From Candidatus Anstonellales archaeon (GTDB lineage Archaea; Micrarchaeota; Micrarchaeia; Anstonellales; J096): a DNA stretch of 64,000 nt. The stretch is from assembly GCA_038896535.1 (NCBI GenBank), contig JAWACY010000001.1, positions 96,001 through 160,000 on the forward strand, in the 5' to 3' direction. This document shows positions 1 to 64,000 of this stretch, one piece after another (the stretch's first letter is position 1; each line of letters starts with the position of its first letter). The notes beneath the pieces were generated by a model, which was given only the letters and a program-made list of their open reading frames with translations, ran no database searches and was not told the origin of the DNA. The position numbers and the translations under genes were made by a program.

Positions 1-394
1 TGATGTTATCAAGCTCGGCCTGAGCATCAGCTTCATTTACATGGCTCATTGCAAGAAAAGAAAAATCATCTATATGCAAAACCTTATTGTGCAGATATTC
101 GAAACATCCAATATCAGATAATAGTTTTACTGCGTTTATCTCGTCTTTTGCTCTTTTTTCATGATTTCCGCATATTGCAATTACTTTCTGTTTTTTTATC
201 TTATTAAATATCAAAAATGTCCTATGCAAAGTTTGCAATGTTATGTCTTTCGTATCAAACATATCGCCTGTATGCAATATAACATCGCAGTTTTCCTTTT
301 CTAAAATATTTAATGCCCTTTCTAAATGTAAAAATGATTCTTCATAAAATCTCTTATTTCCTAGATGTGTGTCTCCTATAATTCCTATTTTCAT
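1..394 (-). CDS. Mre11/SbcD-like metallophosphoesterase nuclease (N-terminal part; runs off the window start)
   Basis: Not in the ORF track. Translated by hand from ATG at 394: MKIGIIGDTHLG...HTGDMFD...CGNHE, the calcineurin-like phosphoesterase motifs I-III. Confidence 0.8.
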   Translation of the reverse strand, partial: MKIGIIGDTHLGNKRFYEESFLHLERALNILEKENCDVILHTGDMFDTKDITLQTLHRTFLIFNKIKKQKVIAICGNHEKRAKDEINAVKLLSDIGCFEYLHNKVLHIDDFSFLAMSHVNEADAQAELDNI

Positions 395-941
395 GCTTAC
401 CAATCCTCAAATGTTTATGCCAATCTATAAATAAAAGGCCTATTGTTATTAAAAAGGCAAGCAAATCTAGATATTGCACTACATGAATATTATTCTCTTC
501 CAGCATTGATGTGATTTTACCAAGCGTTATTACGCCAAAACCATAACTTATTAACCTGCCAAGCACAAAGCCAGTTATTATTGGTAATATTGGTAATGAT
601 GAGACTCCTGCTAAAATAAAAATGATGTTGCTCGGCAAAGGCCCCAAAGAATAAATAAACATAAATAATAGCATGGCCTTTTTATTTTTCATGAGCTTCA
701 TCCTTAAATGATGGAGTTGCTGCTTTTTATGCTCTGGTAGAAATTTCATAAAATAAGAGCTGTAATAATACATTATAAGCCTGCCAAGTGCTGCTGCTAT
801 AACCCCTATCAAAATCACTTGCCAAACATCGAGATTGTCTTTAATTTGATATCTTGACAATATAAGCCATGTTGGCGGGGCAAACGCTGGGAGGATGTTT
901 GCAATTAATACAACCAAAAATAATTCAATGTATATATCCAT
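354..941 (-). CDS. Membrane protein, DedA/VTT-like
   Basis: Multiple TM segments, PxP and GR motifs. Confidence 0.55.
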   Translation of the reverse strand: MDIYIELFLVVLIANILPAFAPPTWLILSRYQIKDNLDVWQVILIGVIAAALGRLIMYYYSSYFMKFLPEHKKQQLHHLRMKLMKNKKAMLLFMFIYSLGPLPSNIIFILAGVSSLPILPIITGFVLGRLISYGFGVITLGKITSMLEENNIHVVQYLDLLAFLITIGLLFIDWHKHLRIGKHENRNYRRHTSRK

Positions 942-945
942 AGCA

Positions 946-1122
946 TTACTTTCTTCTCTTTGGCTTTAATGGTATTTTGCCTTCATAATACTCTTTTGAT
1001 GCAATGTCTAATGCTTCCTCTGATGGTGCAACATTGAGATTTGGCTGTGCATTTAATGCAAGCTGGAATGCCCTGGCCCCTATTATTCTTGCCTTCTCAT
1101 ATTTATTATGTGATTTTTCCAT
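946..1122 (-). CDS. rpoK: RNA polymerase subunit K (Rpo6)
   Basis: 58-aa ORF below the track cutoff: MEKSHNKYEKARIIGARAFQLALNA...ALDIASKEY, the Rpo6/RPB6 signature. Confidence 0.9.
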   Translation of the reverse strand: MEKSHNKYEKARIIGARAFQLALNAQPNLNVAPSEEALDIASKEYYEGKIPLKPKRRK

Positions 1123-1175
1123 CTTTTATATTTGTAGGCATTGTTTTAAAAATATTTATCACTAATAAATAAAGC

Positions 1176-1559
1176 ATGAGAAAGCAATATCATGAAGTGA
1201 TAAAAGGAAAAGTTTCTAGAGGAACTGGTGCAAAAAAGGTTAAAGCAAAAGATAAAAAGCTTGCTCATGCTGGCGGTTATTTCATCCCTACAAGGATAGG
1301 AGAAAGAGAAATAAAAATCATAAGAACAAGAGGGGGAAATAGGAAAATAAAGGTAAAGAAAGATTCATATGCAAATGTTGCAACAGAAAATGGCATAAAA
1401 AGGGCAAAGATCATAAAACTTTTGCAGGGAAACAATCCAGATTATACAAGAGAGGGGGTAATAACAAAAGGAAGCATAATAGAAACTGAAATAGGAAAGG
1501 CAATTGTCACAAGCAGGCCAAATCAGCATGGAGTAATAAATGCAAAACTGATAAAGTAA
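1176..1559 (+). CDS. rps8e: 30S ribosomal protein S8e
   Basis: RTRGGNRK, GVITKGSIIETEIGKAIVTSRPNQHGVINA motifs. Confidence 0.95.
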   Translation: MRKQYHEVIKGKVSRGTGAKKVKAKDKKLAHAGGYFIPTRIGEREIKIIRTRGGNRKIKVKKDSYANVATENGIKRAKIIKLLQGNNPDYTREGVITKGSIIETEIGKAIVTSRPNQHGVINAKLIK

Positions 1560-1792
1560 TTAGTTTTCTTGGGGTTTTGGAATTCATTATATTTATGGGC
1601 GCGGGCATAAATGCAAAACTGATAAAGTGATATTTAAATAAATACATATTTTTATTAATTTTCTATTTTTTATTTTTCTATTAATTTATGAATTTATGCT
1701 GGCAACCTTGTTAACATAATGATTATGAAAGGTTAACAAATGTTTTTTGCATAAACGATAAAAATTTAAAATTCTTTTTTCCTTAATTTAAT

Positions 1793-2962
1793 ATGGGGGG
1801 CATTCAAAATTACTTGTCATGGGAAGAAAAAATCAGTAAAGGCAGGGCATCTAATAGATTAAAAAGGCTTGTTGGAGAATTATTCAATAATAATAGAGAA
1901 AGAAGGTATTTTTCAATCTTCAAACAACAACCAGAATTGATTGGCAGGACAAGAGCAGGAGATCCTCTTAAATGCATTACTTCTTTTGATGGGGCAAAAA
2001 TAGCATATTCAGAAACAAGACCAGAAAAAAGCACAAACACTTGCTCTGTGCCAATAGTAATATTAAGCGGTTATCTTTGCTTTCCTAACATTTGGCGCTA
2101 TTTTGTTGATGAATTAAAACGGCATTTCAGAATAATAAGGATAAGAACAAGGGGCCATTTCGAATCTGAGCTTGGGGGAAGTAATGCATACACATATATA
2201 AAAGATGCTGCTGCAGACTTAGAAGTTATAAGATTAAGTGAAAATATAGATAAAATGATCCTTATTGGCCACTCCATGGGCGGTTTAATATCATTGAATT
2301 ACATAAGCCAATATGGGCATAATAATCTGAGTGGGCTTGTTCTTGTTTCTTCTCCTTTTGGTGATCCTTTTAAAACTACATATTTTGGCAACCTAGAAAA
2401 ATTAGGTTCAATTTTTGACTATTTATCATATTTATTGCAATTATCAAACATTGATATATTAAAAAGAATGCTAGGAAAAAGTGCTATAGTAAAAAGAATT
2501 TCATATTCTTTAATAACTGGCACTTTGTTAAAAAACAGCTTGAATGGCATTGATGATAAAGAACTTGAATACTTAATAAAGCTTGGCTCAACAATAAGAG
2601 AGGAGACGATTGCCATTGCATTGAGAGCTATGAGAAAACTTGATTTAAAAAAATGCGTTGAAGAGATAAGCATTCCATGTCTTATTATTGCTGGCATAAA
2701 TGATTTAATAGTGAATTGGAAAAATGCAGTTAGAGTTTTTGAGATAATAAAATCAAACAATGGGAATGCAAACCTATGCTTCCTGCCTTGCGGGCATATG
2801 CCAATGATGGAATTTCCAAATGCTTTTAATTATAGCGTTATTAATTTCATGTGCTCCAATATTAGGGAAGTGGGGGAAAATGAAGAAATAAGAAAAATAT
2901 TAAATACAAAAAGCAAAGATTGGAATTTACTGATGCCAATGCTTGAAGACATAAATAAATAA
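1793..2962 (+). CDS. Alpha/beta hydrolase
   Basis: RGHFES, GHSMGG nucleophile elbow, D..V and GH acid/His motifs. Confidence 0.85.
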   Translation: MGGIQNYLSWEEKISKGRASNRLKRLVGELFNNNRERRYFSIFKQQPELIGRTRAGDPLKCITSFDGAKIAYSETRPEKSTNTCSVPIVILSGYLCFPNIWRYFVDELKRHFRIIRIRTRGHFESELGGSNAYTYIKDAAADLEVIRLSENIDKMILIGHSMGGLISLNYISQYGHNNLSGLVLVSSPFGDPFKTTYFGNLEKLGSIFDYLSYLLQLSNIDILKRMLGKSAIVKRISYSLITGTLLKNSLNGIDDKELEYLIKLGSTIREETIAIALRAMRKLDLKKCVEEISIPCLIIAGINDLIVNWKNAVRVFEIIKSNNGNANLCFLPCGHMPMMEFPNAFNYSVINFMCSNIREVGENEEIRKILNTKSKDWNLLMPMLEDINK

Positions 2963-2992
2963 GTTCTTAAATTTTGTGCTTTAAAGCCATCT

Positions 2993-4789
2993 ATGGCGAT
3001 GAATAAAAAGGCTAAAGTAAATGCTTTGCTTATCATATTTACTACTTTATTTATGCTTTCATTGTCTTTTTCAAAATTTTATTCCAACCCATATGCAAAT
3101 TTAGTTTATACTCTGAACAAAGATGGAAGCATAACAGTGCATGAGGAGATTGTTTATGATATATCCTGCCCTACATCTGACTGCTATCATGAATTATATA
3201 CATGGCACCCATCAGATATAAGCATTTCTTCAGCATCAGGAAAATGTTTGGAAACAACCTGCTCATTTTTCACCTCATTTAATGGGCAGAGATATGAGAT
3301 GATACTAAGAAAAGAAGGTGGATTTACAACTGGGAGGTATAGTGCTGTATTTGATTACACAATAAAAAGCGAAATATTAGAGCAAAAAGATGTTGCGCAA
3401 TTCTTTTACAAAGTTTGGTATGATCAATGGGAAAAAGACGTTGATGATTTAAAGATAACAATAAATATTCCTGGCTATGTTAATGATACTATCTATTTTA
3501 TACACCCAAATAAATCCACTATTTCCACAAATGCATATGATAATAAAATAATAATAAGCTCATATAAGCATCCTGCTAATCAATACCTTGAAATAAATCT
3601 ATTGATGCCAAAAGAATGGTTCAGCAATTTAAGAAAGGCAGATAACTATATGACAAAAGATGATATAATTAGAGGAGAGACCCTTTCTAATTTGTCAGAT
3701 GCACTGATATTTTTTATGAATGTTATTGTATTAATCCTTCCATTTCTGTCTTTTATTATTATATACTTTTTATATGGCAGAGACGAAGATTTTCCTGAAT
3801 TAAAAATGCTACCAGAATACATAAGAGATATATCTGAAATAGATGAAAAACTATCTCCTTCAGAAGCTGCTTTATTGTTAAAAGGTTTTGGCAATATCAT
3901 TGAAAATAATGAATTATCAAATATCATAACTGCAGAGATAATGGAACTTTACAGGCTAGGTTACTTAGATATTTATACAAAGAAAAATAAAAATTTTTTT
4001 GGCATGGAATATGAAGATGTTTATTTAATTCCAAACAAAGATAAGGACGCATCAAAATTAACAAAGATACAGCAAGCAATTTTAAACTTTATCATTGCCA
4101 ATTCAGAAGACGGGAAATTCAATACTAAAAAGTTTATGACAACTGTTATTTCTACTTGGCCGATAAGCTTAGATTTAACACAACCATATAAATATCCAGT
4201 ATTTGTTTTTGAAGGAGTAAGAGGGGAACTGCTCAGATTAAACAATAATTACATGGATAAAACTGGCTTAAAAATTATGAGGGTCATGTTTTTTGTTACT
4301 GTTTTTTTCTTGCCTTTCATCTTCATTCTCTTAATGAGCTTACTGAATTTAGGCTCTCTCGCGCCTATTTTACACAGCATTATTATCAGCTTCATTGCTT
4401 GGCTCATTATTTATTTATTAGCAGAATCTAAGCCAACAATTATGAGTAAGTGGACAAAAGATGGCAGGATAAAACACGAAAAAATGAAGAGGTATAAAGC
4501 ATTTCTTGAAGATTTTACATTATTAAAGGAGAAGATGCCGAAAGATGTTTTATTATGGGAAAAGGCACTTGTTTATGCAACTGCTTTTGGCATATCAGAG
4601 AAGGTAATAAAAACATTAAATGTTGTAATGCCAGAATATACAAAACAAACAAGATATGTTGCATTTAGACATGCTAAGAATTTATCAACTTCTATTAAAG
4701 AAGGAATTTCTTATATGCAAAGAACCAAGCCAGGCGGTGGTTTTGGTGCTGGAAGGGGAAGAGGAGGAGGTGGGGGAGGAGCAAGATAA
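2993..4789 (+). CDS. DUF2207-family membrane protein
   Basis: Signal peptide, LNKDGSITVHE, LLWEKALVYATAFG, Gly-rich C-terminus; convergent with lemA. Confidence 0.85.
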   Translation: MAMNKKAKVNALLIIFTTLFMLSLSFSKFYSNPYANLVYTLNKDGSITVHEEIVYDISCPTSDCYHELYTWHPSDISISSASGKCLETTCSFFTSFNGQRYEMILRKEGGFTTGRYSAVFDYTIKSEILEQKDVAQFFYKVWYDQWEKDVDDLKITINIPGYVNDTIYFIHPNKSTISTNAYDNKIIISSYKHPANQYLEINLLMPKEWFSNLRKADNYMTKDDIIRGETLSNLSDALIFFMNVIVLILPFLSFIIIYFLYGRDEDFPELKMLPEYIRDISEIDEKLSPSEAALLLKGFGNIIENNELSNIITAEIMELYRLGYLDIYTKKNKNFFGMEYEDVYLIPNKDKDASKLTKIQQAILNFIIANSEDGKFNTKKFMTTVISTWPISLDLTQPYKYPVFVFEGVRGELLRLNNNYMDKTGLKIMRVMFFVTVFFLPFIFILLMSLLNLGSLAPILHSIIISFIAWLIIYLLAESKPTIMSKWTKDGRIKHEKMKRYKAFLEDFTLLKEKMPKDVLLWEKALVYATAFGISEKVIKTLNVVMPEYTKQTRYVAFRHAKNLSTSIKEGISYMQRTKPGGGFGAGRGRGGGGGGAR

Positions 4790-4849
4790 AAAATTAAAAA
4801 TAAAAAAATTAAAAATAAATAAAAGATTTAAATGATTATCTAAAAATAT

Positions 4850-5398
4850 CTAAAAACTAACCTTTGGTGGTTGTTTTTCTTGCTCTGTTGCCTGGAAATA
4901 TATGCGTTCTTTAAAACCAAACAATGATGCAGCTATATTTGTTGGAAATACTTTTACTTCTCTATTATAGGTTAATGTTGCATTGTTAAAGTCTTCTCTT
5001 GCGACGCTTATTTTATTTTCTGTATCAGTTAATTGCTGTTGTAGTTGCATAAAATTTTCACTTGCCCTTAACTGAGGATAATTTTCTGCCACGGCAAAAA
5101 TTGATTTTAATGCTTGAGTCAACATATCATTTGCTTCTAACCTTTGCTGTGGTGTACCCTCAAGTATTTTTGACCTCAATTTTGTTATCTCTGTGAGAGT
5201 TGTCTTTTCATGCTTCATATAACCTTTCACTGTTTCTACCAAGTTTGGTATCAGATCTGCCCTTCTTTTAAGCTGAACATCAATCTGGGCCCATGCGTTG
5301 TTCACTGCCTCATTTAACCTTACCAGATTGTTATATGTTATTATCAACCATAAAACCAAGACTGCCAAGACAACAATCAAAATAATCTCCAATACCAT
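4850..5398 (-). CDS. lemA: LemA family protein
   Basis: YNNLV, IDVQLKRRADLIPNLVETVKGY, AENYPQL. Confidence 0.95.
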   Translation of the reverse strand: MVLEIILIVVLAVLVLWLIITYNNLVRLNEAVNNAWAQIDVQLKRRADLIPNLVETVKGYMKHEKTTLTEITKLRSKILEGTPQQRLEANDMLTQALKSIFAVAENYPQLRASENFMQLQQQLTDTENKISVAREDFNNATLTYNREVKVFPTNIAASLFGFKERIYFQATEQEKQPPKVSF

Positions 5399-5489
5399 AA
5401 AATAATAATTACCTATTATTTTTAAATATTTATTGTTTTTCTTTAATCATTTTGCTAATATTTTTAAACATGTGTTGGGCATAAAAATT

Positions 5490-6236
5490 ATGCCTTTTGC
5501 CATAAGAAAAAGTCATATTTCTACATCAGAACAATTAAAAATTTTAAAAGAGATTCTTGGCAATAAAGCATATATTTTAATTTTTGATATGGATGGTACA
5601 TTGACAGAAAAAACAGAGCCAAAATGTATAAAACTTATATTAAAGGCTATAAAGGGTTTGTATGGAATGGATATATATAAAAAAGCAAGAAAAGTAATGT
5701 CTGAAAATGAAGAGAAGCTGCTTGGAAAACCTGATTTTGAAATGATAAAAAGTATGTCCATTTACTTAAAAAATGTAAAAAATAGTGTAAAAATAGATTA
5801 CAAAGAAGTATCAAAGTTATATAGGGCATTACTCAAAGCAAATTTACATAAGATATATAATGAAAGGGCATTAATGCCTTATGCTTCTGCATTCATAAAA
5901 AAGGCCAAGAATGATTTTTGCATAGTATCCTCAGCATTGGCAATGCAGATTGAAAAAATAAATAAAGTGCTGTTAAGGAAAACTGGTAAAAAAGCAAGAT
6001 TCATAGTATCTTATGAAATGACAAAAAGGCACAAACCTTTTCCAGATCCATATTTAAAAGCAAAAGAAAAATTAAAAAGACTTGGATATAAAGCAGGTGT
6101 TGTTTTTGAGGATTCAAATAATGGAGTAAAAGCAGCAAAAAAAGCTGGTTTTAAAGTAATAAAAATAGGCAAGAAAAAAGGGAAATATAATTTAACATGG
6201 AAGCAGATACTTTCTTATAACTTTCTTGATTCATAA
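5490..6236 (+). CDS. HAD-superfamily phosphatase
   Basis: FDMDGTL, KPFPDPY, FEDS motifs; first ATG at 5490 (ORF opens at 5433). Confidence 0.85.
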   Translation: MPFAIRKSHISTSEQLKILKEILGNKAYILIFDMDGTLTEKTEPKCIKLILKAIKGLYGMDIYKKARKVMSENEEKLLGKPDFEMIKSMSIYLKNVKNSVKIDYKEVSKLYRALLKANLHKIYNERALMPYASAFIKKAKNDFCIVSSALAMQIEKINKVLLRKTGKKARFIVSYEMTKRHKPFPDPYLKAKEKLKRLGYKAGVVFEDSNNGVKAAKKAGFKVIKIGKKKGKYNLTWKQILSYNFLDS

Positions 6237-7418
6237 TTTCATTGCAACAACAGGGCTTATCTTGCTGGCTTGGTAAGCTGGTAAAATGCCTCCAATCATG
6301 CCAACAAAAAAACCCAATAAGAAAGCAATGAAAACTTGGTTAATAGAAAGGGAAAAATCGAGCAATTGAAAGAAAGATAATAAAAACCCTATTATTGTGC
6401 CTAACAAAAGGCCAATAAAACTCCCAACCAAAGCTGTTAATAAGGATTCTGCAATAAAGATTTTCATTATATCATTCCTAGTTGCTCCAATTGACCTTAA
6501 TATGCCTATCTCCCTCCTTCTTCTTGTTATTACTGTAAACATCGTATTTGCTATACCAAAAGCGCTAACAAGGCTTGCTATAGCACTTACTGCTAATGCT
6601 GCAATATTTATGGAATTTAATAAATTGCCTATAGTTGATTTCAAATAATCTTGCGTTATTACGGAAAACTGCTCATCATCGGTTATGCCCTTCCTATATT
6701 TTAAGTTATTTTTTATCTGTTCTGCTGCTGAATTTATATCGTAATTATCTAAAATGTCAACATATATTAAAAATATTTTATTTTTTTCCATTTGTATTTT
6801 CTCAGAATCATCGTAATTTACAAAAATTGAGAGGTCATTATTGGCCTCATAGCCTGATGCTTTCATAATGCCAACAACCCTATACTGCTTTCCAGATATG
6901 TATATTGAACTACCAATATTAATTTCATTTGTAAAAAGTGATTGCACTTTTCCACCGATAACAGCTGAGCCAGTTTCATGCTCTTTGAATGCCCTGCCCT
7001 GTTCTATTTTGAACGTTGATTGGAAAAGATCAAATATATTTGGTGTTGCTGCTATAACGTTAATTTTAACTTCTTCATTTTTGTATTTAACATCAAGTCT
7101 TTTTGCATTGCCATAACCAATAGATTCAACAAATGGCAAACCATTTATAGCATTTATATCATTTATATCAAAAGATTGGAAACCAGCAATAGAACTAGCT
7201 GAAAAAATTTGCTGCTGAGATATAGGCAATATCAATATCTTATCAGAGCCAAAATTAGATATCACTGCTTGGCTTTGATTTAATAACATGTTTGTGGCCC
7301 CAAAGGTTAATATTACAGTCATTACACCTATTATTATGCCAATAAGTGTCAACACACTTCTTATAGGTTGATTTATCAATGAATCAAAAATAAAATAACG
7401 TATTACTATGGGCTTCAT
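6231..7418 (-). CDS. ABC transporter permease, MacB/FtsX type
   Basis: RSVLTLIGIIIG, RRREIGILRSIGA, PAYQASKISPV. Confidence 0.9.
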   Translation of the reverse strand: MKPIVIRYFIFDSLINQPIRSVLTLIGIIIGVMTVILTFGATNMLLNQSQAVISNFGSDKILILPISQQQIFSASSIAGFQSFDINDINAINGLPFVESIGYGNAKRLDVKYKNEEVKINVIAATPNIFDLFQSTFKIEQGRAFKEHETGSAVIGGKVQSLFTNEINIGSSIYISGKQYRVVGIMKASGYEANNDLSIFVNYDDSEKIQMEKNKIFLIYVDILDNYDINSAAEQIKNNLKYRKGITDDEQFSVITQDYLKSTIGNLLNSINIAALAVSAIASLVSAFGIANTMFTVITRRRREIGILRSIGATRNDIMKIFIAESLLTALVGSFIGLLLGTIIGFLLSFFQLLDFSLSINQVFIAFLLGFFVGMIGGILPAYQASKISPVVAMKL

Positions 7419-8620
7419 TATTCATACCTCAAAGCTTGTGCTGGTTTTAATTTAACTATTTCTGAGCTGGATAAAAAAGCAACAATAATTGATATTATAA
7501 GAACAAAAAAAGCAAAAAACACCAGTATTGGGTAATCTGGAGAGAAAGGAACAAAGCCCTGTAATGAACCAATAATAAAAGCAAGCCCATAACCAAGAAA
7601 TATAGAGATTGAGCATATCATTATTGCTTGCACATATAATATTCTCCTCATCTCATCTATAGTTACGCCTAAAGCTCTTAATGTAGCAATCTCTCTTGTT
7701 TTATCTATGACTGCCATGTAAAAGCTATTTCCAAGATTTATAACGCCAACAATTATAGAAATGGAAGATATTAATATAAAGAATAAATTAACCACTGCTA
7801 TAAGCATGTTCACATTTTCATTTATAACATCTGCTGTTATTATAGTATAACCTTTTAGCCTATCACTCATTTTATTTTTGGCCAATACAGAATCAATTTG
7901 CTCTGATATTGCTTTTATATTGTTGCTATTTCCTGCTTTTACTATTATTATGCTGAATTCATTATTTTTCACAGCATCACTCAAAACCTGCCTAGCATCA
8001 TCTATGTTTAATATTAACCTATCATCCAAGGATTGCAAAAAAGAACCTGAAGGCTTTAATATGCCAACAATAACAAATGTCTTATTATTTATCTTAATTG
8101 TTTTTCCTACATCTATGCTTTGCTCTTTAAAAAGTTGCGTTATTCTTGCCCCAACCACAACTTCTCCTTTATTAATTAACCATCTGCCCCTTTCTACTTC
8201 TATGTTTGGTATTATATCAATATCCTCCTTATACATGCCGACTACATTTAATATTTTTACTTCACCAAGATAAGAAACATTTGTTAAACCTCCAATAAAA
8301 CCAGAAACCTTTGATATGCCATTAATTAATTTTATTCCATTTATATCCTTAGCATTAAAACTCTCTCTAATTGGTATTATGTTTGTTCTTCTTGCAGAAG
8401 TTAATATATTACCAGAAACTTGAGTGGGCACTATAACAATAAGGTCTGTGCCAAATTGGAATGCTGTTTTTTGTATTTGCTGATTTATACCATTTGAGAT
8501 GCCAGTCAAAAAAAACACACTGAACATACCTATTGCTATTGCAATAATACTCAGCATAGTCCTTAATTTTTGACTTAAAAGGGAATTATAGGCATATTTA
8601 AATATTATTATTATGTTCAT
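7418..8620 (-). CDS. ABC transporter permease, MacB/FtsX type
   Basis: KLRTMLSIIAIAIG, REIATLRALG, PAQALRYE. Confidence 0.9.
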   Translation of the reverse strand: MNIIIIFKYAYNSLLSQKLRTMLSIIAIAIGMFSVFFLTGISNGINQQIQKTAFQFGTDLIVIVPTQVSGNILTSARRTNIIPIRESFNAKDINGIKLINGISKVSGFIGGLTNVSYLGEVKILNVVGMYKEDIDIIPNIEVERGRWLINKGEVVVGARITQLFKEQSIDVGKTIKINNKTFVIVGILKPSGSFLQSLDDRLILNIDDARQVLSDAVKNNEFSIIIVKAGNSNNIKAISEQIDSVLAKNKMSDRLKGYTIITADVINENVNMLIAVVNLFFILISSISIIVGVINLGNSFYMAVIDKTREIATLRALGVTIDEMRRILYVQAIMICSISIFLGYGLAFIIGSLQGFVPFSPDYPILVFFAFFVLIISIIVAFLSSSEIVKLKPAQALRYE

Positions 8621-10086
8621 TTTTTCTTCCTTAAAAACAGCATATAGCCAATTCCTATTAATATTATGACTAAAGCAATTATTAACAGATCATTATTCTG
8701 CTTTTGGGTTTCTTTTTTTATGTTTATCTGAAATTCTCTTGCTTCGCTTATCAGCCTATTAGATGGGTCTAAATAAGAAACATTTAATGTTATTTTTCCC
8801 TGGCCCTCTTTTTTAGGCACAACATAAACCTGCCTTGTTGTAAAATCATCTGGGTCAAATGAACCAAAAAATATTGTATCTGTTAAATCTTGCACATCAA
8901 GTTCATCTGATAAAATTTTGACGCTTACGCCAGATATTTTATAACCTGCTTTATTACTAATTGTTATTGATAAAGAATGCCTATTTCCAACAATAAGAGG
9001 GACTGGATTAGCATTAATGAACACATCAACTGCATCTTTACTTCTTATGTTTATTGGTATATTTATTATTTCTCTCTTTTGTATCCCGTCTTGCTTCCAA
9101 GAAATAACGAATGGAACTAGCTTTTGCCCTGGTTCAAGCGTTACAAACACATCGATAGAAGCTGTTTTTGTTTCATTTTGCTTTATTGAATCAACCCTAA
9201 TTTGATTTTGGGATTCGAAAATAACGCCTGAGCCATCAAATGGCTCTATTGACATATCATTTATTTCTCCTCCTATATTGCTTATTTCAAACTCTAAATT
9301 TGAGCTTTCTTTATAAAGCAATTCTTTTTTCTGCTTTATTATAAAGCCTGTTTCCCATCCAACAACTGTTAGGGGGATTGTTCTATTCTTTATTTCTATA
9401 TCATCAACTGCGTTCTTTATTTTTAATGTAAAAATAATATTATTCACTCCTTCCTGCAAGTTTGATGCGTCATATGTAACATTTTTACTTTTGCAACTAA
9501 CGAGATTATCAAAAATAACATCATTCATAGATAAATTACTTGATGATACAAAAACTTGTTTAACAGTTCCTTTTTGAGGACAGACTTCAATATTTAGTTG
9601 CCCCTGCTTTTTTATATTTGTAGGATTCACATTAATATCAACAACTGGCTTAGTGAGAACTTTGATTGGTATATAGATAACTGTATTACTTGGCTCAGAG
9701 CCTATACCTCCAATTCTTTCAATTATCGCTCTTGAATTTATTCTTATTTCTATTGTATAAATACCCTCAGAAGAATATGCTGCTTTGAATGGTATAACAT
9801 ATGTCACAACACCAGGCTGCACTCTGCCTATATCTATTGTTTTACTAAACAAGCCAGCAATCACATCAAATGAAGTTAGCTCAAATCCAATCAAGTTTTC
9901 ATCTTTTGCTATTATATGGGTGTAATTAACATTTAATGTTATTACGCCATTTTCCCCCGGCTCATATGAATCTTTATCCAAGCTATATGATAAAGCATTG
10001 ATAGCAAAGTAGCAATTTACATTTAATAAAAATAATAAGAGCAGGGCATTGATAATGCCAATTGTATTCCTTTTCAATGTTTTCAT
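8617..10086 (-). CDS. COG1361-like S-layer/Ig-fold surface protein
   Basis: Signal peptide, beta-rich repeats, C-terminal TM plus RKKK; lies within a MacB-type ABC operon. Confidence 0.65.
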   Translation of the reverse strand: MKTLKRNTIGIINALLLLFLLNVNCYFAINALSYSLDKDSYEPGENGVITLNVNYTHIIAKDENLIGFELTSFDVIAGLFSKTIDIGRVQPGVVTYVIPFKAAYSSEGIYTIEIRINSRAIIERIGGIGSEPSNTVIYIPIKVLTKPVVDINVNPTNIKKQGQLNIEVCPQKGTVKQVFVSSSNLSMNDVIFDNLVSCKSKNVTYDASNLQEGVNNIIFTLKIKNAVDDIEIKNRTIPLTVVGWETGFIIKQKKELLYKESSNLEFEISNIGGEINDMSIEPFDGSGVIFESQNQIRVDSIKQNETKTASIDVFVTLEPGQKLVPFVISWKQDGIQKREIINIPINIRSKDAVDVFINANPVPLIVGNRHSLSITISNKAGYKISGVSVKILSDELDVQDLTDTIFFGSFDPDDFTTRQVYVVPKKEGQGKITLNVSYLDPSNRLISEAREFQINIKKETQKQNNDLLIIALVIILIGIGYMLFLRKKK

Positions 10087-10117
10087 TTTTTCACCGAATA
10101 TGATTTTATCATAACAT

Positions 10118-10834
10118 TTATAATAAATTTCTGTTCCTTATTTTCTTGATTTTTCTCCCATCAGTATGGTTTATAATCATACCATCATGTATATTAAAAA
10201 TTTTATCTGATTCTTCTGCTATTTCTGGGTCATGCGTGACAATAACAAATGTAACGCCTTCCTTATTTAATTCATCAAAAATTTTTATAATTTCATGCCC
10301 TGTCTTTGTATCTAAATTGCCTGTTGGTTCATCCGCAAATATGATCTTTGGATTCATAGATAAGGCCCTTGCTATTGCCACCCTTTGTTGCTGCCCGCCA
10401 CTCAATTTATTTACCTTTGTATATATCTTTTCTTCAAGCCCGACCCTTCTCAAAAGCTCAGCTGCTCTTTTTTCTGCTTTTTCATAATCTACATCATTTA
10501 TTAGCATTGGCAACATGACATTCTCAATAGATGTAAATGAATTTATAAGATTGAATGACTGGAATACAAATCCAATTTTATGCCCTCTTATTTTTGATAT
10601 GGCATCATCTCCCATATCAGCAACATCAATGCCATCAACATAAACTTTGCCAGAACTTGGATAATCAAGCAACCCCATGATATGCAACAATGTGCTTTTC
10701 CCGCTTCCAGATGGCCCAAAAATTGAAATAAAATCTCTTTCATAAATTGTCAATGAAACACCTTTTAGTGCAAAAGTCCCATCATCATAAATTTTCTTTA
10801 CATTTTCAAGCTTTATTATTTCTTTTCTTTTCAT
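10118..10834 (-). CDS. ABC transporter ATP-binding protein (LolD/MacB type)
   Basis: GPSGSGKST, LSGGQQQRVAIARAL, DEPTGNLD. Confidence 0.95.
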   Translation of the reverse strand: MKRKEIIKLENVKKIYDDGTFALKGVSLTIYERDFISIFGPSGSGKSTLLHIMGLLDYPSSGKVYVDGIDVADMGDDAISKIRGHKIGFVFQSFNLINSFTSIENVMLPMLINDVDYEKAEKRAAELLRRVGLEEKIYTKVNKLSGGQQQRVAIARALSMNPKIIFADEPTGNLDTKTGHEIIKIFDELNKEGVTFVIVTHDPEIAEESDKIFNIHDGMIINHTDGRKIKKIRNRNLL

Positions 10835-10843
10835 TTACAACAC

Positions 10844-13800
10844 CTAATTAAAAAAATCTCCCATGCCCTTTTGCTTTATTTTATCGTCCTCAAAAAGGCT
10901 TTTTATCTCATTCTTTATTAAAGCTAGCCTTTGCTTCATGTAGTTTGAAAGTGAGTAGGTCTCTGATAATAATATGGCATTATCAAGATATTTTTCTATT
11001 CCTCCTCTATGTATTGTTAAAGTTATATTCCCATTGCAGTTATGGCATTTTCCTTTTATTGGTATTCTTCTATACCTTTTATTACATCCAGTACATCTAA
11101 ATGACTGTTTTGAGAACTTTCTCAAATTTCCATAAATATCAGGTATGAAATGACTCAATATGAGTTTCTCCAATGCATCTTTTAAATCAACTGCCCTTAT
11201 TATTTTCATTACTTTTATCTCTTCTTCTGCTTTTTCTGGAATTGTTTTAAGCTCAATATATTTTGTTCTTATTGGCCCCTTATCTAAATAAGCACCATCA
11301 TGAGTAAACATAAGGCCAAAGAACTGCTCCTTTTTCCCTAATCTTGATGAAACACTTTCATAGTCATTCATATTTACATGCTCTTGCTTGAATGCTTTTT
11401 CATAAAACTTAAAATCATATGAACTGCATATATCCATGCTATGAACTTCATCATCAACCTCTTGTGGGTCTATATTTATGTTCATTATTAATGGTGAATC
11501 CATAGTTCCTCCTCTTGAAGCGAGTAGGTATGTTTTAGAAAAATTAAGCAAGCCATCCATTAAAAGGAATATGCTGTCTTCATCTCCATCGCAATTTCTC
11601 CTTCTAGCACATATTAAGTATGGATGGCAATAGCAAACTCTTGCCTTTGTAAATCCTATTATTCTTGCAATATTCCCTGCTGATGTATGCGGGCTTAATG
11701 TTATGACAAGCTTGCCTATTAAGTCATAAATTGAGTTTGCATTGTAATATGGCTTTTCCCCATATAATTTTACTAACTCTTCATCAATAAATTTAGCAGC
11801 ATTCAGCATATGTTTTGCTACATCCTGATTTATAATGATATCCTGTATTTTCAGCTCCAATATCTGATTTTCATTTTCCAGTTCATTGCCATATATATCT
11901 TTTGTATATCCCAATTCCTTTAATTTATCTATGCCTATACCAGCATCGCCAGCATAAAAATGCGTTAAGGCAACATTTGTTGCATCAAACCTTATAGTGC
12001 CATCCCTAAATACATAAAGCCCATATGCTGCTCTTAAAAGGCCTTTTTCCAGCCTCTCTGGTATTTTTTCTTTGCTCATCAATCCTTGAACGCCATTTAT
12101 ATTATTTATTTTATGCCCGACTTTTGCAATTGCATTATCAAAGATCTCAACAAAATTTATATCAGCATGTTTATCATCTGTTTGCTTGGCAATAGAATCG
12201 CAAAATGGACATTTATTGTATGGCACTTGCTTTTTGCATGCTGTGCAATAAAAGCACTTTATCTCAAACTTTCCTTTTCCGCCATTGGTTTTTAATGTAT
12301 TATAAAGTTTTTTCAAGCTCCTTGCAGTTTCACCTGTTGGAAAAATAACATTTGGCTTGCCTTCCATAATTCTTATGCTTGCTTTTTCTGGCCTGCCAAG
12401 CCTTGCCCCTATAAATGACCCGGCTTTATCTTTTATTTCAAAACCAAGCAAATAGGATAAACCATCAAGTATGCCTTTCTCATTTATTGCATTTACAAAT
12501 TCTTGTCTGTCAAAACATAAAATTGTATTCTCTATTACAAAAGCGTTATCACCTTTTATTATTACTTCATTGTTCTCTTTATTGACATCATGCTCTATGC
12601 CAATTAATTCAAGGCATCTCTTTGCATCGCTGCTCAATAAAGCTTTTATGTCATTTCCAACTTTTTCTCCTTTTGTTTTTAGCTCATCATAAAGAGCTAT
12701 AATCTGCTCTTTTGTCAAAGCAGTCCAAAAAAATAATGCAATAGGATGGAGCGGAACCTTATAAGTTTTAGATATCTCAAACGCTTCTTTTGCATTGCCG
12801 GGCTTTTTTATATTCAGGCCTTTGCTTTTTATCTCTGCTTCCCATATCTCTTCGACATATCCCGGCTTAAGCAATTGCATGTTTGTCTTTACAAAATCTC
12901 CTACACTAACAAGAATATCTCCGAGATAAATAATCTCTTCTATATCATCTTTCAACTTTAATGCCTGGGCATAATCGTTAAGCTTTCTAACACTGCCGTC
13001 CTTTAATTTCACTATAGGCCCATCTATACTTGAACATGCTGTTATTACACTACTTTTTCCTGGCTTTTCTATTTTTAACTGCGTTCCATAAGCAATAAAA
13101 TTATTTAATACTGCCATTGTTGCAGGATTTACTGCTTTTGCCATTATGCCAGTTGTAAATGTTCTACCATACCTTAATCTAAAACCACCATTTGCGCTTG
13201 GATATGAAAAAACTGGCCTACCTATGACAAGGCCATCTAAATATATGTCTGCTTTCTCTTCAGCGCTTTTTATTGGGGCAAGTGATTTGATAAAATTCCA
13301 ATGAGAGAGGCCAAGCTTTGAAGTATATTTATATACTTTTGCAGATTTTTGCAATAGCCCCTCACATATTACCAATGGAACGCCTCCCCTTATCCTATTT
13401 GTTTTTATCCTTGGATGGTCTCTATTAACTGACACTTCAATTTCTTCTGTTGGCTCGCCATCTATGCAGACTGGGCAATTTTCAAGCAGTTTTCTTATAT
13501 GCTCTTCTGGTGGGTAATACTGCAACCTTGCTTTTGCAACATCATATATCTGTATTTCTTCAATTACTCTTTCTATCTCCTTTTCATCTGCTCTAAATGA
13601 CTCTATATTAAAGCATTGCCTGACTATATCTGCAAGCACAACAGTAAGGGCAGTTGCTGTTCCGCCAGCCCCTCTTATCGGCCCAGCATAATAAACTGCT
13701 ATATAATGTTTGCCATTATATTTATCTATTTTAACTTTTGCAATGCCCTCTGTTGGGGCAACAAGCACACCTTCTGTTAAAATTGCTGTCCCGACCCTTA

Positions 13801-14098
13801 TTGCTATGTCAGCAAGTTCTTCAATGTTATTGCGCTTTATTACCTCTCCTTTGCATATTTCCTTCACAATCTCAAATGCTATTTCATCTCTTTTCATGCC
13901 TTGTTTTTCTTTTTCTCTTATATAGGAAGCAATGCCTTTTAGCTCAAGCAATCCTTCAACTCTGCTTGCTATGTCATTTGCTTTTGCTATTTCAACATAT
14001 GGCTTTGGATCAAAGCCTTTTCTTCTCGCTCTCTCTGCTATTGCATATGCATTTTCAACTTCATTCTTTATTGATGAAAAATATCTATCTATCTCCAT
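10844..14098 (-). CDS. polC: DNA polymerase D large subunit DP2
   Basis: YAGPIRGAGGT, FRLRYGR, RRNCDGDED catalytic motif, C-terminal Zn finger; no intein-sized insert. Confidence 0.97.
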   Translation of the reverse strand: MEIDRYFSSIKNEVENAYAIAERARRKGFDPKPYVEIAKANDIASRVEGLLELKGIASYIREKEKQGMKRDEIAFEIVKEICKGEVIKRNNIEELADIAIRVGTAILTEGVLVAPTEGIAKVKIDKYNGKHYIAVYYAGPIRGAGGTATALTVVLADIVRQCFNIESFRADEKEIERVIEEIQIYDVAKARLQYYPPEEHIRKLLENCPVCIDGEPTEEIEVSVNRDHPRIKTNRIRGGVPLVICEGLLQKSAKVYKYTSKLGLSHWNFIKSLAPIKSAEEKADIYLDGLVIGRPVFSYPSANGGFRLRYGRTFTTGIMAKAVNPATMAVLNNFIAYGTQLKIEKPGKSSVITACSSIDGPIVKLKDGSVRKLNDYAQALKLKDDIEEIIYLGDILVSVGDFVKTNMQLLKPGYVEEIWEAEIKSKGLNIKKPGNAKEAFEISKTYKVPLHPIALFFWTALTKEQIIALYDELKTKGEKVGNDIKALLSSDAKRCLELIGIEHDVNKENNEVIIKGDNAFVIENTILCFDRQEFVNAINEKGILDGLSYLLGFEIKDKAGSFIGARLGRPEKASIRIMEGKPNVIFPTGETARSLKKLYNTLKTNGGKGKFEIKCFYCTACKKQVPYNKCPFCDSIAKQTDDKHADINFVEIFDNAIAKVGHKINNINGVQGLMSKEKIPERLEKGLLRAAYGLYVFRDGTIRFDATNVALTHFYAGDAGIGIDKLKELGYTKDIYGNELENENQILELKIQDIIINQDVAKHMLNAAKFIDEELVKLYGEKPYYNANSIYDLIGKLVITLSPHTSAGNIARIIGFTKARVCYCHPYLICARRRNCDGDEDSIFLLMDGLLNFSKTYLLASRGGTMDSPLIMNINIDPQEVDDEVHSMDICSSYDFKFYEKAFKQEHVNMNDYESVSSRLGKKEQFFGLMFTHDGAYLDKGPIRTKYIELKTIPEKAEEEIKVMKIIRAVDLKDALEKLILSHFIPDIYGNLRKFSKQSFRCTGCNKRYRRIPIKGKCHNCNGNITLTIHRGGIEKYLDNAILLSETYSLSNYMKQRLALIKNEIKSLFEDDKIKQKGMGDFFN

Positions 14099-15509
14099 GC
14101 AGATCCCATAAAGAAAATTTCATTGTTTTTAATTCAAGTATTGGTATCTTTCCAGGAGTCGGCAAATGCCCTTGTTTAAGCTGATACGCTGTCCTGTCTT
14201 GGAATGTTCCAGAATTAACTAAAAATGTTGAAAAATATTTACTTATATCTGTTCTATGGAGATGGCCAGCATGGTAAACATTTGGTATTTTGTCAATAAC
14301 AAGATAATCGAATTCTTCTGGCACAATTGGGTTAATGCCATATATAGGGCTAAGATGCCTCCTTTTTAATTGTTCCTTCATTGCCTCAGCAACATTGATG
14401 TAATTAAGCCCTTTTATATTTGCTATTAAAGAATCTAATGAAGTGCCATGATATATTAAATGGCATATGCCCTCAATATCAACATATGCTGGATTACCTA
14501 CAAAATAGGCTTTTATTGGTAATAGCTTTTTATCTATTGCTGGAGATGGCTCAGCCCTTCTTACTGCATCGTGATTACCTGGACTTATTATGATTTCTAC
14601 ATAATCTGGCAATTGCTCAAGAAATGCCTGTAAATACTCATATTGCTTATATATATCTTTTATTTCAAGGTCCTGCTCTTGATTTGGATAAATCCCTATG
14701 CCATCAACTAAATCACCGGCTATTACTACATATTTTATTTTGCCTGCTAATTCATCTTTTGGATTTCTTATGTTATTTATAAATTTAATTAGCAGGTCAG
14801 AAAGCATTATCTTACTGCCTGCATGAATATCTGATATGTAGGCTATTGCAACATCGCTCTCTATTAAAGGCCATCTGGCATGATCATATGTTGGCCTATC
14901 AAAATCTTTTACAATGAAAAACTTCCCTGGTTTACAATAAAATCTTAAAACCTCATCAGGCACAATTGTTTTAGCATCTTCAAATATTTCACTCTCCTTA
15001 TTTATTATTAGTGTTACTTCCTGTTCTTCATCTTCAGCAGTAATTATAATATTTCCATTCTTTGTTTCTCTTTTTTCAGTAACAATGGCTATAAAAGATA
15101 TATTATCATTTATTTTTTCAGCGTTTTTTATAGTTGTATCAATATAATCATGCCTTTTGTTTTTCAAAAAAACGCTGAGCCTTTGTATCCTGCTTTTAAA
15201 ATATCTAGAAAAATCTTTAACAGTATTTCTTGTCCTGCTCTTGCCAGTTATATCCCTATCTTTATCTGGCTCAACTTTTGGGCTATATTCTTTTGCTTTT
15301 GGTATTTTTGACTGCCTTATTACCCTTACTTCAGTTTCTTTATCTTTTTCGCTTATTTTTCTAACTGCTTCTATTATTTTAACTTCGTTTTCAATTAATT
15401 CTTTATCAACTATAAACAAATCCCTATTTTTTAATCTCTTCTCTATACTCTGCCTTAAGTTCTCATCTAGCGAATTAATGTATGAAAGCGCATCTGCTGT
15501 ATATCTCAT
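14085..15509 (-). CDS. polB: DNA polymerase D small subunit DP1 (proofreading exonuclease)
   Basis: OB fold plus SDIHAGS, GDLVDGIGIYP, PGNHD, GHLH; overlaps the DP2 start. Confidence 0.95.
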   Translation of the reverse strand: MRYTADALSYINSLDENLRQSIEKRLKNRDLFIVDKELIENEVKIIEAVRKISEKDKETEVRVIRQSKIPKAKEYSPKVEPDKDRDITGKSRTRNTVKDFSRYFKSRIQRLSVFLKNKRHDYIDTTIKNAEKINDNISFIAIVTEKRETKNGNIIITAEDEEQEVTLIINKESEIFEDAKTIVPDEVLRFYCKPGKFFIVKDFDRPTYDHARWPLIESDVAIAYISDIHAGSKIMLSDLLIKFINNIRNPKDELAGKIKYVVIAGDLVDGIGIYPNQEQDLEIKDIYKQYEYLQAFLEQLPDYVEIIISPGNHDAVRRAEPSPAIDKKLLPIKAYFVGNPAYVDIEGICHLIYHGTSLDSLIANIKGLNYINVAEAMKEQLKRRHLSPIYGINPIVPEEFDYLVIDKIPNVYHAGHLHRTDISKYFSTFLVNSGTFQDRTAYQLKQGHLPTPGKIPILELKTMKFSLWDLHGDR

Positions 15510-15751
15510 ATTTTCACTGATTCAAGAGCAGACAAAATATTGAATAATTTAACTCTTATATGAGTTGGTATGTTTGGATCATCTGTTATTTTTTGTATTG
15601 CATAAACTGCTGCTGAAACTCTTAAATTCATATCTTGTTTATCATCAACCAAATATTTTTTTGCCTCATCAAGTGTATTTCTCACATTCCTGGGGCACAT
15701 TGCATCTTCTTCTGTATCTTTAATTAAAAATATCACGTCTTCTATGCTCAT
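15506..15751 (-). CDS. UPF0147 family protein
   Basis: PRNVR, DDPNIPTHIR motifs. Confidence 0.85.
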   Translation of the reverse strand: MSIEDVIFLIKDTEEDAMCPRNVRNTLDEAKKYLVDDKQDMNLRVSAAVYAIQKITDDPNIPTHIRVKLFNILSALESVKI

Positions 15752-15949
15752 TTAACCACCTCTAAAAAGAGCTTTAATTAAAAATATTATTAGCAGGTTT
15801 TTTAAAATTAATCAGTTTTTTCATTATGCCTATGTTTATCTGACACATAAATAAGCCCAAAACATATAAGTATGTTAAAAATCTAGCTGATAAAAAAGCA
15901 GTTTAATAACCAATTTACCCACCAAGCCAATAACATGAATCAGATATTT

Positions 15950-16231
15950 GTAAGAAGGCGGTGTATAAGCCAATTTGCCTTCTTCCCCAAGCGTATAATA
16001 GGGGCTGGAAGATTGTAAGAAGGCGTGTGTATAAGTTAATTTGCCTTCTTACTACAGGGAATAATAGGGGCAGGATGTTTGTAAGAAGGCGTGTGTATAA
16101 GGGTATTGCCTTCTTACCAAAGGGGATAATAGGGGCGGGAAGATTGTAAGAAGGCATGTTTAATAGGGTGAGCGCCTTCTTACCGGGAAGATTGTAAGAA
16201 GGCGTGTGTATAAGTTAATTTGCCTTCTTAC
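15950..16231 (-). repeat. tRNA-Lys-linked array of 5 palindromic units (GTAAGAAGGC-N17/18-GCCTTCTTAC)
   Basis: Units at 15950-15986, 16015-16052, 16081-16117, 16146-16183, 16194-16231; linkers 28, 28, 28 and 10 bp. Confidence 0.95.
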
Positions 16232-16233
16232 TA

Positions 16234-16307
16234 CGGGTCTGGAGGGATTTGAACCCTCGACACTCCGGTTAAGAGCCGGATGCTCTACCAAGCTGAGCTA
16301 CAGACCC
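16234..16307 (-). tRNA. tRNA-Lys (CTT)
   Basis: Reverse complement folds as a cloverleaf: GGGTCTG acceptor, CCGG-CT-CTT-AA-CCGG anticodon arm, GGTTCAAATCC T arm. Confidence 0.95.
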
Positions 16308-16368
16308 TTATAAACATTTATTTAAAAAACATTTTATAATATTAACACATTTAAAATATAGATAAAGA

Positions 16369-16441
16369 AGCCCCGTCGTCTAGTGGTCAAGGATGCCAGG
16401 CTTTGGCCCTGGAGACCCAGGTTCGAATCCTGGCGGGGCTG
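16369..16441 (+). tRNA. tRNA-Gln (TTG)
   Basis: AGCCCCG/CGGGGCT acceptor, CCAGG-CT-TTG-GC-CCTGG, GTTCGAATC; divergent from tRNA-Lys. Confidence 0.95.
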
Positions 16442-16442
16442 T

Positions 16443-17525
16443 ATGCTTGACTTTATACTTGGTATAATTGCTGGCATTTTAATGGCATTAACGCCGGGAT
16501 TGCATATAAATCTTATAAAAGATATAGCATTAACAGATAATTTTTTGATAGCTGCTGCTGGGGCGTTTTTAATATTCAATATAATACAAATATTCGTTTT
16601 TTATACCTCAATACCAGAAGAAATTGCTGGCTTACCTTTAATTGTTAAGCTCTCAAAGAAATACTCACAAAAGGCAATAATAATTTACCATGCATTAGGC
16701 GCTCTTTTTGGTATAGTTTTTGCCTATCTATTTTACAATGATGGCATGATACAAAGTATTTATAACATAATAAAACCTTATTTTGCCTATATCCTTATAT
16801 TAGCTTCTTTATTATTAATAGTAAAAAGCAAAAATAGAAAAATTTTTGCAACATTTTTTATTATTTCTGGCTTGCTTGGCTTTGCTGTTTTTTCATCTGT
16901 TGATAAAGAGCCTTTTCTGCCTTTATTCTCTGGCTTATTCTCATTGCCTTTATTATTAATCAAGAAAAAACAAAATCAGGAAAAAGAATGGCATGAGAAG
17001 AATAGTAAAATCAATATTTTTGAAATATTTTTTTCTTCTCTTGTAGGGTCATTTTTGGGTTTTATAGCAATCTTACTTCCTTCAATAAGTTCACCATCAG
17101 TAATATCAATGCTTATCCTACCAGCAATAAATAATATAACTTATATCTCTATTTTATCCTCAATAACAAGTTCGCAATATTTATATGGCATGCATTCATT
17201 AACAGAAATAAACAAACCAAGGATTGGCTGGATATCAGGGCTCAAAAGTATAAATATAGAGCTATTGATAGTTTCTTGTTTTATATCTTCTATATTAATA
17301 TTCTTGTTTTTAAATAAAATAAAATTACTGAATTCATTTTATTCTCTTAGGCCTTTGGCAATATTTTATATTATTTTATTAACTCTTTTGTTGTCTGGAA
17401 TAGCTGGCATAGTAGCACTTTTTTCCTCTGCTGTATTTGGCCTTTTTGCTGCAACAAAGGATGTGGAAAAAACATCTTTACTTGGTTGCTTAACATTACC
17501 GACAATTATGAACTTCTTATTTTAA
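16443..17525 (+). CDS. TctA/DUF112-like (tripartite tricarboxylate transporter-like) membrane protein
   Basis: GILMALTPGLHIN, PLFSGLF, many TMs. The track start at 16383 lies inside the tRNA; the ATG at 16443 is more plausible. Confidence 0.7.
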   Translation: MLDFILGIIAGILMALTPGLHINLIKDIALTDNFLIAAAGAFLIFNIIQIFVFYTSIPEEIAGLPLIVKLSKKYSQKAIIIYHALGALFGIVFAYLFYNDGMIQSIYNIIKPYFAYILILASLLLIVKSKNRKIFATFFIISGLLGFAVFSSVDKEPFLPLFSGLFSLPLLLIKKKQNQEKEWHEKNSKINIFEIFFSSLVGSFLGFIAILLPSISSPSVISMLILPAINNITYISILSSITSSQYLYGMHSLTEINKPRIGWISGLKSINIELLIVSCFISSILIFLFLNKIKLLNSFYSLRPLAIFYIILLTLLLSGIAGIVALFSSAVFGLFAATKDVEKTSLLGCLTLPTIMNFLF

Positions 17526-17651
17526 TTAACTTTACAATGATTATTTTATTTCTCTTTGTTTGCTTGGTTTTGCTTATATCTTTTTTGCTTATATCATTTT
17601 TACTTTATCAAGTTATAAGGCAAGAGATTTATTTATAATAATATATAGTTC

Positions 17652-18206
17652 TTATTTTAATTTCCCTAAAGTGGCAGTAGCAAGTATGCTAAATATGTCT
17701 TCTCCATCCTTGAGTTTTTTTAGCAATGTTTTGAAAATTTTCTCGTTAGGATAATTTGTTTTTTCTTGAAGTATAAGGAGTTGCGCAAGAAGGATTAAAA
17801 ATTTGATATTATACTCTCCATATTTACTTAGTTCTTTGAATCTGTTTATTGTTTCATTATCATAATTAAGCAATTCTCCTAAGCTTAATTTATCCCGTTC
17901 TTGTTTGCTCTTTATTGGTTTGATCTTTTGCCATATCTTCATTAACTCATCTATAAATTTCGAAGTGAGCTCTTTATTCTTGTGTATTTTGATCAATATG
18001 TCGACTGTCCAATGTATATGTTTTGGTGTTCTGATATTAGACCATCCTCCGTTTTTTAACTTTTGCCTGTATTTTATTATAATATCTGCTTCACTTTTTC
18101 TGCCAGGGTAAATGGCCAAAATATATGCCCCATTTATATTTAGCACGCTAATTGGTTTAAGATTTAATCTTTTATCATGCATAAGCTCATATAAATTTCC
18201 TGCCAT
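17652..18206 (-). CDS. Uncharacterised protein coupled to a DNA methyltransferase (candidate restriction/defence nuclease)
   Basis: TGATG overlap with the MTase stop; motifs RTPKHIHWTVD and QEKTNY; family not recognised. Confidence 0.5.
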   Translation of the reverse strand: MAGNLYELMHDKRLNLKPISVLNINGAYILAIYPGRKSEADIIIKYRQKLKNGGWSNIRTPKHIHWTVDILIKIHKNKELTSKFIDELMKIWQKIKPIKSKQERDKLSLGELLNYDNETINRFKELSKYGEYNIKFLILLAQLLILQEKTNYPNEKIFKTLLKKLKDGEDIFSILATATLGKLK

Positions 18207-19123
18207 CACCACCACTTCATACTTTCGCTAAACTTACTAACTTTTTCTCCTTTTTCTGGTTTTCTAAAGACAAATAAATGTTCGTGCGCCAATAGCAAGA
18301 AATTATATTGAACACTTCGTTTTTTCCATAGAGGCGTAGCCCTCATATTATGTTGTAGTTTTATTATATCCTCTTTGAGTATAAACCCAACGTCCAAGAA
18401 AGATTGCATGACTCTAAATGAGATGGGGACATAATGTTTATGTCTTCTTGTATCCCCTATTAAAACGGCACAATATTTACCTGGTTTTAATACTCTGTAA
18501 AATTCTTGTGCAACTTTTTTCATCTCGTTTGCAAATTCTTCAACACTTCTGACTTTTGATAGGTCTCCCTCATTTTTATGGCCCGAATTTTTTGTATACC
18601 CTATAATATTTGCGTATGGTGGGTGTGTAGCTATTAAATCAATACTTTCATTTTTGATCTTGTCAAGATTTCGAGCATCTCCAACATATGTTTTTATCCA
18701 ATTTTTTGATTCACTTCTAAGTTTATTGTAAGAAAATTTCAACCTATCCATAGTTAGCATTATTGCCTCTTTGTTAATATCAACACCAATAGCATTCCTA
18801 TCAAGTAATTTTGCTTCTATAAGAGTAGTACCAGACCCAACAAACGCATCAAGAACAGTTTCCCCTTCTTTGGTATATCTAAGGATCAAATTTCTTGGTA
18901 CTTTGGGGGCCCAATTTCCTCTATACCTAGCATTGAGGTAGTGGGTTGCCCATTCCCCCCTTTTTGGGAAACTCCAAACTGTTGTTGTTTCCAATTCAAA
19001 ATTTTTTGGTTGATATTCTTTTATTTTCCAGTCCCTTCCTATTTCAAGTCTTATATCTTCTATCGTTATCTCTCTACGTTCTTCTATAAAACTCTTATAA
19101 TCTGACCACGTTATTTCTTCCAT
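18206..19123 (-). CDS. Amino (N4-C/N6-A) DNA methyltransferase
   Basis: VLDAFVGSGTT (motif I), GVDIN, GDAR, THPPY (motif IV), RVLKPG. ORF opens at 19207; MEEITW at 19123 is the likelier start. Confidence 0.85.
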   Translation of the reverse strand: MEEITWSDYKSFIEERREITIEDIRLEIGRDWKIKEYQPKNFELETTTVWSFPKRGEWATHYLNARYRGNWAPKVPRNLILRYTKEGETVLDAFVGSGTTLIEAKLLDRNAIGVDINKEAIMLTMDRLKFSYNKLRSESKNWIKTYVGDARNLDKIKNESIDLIATHPPYANIIGYTKNSGHKNEGDLSKVRSVEEFANEMKKVAQEFYRVLKPGKYCAVLIGDTRRHKHYVPISFRVMQSFLDVGFILKEDIIKLQHNMRATPLWKKRSVQYNFLLLAHEHLFVFRKPEKGEKVSKFSESMKWW

Positions 19124-19886
19124 GCCTATGTAAGGGCAGTTGTTTGTTGTATTATTAATCTTTTCTTTTTTCTTTAATTCCATATCAACAACAATATTAC
19201 TTCCCATTTCTCCGTCACCACAACAACTTAATGCTTTTACCTACGCCCATGATAATGGTTTTTCTTACTTGCTGTTCCTTTATAATCGCCAGACAAAACT
19301 TAACAGGTCCATTCAATTTGGACAAACCCAGTAATAATGAATATAAACCTAATAATGAATATAAACAAATCTTCTCTTCTTTAACACCTGCAAATTTTTC
19401 CTTTTTTAAATGGCGGTAGTTAGTCATAATTAGATTGCGTCCAACCACAATTAACCCAAAATTTACTAAGTTCTTCCCCATAATTACCGCCCAACCAAAA
19501 TTTGTTTTGCCTATTCACATTTTATATTATCTAATATTCACTTAATCACTAACTTTAATAAATCTATCTTAGCTATTTGTCATTTAATATCTATTTATTT
19601 AGTAAACACTTTGTTGTGGCATAATTAAGATATTGCACTTATTTGCTTATTATTACTGACTATATATTTGATTGATAGATTATCCATAATCAAACTGATG
19701 AATTAGGTGGTTATTTAGGTAGTTTATAATAAGAAGAAAAGGCATGATAGCTACCCTAATAGACCAATTCTATAATTAGATGAGCAGTATTTAAGCCAAT
19801 CATATCTTGTTAATACCACGCATATTAACATCTTATCAATGCATGTATTTTAGGTTATAAAATTATTAAACACAACTAAAAATTAA

Positions 19887-19959
19887 AGCCCCAGGAGGGA
19901 TTTGAACCCTCGACCTCGCCCTTACCAAGGGCGCGCTCTACCTGCTGAGCTACTAGGGC
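19887..19959 (-). tRNA. tRNA-Thr (GGT)
   Basis: Reverse complement: GCCCTAG acceptor, CGCCC-TT-GGT-AA-GGGCG, GGGTTCAAATCCC. Confidence 0.95.
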
Positions 19960-19968
19960 TTTAAGGAT

Positions 19969-21510
19969 TTATTCATTAAATATTATGCCAGCAGTAAGTG
20001 GATTATTTATATTCAGCATTTCATTTATTTCCGGGCTTATTTCCCCAACAATAGCAGCATAGCTGCCTAATTTGAACCAGGCAAATCTGCCTTTTATGAA
20101 TAATGTTTCTAACCAGTTATTTTTATTTTCAATTTTTACAATATTTAACCCAAGCTTTTTTGCAAATGTTTTTATCACAGCAATTGCTCTGTTTATATCA
20201 GCTTCTTCATCAGCGATCATGAATGCTATCTCATCAATTTCTTTATTATCTCTATAAACCTTGCCTATCTCGAATATTTTATGCTCCAGCTTTTTCATCT
20301 TATTCCTTTCTTCAACAAAAAAGAGATTAAACAATAGCGTTGCTCTTAAACTGTCATGCTCTTTACTAACAGGCTCAAGCACTTTTATGCAGTTTTTATA
20401 AAATTTAGATTGCAAATCAGAGGGAATAAGGAAAAATCCTATTACTTCGTTAAACCCCATATTAAGAAAAATAGCTCTTTCATTTTGCATCGATTTTTCA
20501 AGCTCACCTGTTTGGTATATATTAGCATTCAAAGGTTCTAGGTTTTCATAGCCATAATTTATTATTATTTCTTCTGCAATATCTGTTATGTCCTTTATAT
20601 CAATCCTATAACAAGGCACATAGCACTTTTTGCCTTTCATTATAATGTTGCTCCTTTCTAGAAGCCCTCTTATGTCTTCTTTATTTAATTCGATACCTAT
20701 TATTTTATTTACTTCATTTACCTCAATATCAATATGTTGCCTTTCCATTCTATTTATTGAATTGTTTATTACAAATGATTTTATTTCTGCCCCTCTATCA
20801 GCAAAGGCACATGCAAGAACATTAAAGCAGTTAATTATTGCATTTTCATCATTCCCAGTTATTTCAACAAGAAAGCTATCTGTTTTTTCAGATATTTTTG
20901 TTCTCTCGCTGTTTATTATTGGAGGCATTGATATAACGCCTTCCTTGTCCATAACAAAAGGCCAAGGCCTTTTAATTAAATGGCCATACATTTTTCCTTT
21001 TTCATGCTTGTTTATTACTTCTTCTGCATGCATTTCTTTTTCATGGCCTAGAGGAATAAACATTGCCTCGTTAAGTTCTTGGTAATAAATGGGGGGCTTT
21101 ATTTTTTTTAAGTCATGAATTCCTATAGCCAGTTTTTTTCTTTTTCTGCCATATGTGTCATGTATTTTTTCCTGCGCGTTTATCAAACTTTCTAATAAAA
21201 ATTCCTTATCCTTAACTAATTTTGCAATGAATCCATTTATATAAGGCCTTTGAACAACATTTTTTATATAAATGACTGGCCCTTTTTTTGCTTTGTACTC
21301 ATAAGCCCTTGAATAGAAGTATGAATTTAATGTCCTTATTATTCCCTCAATCGTATGCATGTCAAGCCTATTTGGTGTTACTTCAACATCTAAATAATTG
21401 TCTCTTTCTTCATTTGGAAATCCAAGTTTATTCAAAACTTGCTTTATTTCTTCAATGCTTTTTTTTGTTTTCTCTTCAGCATATGTTATTGGTAATGGGA
21501 TAACTGCCAT
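19969..21510 (-). CDS. pheT: Phenylalanyl-tRNA synthetase beta subunit
   Basis: EVTPNRLD, QEKIH..GRKRKKLAIGIHD, SMPPIINS, RIDI..DIAEE. Confidence 0.93.
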   Translation of the reverse strand: MAVIPLPITYAEEKTKKSIEEIKQVLNKLGFPNEERDNYLDVEVTPNRLDMHTIEGIIRTLNSYFYSRAYEYKAKKGPVIYIKNVVQRPYINGFIAKLVKDKEFLLESLINAQEKIHDTYGRKRKKLAIGIHDLKKIKPPIYYQELNEAMFIPLGHEKEMHAEEVINKHEKGKMYGHLIKRPWPFVMDKEGVISMPPIINSERTKISEKTDSFLVEITGNDENAIINCFNVLACAFADRGAEIKSFVINNSINRMERQHIDIEVNEVNKIIGIELNKEDIRGLLERSNIIMKGKKCYVPCYRIDIKDITDIAEEIIINYGYENLEPLNANIYQTGELEKSMQNERAIFLNMGFNEVIGFFLIPSDLQSKFYKNCIKVLEPVSKEHDSLRATLLFNLFFVEERNKMKKLEHKIFEIGKVYRDNKEIDEIAFMIADEEADINRAIAVIKTFAKKLGLNIVKIENKNNWLETLFIKGRFAWFKLGSYAAIVGEISPEINEMLNINNPLTAGIIFNE

Positions 21511-21534
21511 TTATAGTTTTATGTGTAAATTTTA

Positions 21535-22851
21535 TTAAACATTATTGTTTTGTAATTGATATAATGAATCAATTTTGTCTTTTATTTCTTTTATAAAATC
21601 ATTGAAGCATGTTTCTGGTATTTCTGCTCCTCCAGCGCATTCATGCCCTCCAGCACTTGAATTATCAAAATATTTACACGTCTGTTTTAATATGTTATTT
21701 ACATTCATGTTTCTTGCCCTTAAACTTATTTTTATTCTCCCTCCTTTTTTGCTTATGCCTATAGTTGGCTTCTTATATTTCTCCATGATTTTATTGCACA
21801 CTATGCCTATTATGCCATGATAAATATTTTTTCTTCCATCTATTATTATGATATTACCAATGTCATTTGCAATGCTATCAGCTATTTTATATGCTTCATT
21901 TATTTTTTTCTTGTGGAATGTTGCCTGCTTTTGTATTTCCTTTATAGCCTGCTCATCATTAAAACATGCCTTTATGCCAAGCCAGCATTTTTTCCATCTG
22001 CCAGCAGCATTGAGTAATGTAGAAAAATCTGTTATTGTCATGCCCAAATTTTTTATTATATAAGAATCCCCTATAAACCTTTTTACGTTCTCCTCATCTT
22101 CTGTATAAAAAGCAAGGTCAAGGATTTTTTTTATTACACATTTTCTTTTCATCTCATCAAGAGCATTGAATGATTGCCATGCATTAACATTGCAAGTTTT
22201 TAAGAAATACTTTATTGCTGTTTCATTTTTGAAAACTTTTAAACCAGAATATTTTAATGCATATATCAATGGAACATTAGCCATTCTTAAAAAAGATATC
22301 TTTTTTTCATATATCCCTTCTTTTGTTATTAAATCGGCAATAGCTCTATTAATGTTTGTAAATGGCATTTGCATATCTCCAGCAGAGCCAACAAGGGACA
22401 TGCTGCTTAGTTCATTAAAAACTATATATGTTAATGAGGAAGTTGAACAAAACTTGCTTCCATCCAAGCCAAAATGCCATGGATTTAATATTGGCTTATC
22501 TAATTCTTCTGGTATGTGGTGATCTATTATTATTGCATTTTTTAACTCATTAACGATACTGCAAGAACCAAAATCAAGCATTATTATTTCATTCTCGTTT
22601 TTTATTAAGTCCAATCCATCAATTATGCTATCAAGCATTAATAGCCTTGGCTTTTTTCCTTGTTTTTTTAATGCCTTATAACATATTGCAGCAGATGATA
22701 TGCCATCAGCATCATAATGAAATACTATTAACGGCCTTTCCATTTGATAAGCAAGTTCTTTTATTTCGCTTGCTTTTTTATACATGTTAATTAATCTTTG
22801 GTCTTTGCATATGCTTTCTATATCTTCTATGGGGGTTTGCACGCATTGCAC
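21535..22851 (-). CDS. RecJ-like DHH phosphoesterase (GAN/HAN-like)
   Basis: HYDADG, LDFG, IDHH, ISLR, GGH.AGG. Confidence 0.88.
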   Translation of the reverse strand: MQCVQTPIEDIESICKDQRLINMYKKASEIKELAYQMERPLIVFHYDADGISSAAICYKALKKQGKKPRLLMLDSIIDGLDLIKNENEIIMLDFGSCSIVNELKNAIIIDHHIPEELDKPILNPWHFGLDGSKFCSTSSLTYIVFNELSSMSLVGSAGDMQMPFTNINRAIADLITKEGIYEKKISFLRMANVPLIYALKYSGLKVFKNETAIKYFLKTCNVNAWQSFNALDEMKRKCVIKKILDLAFYTEDEENVKRFIGDSYIIKNLGMTITDFSTLLNAAGRWKKCWLGIKACFNDEQAIKEIQKQATFHKKKINEAYKIADSIANDIGNIIIIDGRKNIYHGIIGIVCNKIMEKYKKPTIGISKKGGRIKISLRARNMNVNNILKQTCKYFDNSSAGGHECAGGAEIPETCFNDFIKEIKDKIDSLYQLQNNNV

Positions 22852-22915
22852 GCATAATTAATAGCTATATAATTTAAAAATATTACGACTAAACAACCAA
22901 AATTTAAAGCAACCT

Positions 22916-23818
22916 CTAAAACAAACCTGCTTTTTTCAACAGCAAGGGAAGCGCTAATGATGCCTCAGCATGTATATCAATATGCTTAGCCTTATCTTTT
23001 AACTTACCCCAGCTTATTGCTTCATTACTTCTTGCCCCGCTCAAAGAACCATCAAATTCAGTAGCTGTTGTTATATATATAGCATAATCTAACCCTCCTC
23101 TAACAATATTTATACCTATAACATGATGCTTACTTACTCCCCCTCCAATAATAAGGGCTCCAGTTTTTTCAGCATTTAATACAATATTGGCAAGTTTATT
23201 CATATCATCTCTCATTGCTATATCAAAATCCCTTTTTTGCTGCATAAAAAAATAGAGCTGCAGGCCTATAGCCCCATCTGTTATTGCTGGGCAGAATACT
23301 GGAATATTATTTTTATATGCCCAATAAAGAAAAGACTTTCTCTTATCTTTTCCATTTTTATCTATATACTGCCCGAATGCCTTTGCAATATCAGTTGGAT
23401 TAGCTTTGTTATTCAAATTTTTAAATACATCTTTGCATATTTGCTCAAGCTTTACATATCTATCATTTTTTACAAGTATGTTGCCTATTCTATTAATTCC
23501 TTTTTTATGCAGGGCAGCATCATTTTCATAAAAGCTCCCGATTTCATAACCTATAAATGATTTTATTACATCATGGTCAATTGCTCCTGCTGTTGTTATT
23601 ATTGCATGCACAACGCCTTTTTCAACAATTTTTGCTATTGCTCCTCTAAGACCAGATGCTATTAGATTTCCTGTAAAAGAAAAGAATATGCGTGCTTTCT
23701 TATCTGATATCATGTCTTTTAATATGCTTGCTCCTCTTGCTATTTGTGTTGATTGAAAGCCAATTGAATCTAAATTTTTTATATATTCATCAAAGTCTGA
23801 TGCATCATAAATTGGCAT
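22916..23818 (-). CDS. dys: Deoxyhypusine synthase
   Basis: GINRIGN, PAITDGAIG, GGGVSKHH, DGSLSGA..EAISWGK. Confidence 0.95.
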   Translation of the reverse strand: MPIYDASDFDEYIKNLDSIGFQSTQIARGASILKDMISDKKARIFFSFTGNLIASGLRGAIAKIVEKGVVHAIITTAGAIDHDVIKSFIGYEIGSFYENDAALHKKGINRIGNILVKNDRYVKLEQICKDVFKNLNNKANPTDIAKAFGQYIDKNGKDKRKSFLYWAYKNNIPVFCPAITDGAIGLQLYFFMQQKRDFDIAMRDDMNKLANIVLNAEKTGALIIGGGVSKHHVIGINIVRGGLDYAIYITTATEFDGSLSGARSNEAISWGKLKDKAKHIDIHAEASLALPLLLKKAGLF

Positions 23819-23865
23819 TATATATTTTTAGCTTATTTTTTTAAAACCTCTGTTTAAATTCATTT

Positions 23866-24351
23866 ATGGAAAACCCATATGCAAAAAAGACTGAGGAAGC
23901 AATAGAAAAAGGGGGGTTGCTCGCACAATTATATTTTGACTTGCATGCTAGGTCAAAGGAAAGCTTGGAAAATCTTGGTGTTGGATTTTCATCAACGCTT
24001 GGTAAAGAAGAGGGAGTAATATTTGCTATAACTGAAGTAGAAAAACCGATAGAAAATGAGGATAAAAGTTATTCAACGTACATAAGGGCAACCTTGCTTT
24101 TTTCTGATTTTCCGGCATTATGTAAAATGTTAACAAAATACAATCCAGTAAGTATTGAAATAATAAAGCCAGAACAATTAAAATTAAAAAACATTGATCT
24201 GATGGAGGGGTTAATGGCATTCTCGGAGACGCTTTATAACTTGAAATTTAAACTTTATAAAGACAACCTATCAGAAAAAGAAAAGGCATTTATAGAAAGC
24301 ATAATAAAAGCAAGAGAGGAGATGGGAAAAAAATTAAGAAAGGGGCAATGA
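23866..24351 (+). CDS. Hypothetical protein
   Basis: 161-aa ORF with host-like codon usage, in an operon with a KaiC-like ATPase. Confidence 0.65.
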   Translation: MENPYAKKTEEAIEKGGLLAQLYFDLHARSKESLENLGVGFSSTLGKEEGVIFAITEVEKPIENEDKSYSTYIRATLLFSDFPALCKMLTKYNPVSIEIIKPEQLKLKNIDLMEGLMAFSETLYNLKFKLYKDNLSEKEKAFIESIIKAREEMGKKLRKGQ

Positions 24352-24355
24352 TAGA

Positions 24356-25021
24356 ATGGAATTAAAAGTTGGCATACCAAAGCTTGAAAAAGCATTGGGC
24401 GGTGGTTTTAACTATAATGATGTCGTTGCAATTACAGGCCCTACTGGAGTTGGTAAGTCAACACTAGCAATGCAATTATTGATAAATGGCATAAAAACTG
24501 GAGATAGGGGCATGTACATAATAATGGAGTTTGACAAAGCATATTTTTACAAAACATTTGAAAACTATATATGGAACATTCAAGATTATGAAGAGCTTGG
24601 AACTTTATTTATTGTTGATTACCCGCCAACAGAGATATCACATTTTATTGGGCAAGGAAATCCTCTGAAAGAAATTATAAGAAAATATGATATAAAAAGA
24701 GTAGTTATTGATTCAATATTGCCAATAGCCCTCTCAGCAACAAATGAAAGAGAAATGAGATTAAATTTAATAACAGCAGTTGATAAAATAAAAGATTGGG
24801 GGGTATTAACATTTATTATAGGCGAAAGCCCATGGAGTAAAAATAGTGAATTCCCATCCAGTTATTCAAAAATTGAATCATACGTTGATGGGTGGATAGC
24901 TATGAATTACAACATAAATGAAGAATGGGAAAGGCAACTTCTTGTAATAAAATCAAGAAAAAAACACGAGATAAAACCAATAAAATTCAGCATAGACAAG
25001 ACTGGCATTGTTTTTGAATAA
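24356..25021 (+). CDS. KaiC/RAD55-like RecA-superfamily ATPase
   Basis: GIPKLEKALGGG, GPTGVGKST, RVVIDS, R.L.VIKSR. Confidence 0.88.
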   Translation: MELKVGIPKLEKALGGGFNYNDVVAITGPTGVGKSTLAMQLLINGIKTGDRGMYIIMEFDKAYFYKTFENYIWNIQDYEELGTLFIVDYPPTEISHFIGQGNPLKEIIRKYDIKRVVIDSILPIALSATNEREMRLNLITAVDKIKDWGVLTFIIGESPWSKNSEFPSSYSKIESYVDGWIAMNYNINEEWERQLLVIKSRKKHEIKPIKFSIDKTGIVFE

Positions 25022-25024
25022 TTC

Positions 25025-25579
25025 TTAGCTTTTGAACTTCTTTAATGTTCTTTCTGCCCTGCCTAGGGCTGTTTCAATTTCATCTTTATTTCTAGCTCCG
25101 GCAACAATCAACTTGCCATTTTTGAATATTAATATTGATATATTTGGGTCTCTGAGCTTCAATATTGCTCCTGGGAATTGTTCTGGCTCATATTCGACAT
25201 CTGCGCTTATGTCCATGGCTATCTTAAATAAATCAAGCTCAAACCCTATATCAGCTGATGCAACCATGTTTGTTATTTCATATTTTGGTTTTTTTGTATC
25301 CAGCCTTTTGAATATCCTTGTTGCTGCTGGCAGAAGCATTTTATATGCCTTTATTATTGCTTCCTCTATTGTTTTTTTGTCTTTACAGCCTACAACAACA
25401 ATTTTGCCATTCTTGAATATAAGCAATGTAGCCTTTGGTTGGTTGAATTTTAATATTGCTCCTGGGAATTGTTCTGGCTCATATTCGACATTTCTAAATT
25501 TAGCAGGAAGCCTATACAGATCGAGCTCAATGCCAAGGTCAGAAGCTGCTACAAGATTTGTTATTTTATACTGCACCAT
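25025..25579 (-). CDS. tbp: TATA-box binding protein
   Basis: Two repeats of EYEPEQFPGAI and LIFKNGK. Confidence 0.97.
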   Translation of the reverse strand: MVQYKITNLVAASDLGIELDLYRLPAKFRNVEYEPEQFPGAILKFNQPKATLLIFKNGKIVVVGCKDKKTIEEAIIKAYKMLLPAATRIFKRLDTKKPKYEITNMVASADIGFELDLFKIAMDISADVEYEPEQFPGAILKLRDPNISILIFKNGKLIVAGARNKDEIETALGRAERTLKKFKS

Positions 25580-25650
25580 GATCTCACCTTTTTAAATATT
25601 ATGTATTATTGCTTAAAAAACTATTGTTTTTAAATATATATGGTGAGCTT

Positions 25651-25926
25651 ATGAAAAGACCAAAAGGATATTTAAGTAAAGCAACAAGAAGGATAAAAAG
25701 CAAGGGCAGGATAAAAGTAACTGAGCACATAAAAACATTTAACAAAGGAGATAAGGTAGTGATAGTACAAAAGCCATATTACAAAGGGGCTTTACCACAT
25801 ATTAGATATAAAAACAAGGTCGGCACTATTCTAGAGAAAAGAGGAAGCAGCTATGTAGTAATGATAAAGGATGGCAAAAAAGAAAAGAAGATCATATCCC
25901 ACCCAGTTCATTTGAAAAAGGCTTAA
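25651..25926 (+). CDS. rpl21e: 50S ribosomal protein L21e
   Basis: F.KGDKV, PHIRY, DG.KEK.II.HPVHLK; GGTGA SD before ATG 25651. Confidence 0.93.
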   Translation: MKRPKGYLSKATRRIKSKGRIKVTEHIKTFNKGDKVVIVQKPYYKGALPHIRYKNKVGTILEKRGSSYVVMIKDGKKEKKIISHPVHLKKA

Positions 25927-25938
25927 TCTGGTGATAAA

Positions 25939-26253
25939 ATGGTAAAGGAGATAAAACCAGTAAGTGAGTTATTTGTAAAAGAACTTCTTGAAAAAAAAGC
26001 AAAAAAATATGGGGAAGAAAGCTTAACACATAATGAACAGCTTGTTTTAGCACATGCAAAGGCAATAGAAAAAATAGGGGCAACTGGGAAATTGGAGAAA
26101 GAACTAAAAAAAGTTTTGCCTGAAGAAGTTGCAATAAAAGTGCTTGATACAATGCCAAAGCATATTGATACTCTTAGGGCAATATTACTCAGCTATGGTA
26201 TAACAGATGAAAACAAGATAAATGAAGTTATGGAATTGCTGAAGGGCGGGTGA
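25939..26253 (+). CDS. rpoF: RNA polymerase subunit F (Rpo4)
   Basis: AIKVLDTMP...LRAIL motif; conserved rpl21e-rpoF-DUF655 order. Confidence 0.8.
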   Translation: MVKEIKPVSELFVKELLEKKAKKYGEESLTHNEQLVLAHAKAIEKIGATGKLEKELKKVLPEEVAIKVLDTMPKHIDTLRAILLSYGITDENKINEVMELLKGG

Positions 26254-26254
26254 A

Positions 26255-26794
26255 ATGGAAGATTACATATACATATTAGATGCAATACCATATGGAAGTA
26301 AATACAAAGGCCAAGCATATGGCATAGGCATCGGAGAAAAATTTTTTGTTTTGCTTGAGGTAACATTCAAAAAAGATAAACAGCTTCCAAACATAGGGCA
26401 AAGAGTTTATGTTGGAAAAGAGATAAATAAAAGGGATGTTGTAGATAAAATAAAAAGAAGAATATCATATCAAGAACTAACTACAACTGCTAAGGAGAAT
26501 TTACAATCAGTTTTAAAGAAAATTGTTGAATCCCAGCAAGATAGGTTTGTGTCATTTATAAATACTGCTGGGCCATTATCTGTAAGGATACATCAGCTTG
26601 AGCAACTGCCTGGCATAGGAAAAAAGAACTTAGAGCAGATAATTGCAGAGAGAGAAAAAGAGGCATTTAAAGATTTTGCTGATATAAAAAAAAGAGTTAC
26701 AACATGGCAGGACCCAATCTTAAGTATTGTCCTAAGAATCATTGAAGAGATTGAAGGAAAACATAGGCACAATTTCTTTGTAAAGCCAATTTAA
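26255..26794 (+). CDS. DUF655 family protein (HhH nucleic-acid binding)
   Basis: GEKFFVLLE, FINTAGP, HQLEQLPGIGKK. Confidence 0.9.
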   Translation: MEDYIYILDAIPYGSKYKGQAYGIGIGEKFFVLLEVTFKKDKQLPNIGQRVYVGKEINKRDVVDKIKRRISYQELTTTAKENLQSVLKKIVESQQDRFVSFINTAGPLSVRIHQLEQLPGIGKKNLEQIIAEREKEAFKDFADIKKRVTTWQDPILSIVLRIIEEIEGKHRHNFFVKPI

Positions 26795-26804
26795 GGGTGG
26801 AAAG

Positions 26805-27923
26805 ATGGATAAAGAAAAACTGGACAAGCTTGTTGCCTTAACATTCGATGAAGACCCAAAAATAAGAAAAAAAGCTTTAAGAGAACTTGCAAAAGTAAAT
26901 GATGCTGCTGCATTGATAGCAATAGCTGAACTTGCATATGATAAAGATAAAAGCGTTCAAGAAGAAGCAAAACGCATATTGGAAGAAAGAAAAAAAACAC
27001 TTCCCCATAAACAATTGCCATTGAATGAGTTATTTGAGGGGGTAAGCTTCTCTGGTGGCCAGGAAAGCAAGAAAAAAGATGAAGAAAAAGCAGAAAAACA
27101 AGCAAGTGAACCAAGAATTATTGAACCAATAAAAAACATATTCCTGCAAAAATATAAAGATGAGAAAAAGGCAACAAAGGCACTGGAACAATTTATATCA
27201 AATATAAAAAGGGAGAAAGAGCCAACAGCACAGAATGTTTTGACTGCTTATATTGAAACAAGGGCATTTGAAAGTAAAGAGGATACAAATAACGTTATAA
27301 AAGAATTAATAGAAGAGAAAGCTGGGGAAAAGAATAAAGAGGGCATAGATATAGAGGTTATAGGGCACGATGTAAAAACAGAAAATATACAAAAAGAGGC
27401 TCAAGAAGTTGAAGATGACTATTTATTCAAAGAAGAAAAGAAAATGATAGAGGATTTATCTGCTTATCCACCGACGCCGTTTAAAATAGCATATGATGAG
27501 CTGATGGCTCTTAATGGTGATGAGAAATTAATGAAAAAGCAAGCAGATATGCTTGTTAATGTTTTTAAAAAACAAGTTGAACTTGCTTATAAAATTGTAA
27601 AGAAAAGGTTTAAGCAAATAAAATTAACAGATATCTCAGAAATCAAAGATGGCATGAAAGGCATAACAACAGATTTACTTGAAGTAATTGAAGTAAAACA
27701 CTTATCATATAAAGATGGAAAAAAAGAAAAATTGTTTACAAGGGTCATGTTAAGAGATGCTAATGGAAAGGAAGGCATATTATACCTTTTTGATGGCAGA
27801 GGCCAGTTTTTAAAACCTGGAATGAAAATATCACTAGAAAAGGCAAAAGCAAAAACATTCAAATTCTCAAATGAAACTGCATTAACTCTTGATAAAAGAG
27901 GCAGGGCTTATATACATATATAA
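26805..27923 (+). CDS. Hypothetical protein with N-terminal HEAT-like repeats and a C-terminal OB-fold-like domain
   Basis: DEDPKIRKKALREL and DKDKSVQEEA repeats; C-terminal ISEIKDG...RVMLRD..G...LKPGM.I. Confidence 0.6.
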   Translation: MDKEKLDKLVALTFDEDPKIRKKALRELAKVNDAAALIAIAELAYDKDKSVQEEAKRILEERKKTLPHKQLPLNELFEGVSFSGGQESKKKDEEKAEKQASEPRIIEPIKNIFLQKYKDEKKATKALEQFISNIKREKEPTAQNVLTAYIETRAFESKEDTNNVIKELIEEKAGEKNKEGIDIEVIGHDVKTENIQKEAQEVEDDYLFKEEKKMIEDLSAYPPTPFKIAYDELMALNGDEKLMKKQADMLVNVFKKQVELAYKIVKKRFKQIKLTDISEIKDGMKGITTDLLEVIEVKHLSYKDGKKEKLFTRVMLRDANGKEGILYLFDGRGQFLKPGMKISLEKAKAKTFKFSNETALTLDKRGRAYIHI

Positions 27924-27959
27924 ATAAAAAGGTAAAATGGAAAAATAGAAAAATAGAAA

Positions 27960-28034
27960 GGGCTCGTAGCTCAGCTTGGATAGAGCGGCTGCCTTCTAAG
28001 CAGTAGGTCGAGGGTTCAAATCCCTCCGAGCCCG
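27960..28034 (+). tRNA. tRNA-Arg (TCT)
   Basis: GGGCTCG/CGAGCCC acceptor, GCTGC-CT-TCT-AA-GCAGT, GGGTTCAAATCCC. Confidence 0.95.
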
Positions 28035-28037
28035 TAG

Positions 28038-28075
28038 GTAAGAAGGCGCTAACCCTATTATACATGCCTTCTTAC
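28038..28075 (+). repeat. Single palindromic unit of the tRNA-linked repeat family
   Basis: GTAAGAAGGC GCTAACCCTATTATACAT GCCTTCTTAC, 3 nt after tRNA-Arg. Confidence 0.95.
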
Positions 28076-28140
28076 AGTTAAAGATCTGAAATTTTATTTT
28101 TTATCAGCAAATTTAAAAAATTTTTTGCTTTAAAAAATTT

Positions 28141-31100
28141 ATGCGGAGAAATGTAAATGTCATTTTTCTTGTTTTTTTATATTTTATATATACCAGTATG
28201 GCTATAACAGTATATGTAAATAACACTCCAATAAGCGGATGTTATCCAGATGGATCTATAAATTATTCTAATATTACTGATGCAATAAATGCAGTAAGTG
28301 ATGGCGATACAATAATTGTTTGTAAAACTTCAAGCACATATGTAGAAGACATAATTATCAATAAATCAATTAATATGTTCGGTAATGAGTCCTATGTCTC
28401 ATTAAATCCATTAACAACAACTGGACAAGCATTCACTATAAAAATAAATGCAAATTACGTTAACATTTCCAATTTCAGCATAATAGGCAATGGGATGGAC
28501 GATTATGGAGGCATAGATGTAAATGGCTTTAATAACACAAAAATATCAAATAATTATTTTTCACAGCTGTGTGAGCCAGCTGTATTAGTTAGTGGGAGTT
28601 ACAATCTTTTGATAAATAACATAGCAAATAAAACTCAATGTGGTAATATTGCATCTGTATGCTCATCTTTAACCTATTACGACGGCACCTATTACACGCC
28701 AGTAGCTTTTTGTTTCTCTCCATTTGGTTTTAATAACAGTGCTATAAATAATACGGCATTGGAATGGCCAACTGGTTTTATCTTTTATAGTAATAATTCC
28801 AATCCAAACACTTACTATGAAGTTATAAATAACACTGCAAAAAATAACGGAATTGGTTTTTTATTTAATGAAAACAACAATGTATTTTTAGCAAAAAATC
28901 TTCGTGCATATAATAACACAATTGGTTTTGTTAGGCAGGGATCAAGCGTTGTTTATATAAATGACTCAGAGTCAATAAATAACAGCAAATATGATTTAAT
29001 ATATGGCGGTGGCTGGAATAACCTCAACTTAGGCGATTTCATCATCGATATAGAATACTCTAGTAATCTTGGTTTTAAAGCATTAAAAAATCTCTCAACT
29101 TTACCAAATGATGTAACACCAATTTATTTATTAAATACCACTGTTCTTGGTTTTACACAATCTGGGAAATTTTATTTCAGAATTAATGATAGTTATATAC
29201 AAACATTTAATTTGAGTTATGATGATCTAGTGCTTGCTTATACGAACAACACAGAACTTTTACTTTATCCTGCCTTTGCAATATATAATGATTCATTAAA
29301 AACAATTGGTGCTAATATCAACAATCTTGGCAACACTACATTTGCGGTGATTGGCCCTGGAAGTAATGCAACAACCATTTATGTTAATAATACAGTCCAA
29401 ACGAATAATTGCCCGCCAGATGGAGCAGTTAACTATGCAAAAATAGAAGATGCTATTTTAAGGCTCTTCCCTGGAAGGTCATTGATAATATGCAATGGTG
29501 GTTCAAATTATAATATATCAAATTCTATTTCAATACAAAAATTAGCAAAAGTCAACATTGCTGGTGTAGACAATAATGTAACAATAACAAATAGCAGCAA
29601 TACATTATTCCTCAATATATTTAACTCAAATTTATCAAATTTAACATTTATTGGCAATCCATACGCCTTCTTTATAGGAGCAATAAACTCTAACATATCT
29701 AATATAAAATCTTTAAATGGTAATGGCATTATTGGCGGGCGCAATGTTACTCTAAGAAATTACTATTCATTCAATAATACATGGGGCTTAGCAATTTTAA
29801 CAGGTTTTTTCTCACCGATTCAACCGCCAGGTTATAACGTAACAATAATAAATGCAACAATACTTAACAGTTCACAATTCCCCTTTGTTGCTGCCTTAAC
29901 TTCTAATGTAACACTAATTAATTCAACTATATTTAATTACTGGGCTTATAATAACCCTATTGTTATCACCAATAACATTGCAACAACAACTATTAATACA
30001 TCAGTAAGGTTTGTTAATGTCACGTTTGGCCCTCCTGATGGCAGTTTAGATGGCAGAACAACAATTAACTTTAAATTATCTTTAAATGATTCTGCTCCAA
30101 ATAATGCTTTCTTAGGTTGGGTTAATGTATCAGACCTGCCATTCTTCCCAAATAATGGTAGCATCAATAATTCATTTAACAAAAAAATAATTTTACTTGC
30201 TTCTAACTCAACTGTTGAAGAATTTAAATTAGTTTGGACAGATAATGAAACACAGAGCCTACAAAATGAGAGTTTAATACAACTATGGAAATTTAACAAT
30301 ACAGACTGGGTATTAGAGAATGATACCCCTGATACTGCAAATAATGAAATAGGGCTTTCAAATTTCACTCCTGGGAGTATATATGGGCTGTTCTATTTTG
30401 GTGGTTTTGGCTCACCTCCGCCTCCACCTCCTCCACCAATAACGCCCCCTTCTGGCGGTGGAGAAAGAAAATTATCAATATCAACAGATTTTATTTGCCC
30501 TGATAATGTTCTTTCAGTAACAGTTAGCGATAGAGATAATGGAGATTTAATTGAAAATGCTAGAGTTGTAGTATCAAAAAGCGATTTATCATATGTTGAA
30601 GCTAAAAGGACAAATGAAAATGGAAAAGCATTATTTAATATTCCATCAAATGGAAGTTACACAATAGAAGCTAGTAAATCAGGTTATCAAAGAAAAGACA
30701 TATCAGAGCAAATAACATTGTGCGAGATAAAAAATGAAACAAAAAATGAGACTAAAAATGAAACAAAACCCAAAGAAAGAATAGAAGAAATAATAGTAGA
30801 AAAACCGCAGGAAAATAGATTGATAATAAATGCCCCTGATGAAGCTTTTGTAGGGGATAATATAACAATAACAGCAAGATATGAAAATGGAGAAATAGCG
30901 AGTAATGTTAAAATTACTGTATTAACACAAAATCAAACATTTGAATTAATAACAGATAGAGATGGATTTGCTTATATAACACCATTATGGGCAGGATTCT
31001 ATGTTTACACATCAAATGTTCCAATAGCAAAATCAAAGGCAACAATAGTAAGGGAGAGAGAAGTAAAAGAATATAGGTTAGAAGTTCCTTTAACAATTAG

Positions 31101-31461
31101 ACAAACAACACCAGTTCATATAATACCACAAACAATAGGGCAGTATACAGTTGATGTTTATTTAGGCACAACATTAGTAACATCAATGAAAGGAACAGGA
31201 AAAACAACACTAACACTGCCAGAAGGTAAATATAAAATTGTTATTAGAAGCGATTATGTTATAAGAGGAGCAACAATTGATATTCCATTAAAAACCCCGC
31301 CAATAGTTGTTAATGTAAATGAAGTCATATACTCATTTATTGCTATGATACTTTTCTTTATGCTCATATTATTCATAAGGGATTATATAAGGGAAAGAGA
31401 GAAAATAAAGAAAGAGACAATGGAAAAATACGCAGCAAAAGGAGAGGAAACATTTAAATAA
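28141..31461 (+). CDS. Large membrane-anchored surface glycoprotein with beta-helix (NosD/pectin lyase-like) repeats
   Basis: Signal peptide, Asn-rich beta-helix repeats, many NxS/T sequons, poly-Pro linker, Ig-like domains, C-terminal TM. Confidence 0.75.
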   Translation: MRRNVNVIFLVFLYFIYTSMAITVYVNNTPISGCYPDGSINYSNITDAINAVSDGDTIIVCKTSSTYVEDIIINKSINMFGNESYVSLNPLTTTGQAFTIKINANYVNISNFSIIGNGMDDYGGIDVNGFNNTKISNNYFSQLCEPAVLVSGSYNLLINNIANKTQCGNIASVCSSLTYYDGTYYTPVAFCFSPFGFNNSAINNTALEWPTGFIFYSNNSNPNTYYEVINNTAKNNGIGFLFNENNNVFLAKNLRAYNNTIGFVRQGSSVVYINDSESINNSKYDLIYGGGWNNLNLGDFIIDIEYSSNLGFKALKNLSTLPNDVTPIYLLNTTVLGFTQSGKFYFRINDSYIQTFNLSYDDLVLAYTNNTELLLYPAFAIYNDSLKTIGANINNLGNTTFAVIGPGSNATTIYVNNTVQTNNCPPDGAVNYAKIEDAILRLFPGRSLIICNGGSNYNISNSISIQKLAKVNIAGVDNNVTITNSSNTLFLNIFNSNLSNLTFIGNPYAFFIGAINSNISNIKSLNGNGIIGGRNVTLRNYYSFNNTWGLAILTGFFSPIQPPGYNVTIINATILNSSQFPFVAALTSNVTLINSTIFNYWAYNNPIVITNNIATTTINTSVRFVNVTFGPPDGSLDGRTTINFKLSLNDSAPNNAFLGWVNVSDLPFFPNNGSINNSFNKKIILLASNSTVEEFKLVWTDNETQSLQNESLIQLWKFNNTDWVLENDTPDTANNEIGLSNFTPGSIYGLFYFGGFGSPPPPPPPPITPPSGGGERKLSISTDFICPDNVLSVTVSDRDNGDLIENARVVVSKSDLSYVEAKRTNENGKALFNIPSNGSYTIEASKSGYQRKDISEQITLCEIKNETKNETKNETKPKERIEEIIVEKPQENRLIINAPDEAFVGDNITITARYENGEIASNVKITVLTQNQTFELITDRDGFAYITPLWAGFYVYTSNVPIAKSKATIVREREVKEYRLEVPLTIRQTTPVHIIPQTIGQYTVDVYLGTTLVTSMKGTGKTTLTLPEGKYKIVIRSDYVIRGATIDIPLKTPPIVVNVNEVIYSFIAMILFFMLILFIRDYIREREKIKKETMEKYAAKGEETFK

Positions 31462-31464
31462 ATT

Positions 31465-31818
31465 ATGCAAAATTATAATATGGAACTGAATGACAAAAAT
31501 ATAAAAAATCTTATAATATGGGTGTTATCAATATTTGGGGTAATAATTGGCTATCTGCTATGGAAAAAGGATAAGGACAATATTTATTGGGTAAATATAA
31601 CATTAGCGTTTTTCATTTCAGCAATTATTCTTAATATATTAGCAGGTATTGCTGTTTTTATCCCGATTATTGGCATGTTTATATCTGCATTAATAGGTTT
31701 TTATATACTTATAGCATGGCTTTATGGAATGTTATTAATATTGAATAATAAAACTACATTTAAGCTACCATTATTCAAAGAACTCATTGAATTTATTACA
31801 CAAAAAATAAGGTTATAA
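31465..31818 (+). CDS. Small membrane protein (DUF4870-like)
   Basis: Three TMs, FIPIIG, FKLPL. Confidence 0.6.
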   Translation: MQNYNMELNDKNIKNLIIWVLSIFGVIIGYLLWKKDKDNIYWVNITLAFFISAIILNILAGIAVFIPIIGMFISALIGFYILIAWLYGMLLILNNKTTFKLPLFKELIEFITQKIRL

Positions 31819-31820
31819 GT

Positions 31821-32082
31821 GTGGCGGGCTTCCTGTTATGCAAGCATTCCCTAAGTGATCAGCATAACAAAGGCCCTCTGTGCTGTTTGCTCCAAACAAC
31901 TGCCATACACTTAGGGCTGCTCGTTACCGCCTGACCCAGTTCATGTATAGCAATCAATGGAGGACAGCACTTCATTGCTTTATTATGCCATCTTCCTTAA
32001 AGAATGCTTACTTCACAGGCATTCGGCCCGCCTATAGGGGATTTGCGGTAAAGGGACCCCTAGCCCCAGCCTAGCCCGCCAC
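31821..32082 (-). ncRNA. ffs: Signal recognition particle (7S) RNA
   Basis: Terminal helix GTGGCGGGCT/AGCCCGCCAC; Alu domain with complementary loops TAGGGG/CCCCTA; helix 8 motif GAAC..TCAGG-CG-GTAA-CG-AGCA. Confidence 0.93.
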
Positions 32083-32165
32083 ATTAAATAAATATAAAAA
32101 CAACTTTTAAATTTTATTGTAAAAAATTTTATTGTATAGAACATGACTAATAATTAAAAACATGA

Positions 32166-32837
32166 CTAATAATTAAAAATAAGAAATAAAAAAATGGATA
32201 AAAATGAATCTAAAATATAAGAAAGTATAAAGCTTAAACCTAAAATTAAAAATGATTTAAACATGCTAATATCATACAATCCTGATATACCTTTAGTTAA
32301 ATAATAAAAGCATATAATGCTTGTTATTAAAGAAAACATGGGAAAAAGGATAAAGTTATATGGTAAAAAGGCAGATAAAAGTGATATATAATATAAAGAA
32401 AAGCTAAAAACACATACTGCTAGAACTTCTGAAAATCTTATAGCAGGGATTGTTGAGCTTCTAATAATCGTTGTTTTTACTATTGTTATGACCTTTGTTA
32501 TTATAAAAGCAAATATCAAGTTAAAAAGAATATTAAAAACAAATAGGAAAATTTCATTTATCATAGATAAGCTTAATTGCATCATTTCTTTTTGTAATGG
32601 GGAGATATTACTTGCTAAATCTGAGTTTAAAACTGAGCTAAAATAAACATGGTTTGATAAAACATACAAAAGACTGAATATAAATAACGCAACAATAACG
32701 TTATTTATCTTTTTATTACTCATTATTTTATAAGTTTCATTTCTTGGCATTAAAAATTCAAAATATTGGCTTGCTTCTATTTTTTTATCTTCTTCTATAT
32801 TATTTAATGTTTTAACTTTCTTTTTATTCAGGCGCAT
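32166..32837 (-). CDS. Yip1-like membrane protein
   Basis: Five TMs in a Yip1-like arrangement. Confidence 0.5.
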   Translation of the reverse strand: MRLNKKKVKTLNNIEEDKKIEASQYFEFLMPRNETYKIMSNKKINNVIVALFIFSLLYVLSNHVYFSSVLNSDLASNISPLQKEMMQLSLSMINEIFLFVFNILFNLIFAFIITKVITIVKTTIIRSSTIPAIRFSEVLAVCVFSFSLYYISLLSAFLPYNFILFPMFSLITSIICFYYLTKGISGLYDISMFKSFLILGLSFILSYILDSFLSIFLFLIFNY

Positions 32838-32867
32838 TAAATGAAGTGGAACATAGATTTTAAAATA

Positions 32868-33353
32868 CTATCTGGCCAGTGCATTTATCCTTTTAATCAT
32901 TGCATGCCAATGAGTCGCCCTCCAATAAACTTTTTTGCATTTTTTGCATATATAAAATGTCCTTATGTTTTTTATTACATCTTTTGCCTGCTTTTTTTCT
33001 ACTTTCGTTAATTCATCAAATGTTTTTTTAATAAGAATGCTATTGCATTTTGGGCATCTTGTTTTTTTCTTAATAGTCAGCTTAAATGTTCTTATAAGCT
33101 TTTTTAAGCCATTAGAAAAACCATTCTTGTCTGGTTTTAATAAGAATGCTTTTGCGTATTTTCTCGCCCTATTATAAAGCTCCTTATCAGCAGTTATAAA
33201 AATTATTCTGTTACTTTTATTTTCCTCCCTTATTTTATTTATTATGTCATTATCATTCATATTCTTAATAAAAAAACAATCATAGCCCATTACTCTTAAA
33301 TATTGGGCTAAATTAAATAGCATCTCATCTATAAAAAATCTTATATTTTTCAT
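32868..33353 (-). CDS. Mut7-C RNase domain protein (PIN-like plus Zn ribbon)
   Basis: FFIDEML..LAQYLRVMGYD, TADKEL, RCPKCN, CKKCKKVYW..THW; ATG at 33353. Confidence 0.9.
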   Translation of the reverse strand: MKNIRFFIDEMLFNLAQYLRVMGYDCFFIKNMNDNDIINKIREENKSNRIIFITADKELYNRARKYAKAFLLKPDKNGFSNGLKKLIRTFKLTIKKKTRCPKCNSILIKKTFDELTKVEKKQAKDVIKNIRTFYICKKCKKVYWRATHWHAMIKRINALAR

Positions 33354-33355
33354 TA

Positions 33356-33661
33356 TCAGCTTATTATAATTTTTGCATAGACATTCTCTGGTACTTTGAC
33401 CCTTAAAAGCTGCCTTAAAGCTTTCTCGTCTCCTTCTATATCTATAAACCAGGTATGTATAACTTTCCACCATCTTTCATAAGTATCGCTTCCATCTCCG
33501 CATGGAGTCCTTCTTGTAGCAACAATGAGGTTCTTTTTAGGCAATCTAACAATGCCTGATATTTTTATTCCAAGCACTCTCCCCATATTATTTATTTGCT
33601 CAACAACAAATTCAAGATCTTTGCTTGATTCCCCCTGGAGCCTCATTCTTGCTTTTGTCAT
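33356..33661 (-). CDS. rpsJ: 30S ribosomal protein S10 (uS10)
   Basis: SGIVRLP, TRRTPCGDGSDTYERW; follows aEF-1a. Confidence 0.95.
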   Translation of the reverse strand: MTKARMRLQGESSKDLEFVVEQINNMGRVLGIKISGIVRLPKKNLIVATRRTPCGDGSDTYERWWKVIHTWFIDIEGDEKALRQLLRVKVPENVYAKIIIS

Positions 33662-33669
33662 TTTACCAC

Positions 33670-34938
33670 TCAATCTCTTCTTGCTACAATATCTAAAACA
33701 ACCCCTGCAGCAACTGTCATGTTCATATCTCTTATTGCAAACCTACCTAATGGTGGGAAATCTTGGAACCTTTCAACAACAACTGGCTTCAATGGCTGTA
33801 CTTTAACAACTCCAGCATCACCAGTTTTCAAGAAATCTGATTTGCCCAAACTTTGGCCTGTTTTAGGATCTTTTTTATCAACTATCTCAACAATTTTTGC
33901 AGGGAATGTTGCAGTATGAACATGGAAAACAGGAGTATAGCCAACACTTATTGCTGTTGGATGGTTAAGCACAATAATTTGTGCTGTGAATTCCTGCACT
34001 ACTGTTGGAGGATTAGATACTGGGCCTATTACATAACCTCTTGCTATGTCCTTCTTTTCAACGCCCTTTAAGTTAAATCCTATGTTATCTCCAGGAATTG
34101 CTTCTGGCAATTCTTGGTGATGCATTTCAATTCTTTTAACTTCTCCCTGTACTTTTGATGGCATTACAATAACTTTATCGTTTGTCTTTAATACTCCAGT
34201 CTCTACTCTACCAACAGCAACAAGACCATGGCCAGTTATAGAATAAACATCTTGGACCGGCAACCTTAATGGCTTATCAACTGGTTTTTTTGGAACGCTA
34301 AGCATATCCAATGCTTCAAAGAGAGTTGGTCCATTATACCAAGACATTTTATCGCTCTTCTTCATTAAATTATCTCCATGGTAAGAAGAAGCTGGTATTA
34401 TTGGTATTTTATCAACCTGATAGCCTATGCCTTTTAACAAGTTTTGCACTTCTGCTTTTACTTTTTCGAATGTAACCTTATCATAATTGACTGCATCAAT
34501 TTTTGATATTAAAACAATAAGCTGATTTATACCCAATACCTTTGCCAAAAACGCATGCTCTTTTGTTTGAGGCTGAACGCCATCTTTACCAGATACAACC
34601 AAAACAGCAGCATCTGCTTGACTTGCTCCTGTTATCATATTTTTAACAAAGTCCCTATGCCCTGGAGCATCAATAATAGTAAAGTAATATTTAGGGGTCT
34701 CAAAATCTTGGTGGCTTATTTCTATTGTAACTCCTCTTTCTCTCTCCTGTTTAAGCCTGTCCATTAAATATGCAAACTCGAATGTTGCTTTACCAAGCTT
34801 TTCTGCCTCTTCTCTTAATTTTTTTATTGTCTGCTCGTCTATTTTTCCGCTATCATACAATATCCTACCAACTGTTGTGCTCTTTCCGGCATCAACATGG
34901 CCTATAAAGACTACATTTAAGTGTTCTTTCTTTGCCAT
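33670..34938 (-). CDS. tuf: Translation elongation factor EF-1 alpha
   Basis: GHVDAGKST, ERERGVTI, DAPGHRDFVKNMITG, GRFAIRDM. Confidence 0.98.
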   Translation of the reverse strand: MAKKEHLNVVFIGHVDAGKSTTVGRILYDSGKIDEQTIKKLREEAEKLGKATFEFAYLMDRLKQERERGVTIEISHQDFETPKYYFTIIDAPGHRDFVKNMITGASQADAAVLVVSGKDGVQPQTKEHAFLAKVLGINQLIVLISKIDAVNYDKVTFEKVKAEVQNLLKGIGYQVDKIPIIPASSYHGDNLMKKSDKMSWYNGPTLFEALDMLSVPKKPVDKPLRLPVQDVYSITGHGLVAVGRVETGVLKTNDKVIVMPSKVQGEVKRIEMHHQELPEAIPGDNIGFNLKGVEKKDIARGYVIGPVSNPPTVVQEFTAQIIVLNHPTAISVGYTPVFHVHTATFPAKIVEIVDKKDPKTGQSLGKSDFLKTGDAGVVKVQPLKPVVVERFQDFPPLGRFAIRDMNMTVAAGVVLDIVARRD

Positions 34939-35045
34939 AGAATCACCTTTTAGTATAAAGTTTATAATAGAAATATTTTTAAATCATAATCTCTGCACAT
35001 AATGCTTAGCAAATGCTTGGCAAATGCTTAGTGATGCTTGGCAAA

Positions 35046-35249
35046 TTATTCTACTTCAAATGCAATCTTTAGTCTAACTTTATATTCTTTTATTTGCCCT
35101 TTCTCATCTACCTTGCCTTTCATGTCAACAACATGGAAGCTTTTTATATGCCTTATTGTCTTTGCTGCTCTTTCAAGGCCTTTTTTTATTGCATCATCCC
35201 AGCTCTTGTTGCTATTGCTCATTATTTCTATAACTTTTGCTACGCTCAT
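35046..35249 (-). CDS. Dodecin family protein
   Basis: KVIEI.S.S.KSWDDA...AAKTIR...YKV.LKIAF. Confidence 0.85.
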   Translation of the reverse strand: MSVAKVIEIMSNSNKSWDDAIKKGLERAAKTIRHIKSFHVVDMKGKVDEKGQIKEYKVRLKIAFEVE

Positions 35250-35266
35250 ATGCCCACCCAATATTT

Positions 35267-36895
35267 TTATGCTTGCCCATTTTTAATTGTTTGCTTTTCC
35301 CTTTTTATCTCTGCATTAAGCCTTTCAAGATTTATGCTGGCATTGTTAAGGAATTTAAACCTCCCTATTATTGGATGCACTTGTTTAATTTTATCAGCGA
35401 TTTTTATTGCAATTTTCCTATAATCAGCATGGCCTTGCTCAGAACTTCTTAATTCGCACATATGCAGGGCTTCTCTTAAATTTAATGATAACAGCCATCT
35501 TATTTTGTAAGCAAATGGCACAACATATTGGGCATTATAAGGAGATTTCTTTTCTATTTTCCTAAAAATATCATCTGCCATATGCATTGCATCATCCCAT
35601 TTCTGTTTTAATCCTGCATCTATAATTTCTTCTGGTGTATCATAGCCCAAATGCGTTGTTAAAAGCTGTCTGAATTGAGTATTTAACCTATGCCTCTGCA
35701 AATCTCTATATGCCCCAAAATTACATGTTATCTGGAATGTGTAGGAAACAAGCTCAAAAGCTCTGTTTGGTTTATGCCTTCTATTGTCCCTTGCTCTTTC
35801 ATAATCAAGCAAAAATTGGCTTTTTTGCAATGAGCTCATTTGCCTTGCATGAGCAATGGCTTTTTCAAAATCAAGGCCGGATTTCATAAATAATAAAGAA
35901 GCAAAAACATCTTCTTCTCTCCCATTTACATGAATAAGTTTAACATCTTCATCATTGTCATTAAAATGGGCCATGTTTTTATATGCTAATGCCAGATTTT
36001 CAATTGCTTCATTTAATTGGGATAAAAATGAAATATGTTTTTCCCCATAGCTTGATTTAAATCTCTTAATAAGGCTTGGCAAAACCTTTTTGAGCTCATT
36101 ATACATTTCATCAGCCAATGATTTAGCTTCATAAAGCTCGCTTGCTGCCATTTTTATAAGTAAATATTCAAAAGCCCTGGCATTTCCTGCTAGGCCAACA
36201 TTTGTTAATGTAGATGCTGGCAAAAGCCCTCTTGTTATGTCACATGCTTTTGCTTTTATTGCATTCTCGTATGCTCTTTCACTAATGTGTTCTTCTTTTT
36301 TATATCTCTTTCTCAAGTAATTTTTTATAGAATAAAGCATCTCAGCATATGTGTCAAAAAGTTTTTGCATAAGGCTGTTATATAAATCCCCATAATTTTT
36401 CATTATTGTTTGGTCTTCATAATATTTATATTTTCCATTGACTTTTTCATCAAATGCAACATATCTTGTACTTTTTTCTAATGGCGATATTCCTACCCTA
36501 GAATCTTCAAGAATTTTTGCCATTAATGAAGAACAATTTTCTACTGCTATATGGGCAAATGCCAGCTCAGCAACACTATCATCGCCATATCCTATAAATA
36601 CTCTATCAAAAAAATCTTCTGCTTTTTTAACATTTATATAGGAATGGCCCTTGCATTCTTTATCTGGCCCTTTTAATAGGCCTTCATTTATAAACTCGTC
36701 TAATAATATTCGCTTTAGGCTTTTATTGCTCCTGCTATAACGAGAAAAAAGGGCTGCTTTGACAATCTCTGGCATGTTCATTAAAGCAAAAACATTTCCA
36801 TTCACATTAGATATAAAATACTGTAATAGTGTTATTTCCTCTTCTGTAAATTCATTATTGCTGTATATGTTGCTTGGCACATTTATTATTATCAA
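35267..36895 (-). CDS. thyX: Flavin-dependent thymidylate synthase, long tandem-domain form
   Basis: SRYSRS, GYGDDSVAEL, EKSTRY, RDLQRHR, ELRS..QGH. Confidence 0.88.
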   Translation of the reverse strand: MIIINVPSNIYSNNEFTEEEITLLQYFISNVNGNVFALMNMPEIVKAALFSRYSRSNKSLKRILLDEFINEGLLKGPDKECKGHSYINVKKAEDFFDRVFIGYGDDSVAELAFAHIAVENCSSLMAKILEDSRVGISPLEKSTRYVAFDEKVNGKYKYYEDQTIMKNYGDLYNSLMQKLFDTYAEMLYSIKNYLRKRYKKEEHISERAYENAIKAKACDITRGLLPASTLTNVGLAGNARAFEYLLIKMAASELYEAKSLADEMYNELKKVLPSLIKRFKSSYGEKHISFLSQLNEAIENLALAYKNMAHFNDNDEDVKLIHVNGREEDVFASLLFMKSGLDFEKAIAHARQMSSLQKSQFLLDYERARDNRRHKPNRAFELVSYTFQITCNFGAYRDLQRHRLNTQFRQLLTTHLGYDTPEEIIDAGLKQKWDDAMHMADDIFRKIEKKSPYNAQYVVPFAYKIRWLLSLNLREALHMCELRSSEQGHADYRKIAIKIADKIKQVHPIIGRFKFLNNASINLERLNAEIKREKQTIKNGQA

Positions 36896-36982
36896 AACAT
36901 ATTTAATTTCTTATGCTATGGCATTGCTATTTCATTCATTATAGCCCATTTTTTATTTAAAAACCTTTTCATAAATTATATT

Positions 36983-38008
36983 ATGGATGAATTAATGAAA
37001 AGGCTTTCAGAAGCAAATGGCATTGCTGGTTATGAAGATGAAATAAGCCAGATCATGGCTAATGAAATGAAAAAAGCTGGCCTGCACGTTGAAATAGATA
37101 ATTTTGGTAATTTATTGGCTTACAAAAAAATAACGAAAAGGCCACTTGTATTCGCTGCACATATGGATGAAATAGGGATGAGCGTAAAGTATATAGACAA
37201 GGATGGGTTTATAAGATTTATAAAAATAGGAGGTATAGATGATAAAACACTCATTAATCAAAGTGTCTTGATAAAGGGTGAGAAGGGTTATGTAAATGGG
37301 GTCATAGGCATAAGACCACCTCATGTTATGAGTAAAGAAGAATTAAAAACATTTATTGAATACAAAAACATGTTCATTGATATAGGAGCAAAATCAAAAA
37401 AAGAAGTTGAAAGGCTTGGCATATATCCAGGAAGCCCAATATTTTTCAAAGCAAGTTTTAGTGAAATGCTCAATAACAGATTTTGTGGGAAGGCACTTGA
37501 TAACAGGATAGGATGTTATTTATTAATAAAATTAGCAAAAACCTTGCCAGAAAATGTTGTGCTCGTTGGAACTGCACAAGAGGAGGTTTCAGTATTTGGG
37601 AAAGGTGCTACAATAGCATCTTATAATTTAGAGCCAAGAATATTTATTGCTGTTGATACTGCTGTTGCTGGGGACCATCCAGAAATAAAGGAGGATGAGG
37701 CTCCAATAAAATTGGAAAAAGGAGCAGTAATAACATTAATAGAGGCAAGCGGGCTTGGTAATATAGCAAGCAAGCATTTAGCAAAAAAAATTATTGATAT
37801 AGCAAAAAGAGCAAAAATTCCATATCAGCTAGAAACAATTGAAGGAGGAGCCACAGATGCAGCTTCAGTTTATAATGTAAAGGGCGGCATACCATCAATA
37901 GCAATTTGCGTTCCGACAAGATATATACACAGCAACGTTAGTGTAGCAAGCAAAAAAGATGTTGACATATGCTTAAAATTACTTGAAAGGATTGCAAAAG
38001 AGTTATAG
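36983..38008 (+). CDS. M42 family (TET) aminopeptidase
   Basis: AHMDEIG, KALDNR, QEE, AVD, GGATDA, RYIHS. Confidence 0.93.
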   Translation: MDELMKRLSEANGIAGYEDEISQIMANEMKKAGLHVEIDNFGNLLAYKKITKRPLVFAAHMDEIGMSVKYIDKDGFIRFIKIGGIDDKTLINQSVLIKGEKGYVNGVIGIRPPHVMSKEELKTFIEYKNMFIDIGAKSKKEVERLGIYPGSPIFFKASFSEMLNNRFCGKALDNRIGCYLLIKLAKTLPENVVLVGTAQEEVSVFGKGATIASYNLEPRIFIAVDTAVAGDHPEIKEDEAPIKLEKGAVITLIEASGLGNIASKHLAKKIIDIAKRAKIPYQLETIEGGATDAASVYNVKGGIPSIAICVPTRYIHSNVSVASKKDVDICLKLLERIAKEL

Positions 38009-38041
38009 AGCTATTTATAGAGCTATAATCTTATGAATTTT

Positions 38042-38698
38042 TTATTTTTTAATAAATTTTTTTAATGATATATATGCCTTTTTTATGACTTTATCTAATA
38101 TGCTAGTTCTTTGCTCTAAAACTGGCATGCCTTTTCTTAATGCCATCAACAATTTTTCAGGAGTATTTATCTGAATATTATCATCAACAAATACATATGC
38201 CCTGCCAACTTCAAATGGACTATGGCTATCGCTTCCTGCTCCTTTTATTATATTATTTTCATCAGCGAATAATAGTGCCTCTTTATCAGCCTGTTCAGGG
38301 CTTTTTGCATTATAAACTTCTATAATATTGCATTCCTTCAATAGCTCTTTCTTATTTATTCCATGCCTCATAAAATCAAATGGATGCGGAGCATATGCAA
38401 TAGCTCCTTGACTTTTTATCTCATCTATGGTTTCATAAAAATCCATATATGGCCTTATCTCATCAAACAAAAAAAGGCCTATTAAATCCCCTTGTTTTGT
38501 TGTTATTTCTTCTCCAGGGATAACATAAATGCCTTGTTCCTTGCCAATTTTTTGTAATTCCTTTACTGCTCTCATTGTATTATGATCTGTTATTGCAATT
38601 GCATCTATGCCTTTTGCCTTTGCTCTTTTTATTAATTCACGCTTTGTTGTTAATGCATCTGGGCTAGCATCTGTATGGTTGTGCATATCAATCTTCAT
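38042..38698 (-). CDS. PHP-domain metal-dependent hydrolase
   Basis: DMHNHT, ITDHN, PGEE, PHPF, GSDSH. Confidence 0.9.
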   Translation of the reverse strand: MKIDMHNHTDASPDALTTKRELIKRAKAKGIDAIAITDHNTMRAVKELQKIGKEQGIYVIPGEEITTKQGDLIGLFLFDEIRPYMDFYETIDEIKSQGAIAYAPHPFDFMRHGINKKELLKECNIIEVYNAKSPEQADKEALLFADENNIIKGAGSDSHSPFEVGRAYVFVDDNIQINTPEKLLMALRKGMPVLEQRTSILDKVIKKAYISLKKFIKK

Positions 38699-39299
38699 CT
38701 AATTTATTCACCTCAACATGATATTTATCTATATTTGATATGATTATTTCAGGAAATATTATTGCTGCATTGTTTTTTAAATATCTCATTACATTTGCAC
38801 ACGCAATGCTTGCCAAAAAAGCTGCTGTATATGCATTACTTCTCTCTTGCTTCTGCTTTTTTTTGAAAAAAATTGAAGAGAATTTATGAAAATGGCTGAC
38901 TTCCACTATTGTTGTCATTCCTATATTGCCAGATATTGAACAAAAAACATAAGGACATTTTATTTCTTCTGCTTTTTTTAATACCTTTTTTCTGCTCTGC
39001 AATGAATCTGTGCAATCTAATATTAAAGATGCATCAAATTTTGCTTGGGAAACATCAAATGGGATATATGCAATTTTTGTTAAGCCTTTCAATTCTTTCT
39101 CTGCAGCTTCAACTTTTTTCATCCCAATATAAGATGGCTTGCAAAATCTCTGGTTTATGTTCTTTTTCTTTATTATATCAAAATCTATGAGCAATAACTT
39201 TAGCTTTTCTCTTGCCAGCAATTCACTTACAAATGAGCCAAGCCCTCCAATGCCAACAATAGCTATTTGCCTATTTAATTTATCTTTCATCTTTATCAA
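38688..39299 (-). CDS. ThiF/MoeB (E1-like) adenylyltransferase, short form
   Basis: VGIGGLGS, IDFD, KVEAA, LDCTDS...R. Confidence 0.75.
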   Translation of the reverse strand: MIKMKDKLNRQIAIVGIGGLGSFVSELLAREKLKLLLIDFDIIKKKNINQRFCKPSYIGMKKVEAAEKELKGLTKIAYIPFDVSQAKFDASLILDCTDSLQSRKKVLKKAEEIKCPYVFCSISGNIGMTTIVEVSHFHKFSSIFFKKKQKQERSNAYTAAFLASIACANVMRYLKNNAAIIFPEIIISNIDKYHVEVNKLDED

Positions 39300-40516
39300 A
39301 TAATGATTCTCACGTTCTCTGGTTCTTTTGCTAATGTTCCCTTCCTTATGCCTACTATAAATTTAATGCCTTTCTCGCTTGCAACATCTATAAGCCTTTG
39401 TGTTATTACCCCATCAAAAACAACTGCTCTAATGTTATTCATTGATATTATGTTTTGCAGCATTTCTCTAACAGATATTTCTTTAATTGGCTCAAAATTC
39501 TCATCATAAAGCCTTGCCCTTAACCTCCCTTTTATGCCTTCAAGTTCATTTTTCAGCTTTGATATAATTTCATTTTCATCTCTCTGCTCATATTCCTTAT
39601 TAACAATTCTTTCTTCCCTTGGCGCATATGCCTTTACATGTCTTTCATTTTCATTTGCTCCATTTCCTTCTTGCTCTAATGGCTTTTCCCTCTTCTTTTC
39701 ATGTATTACTGGCTCTTTATTTCTCAATATCTTTATTATTTCTTTTCTTGTCAATTCCTCTACTTCCATGCCAGGCGGGGCTCTTGCAATAAAATCTATA
39801 TCAACGCCTGCATTCAACATTTCTCTCAATATTATATCCCCCCCTCTATCACCATCAAGAAATGCTGTTATCTCTTTTTTCTTTGATAACTCTATTATTG
39901 TTTTTGGCACTTTTGCTCCGCCTATAGCAATAACATTTGATATGTCATTCTTCAAAAGGTTAATGACATCTGCTCTGCCTTCAACAATTATTATCTTATC
40001 TTCTATATCAACGCTTGGCCCTGCTGGTAATCTCTCTGGCCCATATTCAACAAGACCGCTTACTTTAACTTCTTTCTTTACCATTTCTGTCAGCTCTCTG
40101 CTCTCTGGTATTTGTGTCTCTATAAGCTGCTTTAACAAATACTTCGCCTTGTCAATGATTTTCTTTCTTTTTTCATTTCTATTATCTTCAACTCTGCTAA
40201 CATTTATTGAAGCATCATAAGGCCCTACTCTATCAACTGTTTCGAGTGCTGCTCCTATTATTGCAGTCTCAACCATGTCAAGGCTAGAAGGTATTTTTAT
40301 CACTCCTTTCGTTTTTCCTCCTTCATTAGCAATTTCAACTTCTATCCTGCCTATTCTTCCATTCTTTTGCAATTCCCTTAAATCCAAGTCTTCTCCCAAA
40401 AGCCCTTCTGTCTGGCCAAAAATAGCCCCTACAACATCTGGCTTATCAACACTACCACTAACAGAAAAATGCGCATATATTGTATATTTTACAGTATCTA
40501 TATATGTTTTTGCCAT
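39296..40516 (-). CDS. dnaG: Archaeal DnaG (exosome-associated primase-like protein)
   Basis: GAIFGQTEGLLG, IVEGRADV, AFLDGDRGG, FDGVITQRL. Confidence 0.95.
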   Translation of the reverse strand: MAKTYIDTVKYTIYAHFSVSGSVDKPDVVGAIFGQTEGLLGEDLDLRELQKNGRIGRIEVEIANEGGKTKGVIKIPSSLDMVETAIIGAALETVDRVGPYDASINVSRVEDNRNEKRKKIIDKAKYLLKQLIETQIPESRELTEMVKKEVKVSGLVEYGPERLPAGPSVDIEDKIIIVEGRADVINLLKNDISNVIAIGGAKVPKTIIELSKKKEITAFLDGDRGGDIILREMLNAGVDIDFIARAPPGMEVEELTRKEIIKILRNKEPVIHEKKREKPLEQEGNGANENERHVKAYAPREERIVNKEYEQRDENEIISKLKNELEGIKGRLRARLYDENFEPIKEISVREMLQNIISMNNIRAVVFDGVITQRLIDVASEKGIKFIVGIRKGTLAKEPENVRIII

Positions 40517-40881
40517 AATTCCACCTCTTTTTTATAAGCATTAAAAACATTTTCAACACGCCTTGTATTGAATAAAAAAAGAAATTTCTTCCTGAATTGA
40601 GTATCAATATTGTTTATGCCATCGTGTTGAGATAAAAAAGATTCAAAAAAAGAAGCAATCCTGTCCCCATCTTCATCTAAATCAGTTAGTATAATAACAT
40701 TACCTTTAATACTTGATGGCTTATTTACAGCATTATTAAACGTTATAGCATTTATACCAAATTTCAAAAGAGATTCCCTATCTCTCTTTCCCTCTACTAT
40801 AACAGTAGATGATTTAAGTCTGTCTATGTATGAAATCATCAATTTCATTTTTTCTTCTTCTGATAAATGTGAGCATTTCAT
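40498..40881 (-). CDS. Stand-alone TOPRIM domain protein
   Basis: VIVEGKRD, ILTDLDEDG; directly upstream of dnaG. Confidence 0.85.
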   Translation of the reverse strand: MKCSHLSEEEKMKLMISYIDRLKSSTVIVEGKRDRESLLKFGINAITFNNAVNKPSSIKGNVIILTDLDEDGDRIASFFESFLSQHDGINNIDTQFRKKFLFLFNTRRVENVFNAYKKEVELWQKHI

Positions 40882-40904
40882 GTTTATTACCCCATTTTAT
40901 GTAA

Positions 40905-40967
40905 TTTTGTGCCTGGTGCTGTTGACAAAGGCATTCACATATCATGCTTGCCATCCTGCACCAGGCA
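40905..40967 (-). ncRNA. Probable single-hairpin box H/ACA guide sRNA
   Basis: GCCTGGTGC/GCACCAGGC stem followed directly by ACA, internal pocket, upper stem, apical TGATATGTGA K-loop-like motif. Confidence 0.7.
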
Positions 40968-40985
40968 ATATTATGCTGAAGCATT

Positions 40986-41423
40986 TTATTCCTCCTTAAA
41001 AAATCCTGCTGCTGCCTTTTCTTCTATCAGATCAAGAACAGACGGTAAAAGCCTTAATATATCATTCTCTGTTATTATGCCAACAATATAACCTTTTTTA
41101 TCAATAACAGGCAATCTTCTAACATTGTTTTTCTTCATAATTTTTGCTGCAGTTTCTAATGAAACATCTGGAGCAGTAACAACTATTGGATGGCTCATTA
41201 TGTCTTTAACTTTAATGTTTGCTTGTTTTTCCTCTGCAACCATTTTTCTAACAATGTCCCTCTCTGTTAAAATGCCTTTAACCTCATTTTTCTCTATTAC
41301 AACAACAGAGCCTATATTGTGCCTTGCCATCAGTTTAGCTGCTTCTTTTACTGGAGCATCAGCATTTATCACTACAACATTTGTTTTCATAACATCTTTA
41401 ACTTTTAATCCTGAAGTTAACAT
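40986..41423 (-). CDS. CBS-domain pair protein
   Basis: VKDVM, GILTERD, RRLPV, GIITEND. Confidence 0.92.
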   Translation of the reverse strand: MLTSGLKVKDVMKTNVVVINADAPVKEAAKLMARHNIGSVVVIEKNEVKGILTERDIVRKMVAEEKQANIKVKDIMSHPIVVTAPDVSLETAAKIMKKNNVRRLPVIDKKGYIVGIITENDILRLLPSVLDLIEEKAAAGFFKEE

Positions 41424-41474
41424 AAATTATTTTTTATACAAAATGTTTAAAAAATGCTTGCTTTTCTCTTTATT

Positions 41475-41645
41475 ATGGGCGCATTAAAACCTGGCATGAC
41501 AGTTTTAATTAAAGTCGGGGCAGATAAAGGCAAGGAGGCAGTCATAAAAGAAATTATTGATGATAATTATGTAAAAATAAAGCTTATCAAAGGGAAAAAT
41601 GAAGTAGAGAGAAGGATAAATGTGAGGCATATAAAGATAAAATGA
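41475..41645 (+). CDS. rpl14e: 50S ribosomal protein L14e (short KOW form)
   Basis: GADKGKEAVI...DDNYV...RRINVRHI; conserved position before cbf5. Confidence 0.8.
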   Translation: MGALKPGMTVLIKVGADKGKEAVIKEIIDDNYVKIKLIKGKNEVERRINVRHIKIK

Positions 41646-42493
41646 ACATAATGGCAGAAACAGCAGAAAAAATCAAGAATGGTTTCATTGTTGTTGATAA
41701 GCCTGCGAATTTAAACAGCCATGAAGTATCTGCATACATAGGAAAATGGCTTAACATAAAAGCAGGCCATGCTGGAACGCTTGACCCAGATGTTACTGGC
41801 TTATTAATAGTCGGCTTGGGAAAGGCAACCAGGATGCTTAGATTTTTAGCAGAACAGGAAAAGGAATATATATGCTTGATGAAGTTGAACAAGGAAAAGA
41901 CAAGAGAAGAAATTGAAAGAATGTTCAAAGCTTATGAAAGGGATATCTGGCAAACCCCGCCAGAAAAAAGTGCTGTTGCAAAAAAGCCTAGGAAAAGAAA
42001 GGTGTATAATTTAAAGCTTATTGAAATACATGACAAACTCGTATTATTTAAAGCGCTTGTTGAAAAAGGCACTTATATGCGCGTATTATGCAAGCAAATG
42101 AATGGGGAAATGCTAGATTTAAGAAGGATAAGCTCTGCCTGTATTAACGAGAAATATGCTTTTATCATGCAAAAAATAAAGCATGCAATTGATAATTATA
42201 GAGGGGGAAATGCGGAAGAGCTTCATGAAATAATAAAGAGCCCAGAAGAGATTTTCAGTCTTAGCTGTATACAAAAAATATATGTTAATGAAAGGGCAGC
42301 ACAAAATATATTGAAAGGAGCCCCATTATATGCCCCTGGTATAATATGGGAAAAAACAGAAGAAAAAGGAAAAATAAAAAATGGTTATGCTGCAGTATTT
42401 TCTGGAGATAGGCTCATAGCAATAATGAATGTCATAAACGAGAATGCAAGAAAAAAAGGCGTGGTTGCAAAAATAGAAAGATTAAATATTTAA
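41642..42493 (+). CDS. cbf5: RNA-guided pseudouridine synthase Cbf5 (TruB family)
   Basis: VDKP, GHAGTLDP, QTPP.KSAV, GTYMR.LC, C-terminal PUA domain. Confidence 0.9.
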   Translation: MNIMAETAEKIKNGFIVVDKPANLNSHEVSAYIGKWLNIKAGHAGTLDPDVTGLLIVGLGKATRMLRFLAEQEKEYICLMKLNKEKTREEIERMFKAYERDIWQTPPEKSAVAKKPRKRKVYNLKLIEIHDKLVLFKALVEKGTYMRVLCKQMNGEMLDLRRISSACINEKYAFIMQKIKHAIDNYRGGNAEELHEIIKSPEEIFSLSCIQKIYVNERAAQNILKGAPLYAPGIIWEKTEEKGKIKNGYAAVFSGDRLIAIMNVINENARKKGVVAKIERLNI

Positions 42494-42591
42494 TCATTTT
42501 AACATTGCCATACTAACATTGCCATACTCAAAGGCAATAAAAGCAATTAACAAAGCACAAGCAACTAATAAAGCAAAAATAAATAAATATA

Positions 42592-43842
42592 TTGGTTAAA
42601 TATAATGTGGATTTAATAGCAGATTTTCATCTACACACAAAGTATAGTGCAGCTACTTCAAAAAATATGGATATTGAAAATTTGGCATATGCTGCTAAAA
42701 TGAAAGGCATTTCATTATTGGGAAGTGGCGATTTTACACACCCATTGCAGTTCAGAGAAATAAAAGAAATGCTTGTTTTCAATGATGGAATAGCAATGTA
42801 TAATGGCATATATTTTATTTTGAGTGTTGAAGTCAGCAATGTTTTTAATATAGAAAACAAAACATATAAAGTGCATACAGTAATTTTAAGCCCATCATTG
42901 GACATAGCTGAACAAATTAATGAAACACTATCGAAACATGGCAATTTAAGTGAAGATGGGAGGCCAACATTAAATTACAGCACTTATGAAATGAATGAGG
43001 AATTGAAAGCTATAAGCAGGGATATTGCACTAATACCAGCCCATATATGGACGCCTTGGTTTTCTTTATTTGGCGCACATTTTGGGGCAGATGACATTAA
43101 TGAGCTATATCCAGATGACAGCCTTATAATTGCACTTGAAACTGGATTAAGTAGCGATCCTTTAATGAACTGGATGGTTTCAAAAATAGATAAATATACA
43201 CTTGTTTCAAATTCTGATGCTCATAGCCTTGAAAATCTTGGCAGAGAAGGAAATAAGATAAGGTTAAAGCAAATCACATATAAAGAAATAGTAAATGGCA
43301 TAAGGACTGGAAATGCAATGTTAAAGACATATGAATATTTCCCACAAGAAGGAAAATACTTTAATGACGGGCATAGAAAATGCAACATCAATCTTAGCCC
43401 AGAAGAAGCAGAAAAAATAAGGGGTATATGCCCAGTATGTAAAAGAAAGCTTACTATAGGGGTTATGCACAGAATAAAAAAAATGGCTGATAGAAAGTAT
43501 GGAGAAAAAAAGCCAAATTGGAAGGGATATCAGCACATAATACCATTAAAACAAGTCATAGCAAAGGTAAAAAATAAAACAAAAGAATCAAAAACAGTAC
43601 AAAGCATATATAATGATATGATATCATATTTTGGCAACGAGTTTGCTATTTATGAAGCAAATGAAAATGATTTACTCGCTTATACAGATAAAGACATAGC
43701 TAATGCACTTATAAAAATAAAAAAAGAACAAGTTTATTGGAAACCTGGTTATGATGGCGTTTTTGGAGAATTCTTTTTAAATGGGAATGTAGAAAATAAA
43801 AACAAACAAGAAATGCTTAAAAGGTGGTTTGATGAAGTATGA
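42592..43842 (+). CDS. Endonuclease Q family PHP-domain protein
   Basis: DFHLHTKYS, GDFTHP, PAHIWTPW, ETGLS, SNSDAHS, CPVC, PGYDGVFG. Confidence 0.85.
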   Translation: MVKYNVDLIADFHLHTKYSAATSKNMDIENLAYAAKMKGISLLGSGDFTHPLQFREIKEMLVFNDGIAMYNGIYFILSVEVSNVFNIENKTYKVHTVILSPSLDIAEQINETLSKHGNLSEDGRPTLNYSTYEMNEELKAISRDIALIPAHIWTPWFSLFGAHFGADDINELYPDDSLIIALETGLSSDPLMNWMVSKIDKYTLVSNSDAHSLENLGREGNKIRLKQITYKEIVNGIRTGNAMLKTYEYFPQEGKYFNDGHRKCNINLSPEEAEKIRGICPVCKRKLTIGVMHRIKKMADRKYGEKKPNWKGYQHIIPLKQVIAKVKNKTKESKTVQSIYNDMISYFGNEFAIYEANENDLLAYTDKDIANALIKIKKEQVYWKPGYDGVFGEFFLNGNVENKNKQEMLKRWFDEV

Positions 43843-44479
43843 ATTAGCAAGCATTGAAAAAATAGGAGAATACAAAATATTCAGACTTTTTCCTCAAGAA
43901 AGCCCAATAACTTTTAAGCCGGGACAATTTATAAAATTAAGTTTTCCTGATGGCAATGGGAAGCCATATTCTATTGCAAGCTCACCATCATGGCCGTTCT
44001 TAGAATTTCTTATACATATAACTGGTGGGCCATTCACTTCATTGTTAGATAAGGTAGAAATTGGGCAGGTATTTGATATAAGCAAAGCAGCAGGCCATTT
44101 TACTTATGATGGGCAAAGAAATGCTGTTTTTATTGCAGGCGGGGCAGGAATTGCCCCAATCATGAGCATTATTAGATATATTGCAGAAAATAAAACAGAT
44201 GGAAATTTTAATGTTTTTTATAGCTCAAGAACTTTTTCCAACAGCCCATATATATCTGAGCTTATAGGTTATGAAAAGAGCGGTATAATAAAGCTTTGCC
44301 ATACATTAACAAGAGAAGAAAGAAAAAATTATTTGTGCGGTAGGATAAATGTAGACATGATAAGGCCTATCGTTAATAAAGAGACAAGTATATATTTATG
44401 CGGAAATAAGGCAATGGCAAATGACTTTATGCAATTAAAAGAGCTTGCAAAAGAAATGAAAATAGAGGCATGGGGTTAA
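43829..44479 (+). CDS. FAD/NAD(P)-binding oxidoreductase (ferredoxin reductase-like)
   Basis: PGQF, PYSIAS, AGGAGIAP, YLCG, EAW. Confidence 0.9.
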   Translation: MMKYELASIEKIGEYKIFRLFPQESPITFKPGQFIKLSFPDGNGKPYSIASSPSWPFLEFLIHITGGPFTSLLDKVEIGQVFDISKAAGHFTYDGQRNAVFIAGGAGIAPIMSIIRYIAENKTDGNFNVFYSSRTFSNSPYISELIGYEKSGIIKLCHTLTREERKNYLCGRINVDMIRPIVNKETSIYLCGNKAMANDFMQLKELAKEMKIEAWG

Positions 44480-44517
44480 TTTAAGAGTCATTTTAAATTA
44501 ATTGTAATAAGTATTAA

Positions 44518-45393
44518 TTAATCGCTTATCAAAGGCTCACATCCATCTTTTGTTACAATAACAGTTTTCTCTGCTTGCGCAACTTGGCCTTTTTTCTGCT
44601 CTTCTAATATTGGATAGGCTTGTATTGATTTTAAAGACAGCATCTCTTTTAATGCCGCATGTAATAAAATTTTGTTATTAACCTTTTCATAAATCCATCT
44701 CTCTGCAAAAGGCAATATGCCATATTTATCTTTTATATAATCAGCTATTATTTTACTCTCCCTAAATCTAAACCTGCTGTGTTTTAAATAGCTATATATT
44801 TCAACTTCATTTTTTTCAACCACATAACCGCTTGCATCTTTTGATGTTACAAATGGTTCTATTGCAAAAACATCGCCTTCTTTTATTACATAAACATCAT
44901 TCACTGGAACGTTTGGCAATGTAATGCCTGAATGCAAATGCATACCTTCTATTTTATGTCCTGTAAGGTTTGATATTGGTTTAAAGTCATATTTTTTTAT
45001 TTCTCTATATATTACATTACTTATCTCCTTTATTGTTTTTCCTGGCTTTATTTCTTCAATCGCTTTTTGCAATGCCATCTCAGAACATTCAACTATTTTA
45101 TCAAAATTGCCGTTGAAATCAAGTGTTATTGCATTATCACTAATAATTCCATCAAGGGCAATGCCAAAATCAACCTTTACAAGCTCATTGCCAATTATTG
45201 CATTATCATTTATTGCTGGCGTAGCATGAGCAGCAATATGGCCAATGCTTATATTTAAAGGAAATGCTGGCTTGGCGCCATATTCAAAAATTGCATTCTC
45301 TATTCCATTTGCTATATCAATTAACTTAACTCCTGGTTTTACATCTTTTATTATCTTATCTCTTATCCTTTTTGCTATGTCTTTTATTAGCAT
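44518..45393 (-). CDS. map: Methionine aminopeptidase type II
   Basis: AFP.N.S, AAHATP, KVDFG, NLTGH, AIEPF, AQAEKT. Confidence 0.93.
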   Translation of the reverse strand: MLIKDIAKRIRDKIIKDVKPGVKLIDIANGIENAIFEYGAKPAFPLNISIGHIAAHATPAINDNAIIGNELVKVDFGIALDGIISDNAITLDFNGNFDKIVECSEMALQKAIEEIKPGKTIKEISNVIYREIKKYDFKPISNLTGHKIEGMHLHSGITLPNVPVNDVYVIKEGDVFAIEPFVTSKDASGYVVEKNEVEIYSYLKHSRFRFRESKIIADYIKDKYGILPFAERWIYEKVNNKILLHAALKEMLSLKSIQAYPILEEQKKGQVAQAEKTVIVTKDGCEPLISD

Positions 45394-45443
45394 AAGTGCA
45401 TATAAATGCAAAAGTTTTTTATTATATTATGACAAATACATTT

Positions 45444-46670
45444 ATGCTTATAAAAAGTGTAAGCGCAACATGGATCATTGATTCAAGGGCCATGCCAACA
45501 ATAAAGGCAATTGTAAAAACAGAAAATGCAACAGGCATTGGCCACGCTCCATCTGGTGCATCAAAAGGCCAGCATGAGGCCATTGAATTAAGAGATAACA
45601 AAAATGATTTTCATGGGATGGGCGTTTATAATGCAATTAAAAATATAAAAGCACATATAGCAAAAGCAATTGTTGGGAAAAATGTTAGTGAGCAAGAAGA
45701 TATAGATAATAGCATGATAAAGATAGATGGAACAAAAAATAAAAGCAAGCTTGGTGCAAATGCAACAATTGCATGTTCAATTGCGTGTTTAGATGCTGCG
45801 GCTAAAGAGAACAATATGGAATTATTTGAATACATTGCAAAAAAATATAAAAGAAAGCCAAAAATACCATATTGCATGTTCAACATAATAAACGGGGGCA
45901 AACATGCAGGAAATAAGCTATCAATTCAAGAATTTCTCATTGTGCCCATAATAAAAGATGTGAGGCAAGCAGTAAAAGCAAGCATGGAAATTTATCAAGA
46001 ATTAAAAGAAGAAATAAAAAAGGCATATGGGAGGCATTCGATAAATGTTGGCGATGAGGGTGGTTTTTCTCCAAATATGCAGAGGAACTGGCAGGCAATA
46101 GAAATAATAAAAAAGGCCATAGAAAAAACTGGTTATGAAAAAGAAATTAAAATAAGCATTGATGCTGCTGCTGATTCATTTTATAATAGCAATGCTGATA
46201 AATATGAGGTTGATGAAAAAATGCTTGATAAAGAAGAATTGCTAGATTATTATAAAGAGCTTGTAAAAACATATGGCATACTAAGCATAGAGGACCCATT
46301 TTATGAAAAACACGGCCAGCAATTCAAATTACTTAAAAGATATGTTAAAGTAATTGGTGATGACCTAACAGTAACAAACATTGAACTTGTTAAGAAAAAT
46401 AAGGACTTCATAAATGGTATTATAATAAAGCCAAACCAGATAGGAACAATAAGCGAGACAATAAAGGCGTTTGACTATGCAATTAAGCATGTGCCCTTTA
46501 TTATAACAAGCCACCGTTCTGGGGAAACTGAAAGCAGCTTTATAGCTGATTTTGCTGTTGGAATAGCAAGCCCGTATGTTAAATTTGGCGCTCCAGCAAG
46601 AGGGGAAAGGACTGTTAAATATAACAGGCTTATGGATATAGGTGATGAACTTGGCATGGCAGGGAATTAA
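45444..46670 (+). CDS. eno: Enolase
   Basis: PSGAS, LGANA, INGGKHA, VGDEGG, GDDL, SHRSGETE. Confidence 0.96.
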   Translation: MLIKSVSATWIIDSRAMPTIKAIVKTENATGIGHAPSGASKGQHEAIELRDNKNDFHGMGVYNAIKNIKAHIAKAIVGKNVSEQEDIDNSMIKIDGTKNKSKLGANATIACSIACLDAAAKENNMELFEYIAKKYKRKPKIPYCMFNIINGGKHAGNKLSIQEFLIVPIIKDVRQAVKASMEIYQELKEEIKKAYGRHSINVGDEGGFSPNMQRNWQAIEIIKKAIEKTGYEKEIKISIDAAADSFYNSNADKYEVDEKMLDKEELLDYYKELVKTYGILSIEDPFYEKHGQQFKLLKRYVKVIGDDLTVTNIELVKKNKDFINGIIIKPNQIGTISETIKAFDYAIKHVPFIITSHRSGETESSFIADFAVGIASPYVKFGAPARGERTVKYNRLMDIGDELGMAGN

Positions 46671-46674
46671 TTTA

Positions 46675-47019
46675 ATGAAAAAACAAGCATTAAATGAAAA
46701 TAAAGCAAAGGATATAATTATTATAGAATTAGCAATAAAAGTATTTGAATTTCTTCTATTCTTTTTTGCTCTTATATTAGTTTCTGTTAACCTGTCAATA
46801 ATATCTATGATGACACTTGCAATGCTCTATTATGTTGGTTACCAGAAAAATATTTTTGAAAAAGAGAACATTGGCATAACTGATATGGTAAATAAGTATT
46901 TTTCATTTCCAATACTCTTATTGCTTCTAATGTTGCTTATTGGTGATACATCATTAAAGCTTTCTATAATTGCATTTTCAGCACAAGGAGCAATGAAGGC
47001 AATAGCAACAAATGCTTAA
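46675..47019 (+). CDS. Hypothetical membrane protein
   Basis: Hydrophobic ORF starting just after the eno stop. Confidence 0.5.
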   Translation: MKKQALNENKAKDIIIIELAIKVFEFLLFFFALILVSVNLSIISMMTLAMLYYVGYQKNIFEKENIGITDMVNKYFSFPILLLLLMLLIGDTSLKLSIIAFSAQGAMKAIATNA

Positions 47020-47137
47020 ATTGATAAATAAAATGTGAAGTTAAAATTTAATTAAAAGCCAAATTTAAATATTTATATATAGCTAATGATATAGCCTAAT
47101 AAATATAGCATAATGATATAGCTTAATTTCACATAAA

Positions 47138-47734
47138 CTAATCAGTATTCAGCATAGCAATAAAATGGTTTATCTTGTCTTTAAATGTATTTATATCATT
47201 ATTATTCTCTATAACAATATCAGCCATTAATAATGCCTTTTCTATGCCAGCTTGTTTTTCTTTTTCTTCTTGTTTTAAAAACTGCTCATAATTAATTGGT
47301 TCAGCTATCTTTTTTCTTTCTTTGACCCTATTAAACCTTATATTATCATCTGCCCTTATCTCAATTATAAGGGCATTCTTAATAAATTTTGAAAAATAAT
47401 TTATTTCTTCAACGCTTCTTATGCCTACTATAATGATTAATTCATGCCCTTTTAATTTTCCAGCAAGCATATCCCCATTTATATTATCAATAACATATTT
47501 AGCAAAAACATCCCAGCCATGCATTTCTCTCTCTTTTATCATAAATGCTCTTAAGTTCTCATTTGTTAATTCTATGTCTTTTTCTTTCATGCTTTTTTTT
47601 ACTATCTCCCCCATCTCATAAACAATAAAACCTTTTGCCTTTAAATGCTCAGCAAACACAGTTTTACCGCTTCCCTTTTTGCCCAAAACAAGCAAAGCTT
47701 TATTTATGATTGCCATATTAATACGCCTTTTCAT
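47138..47734 (-). CDS. P-loop nucleotide kinase (UPF0200/dephospho-CoA kinase-like)
   Basis: GKKGSGKT, GIRS.EE, ADIVIENN. Confidence 0.8.
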   Translation of the reverse strand: MKRRINMAIINKALLVLGKKGSGKTVFAEHLKAKGFIVYEMGEIVKKSMKEKDIELTNENLRAFMIKEREMHGWDVFAKYVIDNINGDMLAGKLKGHELIIIVGIRSVEEINYFSKFIKNALIIEIRADDNIRFNRVKERKKIAEPINYEQFLKQEEKEKQAGIEKALLMADIVIENNNDINTFKDKINHFIAMLNTD

Positions 47735-47963
47735 TTTAAAGCGTTTTACAGCAAGTAAAGAAATTAATAATCAATTCAGCGCTCCAGATATTCATCACAA
47801 ATCAGAAAACCTGCATATCATCATAAAAGAAAATTGCAACAAAAATTTAAAATATTATTGTAATAAAATGTTCATAAATATCATATAAGGTCAGATAAAA
47901 TAACAAAAAACAATAATATTTAAATACTTGTAATAATTAATAATTATTACTAATTTCTTCTGT

Positions 47964-48016
47964 GGGGGACTGGTACCTTGCCAGCGTCGGGCTGTTGCCT
48001 GATGCTGGCCTCTTCC
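47964..48016 (+). other. GC-rich structured element, candidate small RNA
   Basis: 13-bp hairpin GCCAGCGTCGGGC-TGTT-GCCTGATGCTGGC with two G-U pairs, in an AT-rich intergenic region. Confidence 0.4.
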
Positions 48017-48336
48017 TTTATCAAGAGCATTATATCAAGCCTTTACAAGCTTTTACCAAGACTTTATCACGCTTTTTTATCAGGCATTTTATGTCCTTTA
48101 CCCTTTATTACTTTTAACTTTATATACTCCTTTTATTGCTCTTTTTCTTTTTCTCTTTTTATATCGCTCTTTGTTCTTTATTATCCCTACTCTTATTCCC
48201 ATTCTTTTTTGCCTGAAGATATAAGATATAAAGAGATGGTATATAGAATAAAGATAAAAAAACTAAAATAAACTAAAGCGAAAGATAAAAAATAAAGTTG
48301 TTGTTCCTTGCTTGTTTTTCTTGTTTTTATTTTAAT

Positions 48337-48714
48337 TTAATCCTTTGTTAATTCATATAGATTCCTTAATGCAACAAGTGCTGCCCCTGATGCAAGGAAG
48401 ACTGTTAAATAACTTAACATAGAAGCCAATGTCTTGCCAACATCTGGCAATGCCTCAAACAAGTTGTTCAGGAATGACACTCCTGAAAGCAAGGCAAGCA
48501 CTGATACCAAATAGAGCAAAGCTTCTTTGTCTGTTACATTAAACCAACCAACAACAACGCCCAATACTAAAAGCAGGTAGTAAAGCCCTGGTATTTGCTG
48601 TCCTGTTGAACCTGCCCAAGCCCCAATAATAATTGCTAATACAAAACCTGCAATAAATAACTTAGGGGCTAAACTCTTCATTGTTGCTCCCATACTTTGT
48701 TCAGCCTTAGGCAT
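48337..48714 (-). CDS. Hypothetical 4-TM membrane protein
   Basis: GAGGTGAT SD; LGVVVGWFNVT..E motif. Confidence 0.7.
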   Translation of the reverse strand: MPKAEQSMGATMKSLAPKLFIAGFVLAIIIGAWAGSTGQQIPGLYYLLLVLGVVVGWFNVTDKEALLYLVSVLALLSGVSFLNNLFEALPDVGKTLASMLSYLTVFLASGAALVALRNLYELTKD

Positions 48715-48796
48715 CTATATCACCTCATTTTAAAATTATTGAGTAACCTTTTTAAATATTACTAACAAATTTTAACATTTCTTAATAGGTGGAAAT

Positions 48797-49255
48797 TTGG
48801 GGTTTTGTGATATTTGCGGAAAGCAAGGTATAACAAGAGCTGTTTTTATAGAAGGAGCAGAGCTACAAGCATGCTATAAATGTTATAAAGAAGATAGCAA
48901 AAAAGAGAAAGTTGAAATTAAAAGTGATGTTAAGCAGGAGAAATCAAAAGAGGTAAGGGAAATTGAACAAATAATAATAGAAAACTGGCCAGAAGAAATA
49001 AAAAGGGGCATGAATGCAATAAACATTGAGGAAAAAGAACTTGCTAAAAAAATTGGCATTTCAGAAAGTTATATGAGGCATATATTAAAAGGGGAGATAA
49101 AACCAGATATAAAAACAGCTAAAAAAATTGAGCATGTGTTGAAAATAAAACTTATTGAACATGTTATAATAGAAGGCAATAAAAGTGAAGAAAAAATTGG
49201 CAATAAAACATTGGCAGATAATATAGATTGGGAGAGTGCAAATAATGGGGGTTAA
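48797..49255 (+). CDS. Archaeal multiprotein bridging factor 1 (Zn ribbon plus HTH)
   Basis: CDICG..IEGA..CYKC, ELAKKIG.S..GEIKPD..AKKIE. Confidence 0.85.
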   Translation: MGFCDICGKQGITRAVFIEGAELQACYKCYKEDSKKEKVEIKSDVKQEKSKEVREIEQIIIENWPEEIKRGMNAINIEEKELAKKIGISESYMRHILKGEIKPDIKTAKKIEHVLKIKLIEHVIIEGNKSEEKIGNKTLADNIDWESANNGG

Positions 49256-50279
49256 TATATCTCCTTTACTTGATGAAATAAGGCATGAAAGAGAAATCTA
49301 TTATTTTTCAAAAAAGACTATTGCATTTGATGCTTATAATACAATATATCAATTTTTAGCATCAATAAGGCAACCAGATGGCACACCTTTAATGGATTTG
49401 AAGGGAAATGTAACAAGTCATTTATCTGGTTTATTTTATAGGACAATTAAAATTATTTCTGCTGGTATAAAACCAATATATGTATTTGATGGCAAGCCAC
49501 CAAAATTTAAATTAGCCATAGTAGAAAGGGAAAGGGCAAAAATGCAAGCAAAGGCACTGCTTGAAAAGGCAAAAGAATATGAAGAGCAGGAGCAGGAATT
49601 ATTATATGCTAAAGAATCATTAAAACTAACAAAAGATATGGTTAAAGAAAGTATAGATTTGCTTACTGCCCTTGGTGTTTATTGCATCACTGCTCCATCA
49701 GAAGGAGAGGCACAAGCTGCTTATATGACAAAAACTGGCAAAGTTGATTACTCAGCAAGTCAAGATTATGATTCTTTGTTGTTTGGTTCTATTGCCCTTG
49801 TCAGAAATTTATCAATAAGTGAGAGGAGAAAAATGCCAAGGAGGGATGAATACATAACAGTAAAACCAGAAGAAATCATTTTAGAGGAGGTATTAAATAA
49901 GCTAGGCATAAACAGAGGGCAATTAATACTAATAGGCATGCTTGTTGGCAGCGATTTCAATGAAGGCATAAAGGGCATAGGCCCAAAAACTGCACTTAAA
50001 ATTGTCAAAGAATATAAAACAAAGGAAAAGGCTTTTAATTATATAAAAGAGCATTATGGAAAGGAAATAGAAAATGCAGAAGAGATATATGAATTTTTCA
50101 ATAACCCGCCAGTAAGAGATTTTGAAATAAAAGACATTGAGATGAATGAAAATAAAATATATTCCCTGCTTGTTGATGAGCATGATTTCTCAGAAGAAAG
50201 AATAAAGAATGCATTGCAAGAATTAAAAGAAGCAAAAGAAAAAGAAAGGCAAAGGTCAATAAAAGAATGGTTTAAATAA
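49245..50279 (+). CDS. fen: Flap endonuclease 1
   Basis: MGV, YQFLASIRQPDG, SHLSG, APSEGEAQ, SQDYD, GIGPKTA, C-terminal PIP box Q.SI.EWF. Confidence 0.97.
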   Translation: MGVNISPLLDEIRHEREIYYFSKKTIAFDAYNTIYQFLASIRQPDGTPLMDLKGNVTSHLSGLFYRTIKIISAGIKPIYVFDGKPPKFKLAIVERERAKMQAKALLEKAKEYEEQEQELLYAKESLKLTKDMVKESIDLLTALGVYCITAPSEGEAQAAYMTKTGKVDYSASQDYDSLLFGSIALVRNLSISERRKMPRRDEYITVKPEEIILEEVLNKLGINRGQLILIGMLVGSDFNEGIKGIGPKTALKIVKEYKTKEKAFNYIKEHYGKEIENAEEIYEFFNNPPVRDFEIKDIEMNENKIYSLLVDEHDFSEERIKNALQELKEAKEKERQRSIKEWFK

Positions 50280-50304
50280 AAAATAAAATACTGATTAATA
50301 AAAA

Positions 50305-50832
50305 TCAGCCAACAAAAACAAAGAAATTAAATGGATTAAGCAAATCCATAATTATTGATACACCTTGCCTTATAATGAAGCCAATAGCTATTAATATTGC
50401 TGCCAATGTTATTGCAACTGCCACATTGCCTTTTTTCAATTGCTCAAATTTCTTCATGCCATGGCTTAATGCATCTATTAAATGCAGGGCAATATACAAT
50501 ACCAAGGCAGATATTATTATCGTTATTACCAAAGCCAATAAGTCAAAAACAAAGAATATTAAGACTGCAATTGAAAGTTTATCTATTATATTAGCTATAT
50601 CGAGTGATAATTTTCCTAATGATGGCTCTATTATAAGTGAAACAGTAAATATAAAAGCAGCTAGGTATATTGAAACTGCTATATTGCCCTTTGCTATTTC
50701 TTTCCATTCATCTATCCCTTTTGTCAAATAATCGAAGAACCTTATTGCAAAATAAACTGCTGCAACTGAAAACAGCAATGAAAGCACTATCTTTAAAACT
50801 GACAAAACAAGGGCTAAAACAAAAAATGTCAT
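50305..50832 (-). CDS. DUF350-domain membrane protein
   Basis: Repeated EI.KGN.AV motif. Confidence 0.75.
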   Translation of the reverse strand: MTFFVLALVLSVLKIVLSLLFSVAAVYFAIRFFDYLTKGIDEWKEIAKGNIAVSIYLAAFIFTVSLIIEPSLGKLSLDIANIIDKLSIAVLIFFVFDLLALVITIIISALVLYIALHLIDALSHGMKKFEQLKKGNVAVAITLAAILIAIGFIIRQGVSIIMDLLNPFNFFVFVG

Positions 50833-51054
50833 TTTTCCACCTTATAGAGATTTAATAGTTATATTTTTAAAGCTTATTATTGTTCATTTAAATCTTATTA
50901 TTGCTTGGTTTTGACTTTTATTATATAAATAAACCATTTGTTGCAATCATTTCAATCATTTGTTGCATAAATTAAAGAAGTTTTAAAAAATTATGCTAGG
51001 ACTTATAACCTTATAACATTATAAATAATAAAACATAAAAATAAACATAACATC

Positions 51055-51142
51055 GCCCGGGTGGCAGAGCGGCCATGCGGCCGGCTGCAGCTCCAGAAAA
51101 AGTAGAAACCGGCATAGGGGGGTTCGACTCCCTCCCCGGGCT
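51055..51142 (+). tRNA. tRNA-Cys (GCA) with a 17-nt intron at 37/38 (51091-51107)
   Basis: GCCCGGG/CCCGGGC acceptor; GCCGG-CT-GCA-G[intron]A-CCGGC; CTGC/GTAG central helix. Confidence 0.9.
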
Positions 51143-51211
51143 TAAAAATCATATATTTAATAAATCATATATTTGCCATTGCTAAATTGAATTTGCTATG
51201 GTTTTAGGCCA

Positions 51212-52612
51212 TTATAAATATCTTATTTTAGTCTCATTTCCTTCATCATATATTTCTATATCAATATCCTTTAATTTTTTCCTTATCTCATCGCTCAATT
51301 CATAAAATCCTTTTTGCCTTAGAACAGACCTTAAATTTATTATCATATCAACAAGTTTCTTTTCCCTCTCTTTATTATAAAGCTTATCAAATTTAATGCC
51401 TGTTATGAAGCTGAATTCTCTGAAAAACAGCATACAAATTTCTGCTGTTGTTCTGTCAATATAATTTATGTTTGCATTTATTAATTTCAAAAATGCATAA
51501 AAATGACTTAAGGCTGTTGGGGTATTTAAGTTATCTTCTAATGATTTTATGAATTCCCTCCTTATATTTATTATTTCCTTTCTTATTCTTGCTACTTCCT
51601 TGTATTTTTTCATTGTTGTTTCATCTTGTTTTATTGCATTTATTATTGTTTCAATGCTTTTATATGCTTCTTCTATATTTCTCATGTTTGCCTCAGCCAG
51701 CTTCATGTTTTTTTCATCAAAATCTATTGGCGAATTTATTGAAGATGTGATGAAAAAAAGCCTCATGACATTTGGGCTATATTTTGATAAAGCATCTTTT
51801 ATTGTTATATAATTGCCCAAACTCTTGCTCATTTTTTGTCCATTTATTGTTAAAGGTCCTGTATGCACCCATATTTTAGCAAACTGCTTTCCTGTAAGAG
51901 CCTCTGATTGAGCTATTTCATTCTCATGATGTGGAAATATTAAATCTCTCCCCCCGCCATGTATTGTCAACGTTCCTTTTGCATATTTTAATGCCATTGC
52001 ACTGCATTCTATATGCCATCCAGGCCTGCCATTGCCAAATTCACTATGCCAGCATGGCCTTTCATCTGTTTTCTTCCATAGAGCAAAATCTGCCTCATGT
52101 TTTTTTGTTTCATCTGGTTCTATTCTATGCTTTTTTATTTCCTCCATTGATTGGGATGAGAGTTTTCCATAATTATTAAACTTGCTGACAGAAAAATAAA
52201 CTCCAGTTTTTGTCTCATATGCAATGCCTTTTTCAACAAGTGCCTTTATGATTTTTATCATATCGCCTATATGCTCTGTTGCTTTTGGATAAACATCTGC
52301 TCTTAATATATTAAGTTTATCAAACAATTCCATTGCTTCATCATTAAAGGCATGTGCCATTTTTATTGGCTCTTGGCCAGTTTCCTTTGCCTTCTTTAAT
52401 ATTTTATCATCAACATCAGTTACATTTTGTATATGGAAAACATTCATGCCTGAAAAAATAAGAAATCTCTTAAGCACATCAAATAATACATATGTCCTTG
52501 CATGGCCTATATGAGCATGGTCATATGGGGTTATGCCACAAACATAAAGTTTTACGTTTTTGCCTACTTTTTTGAGGGTTCTTGAATAAGAATCATATAA
52601 CATTATTGCCAT
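51212..52612 (-). CDS. cysS: Cysteinyl-tRNA synthetase
   Basis: YVCGITPY..HIGH, GRPGWHIECS, FPHHENE, KMSKS. Confidence 0.97.
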   Translation of the reverse strand: MAIMLYDSYSRTLKKVGKNVKLYVCGITPYDHAHIGHARTYVLFDVLKRFLIFSGMNVFHIQNVTDVDDKILKKAKETGQEPIKMAHAFNDEAMELFDKLNILRADVYPKATEHIGDMIKIIKALVEKGIAYETKTGVYFSVSKFNNYGKLSSQSMEEIKKHRIEPDETKKHEADFALWKKTDERPCWHSEFGNGRPGWHIECSAMALKYAKGTLTIHGGGRDLIFPHHENEIAQSEALTGKQFAKIWVHTGPLTINGQKMSKSLGNYITIKDALSKYSPNVMRLFFITSSINSPIDFDEKNMKLAEANMRNIEEAYKSIETIINAIKQDETTMKKYKEVARIRKEIINIRREFIKSLEDNLNTPTALSHFYAFLKLINANINYIDRTTAEICMLFFREFSFITGIKFDKLYNKEREKKLVDMIINLRSVLRQKGFYELSDEIRKKLKDIDIEIYDEGNETKIRYL

Positions 52613-52660
52613 GATATATTGATATAATAACATTTTAAACACTTTCTTGTAAAATATCGT

Positions 52661-54550
52661 ATGCGCTTATTATTTTTACATGCAGATAGTATATATGTAA
52701 AACCAACTCAAAAAGCATTGCCAGATGCAGAAGACAAAGCAGAGCAAATAAGAGCAAATGAGCCTTTAGTTGTTTTTATTGCAGTAGAAGAAAATGACGA
52801 AAATATAGAAGAAAGGGTAGTAAATGAAATAATTGATGTAGTAAATAAAGTAAAGGCAAAAAATGTTGTTTTATACCCATATGTACATTTAACATCAAAA
52901 CCAGCAAAACCAAGGAAAGCATTTGATATATTAAAAAATATAGAAAAAATGCTTGCAAAAAATATAGAGGTAAAAAGAGCTCCTTTTGGTTGGTATAAGG
53001 CATTTACAATAAGCGTTAAGGGACATCCACTAAGTGAATTAAGTAAAGAAATAAGTAGTGAAAAAACGATGATTAAGGAAGGGCATATAAAAGAGGGAAA
53101 GGCAAGTGTTGAGCAAGAAGAAGTATCGCAATCTCTCCAACAAGAGAGCAAGGTTAAGAGCTCATTTTACATATTAGATAATGATAAAAAATTAATTAGC
53201 ATTAATGAATTCAATTTTAAAAGTCATGCTGGACTTAAAAAGCTTGTTGATTATGAAATAAAAAAATCAAGGGCATATGAAAAAGAGCCACCACACATTA
53301 AAATAATGCAAGAGCATGAGTTTGTAGATTATGAGCCTGGCAGTGATCCAGGGAATTTTAGATATTACCCAAAAGGGAGGTTAATAAAAAAGATATTGGA
53401 GAAATATATAAGTGATATATGCATATCTTATGGAGCAAATGAGGTAGAAACGCCAATAATGTATGATTTTCAACATCCTGCATTGAAGAAATATTTACAT
53501 AGATTTCCAGCAAGGCAGTATTTATTATTAAGTGATGAAAAGAAATATTTCCTGAGATTTGCTGCTTGTTTTGGCCAGTTTTTAATAGCTCATGATGCAA
53601 CAATAAGCTATAAGCATTTGCCATTTAAAATTTATGAATTAACAAGATATAGTTTTAGAAGGGAGCAAAGTGGAGAATTGGCAGGGCTTAAAAGGCTCAG
53701 GGCCTTTACTATGCCAGATATGCATACAATTGTAAAAGACATGGAAATGGCAAAACAAGAGTTTAAAAATCAGCTTAATGTTTGTATATCATTCTTAAAA
53801 AGTGTAGGGCTTTTTGATTATACTGAAGTTGCTTTTAGGGCAGAGGAAAACTTTTTTAATGAAAATAGAGATTGGTATAATGAACTTGTTGATATAATAG
53901 GCAAGCCAATAATGATAGAATTATTTAATGAAAGATATGCATATTTCATAACGAAATTTGAATTTAATTTTATTGATTCCATGGATAAAGCCAGTGCACT
54001 TAGCACTGTGCAGATAGATGTTGAGAATGCTGAAAGATTTGATATATCATTTAATGATGAAAATGGAAAGAAAAAAAGGCCATTTATTTTACATGCTTCA
54101 TTTAGTGGGGCTGTTGAAAGGGTTATATATGCTATACTAGAAAAGCAAGCAATGATAATGCAAAAAAATGGAAAGGCAAATTTGCCTTTATGGCTTGCTC
54201 CAATACAAGTTAGAGTTATACCGATCAATAATAGTTATAATGACATAGCAATAGAAATAGCAAAAAAACTTGCAGATAATATGATAAGGGTTGATGTAGA
54301 TGATAGGGATGATACGTTAAACAATAAAATAAGGCTTGCGCAAAGGGAGTGGATACCATATATTATTGTTATTGGTGAGAAGGAGAAGCAAAATAAAACA
54401 ATATCTGTTAATGTAAGAGAAAAAGATGAGAAAAGAGATATGAGATTAAATGAGCTTATAGATGAGATAAATGGACAACTAATGATAAAGGAAAGGCTTA
54501 ATATGCCAATGTTAATGAGCAAAAGGCCGATATTTAGGCAAGTACTTTAA
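52661..54550 (+). CDS. thrS: Threonyl-tRNA synthetase, archaeal type
   Basis: N-terminal editing domain (YPYVHL, PFGWYK, KGHPLSELS), LRFAAC, FTMPDMH, LHAS. Confidence 0.96.
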   Translation: MRLLFLHADSIYVKPTQKALPDAEDKAEQIRANEPLVVFIAVEENDENIEERVVNEIIDVVNKVKAKNVVLYPYVHLTSKPAKPRKAFDILKNIEKMLAKNIEVKRAPFGWYKAFTISVKGHPLSELSKEISSEKTMIKEGHIKEGKASVEQEEVSQSLQQESKVKSSFYILDNDKKLISINEFNFKSHAGLKKLVDYEIKKSRAYEKEPPHIKIMQEHEFVDYEPGSDPGNFRYYPKGRLIKKILEKYISDICISYGANEVETPIMYDFQHPALKKYLHRFPARQYLLLSDEKKYFLRFAACFGQFLIAHDATISYKHLPFKIYELTRYSFRREQSGELAGLKRLRAFTMPDMHTIVKDMEMAKQEFKNQLNVCISFLKSVGLFDYTEVAFRAEENFFNENRDWYNELVDIIGKPIMIELFNERYAYFITKFEFNFIDSMDKASALSTVQIDVENAERFDISFNDENGKKKRPFILHASFSGAVERVIYAILEKQAMIMQKNGKANLPLWLAPIQVRVIPINNSYNDIAIEIAKKLADNMIRVDVDDRDDTLNNKIRLAQREWIPYIIVIGEKEKQNKTISVNVREKDEKRDMRLNELIDEINGQLMIKERLNMPMLMSKRPIFRQVL

Positions 54551-54561
54551 TTTGTGATATA

Positions 54562-54810
54562 ATGCTTTTTATAAAAGAAAAACCTGCTTCTGTAATGCTT
54601 GCATTAAGGCAACATCAAAGACTTTATTTATCAGAGCTAGCAAAAAAATCGAATGTGACATTTGCATATATAAAAAAATTCATCCCTCTGCTTGAACAAT
54701 TAGGCATTGTAACAATATCAAAGGAAAGAAAAAAAACTTATGTTGCATTAACTGAGAAAGGAAAAGAGATAGCAAAATTGTTATATGAATTATCGATACA
54801 AAACGCTTAG
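54562..54810 (+). CDS. Winged-helix DNA-binding protein
   Basis: SELAKK....LEQLGIV....LTEKG. Confidence 0.8.
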   Translation: MLFIKEKPASVMLALRQHQRLYLSELAKKSNVTFAYIKKFIPLLEQLGIVTISKERKKTYVALTEKGKEIAKLLYELSIQNA

Positions 54811-54832
54811 GAAATGATTATGAAATTCTATA

Positions 54833-55519
54833 TTAATCAATTAATGAGAAAACATCTTTTTGGGTCTCATATACCTCCCCCCTCTCAGCCATTAACCTCA
54901 AAGTAACAATAACTGCTGTTGGGTCAATTTTTAATAGAGATGCAATTTCTTGATAGTGTAAAGGCTTTTTCAATATCTTTCTTATAGTTTTTGATGTCTG
55001 TTCAAAAAATGTTTTTTTGGCTATATAAACTTTATTATCAAAATGCTTCAAGGCAAGATACATGTTTGGGCTTGAGCTTATCACATTTTTTGCTTCCTGC
55101 TCTTCTAATATTGCATAATTTACATCTAAAATGCTAACATGTTCTTTTTGCTTTTGATATTCTTGTTTCATTTTTTCATATTTTTGCTTTTTTAAATCAT
55201 TAAAAATACTTTTTGATATTGCAATGTGCATCTTCCCTTTTCCTTTAGCTATGAATACCTTGCCCTCTTTTATTAAATCATTCAATATTGCCTTTTCTTT
55301 TTCACTGAGTTTTATATTCTTTATTTCTCTTTCATCATATGTCATGTTATAAAGCTTAAGCAACAATTTACTTTTCTCCTCATCTGAAATACTTTTATCA
55401 TCTTTAACATCCGCTTTTTTTCCTTCTATTATTATCAACAACCCAGGCTTTATCTCATATATCTCATCTTCTTTATCAAGCTCAATTATGATCTTTCCCT
55501 GCTTATTTAATTTCATCAT
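54833..55519 (-). CDS. Hypothetical protein with winged-helix-like segments
   Basis: C-terminal EIASLL....LRLMAERGEVYE; ATG at 55519. Confidence 0.55.
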   Translation of the reverse strand: MMKLNKQGKIIIELDKEDEIYEIKPGLLIIIEGKKADVKDDKSISDEEKSKLLLKLYNMTYDEREIKNIKLSEKEKAILNDLIKEGKVFIAKGKGKMHIAISKSIFNDLKKQKYEKMKQEYQKQKEHVSILDVNYAILEEQEAKNVISSSPNMYLALKHFDNKVYIAKKTFFEQTSKTIRKILKKPLHYQEIASLLKIDPTAVIVTLRLMAERGEVYETQKDVFSLID

Positions 55520-55567
55520 AATATATGTTTGTTTAATGTTTATAAATAAATATCTGCATATAAAAAC

Positions 55568-56089
55568 ATGGCCGGAATGAAAAATAATAAATTGCAAGCT
55601 AACAATTTATCAATTAGTGCTGTAAAACTACCATTACCAGATAATACAAATGTTATAATAGGGAAGACACACTTCATAAAAAGTGTAGAAGATATTTATG
55701 AAGCAGTTATACAAAGTGTGCCAGGCATAAAGTTTGGGCTTGCATTTAATGAAGCGAGTGGGGATAGGCTTATTAGATATGAAGGCAATGATGATGAGCT
55801 AATAAAAACAGCGTTAGAAGCTGCTAAGATGTGTGCATGCGGGCATACTTTCTATATTTACATAAAAAATGCTTGGCCAATAAACATTATAGACAGAATA
55901 AGGGCTGTGCCAGAAGTAATAGAAATTGTTGCCTGCACTGCTAATCCAATATACGCAATAATAGCAGAGAATGAACAAGGCAGGGGCATAATAGGGGTAA
56001 TTGATGGTTTCCCGCCTTTAGGCATTGAAAGCAAGGAGAAAAAACAGGAAAGGCATAACTTTTTAAGAAAAATAGGATATAAGATATAA
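55568..56089 (+). CDS. Adenosine-specific kinase family (DUF355)
   Basis: HFIKSVED, AFNEASG, CGH.F, TANP, GVIDG. Confidence 0.9.
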   Translation: MAGMKNNKLQANNLSISAVKLPLPDNTNVIIGKTHFIKSVEDIYEAVIQSVPGIKFGLAFNEASGDRLIRYEGNDDELIKTALEAAKMCACGHTFYIYIKNAWPINIIDRIRAVPEVIEIVACTANPIYAIIAENEQGRGIIGVIDGFPPLGIESKEKKQERHNFLRKIGYKI

Positions 56090-56090
56090 C

Positions 56091-56429
56091 ATGGCAGAAA
56101 CAATATTTAAAGGTCCAAGAAGAGGGACTTTTACAGAAGAAGAGGAAGAAGAGCTTGCAAAGAGCAGGGGCAAGGCAGTAGCTGACTTTAACAGGTTTAT
56201 AAAAGAAAACAAAGAAGAAATAGAAAAGCTAAAAAAGGAATTTCCACAAGCAACAAAAGCAGGAATAAAGGACTTGGTTTTTCTATTATGGCTACTCGAC
56301 ATAACAAGAACAGAAGAGAAAAAAACAATATTCTCAAAGGCAAGGGGATTGTTGAGAACACTGTTTGTTTCAGGATGGGTTGGTATGCTATCAGCATTTA
56401 AAATTGCTGGAGATGTGCTTAAAAAATGA
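56091..56429 (+). CDS. Hypothetical protein
   Basis: Tightly packed operon member. Confidence 0.6.
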   Translation: MAETIFKGPRRGTFTEEEEEELAKSRGKAVADFNRFIKENKEEIEKLKKEFPQATKAGIKDLVFLLWLLDITRTEEKKTIFSKARGLLRTLFVSGWVGMLSAFKIAGDVLKK

Positions 56430-56896
56430 TTGTAGAAGGCATTGGAATTGCAATAATATTTTTTATTGCTGGCTATTTAACAGACAAAATAGATTTCATA
56501 ATTGATGATTTAAAAAAAATGCCAAATCTTGGCTTGCAACTACTATTCCTTTTATTTGTAGGAATAACTGCAGTTATTGGTTATTATTATTTTCCATCTC
56601 TTTACATAGGCGTTGTAATTGGGCTTATGTTATCTGGAAAAGTTGATAAATTAATATTTGTCATTGCAGCTCTGTTTTTTATACCATACATATTCCTTAA
56701 TATTGATTATAAAATAGCTGCAATGTTTGGCCTTGCCTCTTTTTTAGATGAAAAGCCATTATTCAGCAAAACAAGACCTTTTTTAAAAATATTGAGCATA
56801 GGATATGGGCTTTTTTATAACCCCCTAGTTATTGCTGCTTTTGGAGCTTTTGATTTGGGCTATGAATATAATACACATAAAATAAATAAAAAATAA
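56426..56896 (+). CDS. Hypothetical membrane protein
   Basis: ATGA overlap with the upstream gene; several TMs; GKVD, FLDE, FDLGY. Confidence 0.65.
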   Translation: MIVEGIGIAIIFFIAGYLTDKIDFIIDDLKKMPNLGLQLLFLLFVGITAVIGYYYFPSLYIGVVIGLMLSGKVDKLIFVIAALFFIPYIFLNIDYKIAAMFGLASFLDEKPLFSKTRPFLKILSIGYGLFYNPLVIAAFGAFDLGYEYNTHKINKK

Positions 56897-56961
56897 AGGA
56901 AATTGAGAGTAAGAAGGAAATTAATCATAATTAGAAATGATCAAAAATAAATGCTCAAATA

Positions 56962-57033
56962 GCCCTAGTAGCTCAGCGGAAGAGCGTTCGCCTCGTAAGC
57001 GAAAGGTCGGGGGTTCAAATCCCCCCTAGGGCT
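56962..57033 (+). tRNA. tRNA-Thr (CGT)
   Basis: GCCCTAG/CTAGGGC acceptor, TTCGC-CT-CGT-AA-GCGAA, GGGGGTTCAAATCCCCC. Confidence 0.95.
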
Positions 57034-57037
57034 CTTG

Positions 57038-57435
57038 GTAAGAAGGCAAATTAACTTATACACACGCCTTCTTACAAACATCCCGCCCCTATTATACGCT
57101 TGTGGAAGAAGGCGCTAACCCTTATACACACGCCTTCTTACAATCTTCCAGGTAAGAAGGCAAATTAACTTATACACATGCCTTCTTACAATCTTCCAAC
57201 CCCTATTATTCCCTGTGGTAAGAAGGCAAATTGACTGATAAACATGCCTTCTTACAAACATCCCACCCCTATTATTCCCTGTGGTAAGAAGGCGCTAACC
57301 CTTATACACACGCCTTCTTACAATCTTCCAGGTAAGAAGGCAAATTGACTGATAAACATGCCTTCTTACAAACATCCCACCCCTATTATTCCCTGTGGTA
57401 AGAAGGCGCTAACCCTTATACACACGCCTTCTTAC
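57038..57435 (+). repeat. tRNA-Thr-linked array of 7 palindromic 38-bp units
   Basis: Units start at 57038, 57104, 57152, 57218, 57284, 57332, 57398; linkers 28, 10, 28, 28, 10, 28 bp. Confidence 0.95.
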
Positions 57436-57645
57436 AAATATACAACTACTATTATCACCTCGATTTATTATAAACACGGCCAGAGTTGAGGATTAATAAT
57501 ATAAGCAAATAGTCAAAGAAAAGATAGAAATTATGGCCTTAACTATTTTGATATTATTTTAAGCGCCTGCTTTCTGCCCTTCAAGTCAGAGAAAAAATAA
57601 AAAAGAAAAAATTTTAGCCTTAGTCAGCAATATTTTAAACTGCTA

Positions 57646-58107
57646 TTATGGACATACAACTCTTAAAGGTGTTGTGCCAACTATTGTGTAATTCACTGTA
57701 CTTGGTGGGTAACCATATGTCAAAACCATTTGGAACTCTTTTAATTGCCCTGAATCTGCTGCTGCGCAAACTGTTGATGTAAAGTTCACATTAACATCTG
57801 CCGTATTTCCGGCAGTTATGTTTTTTGGCAATCCTGCGCTGTTTGCTGTTCCATCTAAGCTTACTGCTCTTAATTCTATTTTCTTAACATCTTTGTTTTG
57901 TATGCTCATTGTCAAGTTATTTGTGCCAACTGGAGAATAAGCAACTATGCCCAATGGAACTTGTCCACTCCAATAGCCCTTACTCTGATCAACCAAGCTC
58001 TTTGTACCAAATCCAGAGAAGTTTCCTAACAAGAAAATCACTAACAAAGCTACAACTAATACTGCTGCAAAGATTACTAAATACTCTGTAGAACCTTGTC
58101 CTTTCAT
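57646..58107 (-). CDS. Type IV pilin with class III signal peptide (candidate major pilin)
   Basis: MKG|QGSTEYL followed by a hydrophobic helix; GGTGA SD before ATG 58107. Confidence 0.85.
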   Translation of the reverse strand: MKGQGSTEYLVIFAAVLVVALLVIFLLGNFSGFGTKSLVDQSKGYWSGQVPLGIVAYSPVGTNNLTMSIQNKDVKKIELRAVSLDGTANSAGLPKNITAGNTADVNVNFTSTVCAAADSGQLKEFQMVLTYGYPPSTVNYTIVGTTPLRVVCP

Positions 58108-58273
58108 ACTCTCACCCATGAAAGAAAATTATAGTAAACATTTAAAAATTTTTTCATTTTTGGTATAAAAAAAATAAATAAATGCTTATTATATTCCAGC
58201 AAGCATAACCTTTAACAACTCTTATAGTTTGATAAAAAGGAAAAGTTTAAATATAAATTTGCGGTATTTAAAC

Positions 58274-59062
58274 ATGCAAAAAAAGAAGAAAAAAAAGGAA
58301 GCAACATTAGAAGAAAAAGTAAAAAGCCTAGAAAGCCTTAAGGAGTTATTCAAACCTTCTTTAAAACTTCCAAATGTAAAAAGAGTAAAAAGCTATTTAT
58401 CTGGATTGGATGAAATGCTTTATGGAGGCCTTGTCGATGGATCAACAATAATTGTTGTTGGTGGCCCTGGAAGTGGAAAAACCATAATGATGCTTCAATA
58501 TTGTTATGCTGCTGCTATGAATGGAGAAAAAGCCCTGTTCATATCGACAAATGAACCAATAAGTAAACTAAAAAAACATGCTGAGCTATTCGGCTGGAAA
58601 GACAATAAAAATGTTAAATTTCTATTTTACAGTCCATATGAGATAAAAGAAATTATAAAAGAGGGAGGGACATCTTTACTTGATTTAATAACTAGTGAGG
58701 GCATAACAAAAATTGCACTTGACTCATTGACTGCTATAAAAATATCATTTAATACACAGCAAGAAGAAAATGAATTTATATACAAATTTTTCGACTTATT
58801 CTATAGAATGCCAGTAACATCAATATTGACAATGGAGAAAACTGATAATGAATCTTTTACAAGATGGGAGTTTATGGCTGATGGAATAATAAAACTTAGA
58901 GTCTATGCTCTTGAGGATTATAGAATTAGGGGCTTAGAAATAATAAAGATGAGGGACACACCATTTTACGAGCATCTTGTTCCATATTATATTACTTCAA
59001 AAGGCATACAGATTTTGCCACAAGGAAGGGTATTCAGGCCAAAGGAGGAAATACTTTTATGA
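58274..59062 (+). CDS. KaiC/FlaH-like ATPase heading the pilus operon
   Basis: GLDEMLYGG, GGPGSGKT, ALDS, ADGII, IIKMR. Confidence 0.85.
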   Translation: MQKKKKKKEATLEEKVKSLESLKELFKPSLKLPNVKRVKSYLSGLDEMLYGGLVDGSTIIVVGGPGSGKTIMMLQYCYAAAMNGEKALFISTNEPISKLKKHAELFGWKDNKNVKFLFYSPYEIKEIIKEGGTSLLDLITSEGITKIALDSLTAIKISFNTQQEENEFIYKFFDLFYRMPVTSILTMEKTDNESFTRWEFMADGIIKLRVYALEDYRIRGLEIIKMRDTPFYEHLVPYYITSKGIQILPQGRVFRPKEEILL

Positions 59063-59448
59063 AAGCCCAAGCATCTGTTGAAAGTATGGCTATGCTATCT
59101 TTATCTTTAATGATAATTCTTTCCTTATCTGGAATAGCATTTTTACTGTTAGGAACATTAAACGAAAACTTAGAGAAGCAGAGGGCTTTAGTTTTTATTG
59201 ATAAACTTCAAACAAACTCTTTATCTGTTTATATGCAGGGCCAAGGAGCTAGTAAAAAAGTATTATTATATTTCCCAAATGAAGCAAATATTACAACAAA
59301 CAACACAATTGTAATATTAAATATAAAAAATAGTACAATTGCAAGGGATTTTGGATTTAACATCACTATTGCCCAGCCTTCATCATCTGGTTATGTTGAA
59401 TTTATAATAAACAATTCTGGAACAAGCGTGGGGGTTTATCCTCAATGA
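59059..59448 (+). CDS. Pilin-like protein with class III signal peptide
   Basis: MKA|QASVE plus hydrophobic helix; GQGASK. Confidence 0.8.
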   Translation: MKAQASVESMAMLSLSLMIILSLSGIAFLLLGTLNENLEKQRALVFIDKLQTNSLSVYMQGQGASKKVLLYFPNEANITTNNTIVILNIKNSTIARDFGFNITIAQPSSSGYVEFIINNSGTSVGVYPQ

Positions 59449-59813
59449 GTAACAGTATAGAAACAATTGTGATTTTTGGTTTTCTTTTAAGCATTGTAAT
59501 GCTATCTATAGTCATTGGACAGGGCAATATGCAAGTAATGGCATTAAAAAAAGACAAGAGCGATTTAATGTATGCAAATTCTGTATTGAATAATGCAATA
59601 ACCCAACTTGTTTCATGCTCTGATAATTGTAGCATTAATGTAAGCTTTCCTTCTTACATCATAATAAATAAGAGCTCAGATACATGTATTTTAAGCAATG
59701 GCAATAACTTTTTGAATTGCTTTATACCATTTAACAAAACATTCTATGTTAATGGGACTGTTTTTAGAATGAAAATAAATAATACAAATTTTGGGGTTGA
59801 TGTAATTGAATAG
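59445..59813 (+). CDS. Minor pilin-like protein
   Basis: SIE plus hydrophobic N-terminal helix; translationally coupled. Confidence 0.55.
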   Translation: MSNSIETIVIFGFLLSIVMLSIVIGQGNMQVMALKKDKSDLMYANSVLNNAITQLVSCSDNCSINVSFPSYIIINKSSDTCILSNGNNFLNCFIPFNKTFYVNGTVFRMKINNTNFGVDVIE

Positions 59814-60255
59814 CATCGATGCCTTAATGTCCTTTTTCATATTTATTTCCTTATTTCTCTTCATAAACGGCATTGTGAATAATACAAACATAGAGATATC
59901 TTTACATGAGAAAAGCATAAATTTTGATCCAATAAGAGCGTTTTGTTTTCCTGGAGATGGCGCTTTATGGGATATAAATACTGGTTATGCTGGCTTTGGC
60001 AAATATTATAATTTTTGCACATTAGAAAAAAGGAAACTTGATTATTATATATCATTGCTTTCAACAAATAATGAAAATGCAAAAGAAATGCTTGGCATAG
60101 CAGGAAAAAACATTACATTAACAATAAGTGATATAAATGGCACATTATACTACAATTATGCAGAAACATTATCTAATGACAGAGATATTTATACAATATA
60201 TGGAACTTTTAATAACAGGCCAGTAAAAATAAAAATACAAATAAGCAGTGGTTAA
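59806..60255 (+). CDS. Minor pilin-like protein
   Basis: SID plus hydrophobic helix; operon position. Confidence 0.55.
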   Translation: MNSIDALMSFFIFISLFLFINGIVNNTNIEISLHEKSINFDPIRAFCFPGDGALWDINTGYAGFGKYYNFCTLEKRKLDYYISLLSTNNENAKEMLGIAGKNITLTISDINGTLYYNYAETLSNDRDIYTIYGTFNNRPVKIKIQISSG

Positions 60256-60672
60256 ATGAAAAAGGGCCTTTATTTTTCTCTTGATGGTCTTATTGCAATA
60301 ATAATATTATCTTTATTCATATCAAATGTTATAATGCTTGACCAAAATAATGGAGATAAAAGCATTGAAGCATATTCATTAAGCCTTGCAGCAATGATGG
60401 AAAAAAACATGCCATTGAGTAATTTATCAAATAATACAACAATGTTAAACTTCTTTAACAGCTTAGATAGCCAATATTGTTTTTATTATGAATTCTATGG
60501 CTTCCCGCCCCCTCAGAATAACCCAAGGCTTTTATTCAATGTTACAAGAACTGGCTGCAATATTTCAGCAAATTATTACCAGTTGTTCAGGAGCATATTG
60601 AATGATCAAGATTTAAGAGTAAGAGATTTATCTTATGGCTTTAGGATGAGAGTATGGCAAAAGCTTTCATAA
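60256..60672 (+). CDS. Pilin-like protein with class III-like signal peptide
   Basis: MKKG|LYFSLD plus hydrophobic helix. Confidence 0.7.
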   Translation: MKKGLYFSLDGLIAIIILSLFISNVIMLDQNNGDKSIEAYSLSLAAMMEKNMPLSNLSNNTTMLNFFNSLDSQYCFYYEFYGFPPPQNNPRLLFNVTRTGCNISANYYQLFRSILNDQDLRVRDLSYGFRMRVWQKLS

Positions 60673-61544
60673 ATCATCTGTACTTAATATTTTATGTCTT
60701 GCCAATGCTTGCTTTGATATATGCTATTAATTTAAATATGCAAAGGGCACAAGAATCAAGTTATACAACATTAAATTATATAACAGATGATATTATAGAA
60801 GATTTGAAAACAATTTTATATGCAAATACAGATAAAAAAATAACAATACAAAGGCAGGGAAACCTTGCCATTATAAGTGTATTTGATATAATGAATGATT
60901 CAAAACTTGAAGGTATGAGTTTAAATCAAAATATAAATAAATACACTTCAAAGGTTTTGCCAAAATTTATAGTTTTTTATGGACTAACCACATATGCCTT
61001 TTCAATTAATTGGCAAAATGAGCCAACACTATTTTTTACAAATGGAATGAGCCAGAGAACTTATACGCCAGGGAATAATGTTAGATATGATTTTTTTGGA
61101 AATGCAAATACAAGCATGATAAACCTTACAATAAATTATACAAATGGCATAATGCCTTTTGTAAAAATTTGCACATTTAATGGCTTGCCAATATCATGTA
61201 ATGGCGGCACATATGGGGCAGGGACATTTAATGTAACGCTAAATTATACAGATAATATAGGCAATGCATTATTTATATTCAGAATAAATCCTAATGTTGC
61301 GAATACATTTCAAATAACTTATATAGGAGCCCAGACAAGGACAACAACATTAAACATGGGCTTAGTTGGTTCAAATCAAAGATCTATAAGATATAATATA
61401 AATCAGCAAGCGTTTGCCATAATAAATGCAACATTTATAAATAATGAGCAAAATTACATTATGGCATATCTTCCAGGAAGTATTAATTTAACACAAGCAA
61501 CATTTTCAAAAAGCATTAATATTATTCCTATAGAGGAGGGGTAG
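60654..61544 (+). CDS. Secreted or pilus-associated protein
   Basis: N-terminal hydrophobic helix, Asn/Thr-rich; operon position. Confidence 0.55.
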   Translation: MAKAFINHLYLIFYVLPMLALIYAINLNMQRAQESSYTTLNYITDDIIEDLKTILYANTDKKITIQRQGNLAIISVFDIMNDSKLEGMSLNQNINKYTSKVLPKFIVFYGLTTYAFSINWQNEPTLFFTNGMSQRTYTPGNNVRYDFFGNANTSMINLTINYTNGIMPFVKICTFNGLPISCNGGTYGAGTFNVTLNYTDNIGNALFIFRINPNVANTFQITYIGAQTRTTTLNMGLVGSNQRSIRYNINQQAFAIINATFINNEQNYIMAYLPGSINLTQATFSKSINIIPIEEG

Positions 61545-61550
61545 AAATAA

Positions 61551-63257
61551 ATGATGATTAAAACTAAGATTGATAAACTTTTTGAAATGCAGGAAAAGGC
61601 CATTACATTGAAAAATGCAATAGAGCTAACTGATATAAGCAAGAAAGAACTTGAAGACATATTAGAAGCATTAGAAAATGTTGGGGCCATTGAGCTTTAT
61701 TATTTGCCATTACCATTTACGCAACCAAGAATAAAAATAAAGCCATTTTATTATGAATATGAGAAACAGAAAATAGGGAAAGAAAAAGAAAAATATGAAA
61801 TAAAGAGCAATGATGGGCTTTATAAAGCTGAGATAAGCATAATGGAAAGCAAAGATGGTTTAACTTATAACATTGATTATCCAATACCAGGGCCTTTAAC
61901 TTCACAGTATTTAAATGCAATAGCAGATAAAATTTTTGCAACATTGCCAGCTGAAACATTTCTTATAAGTGAAGAAGAGAGAAAACAAAAACTTTATGAA
62001 AAGCAAGTAGAGGAGGCATTAAAATTTTTTAAGGATATAACATACAATGAGGAAGATGCATTATTGCTTGCTGGAATATTAAAAAGTCAAAGTTTTGGCA
62101 TAGGGAAAATAGATTACATACTAGCAGATCCAGAAATAGAGGAGGTAGTAATAAATAATGCCTTTACTCCCCTCATAGTATATCATAGAAGGTATGGATG
62201 GCTAAAAACAAATATAAAAATTGGCAGTGAAGAAGAAATTGTAAATATATCATCAAAGATAGCAAGAAGGTCTGGCAGGCAGATAACAATTTTAACCCCA
62301 TTACTTGATGCACATCTCATAAAAGGGGAGAGAGTTAATGCTACTTTATATCCTATAAGCATAAGAGGGAATACTATAACAATAAGGAAATTCTCAGAAG
62401 AGCCATATACAATACCATTCTTAATAAAAAATGGCACTTTGAATGTTGATATGGCCTCTTTATTATGGCAAGCAATAGAACTTGAAATGAACATGCTCAT
62501 TATAGGTGGAACTGCAACTGGTAAAACAACATTGCTAAATGCATTATTGATGCTTATAAATAATAAGCAAAGGCTCATAACGATTGAAGATACAAAAGAA
62601 CTTAATTTACCAGAAACATTTGAAAACTATGTTTCATTGCTAACAAGAGAACCAAATCCAGAAGGGCTTGGACAAGTAACACTGCTTGATTTAATGATAA
62701 ATGCTTTGAGGATGAGGCCAGATAGAATTATTGTAGGAGAAATTAGAAGAAAAGAGGAAGCAATAGTTTTGTTTGAGGCAATGCATACAGGGCATAGTGT
62801 CTATTCAACATTCCATGCTGATACAGCTTATATAGCAGTAAAGAGATTAACAGAAGAGCCTATTGCTCTTCCTTATCAAGAACTCGAAGTTTTAGATTTC
62901 TTTGTTACATTAAGGAGGGATAAAAAAACTGGATTAAGAAGAATATTTGAAATAGGCCAATTTTTAAGTAAAGAAGCAAGCACAGTAACTGAGAGGGTTT
63001 ATGTACATAGAGCAAGAACAGACACTTTTGACTATCTTGGCCTGCCAGTAAAGTACATAGAAAAAATTGCATTATATACTGGCATGACAAATGAAGAAAT
63101 AGAAGAGGATATAAAACAAAAATCAGAAATATTGAAATATGCTGTAAAACATAATTTTATAAGCCCATTAGCATTTAGCAATTTTATACAAAATTATTAT
63201 GAAGACAATACATTTTATGACAAAATTAAAAAAGGCCTAATTAAAGTGAGAAAATGA
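61551..63257 (+). CDS. Type IV pilus / type II secretion ATPase (CpaF/TadA/FlaI family)
   Basis: GGTATGKTT, TIEDTKEL, LRMRPDRIIVGEIR, TGHSVYSTFHA. Confidence 0.95.
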   Translation: MMIKTKIDKLFEMQEKAITLKNAIELTDISKKELEDILEALENVGAIELYYLPLPFTQPRIKIKPFYYEYEKQKIGKEKEKYEIKSNDGLYKAEISIMESKDGLTYNIDYPIPGPLTSQYLNAIADKIFATLPAETFLISEEERKQKLYEKQVEEALKFFKDITYNEEDALLLAGILKSQSFGIGKIDYILADPEIEEVVINNAFTPLIVYHRRYGWLKTNIKIGSEEEIVNISSKIARRSGRQITILTPLLDAHLIKGERVNATLYPISIRGNTITIRKFSEEPYTIPFLIKNGTLNVDMASLLWQAIELEMNMLIIGGTATGKTTLLNALLMLINNKQRLITIEDTKELNLPETFENYVSLLTREPNPEGLGQVTLLDLMINALRMRPDRIIVGEIRRKEEAIVLFEAMHTGHSVYSTFHADTAYIAVKRLTEEPIALPYQELEVLDFFVTLRRDKKTGLRRIFEIGQFLSKEASTVTERVYVHRARTDTFDYLGLPVKYIEKIALYTGMTNEEIEEDIKQKSEILKYAVKHNFISPLAFSNFIQNYYEDNTFYDKIKKGLIKVRK

Positions 63258-64000
63258 TATTTAACGCTGAAAAACACAAATTTTTGAGGAGGTTTGAATT
63301 TATAGGTAACCTTCTTATCAGAATATTTCCATTCGTTAAGCATGACTTATTAGTATCGGGAGAAAAAGTGAAGCCATCACTTTTTATGACTGCTCTGTTC
63401 TTGAATGCCCTCTTTATCCCTCTATTTATATCAATATCCATATATTTATATTTTGGCCCTCAATCTATATTTATAACAATTATTTCATTCTTTTATTTAT
63501 TTCTCTTTGTTTTTATATTTGGACTTGCTTACCCTAGAGCTAAAATAGTAGATTTGAGTAAAAGTATTGATAAGGATTTAAGCATTTTATTAAGTGATAT
63601 TATTATACAATTAAAAAGCGGCGTATTGCTTTATGATGCATTAGTAAGTGCTGGCACAGCAAATTATGGGCTCGCAAGCAAAAAAATAAATGAGATGATA
63701 AGAAAGATTAGCCAAGGTTATTCAGAAAGAGCTGCAATGCAAGAACTGGCATTAACAATTAGGAGCGAGTTTATGAAAACAACTATGTGGAGGATTGTAT
63801 CTTCTTTAAGAATAGGGGGAAATGTTGTTTATTTGCTTGATGCTATAACAAAAACTGTGAAAGAATATAATGAAAGAGAAATGAAAATGTATATAGATTT
63901 AATAAATATCGGCCTTATGTTTTTTTTACTTTTAGGGGTCGTGCTGCCATCAATAGCGATAATATCAGGCTTAATAATATTATCTGCTAGTGGGATACCA
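63254..64000 (+). CDS. TadC/FlaJ-like membrane platform protein (T2SS F family; runs off the window end)
   Basis: Not in the ORF track. From ATG 63254: TMs, then IDKDL..LLSDI..QLKSG..LYDAL....YG...GGNV; follows the ATPase. Confidence 0.85.
   Translation, partial: MIFNAEKHKFLRRFEFIGNLLIRIFPFVKHDLLVSGEKVKPSLFMTALFLNALFIPLFISISIYLYFGPQSIFITIISFFYLFLFVFIFGLAYPRAKIVDLSKSIDKDLSILLSDIIIQLKSGVLLYDALVSAGTANYGLASKKINEMIRKISQGYSERAAMQELALTIRSEFMKTTMWRIVSSLRIGGNVVYLLDAITKTVKEYNEREMKMYIDLINIGLMFFLLLGVVLPSIAIISGLIILSASGIP

Follow-up and report, generated by a model that had tools for sequence, protein, structure and literature searches.

Head-to-tail arrays of a species-specific palindromic repeat at the 3′ ends of tRNA genes in a small-genome archaeon

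A tRNA-Thr(CGT) gene of a Candidatus Anstonellales archaeon is followed, within a few nucleotides, by seven closely similar hairpins, which raises the question of what such an array is and how it came to lie there. The window analyzed was a stretch of 64,000 nucleotides of the genome. An earlier note, made from the letters of that stretch alone, had counted 13 copies of the hairpin behind three tRNA genes and offered three options: structured RNAs transcribed along with the tRNA and freed by tRNase Z, sites or scars of a recombinase that targets tRNA 3′ ends, or a dispersed repeat resembling the bacterial REP/BIME families.

The repeated unit is a hairpin of 37–38 nt with perfect 10-bp arms, present in the window in 13 copies that form three clusters. 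A search of the window for the arm followed by 14–22 nt and the reverse-complement arm returned 11 exact matches, as against none in 100 shuffled sequences, and two more units (15950–15986 and 57104–57141) carry one arm mismatch, so that the original count of 13 stands. Five other window matches to a single arm with one mismatch are isolated and consistent with the 3.1 expected by chance. The largest cluster has the following parts.

56962–57034, + strand: tRNA-Thr(CGT), with no encoded CCA (ARAGORN; Rfam tRNA, 73 bits, 56962–57033)
57035–57037, + strand: spacer of 3 nt between tRNA-Thr(CGT) and the first hairpin, read from the sequence (4 nt by the Rfam end at 57033)
57038–57435, + strand: array of 7 hairpin units after tRNA-Thr(CGT) (pattern search and matches of covariance model R1)
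57038–57075, 57104–57141 (one arm mismatch), 57152–57189 and 57218–57255, + strand: units 1–4
57284–57321, 57332–57369 and 57398–57435, + strand: units 5–7
57076–57103, 57190–57217, 57256–57283 and 57370–57397, + strand: 28-nt linkers
57142–57151 and 57322–57331, + strand: 10-nt linkers
57436–57463, + strand: degenerate tail resembling a linker, which ends the array on the side away from the tRNA, read from the sequence

The linkers of 28 or 10 nt give periods of 66 or 48 nt, and the 10-nt form is identical to the first 10 nt of the 28-nt form. Units 4–5 and 6–7 constitute a duplicated 114-nt two-unit block. A coding repeat was rejected: 48 and 66 are divisible by three, yet the periods span 46 to 71 nt. 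Upstream of the gene, a copy of the 5′ arm with 9 of 10 matching positions lies at 56909–56918 (+), 44 nt before tRNA-Thr(CGT), and could pair with any 3′ arm. A processing stem drawn around the tRNA in the style of rRNA genes was nevertheless set aside, since no other array-bearing tRNA has such an arm-like 9/10 match upstream.

The two remaining clusters in the window consist of the following features.

16234–16307, − strand: tRNA-Lys(CTT) gene (ARAGORN and Rfam)
15950–16231, − strand: array of 5 units after tRNA-Lys(CTT), with a 2-nt gap (pattern search)
16194–16231, 16146–16183, 16081–16117, 16015–16052 and 15950–15986, − strand: the five units of that array
27960–28034, + strand: tRNA-Arg(TCT) gene (ARAGORN and Rfam)
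28038–28075, + strand: single hairpin unit after tRNA-Arg(TCT), with a 3-nt gap, the smallest form of the element
28092–28102, + strand: T4 and T6 tracts, 16–21 nt past the single unit, read from the sequence

The degenerate unit of the Lys-CTT array is the one most distant from the tRNA. The clusters had been described as starting 2, 3 and 4 nt past tRNA-Lys(CTT), tRNA-Arg(TCT) and tRNA-Thr(CGT), which agrees with gaps of 2, 3 and 3 nt by ARAGORN (4 nt for Thr by Rfam). Linker lengths, periods and the common orientation relative to the tRNA were likewise given correctly. The T4 and T6 tracts at 28092–28102 are likely to be the terminator of a predicted transcript comprising tRNA-Arg(TCT) and its hairpin. 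Two other RNA genes of the window were also inspected. At 51055–51142 (+), ARAGORN reported an undetermined tRNA with a four-base anticodon when introns were not searched for and an 88-nt intron-containing tRNA-Cys(GCA) when they were. The SRP RNA at 31824–32079 (−) had the bacterial large-SRP model as its top Rfam match (98 bits), a weaker match from that clan being omitted.

The assembly comprises 751,790 bp in 5 contigs, with 32% G+C and a completeness of 91%. Proteins encoded beside the Thr-CGT array are archaeal, among them a threonyl-tRNA synthetase with an archaea-specific editing domain, FEN-1 and a class III signal peptide protein; KaiC-like and secretion-ATPase genes are further neighbors. 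The junction between the tRNA and the first unit (56600–57065) was present in contigs of four DNA runs that belong to two hot-spring metagenome studies, and the junction between the last unit and the flank (57408/9–57900) in two of those four runs. The interior was mostly tiled by exact contigs of 60–152 nt from one run (X6). Because both junctions and most of the interior were recovered in contigs, the Thr-CGT array is real; that it might be an assembly artefact, an outcome the earlier note had named as fatal to its case, is contradicted by these contigs. No contig spanned the entire array in the four DNA runs (k = 31 contigs), and the number of units is therefore that of the assembly. A few contig joints carry letters typical of other arrays in the genome and were not taken as variants.

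Across the whole genome, a relaxed pattern placed 67 hairpins into 17 clusters. When 33 units were used to build a covariance model, it found 69 sense-strand copies, all intergenic and all within the same 17 clusters over the 751,790 bp, together with two weak antisense matches. The end of contig C2 (C2:240144–240444) and the start of contig C4 (C4:1–93) fall inside one unit type. This boundary corresponds to the array of tRNA-Leu(CAG), of at least 6 units, where the assembly broke, and C2 and C4 probably adjoin. As these two clusters are probably one array split by the assembly, the 17 clusters were counted as 16 arrays, which total 3,816 bp, or 0.5% of the genome's DNA. Relic pieces, half a unit and a fragment of a long linker, were seen away from the arrays at C1:168297–168318 and C1:51927–51943.

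Association with tRNA genes extends well beyond the window. Intron-aware ARAGORN gave 43 tRNA genes, and 12 of the 16 arrays start 0–4 nt past the 3′ end of one of them, mostly after a 2-nt TA spacer. The tRNAs concerned are Leu-GAG, Leu-CAA, Leu-TAG, Leu-CAG, Arg-TCG, Arg-CCT, Arg-TCT, Thr-CGT, Thr-TGT, Ile-GAT, Lys-CTT and an intron-containing tRNA called Ile(TAT) by ARAGORN. The chance that 12 of 16 arrays would have their start on the correct strand and no more than 6 nt past the end of one of the 43 tRNAs is ∼1e-42. The genome-wide check that had been called for thus shows the copies to be anything but random with respect to tRNAs. A count of perfect hairpins of at least 8 bp found them behind 12 of 43 tRNAs, compared with 2 of 43 when the upstream side was taken as control. 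A thirteenth array lies 83 nt past tRNA-Leu(TAA), and all 13 tRNA-linked arrays have the orientation of their tRNA. Three arrays are not linked to tRNAs: one is co-oriented with a gene and begins 6 nt past its stop codon, a REP-like placement, and two occupy divergent intergenic regions. Overall, 10 of the 16 arrays face a convergent gene.

Since tRNA 3′ ends are classic integration sites, the arrays might be scars or targets of an integrase of that specificity, produced by a virus or plasmid that integrated and was excised repeatedly. The 83-nt insert between tRNA-Leu(TAA) and its array (L005:231–313; C1:207430–207512 of the genome, G000) bears on this idea. It ends in a 7-bp palindrome made of antisense and sense T-loop copies, the second T-loop copy, of 10 nt, directly adjoining the first hairpin. 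Tandem copies of tRNA tails were also seen behind three tRNAs of a relative from a related genus, G010, where modules of ∼55–130 nt follow tRNA-Arg(GCG), tRNA-Thr(GGT) and tRNA-Leu(TAA) (L040, L041 and L046). These modules close with an exact repeat of the last 20–25 nt of the tRNA, and one of them is tripled, in a family in which no integrase was found. Against such an origin, 11 of the 12 array loci lack any repeated stretch of the tRNA tail as long as 9 nt, and the arrays begin past the tRNA, not within it. Moreover, neither the tyrosine recombinase family Phage_integrase (PF00589) nor the serine recombinase family (PF00239) was detected in any of the 19 genomes of the family, and no viral or plasmid copy of the repeat was found. 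The absence of PF00589 from all 19 means that not even a recombinase of the XerA type, which resolves chromosomes, is detectable in the family. Duplication of an att site by an integrase was rejected on these grounds, and integrase scars in general are very improbable, which disfavors the recombinase option of the earlier note.

Sequence conservation within the repeat was computed on the 57 units with an 18-nt loop; because units are repeated within and between arrays, they are non-independent samples in these statistics. Mean pairwise identity was 0.93–0.95 for the arms, with column identities of 0.96–1.0 in the inner eight base pairs, compared with 0.63 for the loops and 0.79 for the long linkers. 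The description of almost invariant arms around variable loops is therefore confirmed. Loop positions 8, 9, 12 and 13 are, however, invariant or almost so. Stem pairs other than Watson-Crick were few, amounting to 25 of 680 (9 G·A, 8 G·T or T·G, 2 A·C and 6 others). In a subfamily of three neighboring arrays (C1, 31–64 kb), the outermost G-C pair is replaced by A-T on both arms. Arms that hardly vary and four fixed loop positions, set against loops that drift, imply that the units are probably read by a sequence-specific partner, either protein or RNA.

All arrays are strictly head-to-tail, with a single orientation of their units, and range from 1 to 7 or more units per site. The tRNA-proximal unit is intact and the distal unit often degenerate. 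Identical units recur between arrays and, as duplicated blocks, inside them. Such a pattern suggests that the arrays grow by local tandem duplication; slippage and unequal exchange should be favored because identical arms let neighboring units pair in two registers. The first unit is common to the isoacceptor pairs Thr-CGT/Thr-TGT and Leu-TAG/Leu-CAG, and arrays probably move between tRNA genes of similar 3′ halves by recombination. Thr-GGT remains array-free despite a 3′ half nearly identical to that of Thr-TGT. Recombination between tRNA genes also leaves unexplained how an array first arrived at a tRNA without downstream homology.

Several features point to transcription of the arrays together with their tRNAs. 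When tabulated by hand, a tract of four or more T residues was present within 25 nt of the tRNA end for 20 of 30 array-free tRNAs, compared with 2 of 12 array-bearing ones. The 3,816 bp of arrays hold only two tracts of five or more T residues on the sense strand and one on the antisense strand, whereas ∼24 are expected per strand. The sense-strand T run of an oligo-T terminator is thus largely lacking from the arrays, and the depletion, being present on both strands, gives no direction by itself. Composition does differ between strands: on the tRNA strand, the unpaired loops and linkers have 8% G and 28–34% C, as against 16% of each genome-wide. The count of 8 G·T to 2 A·C among the non-Watson-Crick stem pairs is a further sign of strand asymmetry. 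In folding calculations, the Thr-CGT array gave z scores of −9.96 for the sense and −4.61 for the antisense RNA, and all seven of its hairpins appear in the minimum-energy fold of the sense RNA. From position, fixed orientation, the absent oligo-T tracts and the strand-asymmetric composition, we infer that the arrays would be co-transcribed with their tRNAs. Transcription by an RNA polymerase that starts at the tRNA promoter most likely continues through the array, since the oligo-T terminator usually found close behind the tRNA genes of this genome sits beyond it.

The same features were considered in terms of DNA. The arrays might offer a dimeric protein its binding sites, in double-stranded or cruciform form, downstream of tRNA genes with strong transcription, and have a topological or architectural role or be a barrier to transcription or replication. 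Comparable roles have been proposed for the gyrase-binding BIMEs of Escherichia coli. Perfect 10-bp dyad arms that are fixed in sequence genome-wide and made of purine/pyrimidine tracts would suit such sites, as would the location of 10 of 16 arrays between convergent units and the loss of T tracts from both strands. A symmetric site, however, needs no fixed orientation, yet all 13 tRNA-linked arrays share one, and the excess of C over G in loops and linkers of the tRNA strand has no obvious reason at the DNA level. The 17–18-nt spacing of the half-sites is also long for a dimer, and arrays are present at just 12 of 43 tRNAs. A role confined to DNA is, on this evidence, quite unlikely.

Released trailers could alternatively yield functional small RNAs, the trailer being cut into single hairpins that work as guides or decoys or that imitate, toward tRNA-processing enzymes, the acceptor/T-arm helix of a tRNA. 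The evidence from position and strand is shared with the co-transcription reading, the four invariant or near-invariant loop positions would fit a functional RNA, and a precedent for a useful RNA set free from a tRNA trailer is offered by the tRNA-Val and C/D box sRNA of Nanoarchaeum equitans (PMC3491384). Rfam, on the other hand, gave no family but tRNA at the arrays and none for the hairpin unit. A C/D box sRNA was rejected because no boxes were seen by eye and no Rfam model matched. Antisense targets of at least 14 nt elsewhere in the genome were absent except for one 16-nt match with a mismatch, which was not convincing. A conserved function would also be expected to persist, whereas the covariance model found the repeat in none of 60 relatives, and copy number ranges from 1 to 7 or more per site. 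Small RNAs of this kind are decidedly improbable.

The distribution of the repeat was examined with both the exact arms and the covariance model. The arms were found in only one of 41 genomes searched, namely the archaeon's own. No viral contig contained the exact hairpin pattern, and blastn against plasmids and phages gave no match. The 13 bacterial matches to the exact pattern among genome contigs were rejected as unrelated, each being a lone terminator-like hairpin. Of 17 metagenome loci with the exact pattern, 13 were likewise lone matches and four (L072, L073, L075 and L088) were tandem palindromes on eukaryote-like contigs. These four contigs have an ORF with a retroelement zinc knuckle and tandem 52-nt palindromic repeats; their arms are identical to those of the archaeal unit by coincidence, the loops and linkers being unrelated and no tRNA being present.

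Relatives nevertheless have hairpins of their own behind tRNAs. Perfect hairpins of at least 8 bp starting within 8 nt of the tRNA end were counted, with the upstream side as control, at up to 30 tRNA loci per genome out of 43–44 tRNA matches (24 of 24 for G010). The results for sampled tRNAs were as follows.

G001: 4 of 31 (upstream control, 1)
G002: 8 of 31 (upstream control, 2)
G008: 4 of 31 (upstream control, 0)
G009: 0 of 31 (upstream control, 0)
G010: 3 of 20 (upstream control, 0)
G023, from another family: 1 of 32 (upstream control, 1)

In the same-genus genomes G001 and G002, near-perfect palindromes with a loop of 3 nt, as many as five to an array and joined by ∼10-nt linkers, stand behind tRNAs for Ala, Val, Pro and Ile. 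G010 and G013 have G-rich 8-bp hairpins with a 42-nt linker, in 12 and 3 copies, respectively, and none of the other 17 family genomes has them. When the repeat was aligned locally with the hairpins of G010 and G002, the scores were reached by 151 and 668 of 2,000 shuffles, respectively. Because these similarities are not significant, the hairpin arrays of G010 and G002 are regarded as analogous to those described here, not homologous; the proposal of a conserved core in the form of a 28-nt linker hairpin was dropped. Sister species have their arrays at different sets of tRNAs, which is what mobile DNA would be expected to show and a conserved device for tRNA processing would not. Species specificity, patchy occupancy of tRNAs and turnover between sister species give the arrays the look of DNA that is selfish or at any rate dispensable.

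A mobile origin could take the form of a non-autonomous transposable element (MITE-, REP- or PATE-like), with a dedicated enzyme inserting units by tRNA 3′ ends or by existing units. That enzyme would be a very divergent or novel protein of the archaeon itself or would come from a virus, a plasmid or the host cell. Invariant arms around drifting interiors are what transposase-bound ends would produce, and the 10-bp arms correspond to the terminal inverted repeats of a MITE. Species-specific families at different tRNA sets in sister species, three off-tRNA copies plus relic half units and insertion points that are precise despite differing tRNA end sequences also speak for such an element. The searches for its enzyme, however, were negative in the archaeon's own genome, where Y1_Tnp (PF01797; genome 91% complete), Phage_integrase, TnpB (PF07282) and reverse transcriptase (RVT_1) had no match; the HUH/Y1 or tyrosine/serine recombinase whose co-occurrence the earlier note had proposed to look for is accordingly not found there. 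Family-wide, Y1_Tnp was detected in 1 of 19 genomes, as a fragment in G008, IS4/IS5-type DDE_Tnp_1 (PF01609) in 4 of 19, the archaeon's own not among them, and resolvase, IS630-type DDE_3 (PF13358) and IS110 (PF01548) in none. No pair of ORFs at separate loci exceeded 74% identity among the 962 ORFs of at least 100 amino acids, indicating that the genome has no insertion sequences.

The autonomous transposase partner of a MITE was thus not found with five Pfam families and the multi-copy ORF search, and no target-site duplication was present around the single unit at 28038–28075, whose flanks are TAG and AGT. Because the genome is 91% complete, a mobilizing enzyme could still be missed. No copy was found on viral contigs, phages or plasmids either, and on the whole an element moved by a dedicated enzyme is unlikely. 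A match to a known MITE or terminator family, which would have spoken against novelty, did not emerge from the Rfam, viral and plasmid searches.

The genome does encode a CRISPR-Cas system, so that the statement that no cas gene is present holds for the window and fails for the genome. The only such locus, complete-looking and of type III, lies outside the window on contig C2 of G000, at about 37,500–48,000 (L253:3562–13968), with genes for a 781-aa Cas10/Csm1-like protein, RAMPs, Cas2, Cas1, a CARF Csx1-like protein and Cas6. Its array (L253:9219–9704) comprises 7 repeats of ∼37 nt with 36–39-nt spacers, and the repeat differs from the hairpin. Five spacers could be extracted in full; they are unique and match nothing elsewhere in the genome, the hairpin arrays included. 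The hairpin arrays were rejected as the genome's CRISPR because the cas-linked repeat is different and because the segments between hairpins are interrelated, not unique.

Taken together, the arrays are best read as a species-specific REP-like palindromic repeat in tRNA 3′ trailers that would be co-transcribed with the tRNA, clipped off by tRNase Z and enlarged by tandem duplication, an interpretation to which we give about an even chance. Each transcribed unit would fold as a 10-bp hairpin, and tRNase Z would cut past the discriminator base, leaving a mature tRNA and a hairpin-rich trailer. A full-length tRNase Z gene is present in the genome (C3:39534–40397; TIGR02651, 266 bits), as in all 19 family genomes. 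The RNA and REP-like options of the earlier note are combined here, and we hold the combination with middling confidence: position, orientation, strand asymmetry and the tRNase Z gene speak for it, and the REP/RAYT part was not borne out in the strict sense set out below. Two observations sit uneasily with this trailer reading. The two orphan arrays in divergent intergenic regions would need a promoter of their own, and the 10 of 16 arrays that face a convergent gene would also fit a barrier at the DNA level.

More broadly, it is possible, if doubtful, that the arrays belong to an undescribed class of hairpin elements that seek out the 3′ ends of tRNAs in archaea with small genomes, perhaps also in ultra-small bacteria, and multiply with no transposase or recombinase of a known kind. 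Where such an element inserts would be set by the processed tRNA end, not by DNA sequence, and the species-specific arms would be read by a co-evolving factor. A full-text literature search found no published description of such tRNA-tail hairpin arrays, in agreement with the suggestion that the system is undescribed. The genome has been streamlined to 0.75 Mb, without insertion sequences, yet devotes 0.5% of its DNA to one hairpin repeat at tRNA ends. Either tRNA trailers serve an unrecognized use at the RNA or DNA level, or DNA spreads to tRNA ends without known enzymes, and sister species show the same architecture in other sequences. In practical terms, such arrays break assemblies, as with the contig of this genome that ends within one, and they may be misread as CRISPRs.

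Known systems resemble the arrays in part. CRISPR arrays share regular palindromic repeats and polar decay with a degenerate unit at one end, whereas here the loops are 63% and the long linkers 79% identical and no cas genes adjoin. The attC sites of integrons, including CALIN clusters, are imperfect hairpins of 57–141 nt with extrahelical bases, recombined by the tyrosine recombinase IntI; the present stems are perfect over 10 bp, the units measure 38 nt and PF00589 is absent. The distal repeats of the E. coli tyrT operon, with the rtT RNA, are in tandem directly behind a tRNA gene, as here, and are co-transcribed and processed off. They are, however, 178 bp long and each recopies the tRNA 3′ end, unlike 11 of the 12 arrays, and Rfam gave no match here beyond the tRNA itself.

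Two archaeal cases also have an element placed just behind tRNA genes. Methanopyrus kandleri has a palindromic motif ∼10 bp downstream of roughly half of its tRNA genes, proposed by its authors as a possible signal for tRNA 3′-end maturation (PMC5217627). Like the present repeat it is an archaeal, species-specific inverted repeat at a fixed position behind a subset of tRNAs; it differs in consisting of one 5-bp dyad whose spacer is 9 nt, with no arrays and no linker module, and its sequence is unrelated (PMC5217627). N. equitans, like this organism a DPANN archaeon, encodes an RNA directly behind a tRNA, in a dicistronic tRNA-Val and C/D box sRNA for which an RNase Z cleavage site was proposed (PMC3491384). 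That sRNA has C/D boxes, whereas the hairpin units, judged by eye and by the lack of an Rfam match, do not, and they are repeated.

The closest likeness is to the bacterial REP/BIME/REPIN-RAYT systems, which also consist of short palindromes of ∼35–40 nt in dozens of copies, extragenic and usually 3′ of a transcription unit, clustered, species-specific and with stems better conserved than loops. The 69 extragenic copies agree with this picture. REP clusters are, however, alternating or inverted, whereas the archaeal arrays are strictly head-to-tail, and REPs are mobilized by RAYT Y1 transposases, of which there is none in this genome nor in 18 of the 19 family genomes. Because these two defining features are lacking, the repeat is not a member of a REP/RAYT family. 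Unlike REPs, moreover, 12 of the 16 arrays are anchored at tRNA 3′ ends. The element is therefore classed as a palindromic repeat of REP-like form whose habit is new: anchored at tRNA ends, polar and arranged head-to-tail.

Follow-up and report, generated by a model that had tools for sequence, protein, structure and literature searches.

A tRNA-linked palindromic repeat array with mosaic loops in a Micrarchaeota genome

Repeats at tRNA 3′ ends and the array behind tRNA-Thr(CGT)

REP, BIME and REPIN elements are short extragenic imperfect palindromes which occur in tens of copies, are species-specific and clustered, and are homogenised within a genome; RAYT transposases belong with them, BIMEs alternate in orientation and REPINs are inverted doublets. 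Integrative elements that target tRNA genes leave direct repeats (att sites) at tRNA 3′ ends, and the core sites of known recombinases have crossover regions of 2-8 bp. Tandem units downstream of tRNA genes are represented by the TLRs of E. coli, which were reported by Egan and Landy (1978) and Rudd (1999), as cited in PMC8144298. In the excerpt of that paper used here, TLRs comprise 22 units at ten loci, and at its 3′ end each unit has a stretch of 18-19 bp that repeats the 3′ end of the preceding tRNA or rRNA gene exactly; most are described there as having no known function, and three as processed small RNAs (PMC8144298).

We analysed a window of 64,000 nucleotides (C1:96001-160000) from the 751,790-bp, five-contig genome of a member of the Micrarchaeota (DPANN), hereafter G000, which has 31-34% G+C and is 91% complete. 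An array of seven hairpins lies directly behind the gene for tRNA-Thr(CGT), and sister arrays occur behind tRNA-Lys(CTT) and tRNA-Arg(TCT). Their features, in window coordinates, are as follows.

56962..57034, forward strand: tRNA-Thr(CGT), the array host (ARAGORN; Rfam RF00005, 73 bits)
57038..57435, forward strand: seven-hairpin array (pattern matches; predicted fold with seven hairpins)
57038-57075, 57104-57141, 57152-57189 and 57218-57255, forward strand: units 1-4 of this array
57284-57321, 57332-57369 and 57398-57435, forward strand: units 5-7 of this array
57086..57113 (C1:153086), forward strand: spacer/arm variant CCCCTATTATACGCTTGTGGAAGAAGGC, which the genome contains exactly twice
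57217..57437, forward strand: 114-nt two-hairpin block in perfect tandem duplication (1.9 copies, 100% matches; Tandem Repeats Finder)
15950..16231, reverse strand: five-hairpin array behind tRNA-Lys(CTT)
15977..16004 (C1:111977), reverse strand: second copy of the CCCCTATTATACGCTTGTGGAAGAAGGC variant, inside the Lys array
16234..16307, reverse strand: tRNA-Lys(CTT) (ARAGORN, Rfam)
27960..28034, forward strand: tRNA-Arg(TCT) (ARAGORN, Rfam)
28038..28075, forward strand: one hairpin unit behind tRNA-Arg(TCT), with loop GCTAACCCTATTATACAT

Each unit of the tRNA-Thr(CGT) array is 38 nt long, with 10-bp arms (GTAAGAAGGC/GCCTTCTTAC) and a loop of 17-18 nt. The units are arranged head-to-tail, the first starting 4 nt past the tRNA gene, and are separated by spacers of either 10 nt (AATCTTCCAG) or 28 nt (AAWCWTCCNRCCCCTATTATWCCCTGTG); the duplicated 114-nt block accounts for the final 221 bases. 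In the Lys array the distal unit is degenerate, with a GGAAGAAGGC arm and a 17-nt loop. The core pattern was matched 13 times in the window as against 0 times in 100 shuffles. The predicted fold of tRNA-Thr(CGT) together with its array is a cloverleaf followed by seven hairpins, at -147.4 kcal/mol as against -98.6 +/- 5.0 for shuffled sequences (z = -9.7). Contigs from public runs, which are independent of the assembly, match positions 57164-57315 with zero differences. Six DNA runs, from two hot-spring metagenome studies, contain the tRNA-Thr(CGT) locus, for which no RNA run is listed, and their contigs end within the array; most of the pieces derive from paralogous arrays, and their junctions are indistinguishable from those of other arrays. 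Just past the array, an ORF at 57650-58110 (reverse strand) has an N-terminus that by eye resembles a class III (type IV pilin-like) signal, MKGQGSTEYLVIFAAVLVV. An intron-bearing tRNA at 51055-51142 (forward strand) was called as tRNA-Cys(GCA) by ARAGORN with introns allowed, and otherwise with an odd 4-base anticodon.

Like the TLRs of E. coli, the units of G000 stand in tandem directly downstream of tRNA genes, on the same strand and at ten or more loci, and in a relative (G006) each unit carries the hallmark of TLRs, here a 30-nt copy of a tRNA-Ala 3′ end. In contrast to TLRs, the units of G000 are plain 38-nt hairpins in an archaeon rather than an enterobacterium, and where a TLR repeats 18-19 bp of the upstream gene, they match a tRNA 3′ end over 10-11 nt at best. 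An Rfam scan of the window at gathering thresholds returned only tRNAs and the SRP RNA, with no match to the TLR model RtT. For the SRP RNA (31824-32079, reverse strand) the best model of the Rfam clan was 'bacterial large SRP', at 98 bits, despite the archaeal genome. With REP elements the units of G000, 68 in number, share the form of a short extragenic imperfect palindrome with 10-bp arms, present in many copies; in contrast to BIMEs and REPINs, its arrays are all in direct orientation and tied to tRNA 3′ ends, and no Y1/RAYT gene was found in it. The position at tRNA 3′ ends, the single T-arm sequence of the occupied genes and the tRNA 3′-end copies in G006 recall att repeats, but G000 yielded no integrase gene, cargo or viral match, and its units are just 48-66 nt. 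As candidates for recombinase dyad sites, the G000 hairpins have asymmetric loops which, at 17-18 nt, are far wider than crossover regions of 2-8 bp; neither a gene of the recombinase families searched nor one fixed crossover position was found in the 91% complete genome. A search of the literature gave no description of such arrays in archaea.

Genome-wide census and association with tRNA genes

In the whole of G000, 68 units were parsed at 16 loci. A tolerant pattern had given 70 matches in 20 clusters before curation; isolated matches at C1:52775, C1:271897 and C2:131051 were left out because their loops are unrelated and each stands alone, and the end of contig C2 and the start of contig C4, with a 97-nt identical overlap, were scored as a single locus. 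Both of these contig ends (C2:240144-240444 and C4:1-93) lie within one array; C2 and C4 are probably adjacent, and the array of tRNA-Leu(CAG) is probably longer than assembled. All 68 units are intergenic, every unit within every array is in direct orientation, and the number of units per array ranges from 1 to 7.

A tRNA gene on the same strand immediately precedes 13 of the 16 loci, and in 12 of these 13 the first arm begins 2-4 nt past the tRNA, the exception being tRNA-Leu(TAA) at 84 nt. The occupied genes (13 of 43) are all five for tRNA-Leu, three for Arg (TCG, CCT and TCT), two for Thr (CGT and TGT), two for Ile (GAT and the intron-bearing TAT) and that for Lys-CTT. Three arrays are located away from tRNAs (C1:166819, C1:320115 and C2:197507). 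Each of them begins after a linker-like CTGT[AG] or CTTGTG, and the one at C1:166819 is behind an ORF that by eye is polyprenyl-synthase-like. The 84-nt insert that separates tRNA-Leu(TAA) from its array (C1:207430-207512, outside the window) ends in a palindromic T-arm-like module, GATTTGAAGCC-AAA-GGGTTCAAAT, joined directly to the first hairpin. Such modules were also seen in three relatives, G003 (L250/L262, with a 7-nt centre GAGAAGA), G006 (L299, centre GAGGAGA) and G013 (L307/L308); in its sequence the module looks like a recombination core site based on the tRNA T arm.

All 13 occupied tRNAs carry the T arm GGGTTCAAATCCC, as against 11 of the 30 unoccupied ones (Fisher p = 0.0003, from a table in which Arg-TCG is scored as array-less on the ARAGORN boundary). 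The last 26 nt are identical in all five tRNA-Leu genes, and Arg-CCT and Arg-TCT have an identical 3′ end of their own. A T4 or T5 run within 20 nt is seen at many unoccupied tRNAs, while the occupied ones have none before the array. Aligned to tRNA 3′ ends, the 28-nt linker gave a mean best score of 15.0 as against 12.8 +/- 0.4 for shuffled linkers. The match, ATCCC[GA]CCCC, is 10-11 nt long and is not at the unit end, and the end of the linker, CCCTGTG, recalls CCCTGCA of tRNA-Leu; the resemblance of the linker to a tRNA 3′ end is suggestive only.

One stem sequence is found across all G000 units, apart from a subfamily in three arrays in which A-T replaces G-C at the outermost pair (ATAAGAAGGC/GCCTTCTTAT). 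This is a compensated change, and the subfamily is confined to 31-64 kb on C1. First units are intact, and distal units are decayed in at least 7 of the 13 tRNA-linked arrays, the decay consisting of GGAAGAAGGC or TGAAGAAGGC arms, wobble pairs and degraded last units. Counted by eye, six G-U pairs suit the sense strand and one the antisense strand. Several known kinds of element were also considered by eye and rejected: C/D box RNA (the units have no C box), H/ACA RNA (the loop is too small for a pocket and K-turn), an archaeal promoter (the sequence differs from the A/T-rich boxes upstream of tRNAs), an integron attC site (its core is not matched and IntI is absent), an oligo-T terminator (the G/C-type arrays have no T4 or longer run) and a repeat-encoded peptide (the ORFs are just 17-47 aa and the unit lengths are not all multiples of 3).

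Counterparts in related genomes

Among relatives, 33 tRNA flanks in 28 loci were examined, several of which begin with other hairpins, namely in G003 (L250 twice, L232 once), G012 (L235, L254) and G010 (L240). Within the same genus as G000, no element was seen at four tRNA-Thr flanks of G001 and G002; at tRNA-Thr(CGT), two of the same-genus genomes are without an element and the third has a different one. G003, also of this genus, has its own multi-hairpin element of about 150 nt after tRNA genes (L257, L260-L267), which is different from that of G000 and is present in at least nine copies at tRNA ends and contig ends, with many at the latter.

In a related genus, g4 (G006, G010 and G013), the architecture is as in G000 with different letters. 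The g4 unit joins a purine arm, AGGGGG(G)(A/T/AG), to the matching pyrimidine arm by a loop of 16-20 nt whose core is AACTTAT or AAGCATAT, and its linker is CTTC[ACT]A[AC]CCCC[CT]TAT[GC]TTAT as compared with CTTCCAACCCCTATTAT in G000. A covariance model, R1, built from 26 G000 units was compared with the g4 loci, which had been selected by the linker motif. When 31 kb were searched, it gave the g4 units low scores of 16.5-19 bits (E 0.016-0.05). It aligned them over their full length and with eight standard pairs, in four of which both bases differ from those of G000. Judging from these alignments, homology of the g4 and G000 units is likely rather than proven, and we grade it no higher because the R1 scores are weak. 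Run over 101 genomes of the order, R1 had real matches in G000 alone (64), the stricter filters of that search missing the g4 units. The six best foreign matches were inspected and are single sites, with no tRNA found in their loci and no arrayed hairpins around them.

A census of G006 (989,524 bp) gave 52 hairpins, and the linker motif comes next after 30 of these. Of the hairpins, 22 lie at most 450 nt downstream of 7 of the 20 tRNAs found by ARAGORN, mostly on the tRNA strand, and the first hairpins are offset from these seven tRNAs by +7, +7, +8, +20, +20, +54 and +77 nt. Behind tRNA-Ala(CGC) every 111-nt unit ends with a 30-nt copy of the 3′ end of that tRNA, and a 3′-end copy of the CGC type is also present behind tRNA-Ala(GGC). 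The 20 tRNA genes are all that ARAGORN finds in the 990 kb of this 93% complete genome with introns allowed; the missing ones may have unusual introns, be split genes or lie in unassembled repeats.

Mosaic loops and their possible origin

The loops of the array were originally described as mosaics of two halves of about 9 nt, with rare variants shared between distant arrays, and all of the halves and combinations listed in that description were recovered. GCTAACCCT does join TATACACAC at Thr(CGT) and ATTATACAT at Arg; the number of left halves that precede TATACACAC is three in the window, as stated, and six genome-wide; and CCCCTATTATACGCTTG.GGAAGAAGGC, common to the Lys and Thr(CGT) arrays, has exactly two copies in the genome, with near relatives in four more arrays. 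Genome-wide there are 44 distinct loops, made from 12 left and 29 right 9-nt halves. In a compatibility test on these 44, in which alleles present in fewer than two loops were ignored, 2 of the 21 pairs among sites 1-7 were incompatible (19 compatible), and these sites define three deep left types, AAATTRRCT, RCTNACCCT and AA-TRCCCT. Incompatibility was found for 47 of 49 left-right site pairs and for 18 of 21 pairs within sites 10-18. As a description, the two-half mosaic falls short: the left sites form a coherent block, but the right sites are themselves reticulate.

Permutation of site order in a PHI-type test was significant overall (p 0.0006-0.003) and not significant inside the right half (p 0.13-0.2), i.e. 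the latter has no distance structure, with the proviso that the units are related, so that significance is inflated in any test scoring them as independent. At least six separate intervals of exchange or homoplasy are required, and tabulation of the halves over the genome accordingly gave no fixed breakpoint. When pairs from different arrays share the right half and differ in the left, the next 8 nt are shared in 23 of 101 cases, against a baseline of 245 of 1756; when they share the left half and differ in the right, the preceding 8 nt are shared in 1 of 140, against 40 of 990. Between a loop half and its own flank there is hardly any linkage, the right halves showing a weak one downstream. 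Given the weak flank linkage and the many intervals, the units are therefore scrambled at many points, and the loop centre is one such point because it divides a multi-site block from isolated differences. The half-loop mosaics are not assembly chimeras, since the shared loop core is shorter than 10 nt and thus below any assembler word.

Right halves that lie two to three steps from the common TATACACAC, namely TATATATGC, ATTACACAT, TATAAACAT and GATAAACWT, are each common to left types differing at seven sites. Different arrays are joined by identical tracts of 40-59 nt, two tracts starting at the loop centre and running through the arm and linker (51 nt between Leu-CAA and Leu-TAA, 43 nt between Thr-CGT and Ile-GAT), and the similarity of arrays declines with their distance along C1 (Spearman rho -0.42, Mantel p 0.005). 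The G000 stem was not found among 40 relatives, three of them from the same genus; a single stem within the genome that is not found in relatives points to concerted evolution, which requires exchange. G000 also has a gene for RadA (1.3e-92). The shared multi-step right halves, the identical tracts, the exact variant confined to the Lys and Thr arrays, the distance effect and RadA all fit ectopic gene conversion between loci, one of the two mechanisms put forward in the original prediction. Single transitions at the right end of the loop may well have recurred in addition, and some of the scrambling could be due to repeated mutation at sites 14-18, because the right half has no distance structure.

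The reading we prefer, at a probability of roughly 0.58, is that the interval is a tRNA-linked palindromic repeat array, the mosaics of which arose by tandem duplication and short-tract ectopic conversion among some 68 near-identical units. The family would consist of lineage-specific 38-nt palindromic modules with 10- or 28-nt linkers, placed on the 3′ flank of a third of the tRNA genes and occupying what is presumably the transcribed tRNA trailer. Its units would multiply locally by tandem duplication or unequal exchange, and homology-dependent ectopic gene conversion, putatively by the RadA pathway, would keep the loci alike, with homology being available in the constant arms, in the linkers and in the 3′ halves that the tRNAs have in common. 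Patchy heteroduplex repair between slightly different units could then leave mosaic-looking loops, in which the seven-site left block, which includes an indel, would be converted whole, and the isolated differences on the right would be converted or mutated independently. The case for conversion is indirect, the sequences compared being short-read contigs that break inside arrays, and it is the mechanism of conversion, along with co-transcription with the tRNA and any function, that we infer.

The readings considered are not all mutually exclusive. An alternative that we regard as unlikely is that modules, with or without their linker, were inserted singly beside the tRNA 3′ end by a trans-acting enzyme of a virus, a plasmid or a lost element. 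Such an enzyme would have the T arm or the 3′ end as its target, insertion would push older units outward to decay, and the mosaics would be secondary; we consider this order of events just as unlikely. The 2-4-nt offset, constant at 12 of 13 loci, the single T-arm sequence (GGGTTCAAATCCC in 13 of 13 occupied tRNAs as against 11 of 30) and the polarity from intact first units to degenerate distal ones in at least 7 of 13 arrays look more like targeted insertion than like diffuse conversion. Orthologous tRNAs without the element in sister genomes, the tRNA-Ala(CGC) 3′ end in a unit behind tRNA-Ala(GGC) of G006, and the palindromic T-arm-like module with a 7-nt centre in G006 and G003 point the same way. 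However, three arrays are away from tRNAs and start inside a linker, and the perfect 114-nt duplication is tandem and not tRNA-proximal. Moreover, G000 yielded no gene for an integrase, a transposase or a reverse transcriptase, and the viral contigs scanned gave 0 matches to the hairpin, to an arm with linker, or to the g4 linker. Whole-genome profile searches of G000 gave no hit for serine recombinases (PF00239), Y1/RAYT transposases (PF01797), TnpB, reverse transcriptase or IS110 transposases, with the control genomes being matched, and none for tyrosine recombinases (PF00589), for which the same search matched 14 of 14 control genomes; no XerA-like gene was thus detected in this genome. Since the assembly is 91% complete, absence of an enzyme is not proven, and a trans-acting one could come from a virus or plasmid. 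The same searches bear on the other mechanism of the original prediction, in which the hairpin is a dyad site and a recombinase exchanges strands at the loop centre, producing half-loop mosaics and possibly inversions between opposite arrays. Such exchange would account for the 47 of 49 incompatible left-right pairs, for the two inter-array identical tracts that start exactly at the loop centre, and for the unique variant shared by the Lys and Thr arrays, which are mutually inverted and 41 kb apart. It does not account for the six or more intervals, the 18 of 21 incompatible pairs inside the right half, left halves that are unlinked upstream and right halves that are weakly linked downstream, or loops that are wide and asymmetric, and no gene of the recombinase families searched was found; we consider it very unlikely and the least probable of the readings. 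Mosaic loops are, moreover, the expected product of concerted evolution in a multi-copy repeat, and the recombinase idea was therefore set aside.

It is also very improbable that there was no exchange at all, and that the diversity of the loops stems from repeated point mutation, in descendants of three founder left types, at a small number of loop positions that are hypermutable or under selection. Many right-end differences are indeed single transitions (ACAC, ACAT, ACGT, ACGC), and the incompatible pairs inside the right half are not structured by distance. Against it, the four multi-step right halves named above are common to left types seven sites apart, shared halves extend into identical flanking tracts of 43-51 nt, and the stems are identical within the genome and different in relatives. 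Function is a further candidate: the modules would be parts of the tRNA-precursor trailer, serving 3′-end formation, protection or small RNAs, and selection would keep the loop variants. This we hold to be improbable, as we do the corollary that the shared loop halves reflect function as well as conversion. All tRNA-linked units are on the tRNA strand, the array-bearing tRNAs have no T4/T5 run of the kind that many array-less ones have within 20 nt, and the G-U pairs (six against one) fit the sense strand. Compensatory changes keep the hairpin, by G-C to A-T in G000 and by wholly different stems with a similar loop core and linker in g4, and three E. coli TLRs are, according to the excerpt cited above, processed sRNAs (PMC8144298). 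Yet just 13 of 43 tRNAs are occupied and sister genomes manage without arrays, the arrays have anywhere between 1 and 7 units, three of them stand apart from tRNAs, and the sequence is species-specific, like that of selfish repeats.

The loops were also searched against the rest of G000, and no excess of matches was obtained (0 at up to one mismatch; 6 at up to two mismatches, as against 3-8 for shuffled loops). Loops acting as guides or CRISPR-like spacers were rejected, as they are 44 variants of a few halves and have no excess of matches in their own genome. In genome and metagenome collections, the 222 matches listed included only single unrelated hairpins, none with the loop motifs of G000, and they carry no information on distribution.

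Small DPANN genomes are otherwise streamlined, and G000 spends several kilobases on hairpin arrays at tRNA 3′ ends. Its arrays show how such repeats spread between tRNA genes; they also break assemblies, as with contig C2, which ends in one, and C4, which starts in one. With compensated stems and tRNA 3′-end copies in a related genus, the Micrarchaeota offer a second, independent setting for asking what TLRs are for. A wider reading, which we consider quite doubtful, is that the repeats are an archaeal counterpart of TLRs, conserved across genera of Micrarchaeota with co-evolving stems, and that, co-transcribed with the tRNA, they would either give rise to small hairpin RNAs or, as trailer structures, fix or shield the 3′ end in places that have no oligo-T terminator. 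The loops would then be variable recognition segments, and the purine arm and pyrimidine tail might form a triple helix. A homopyrimidine mirror repeat, CCTTCT-TACAA-TCTTCC, runs from the 3′ arm across a turn of five bases into the linker in 27 of the 68 G000 units. Stem G-runs and linker C-runs in G006 are of equal length in 21 of the 28 units that have such a C-run (12 of 15 at G5 and 9 of 12 at G6, the one G7 unit being mismatched). The mirror repeat and the matched runs would allow a triple helix, and shared descent explains the pattern equally well.
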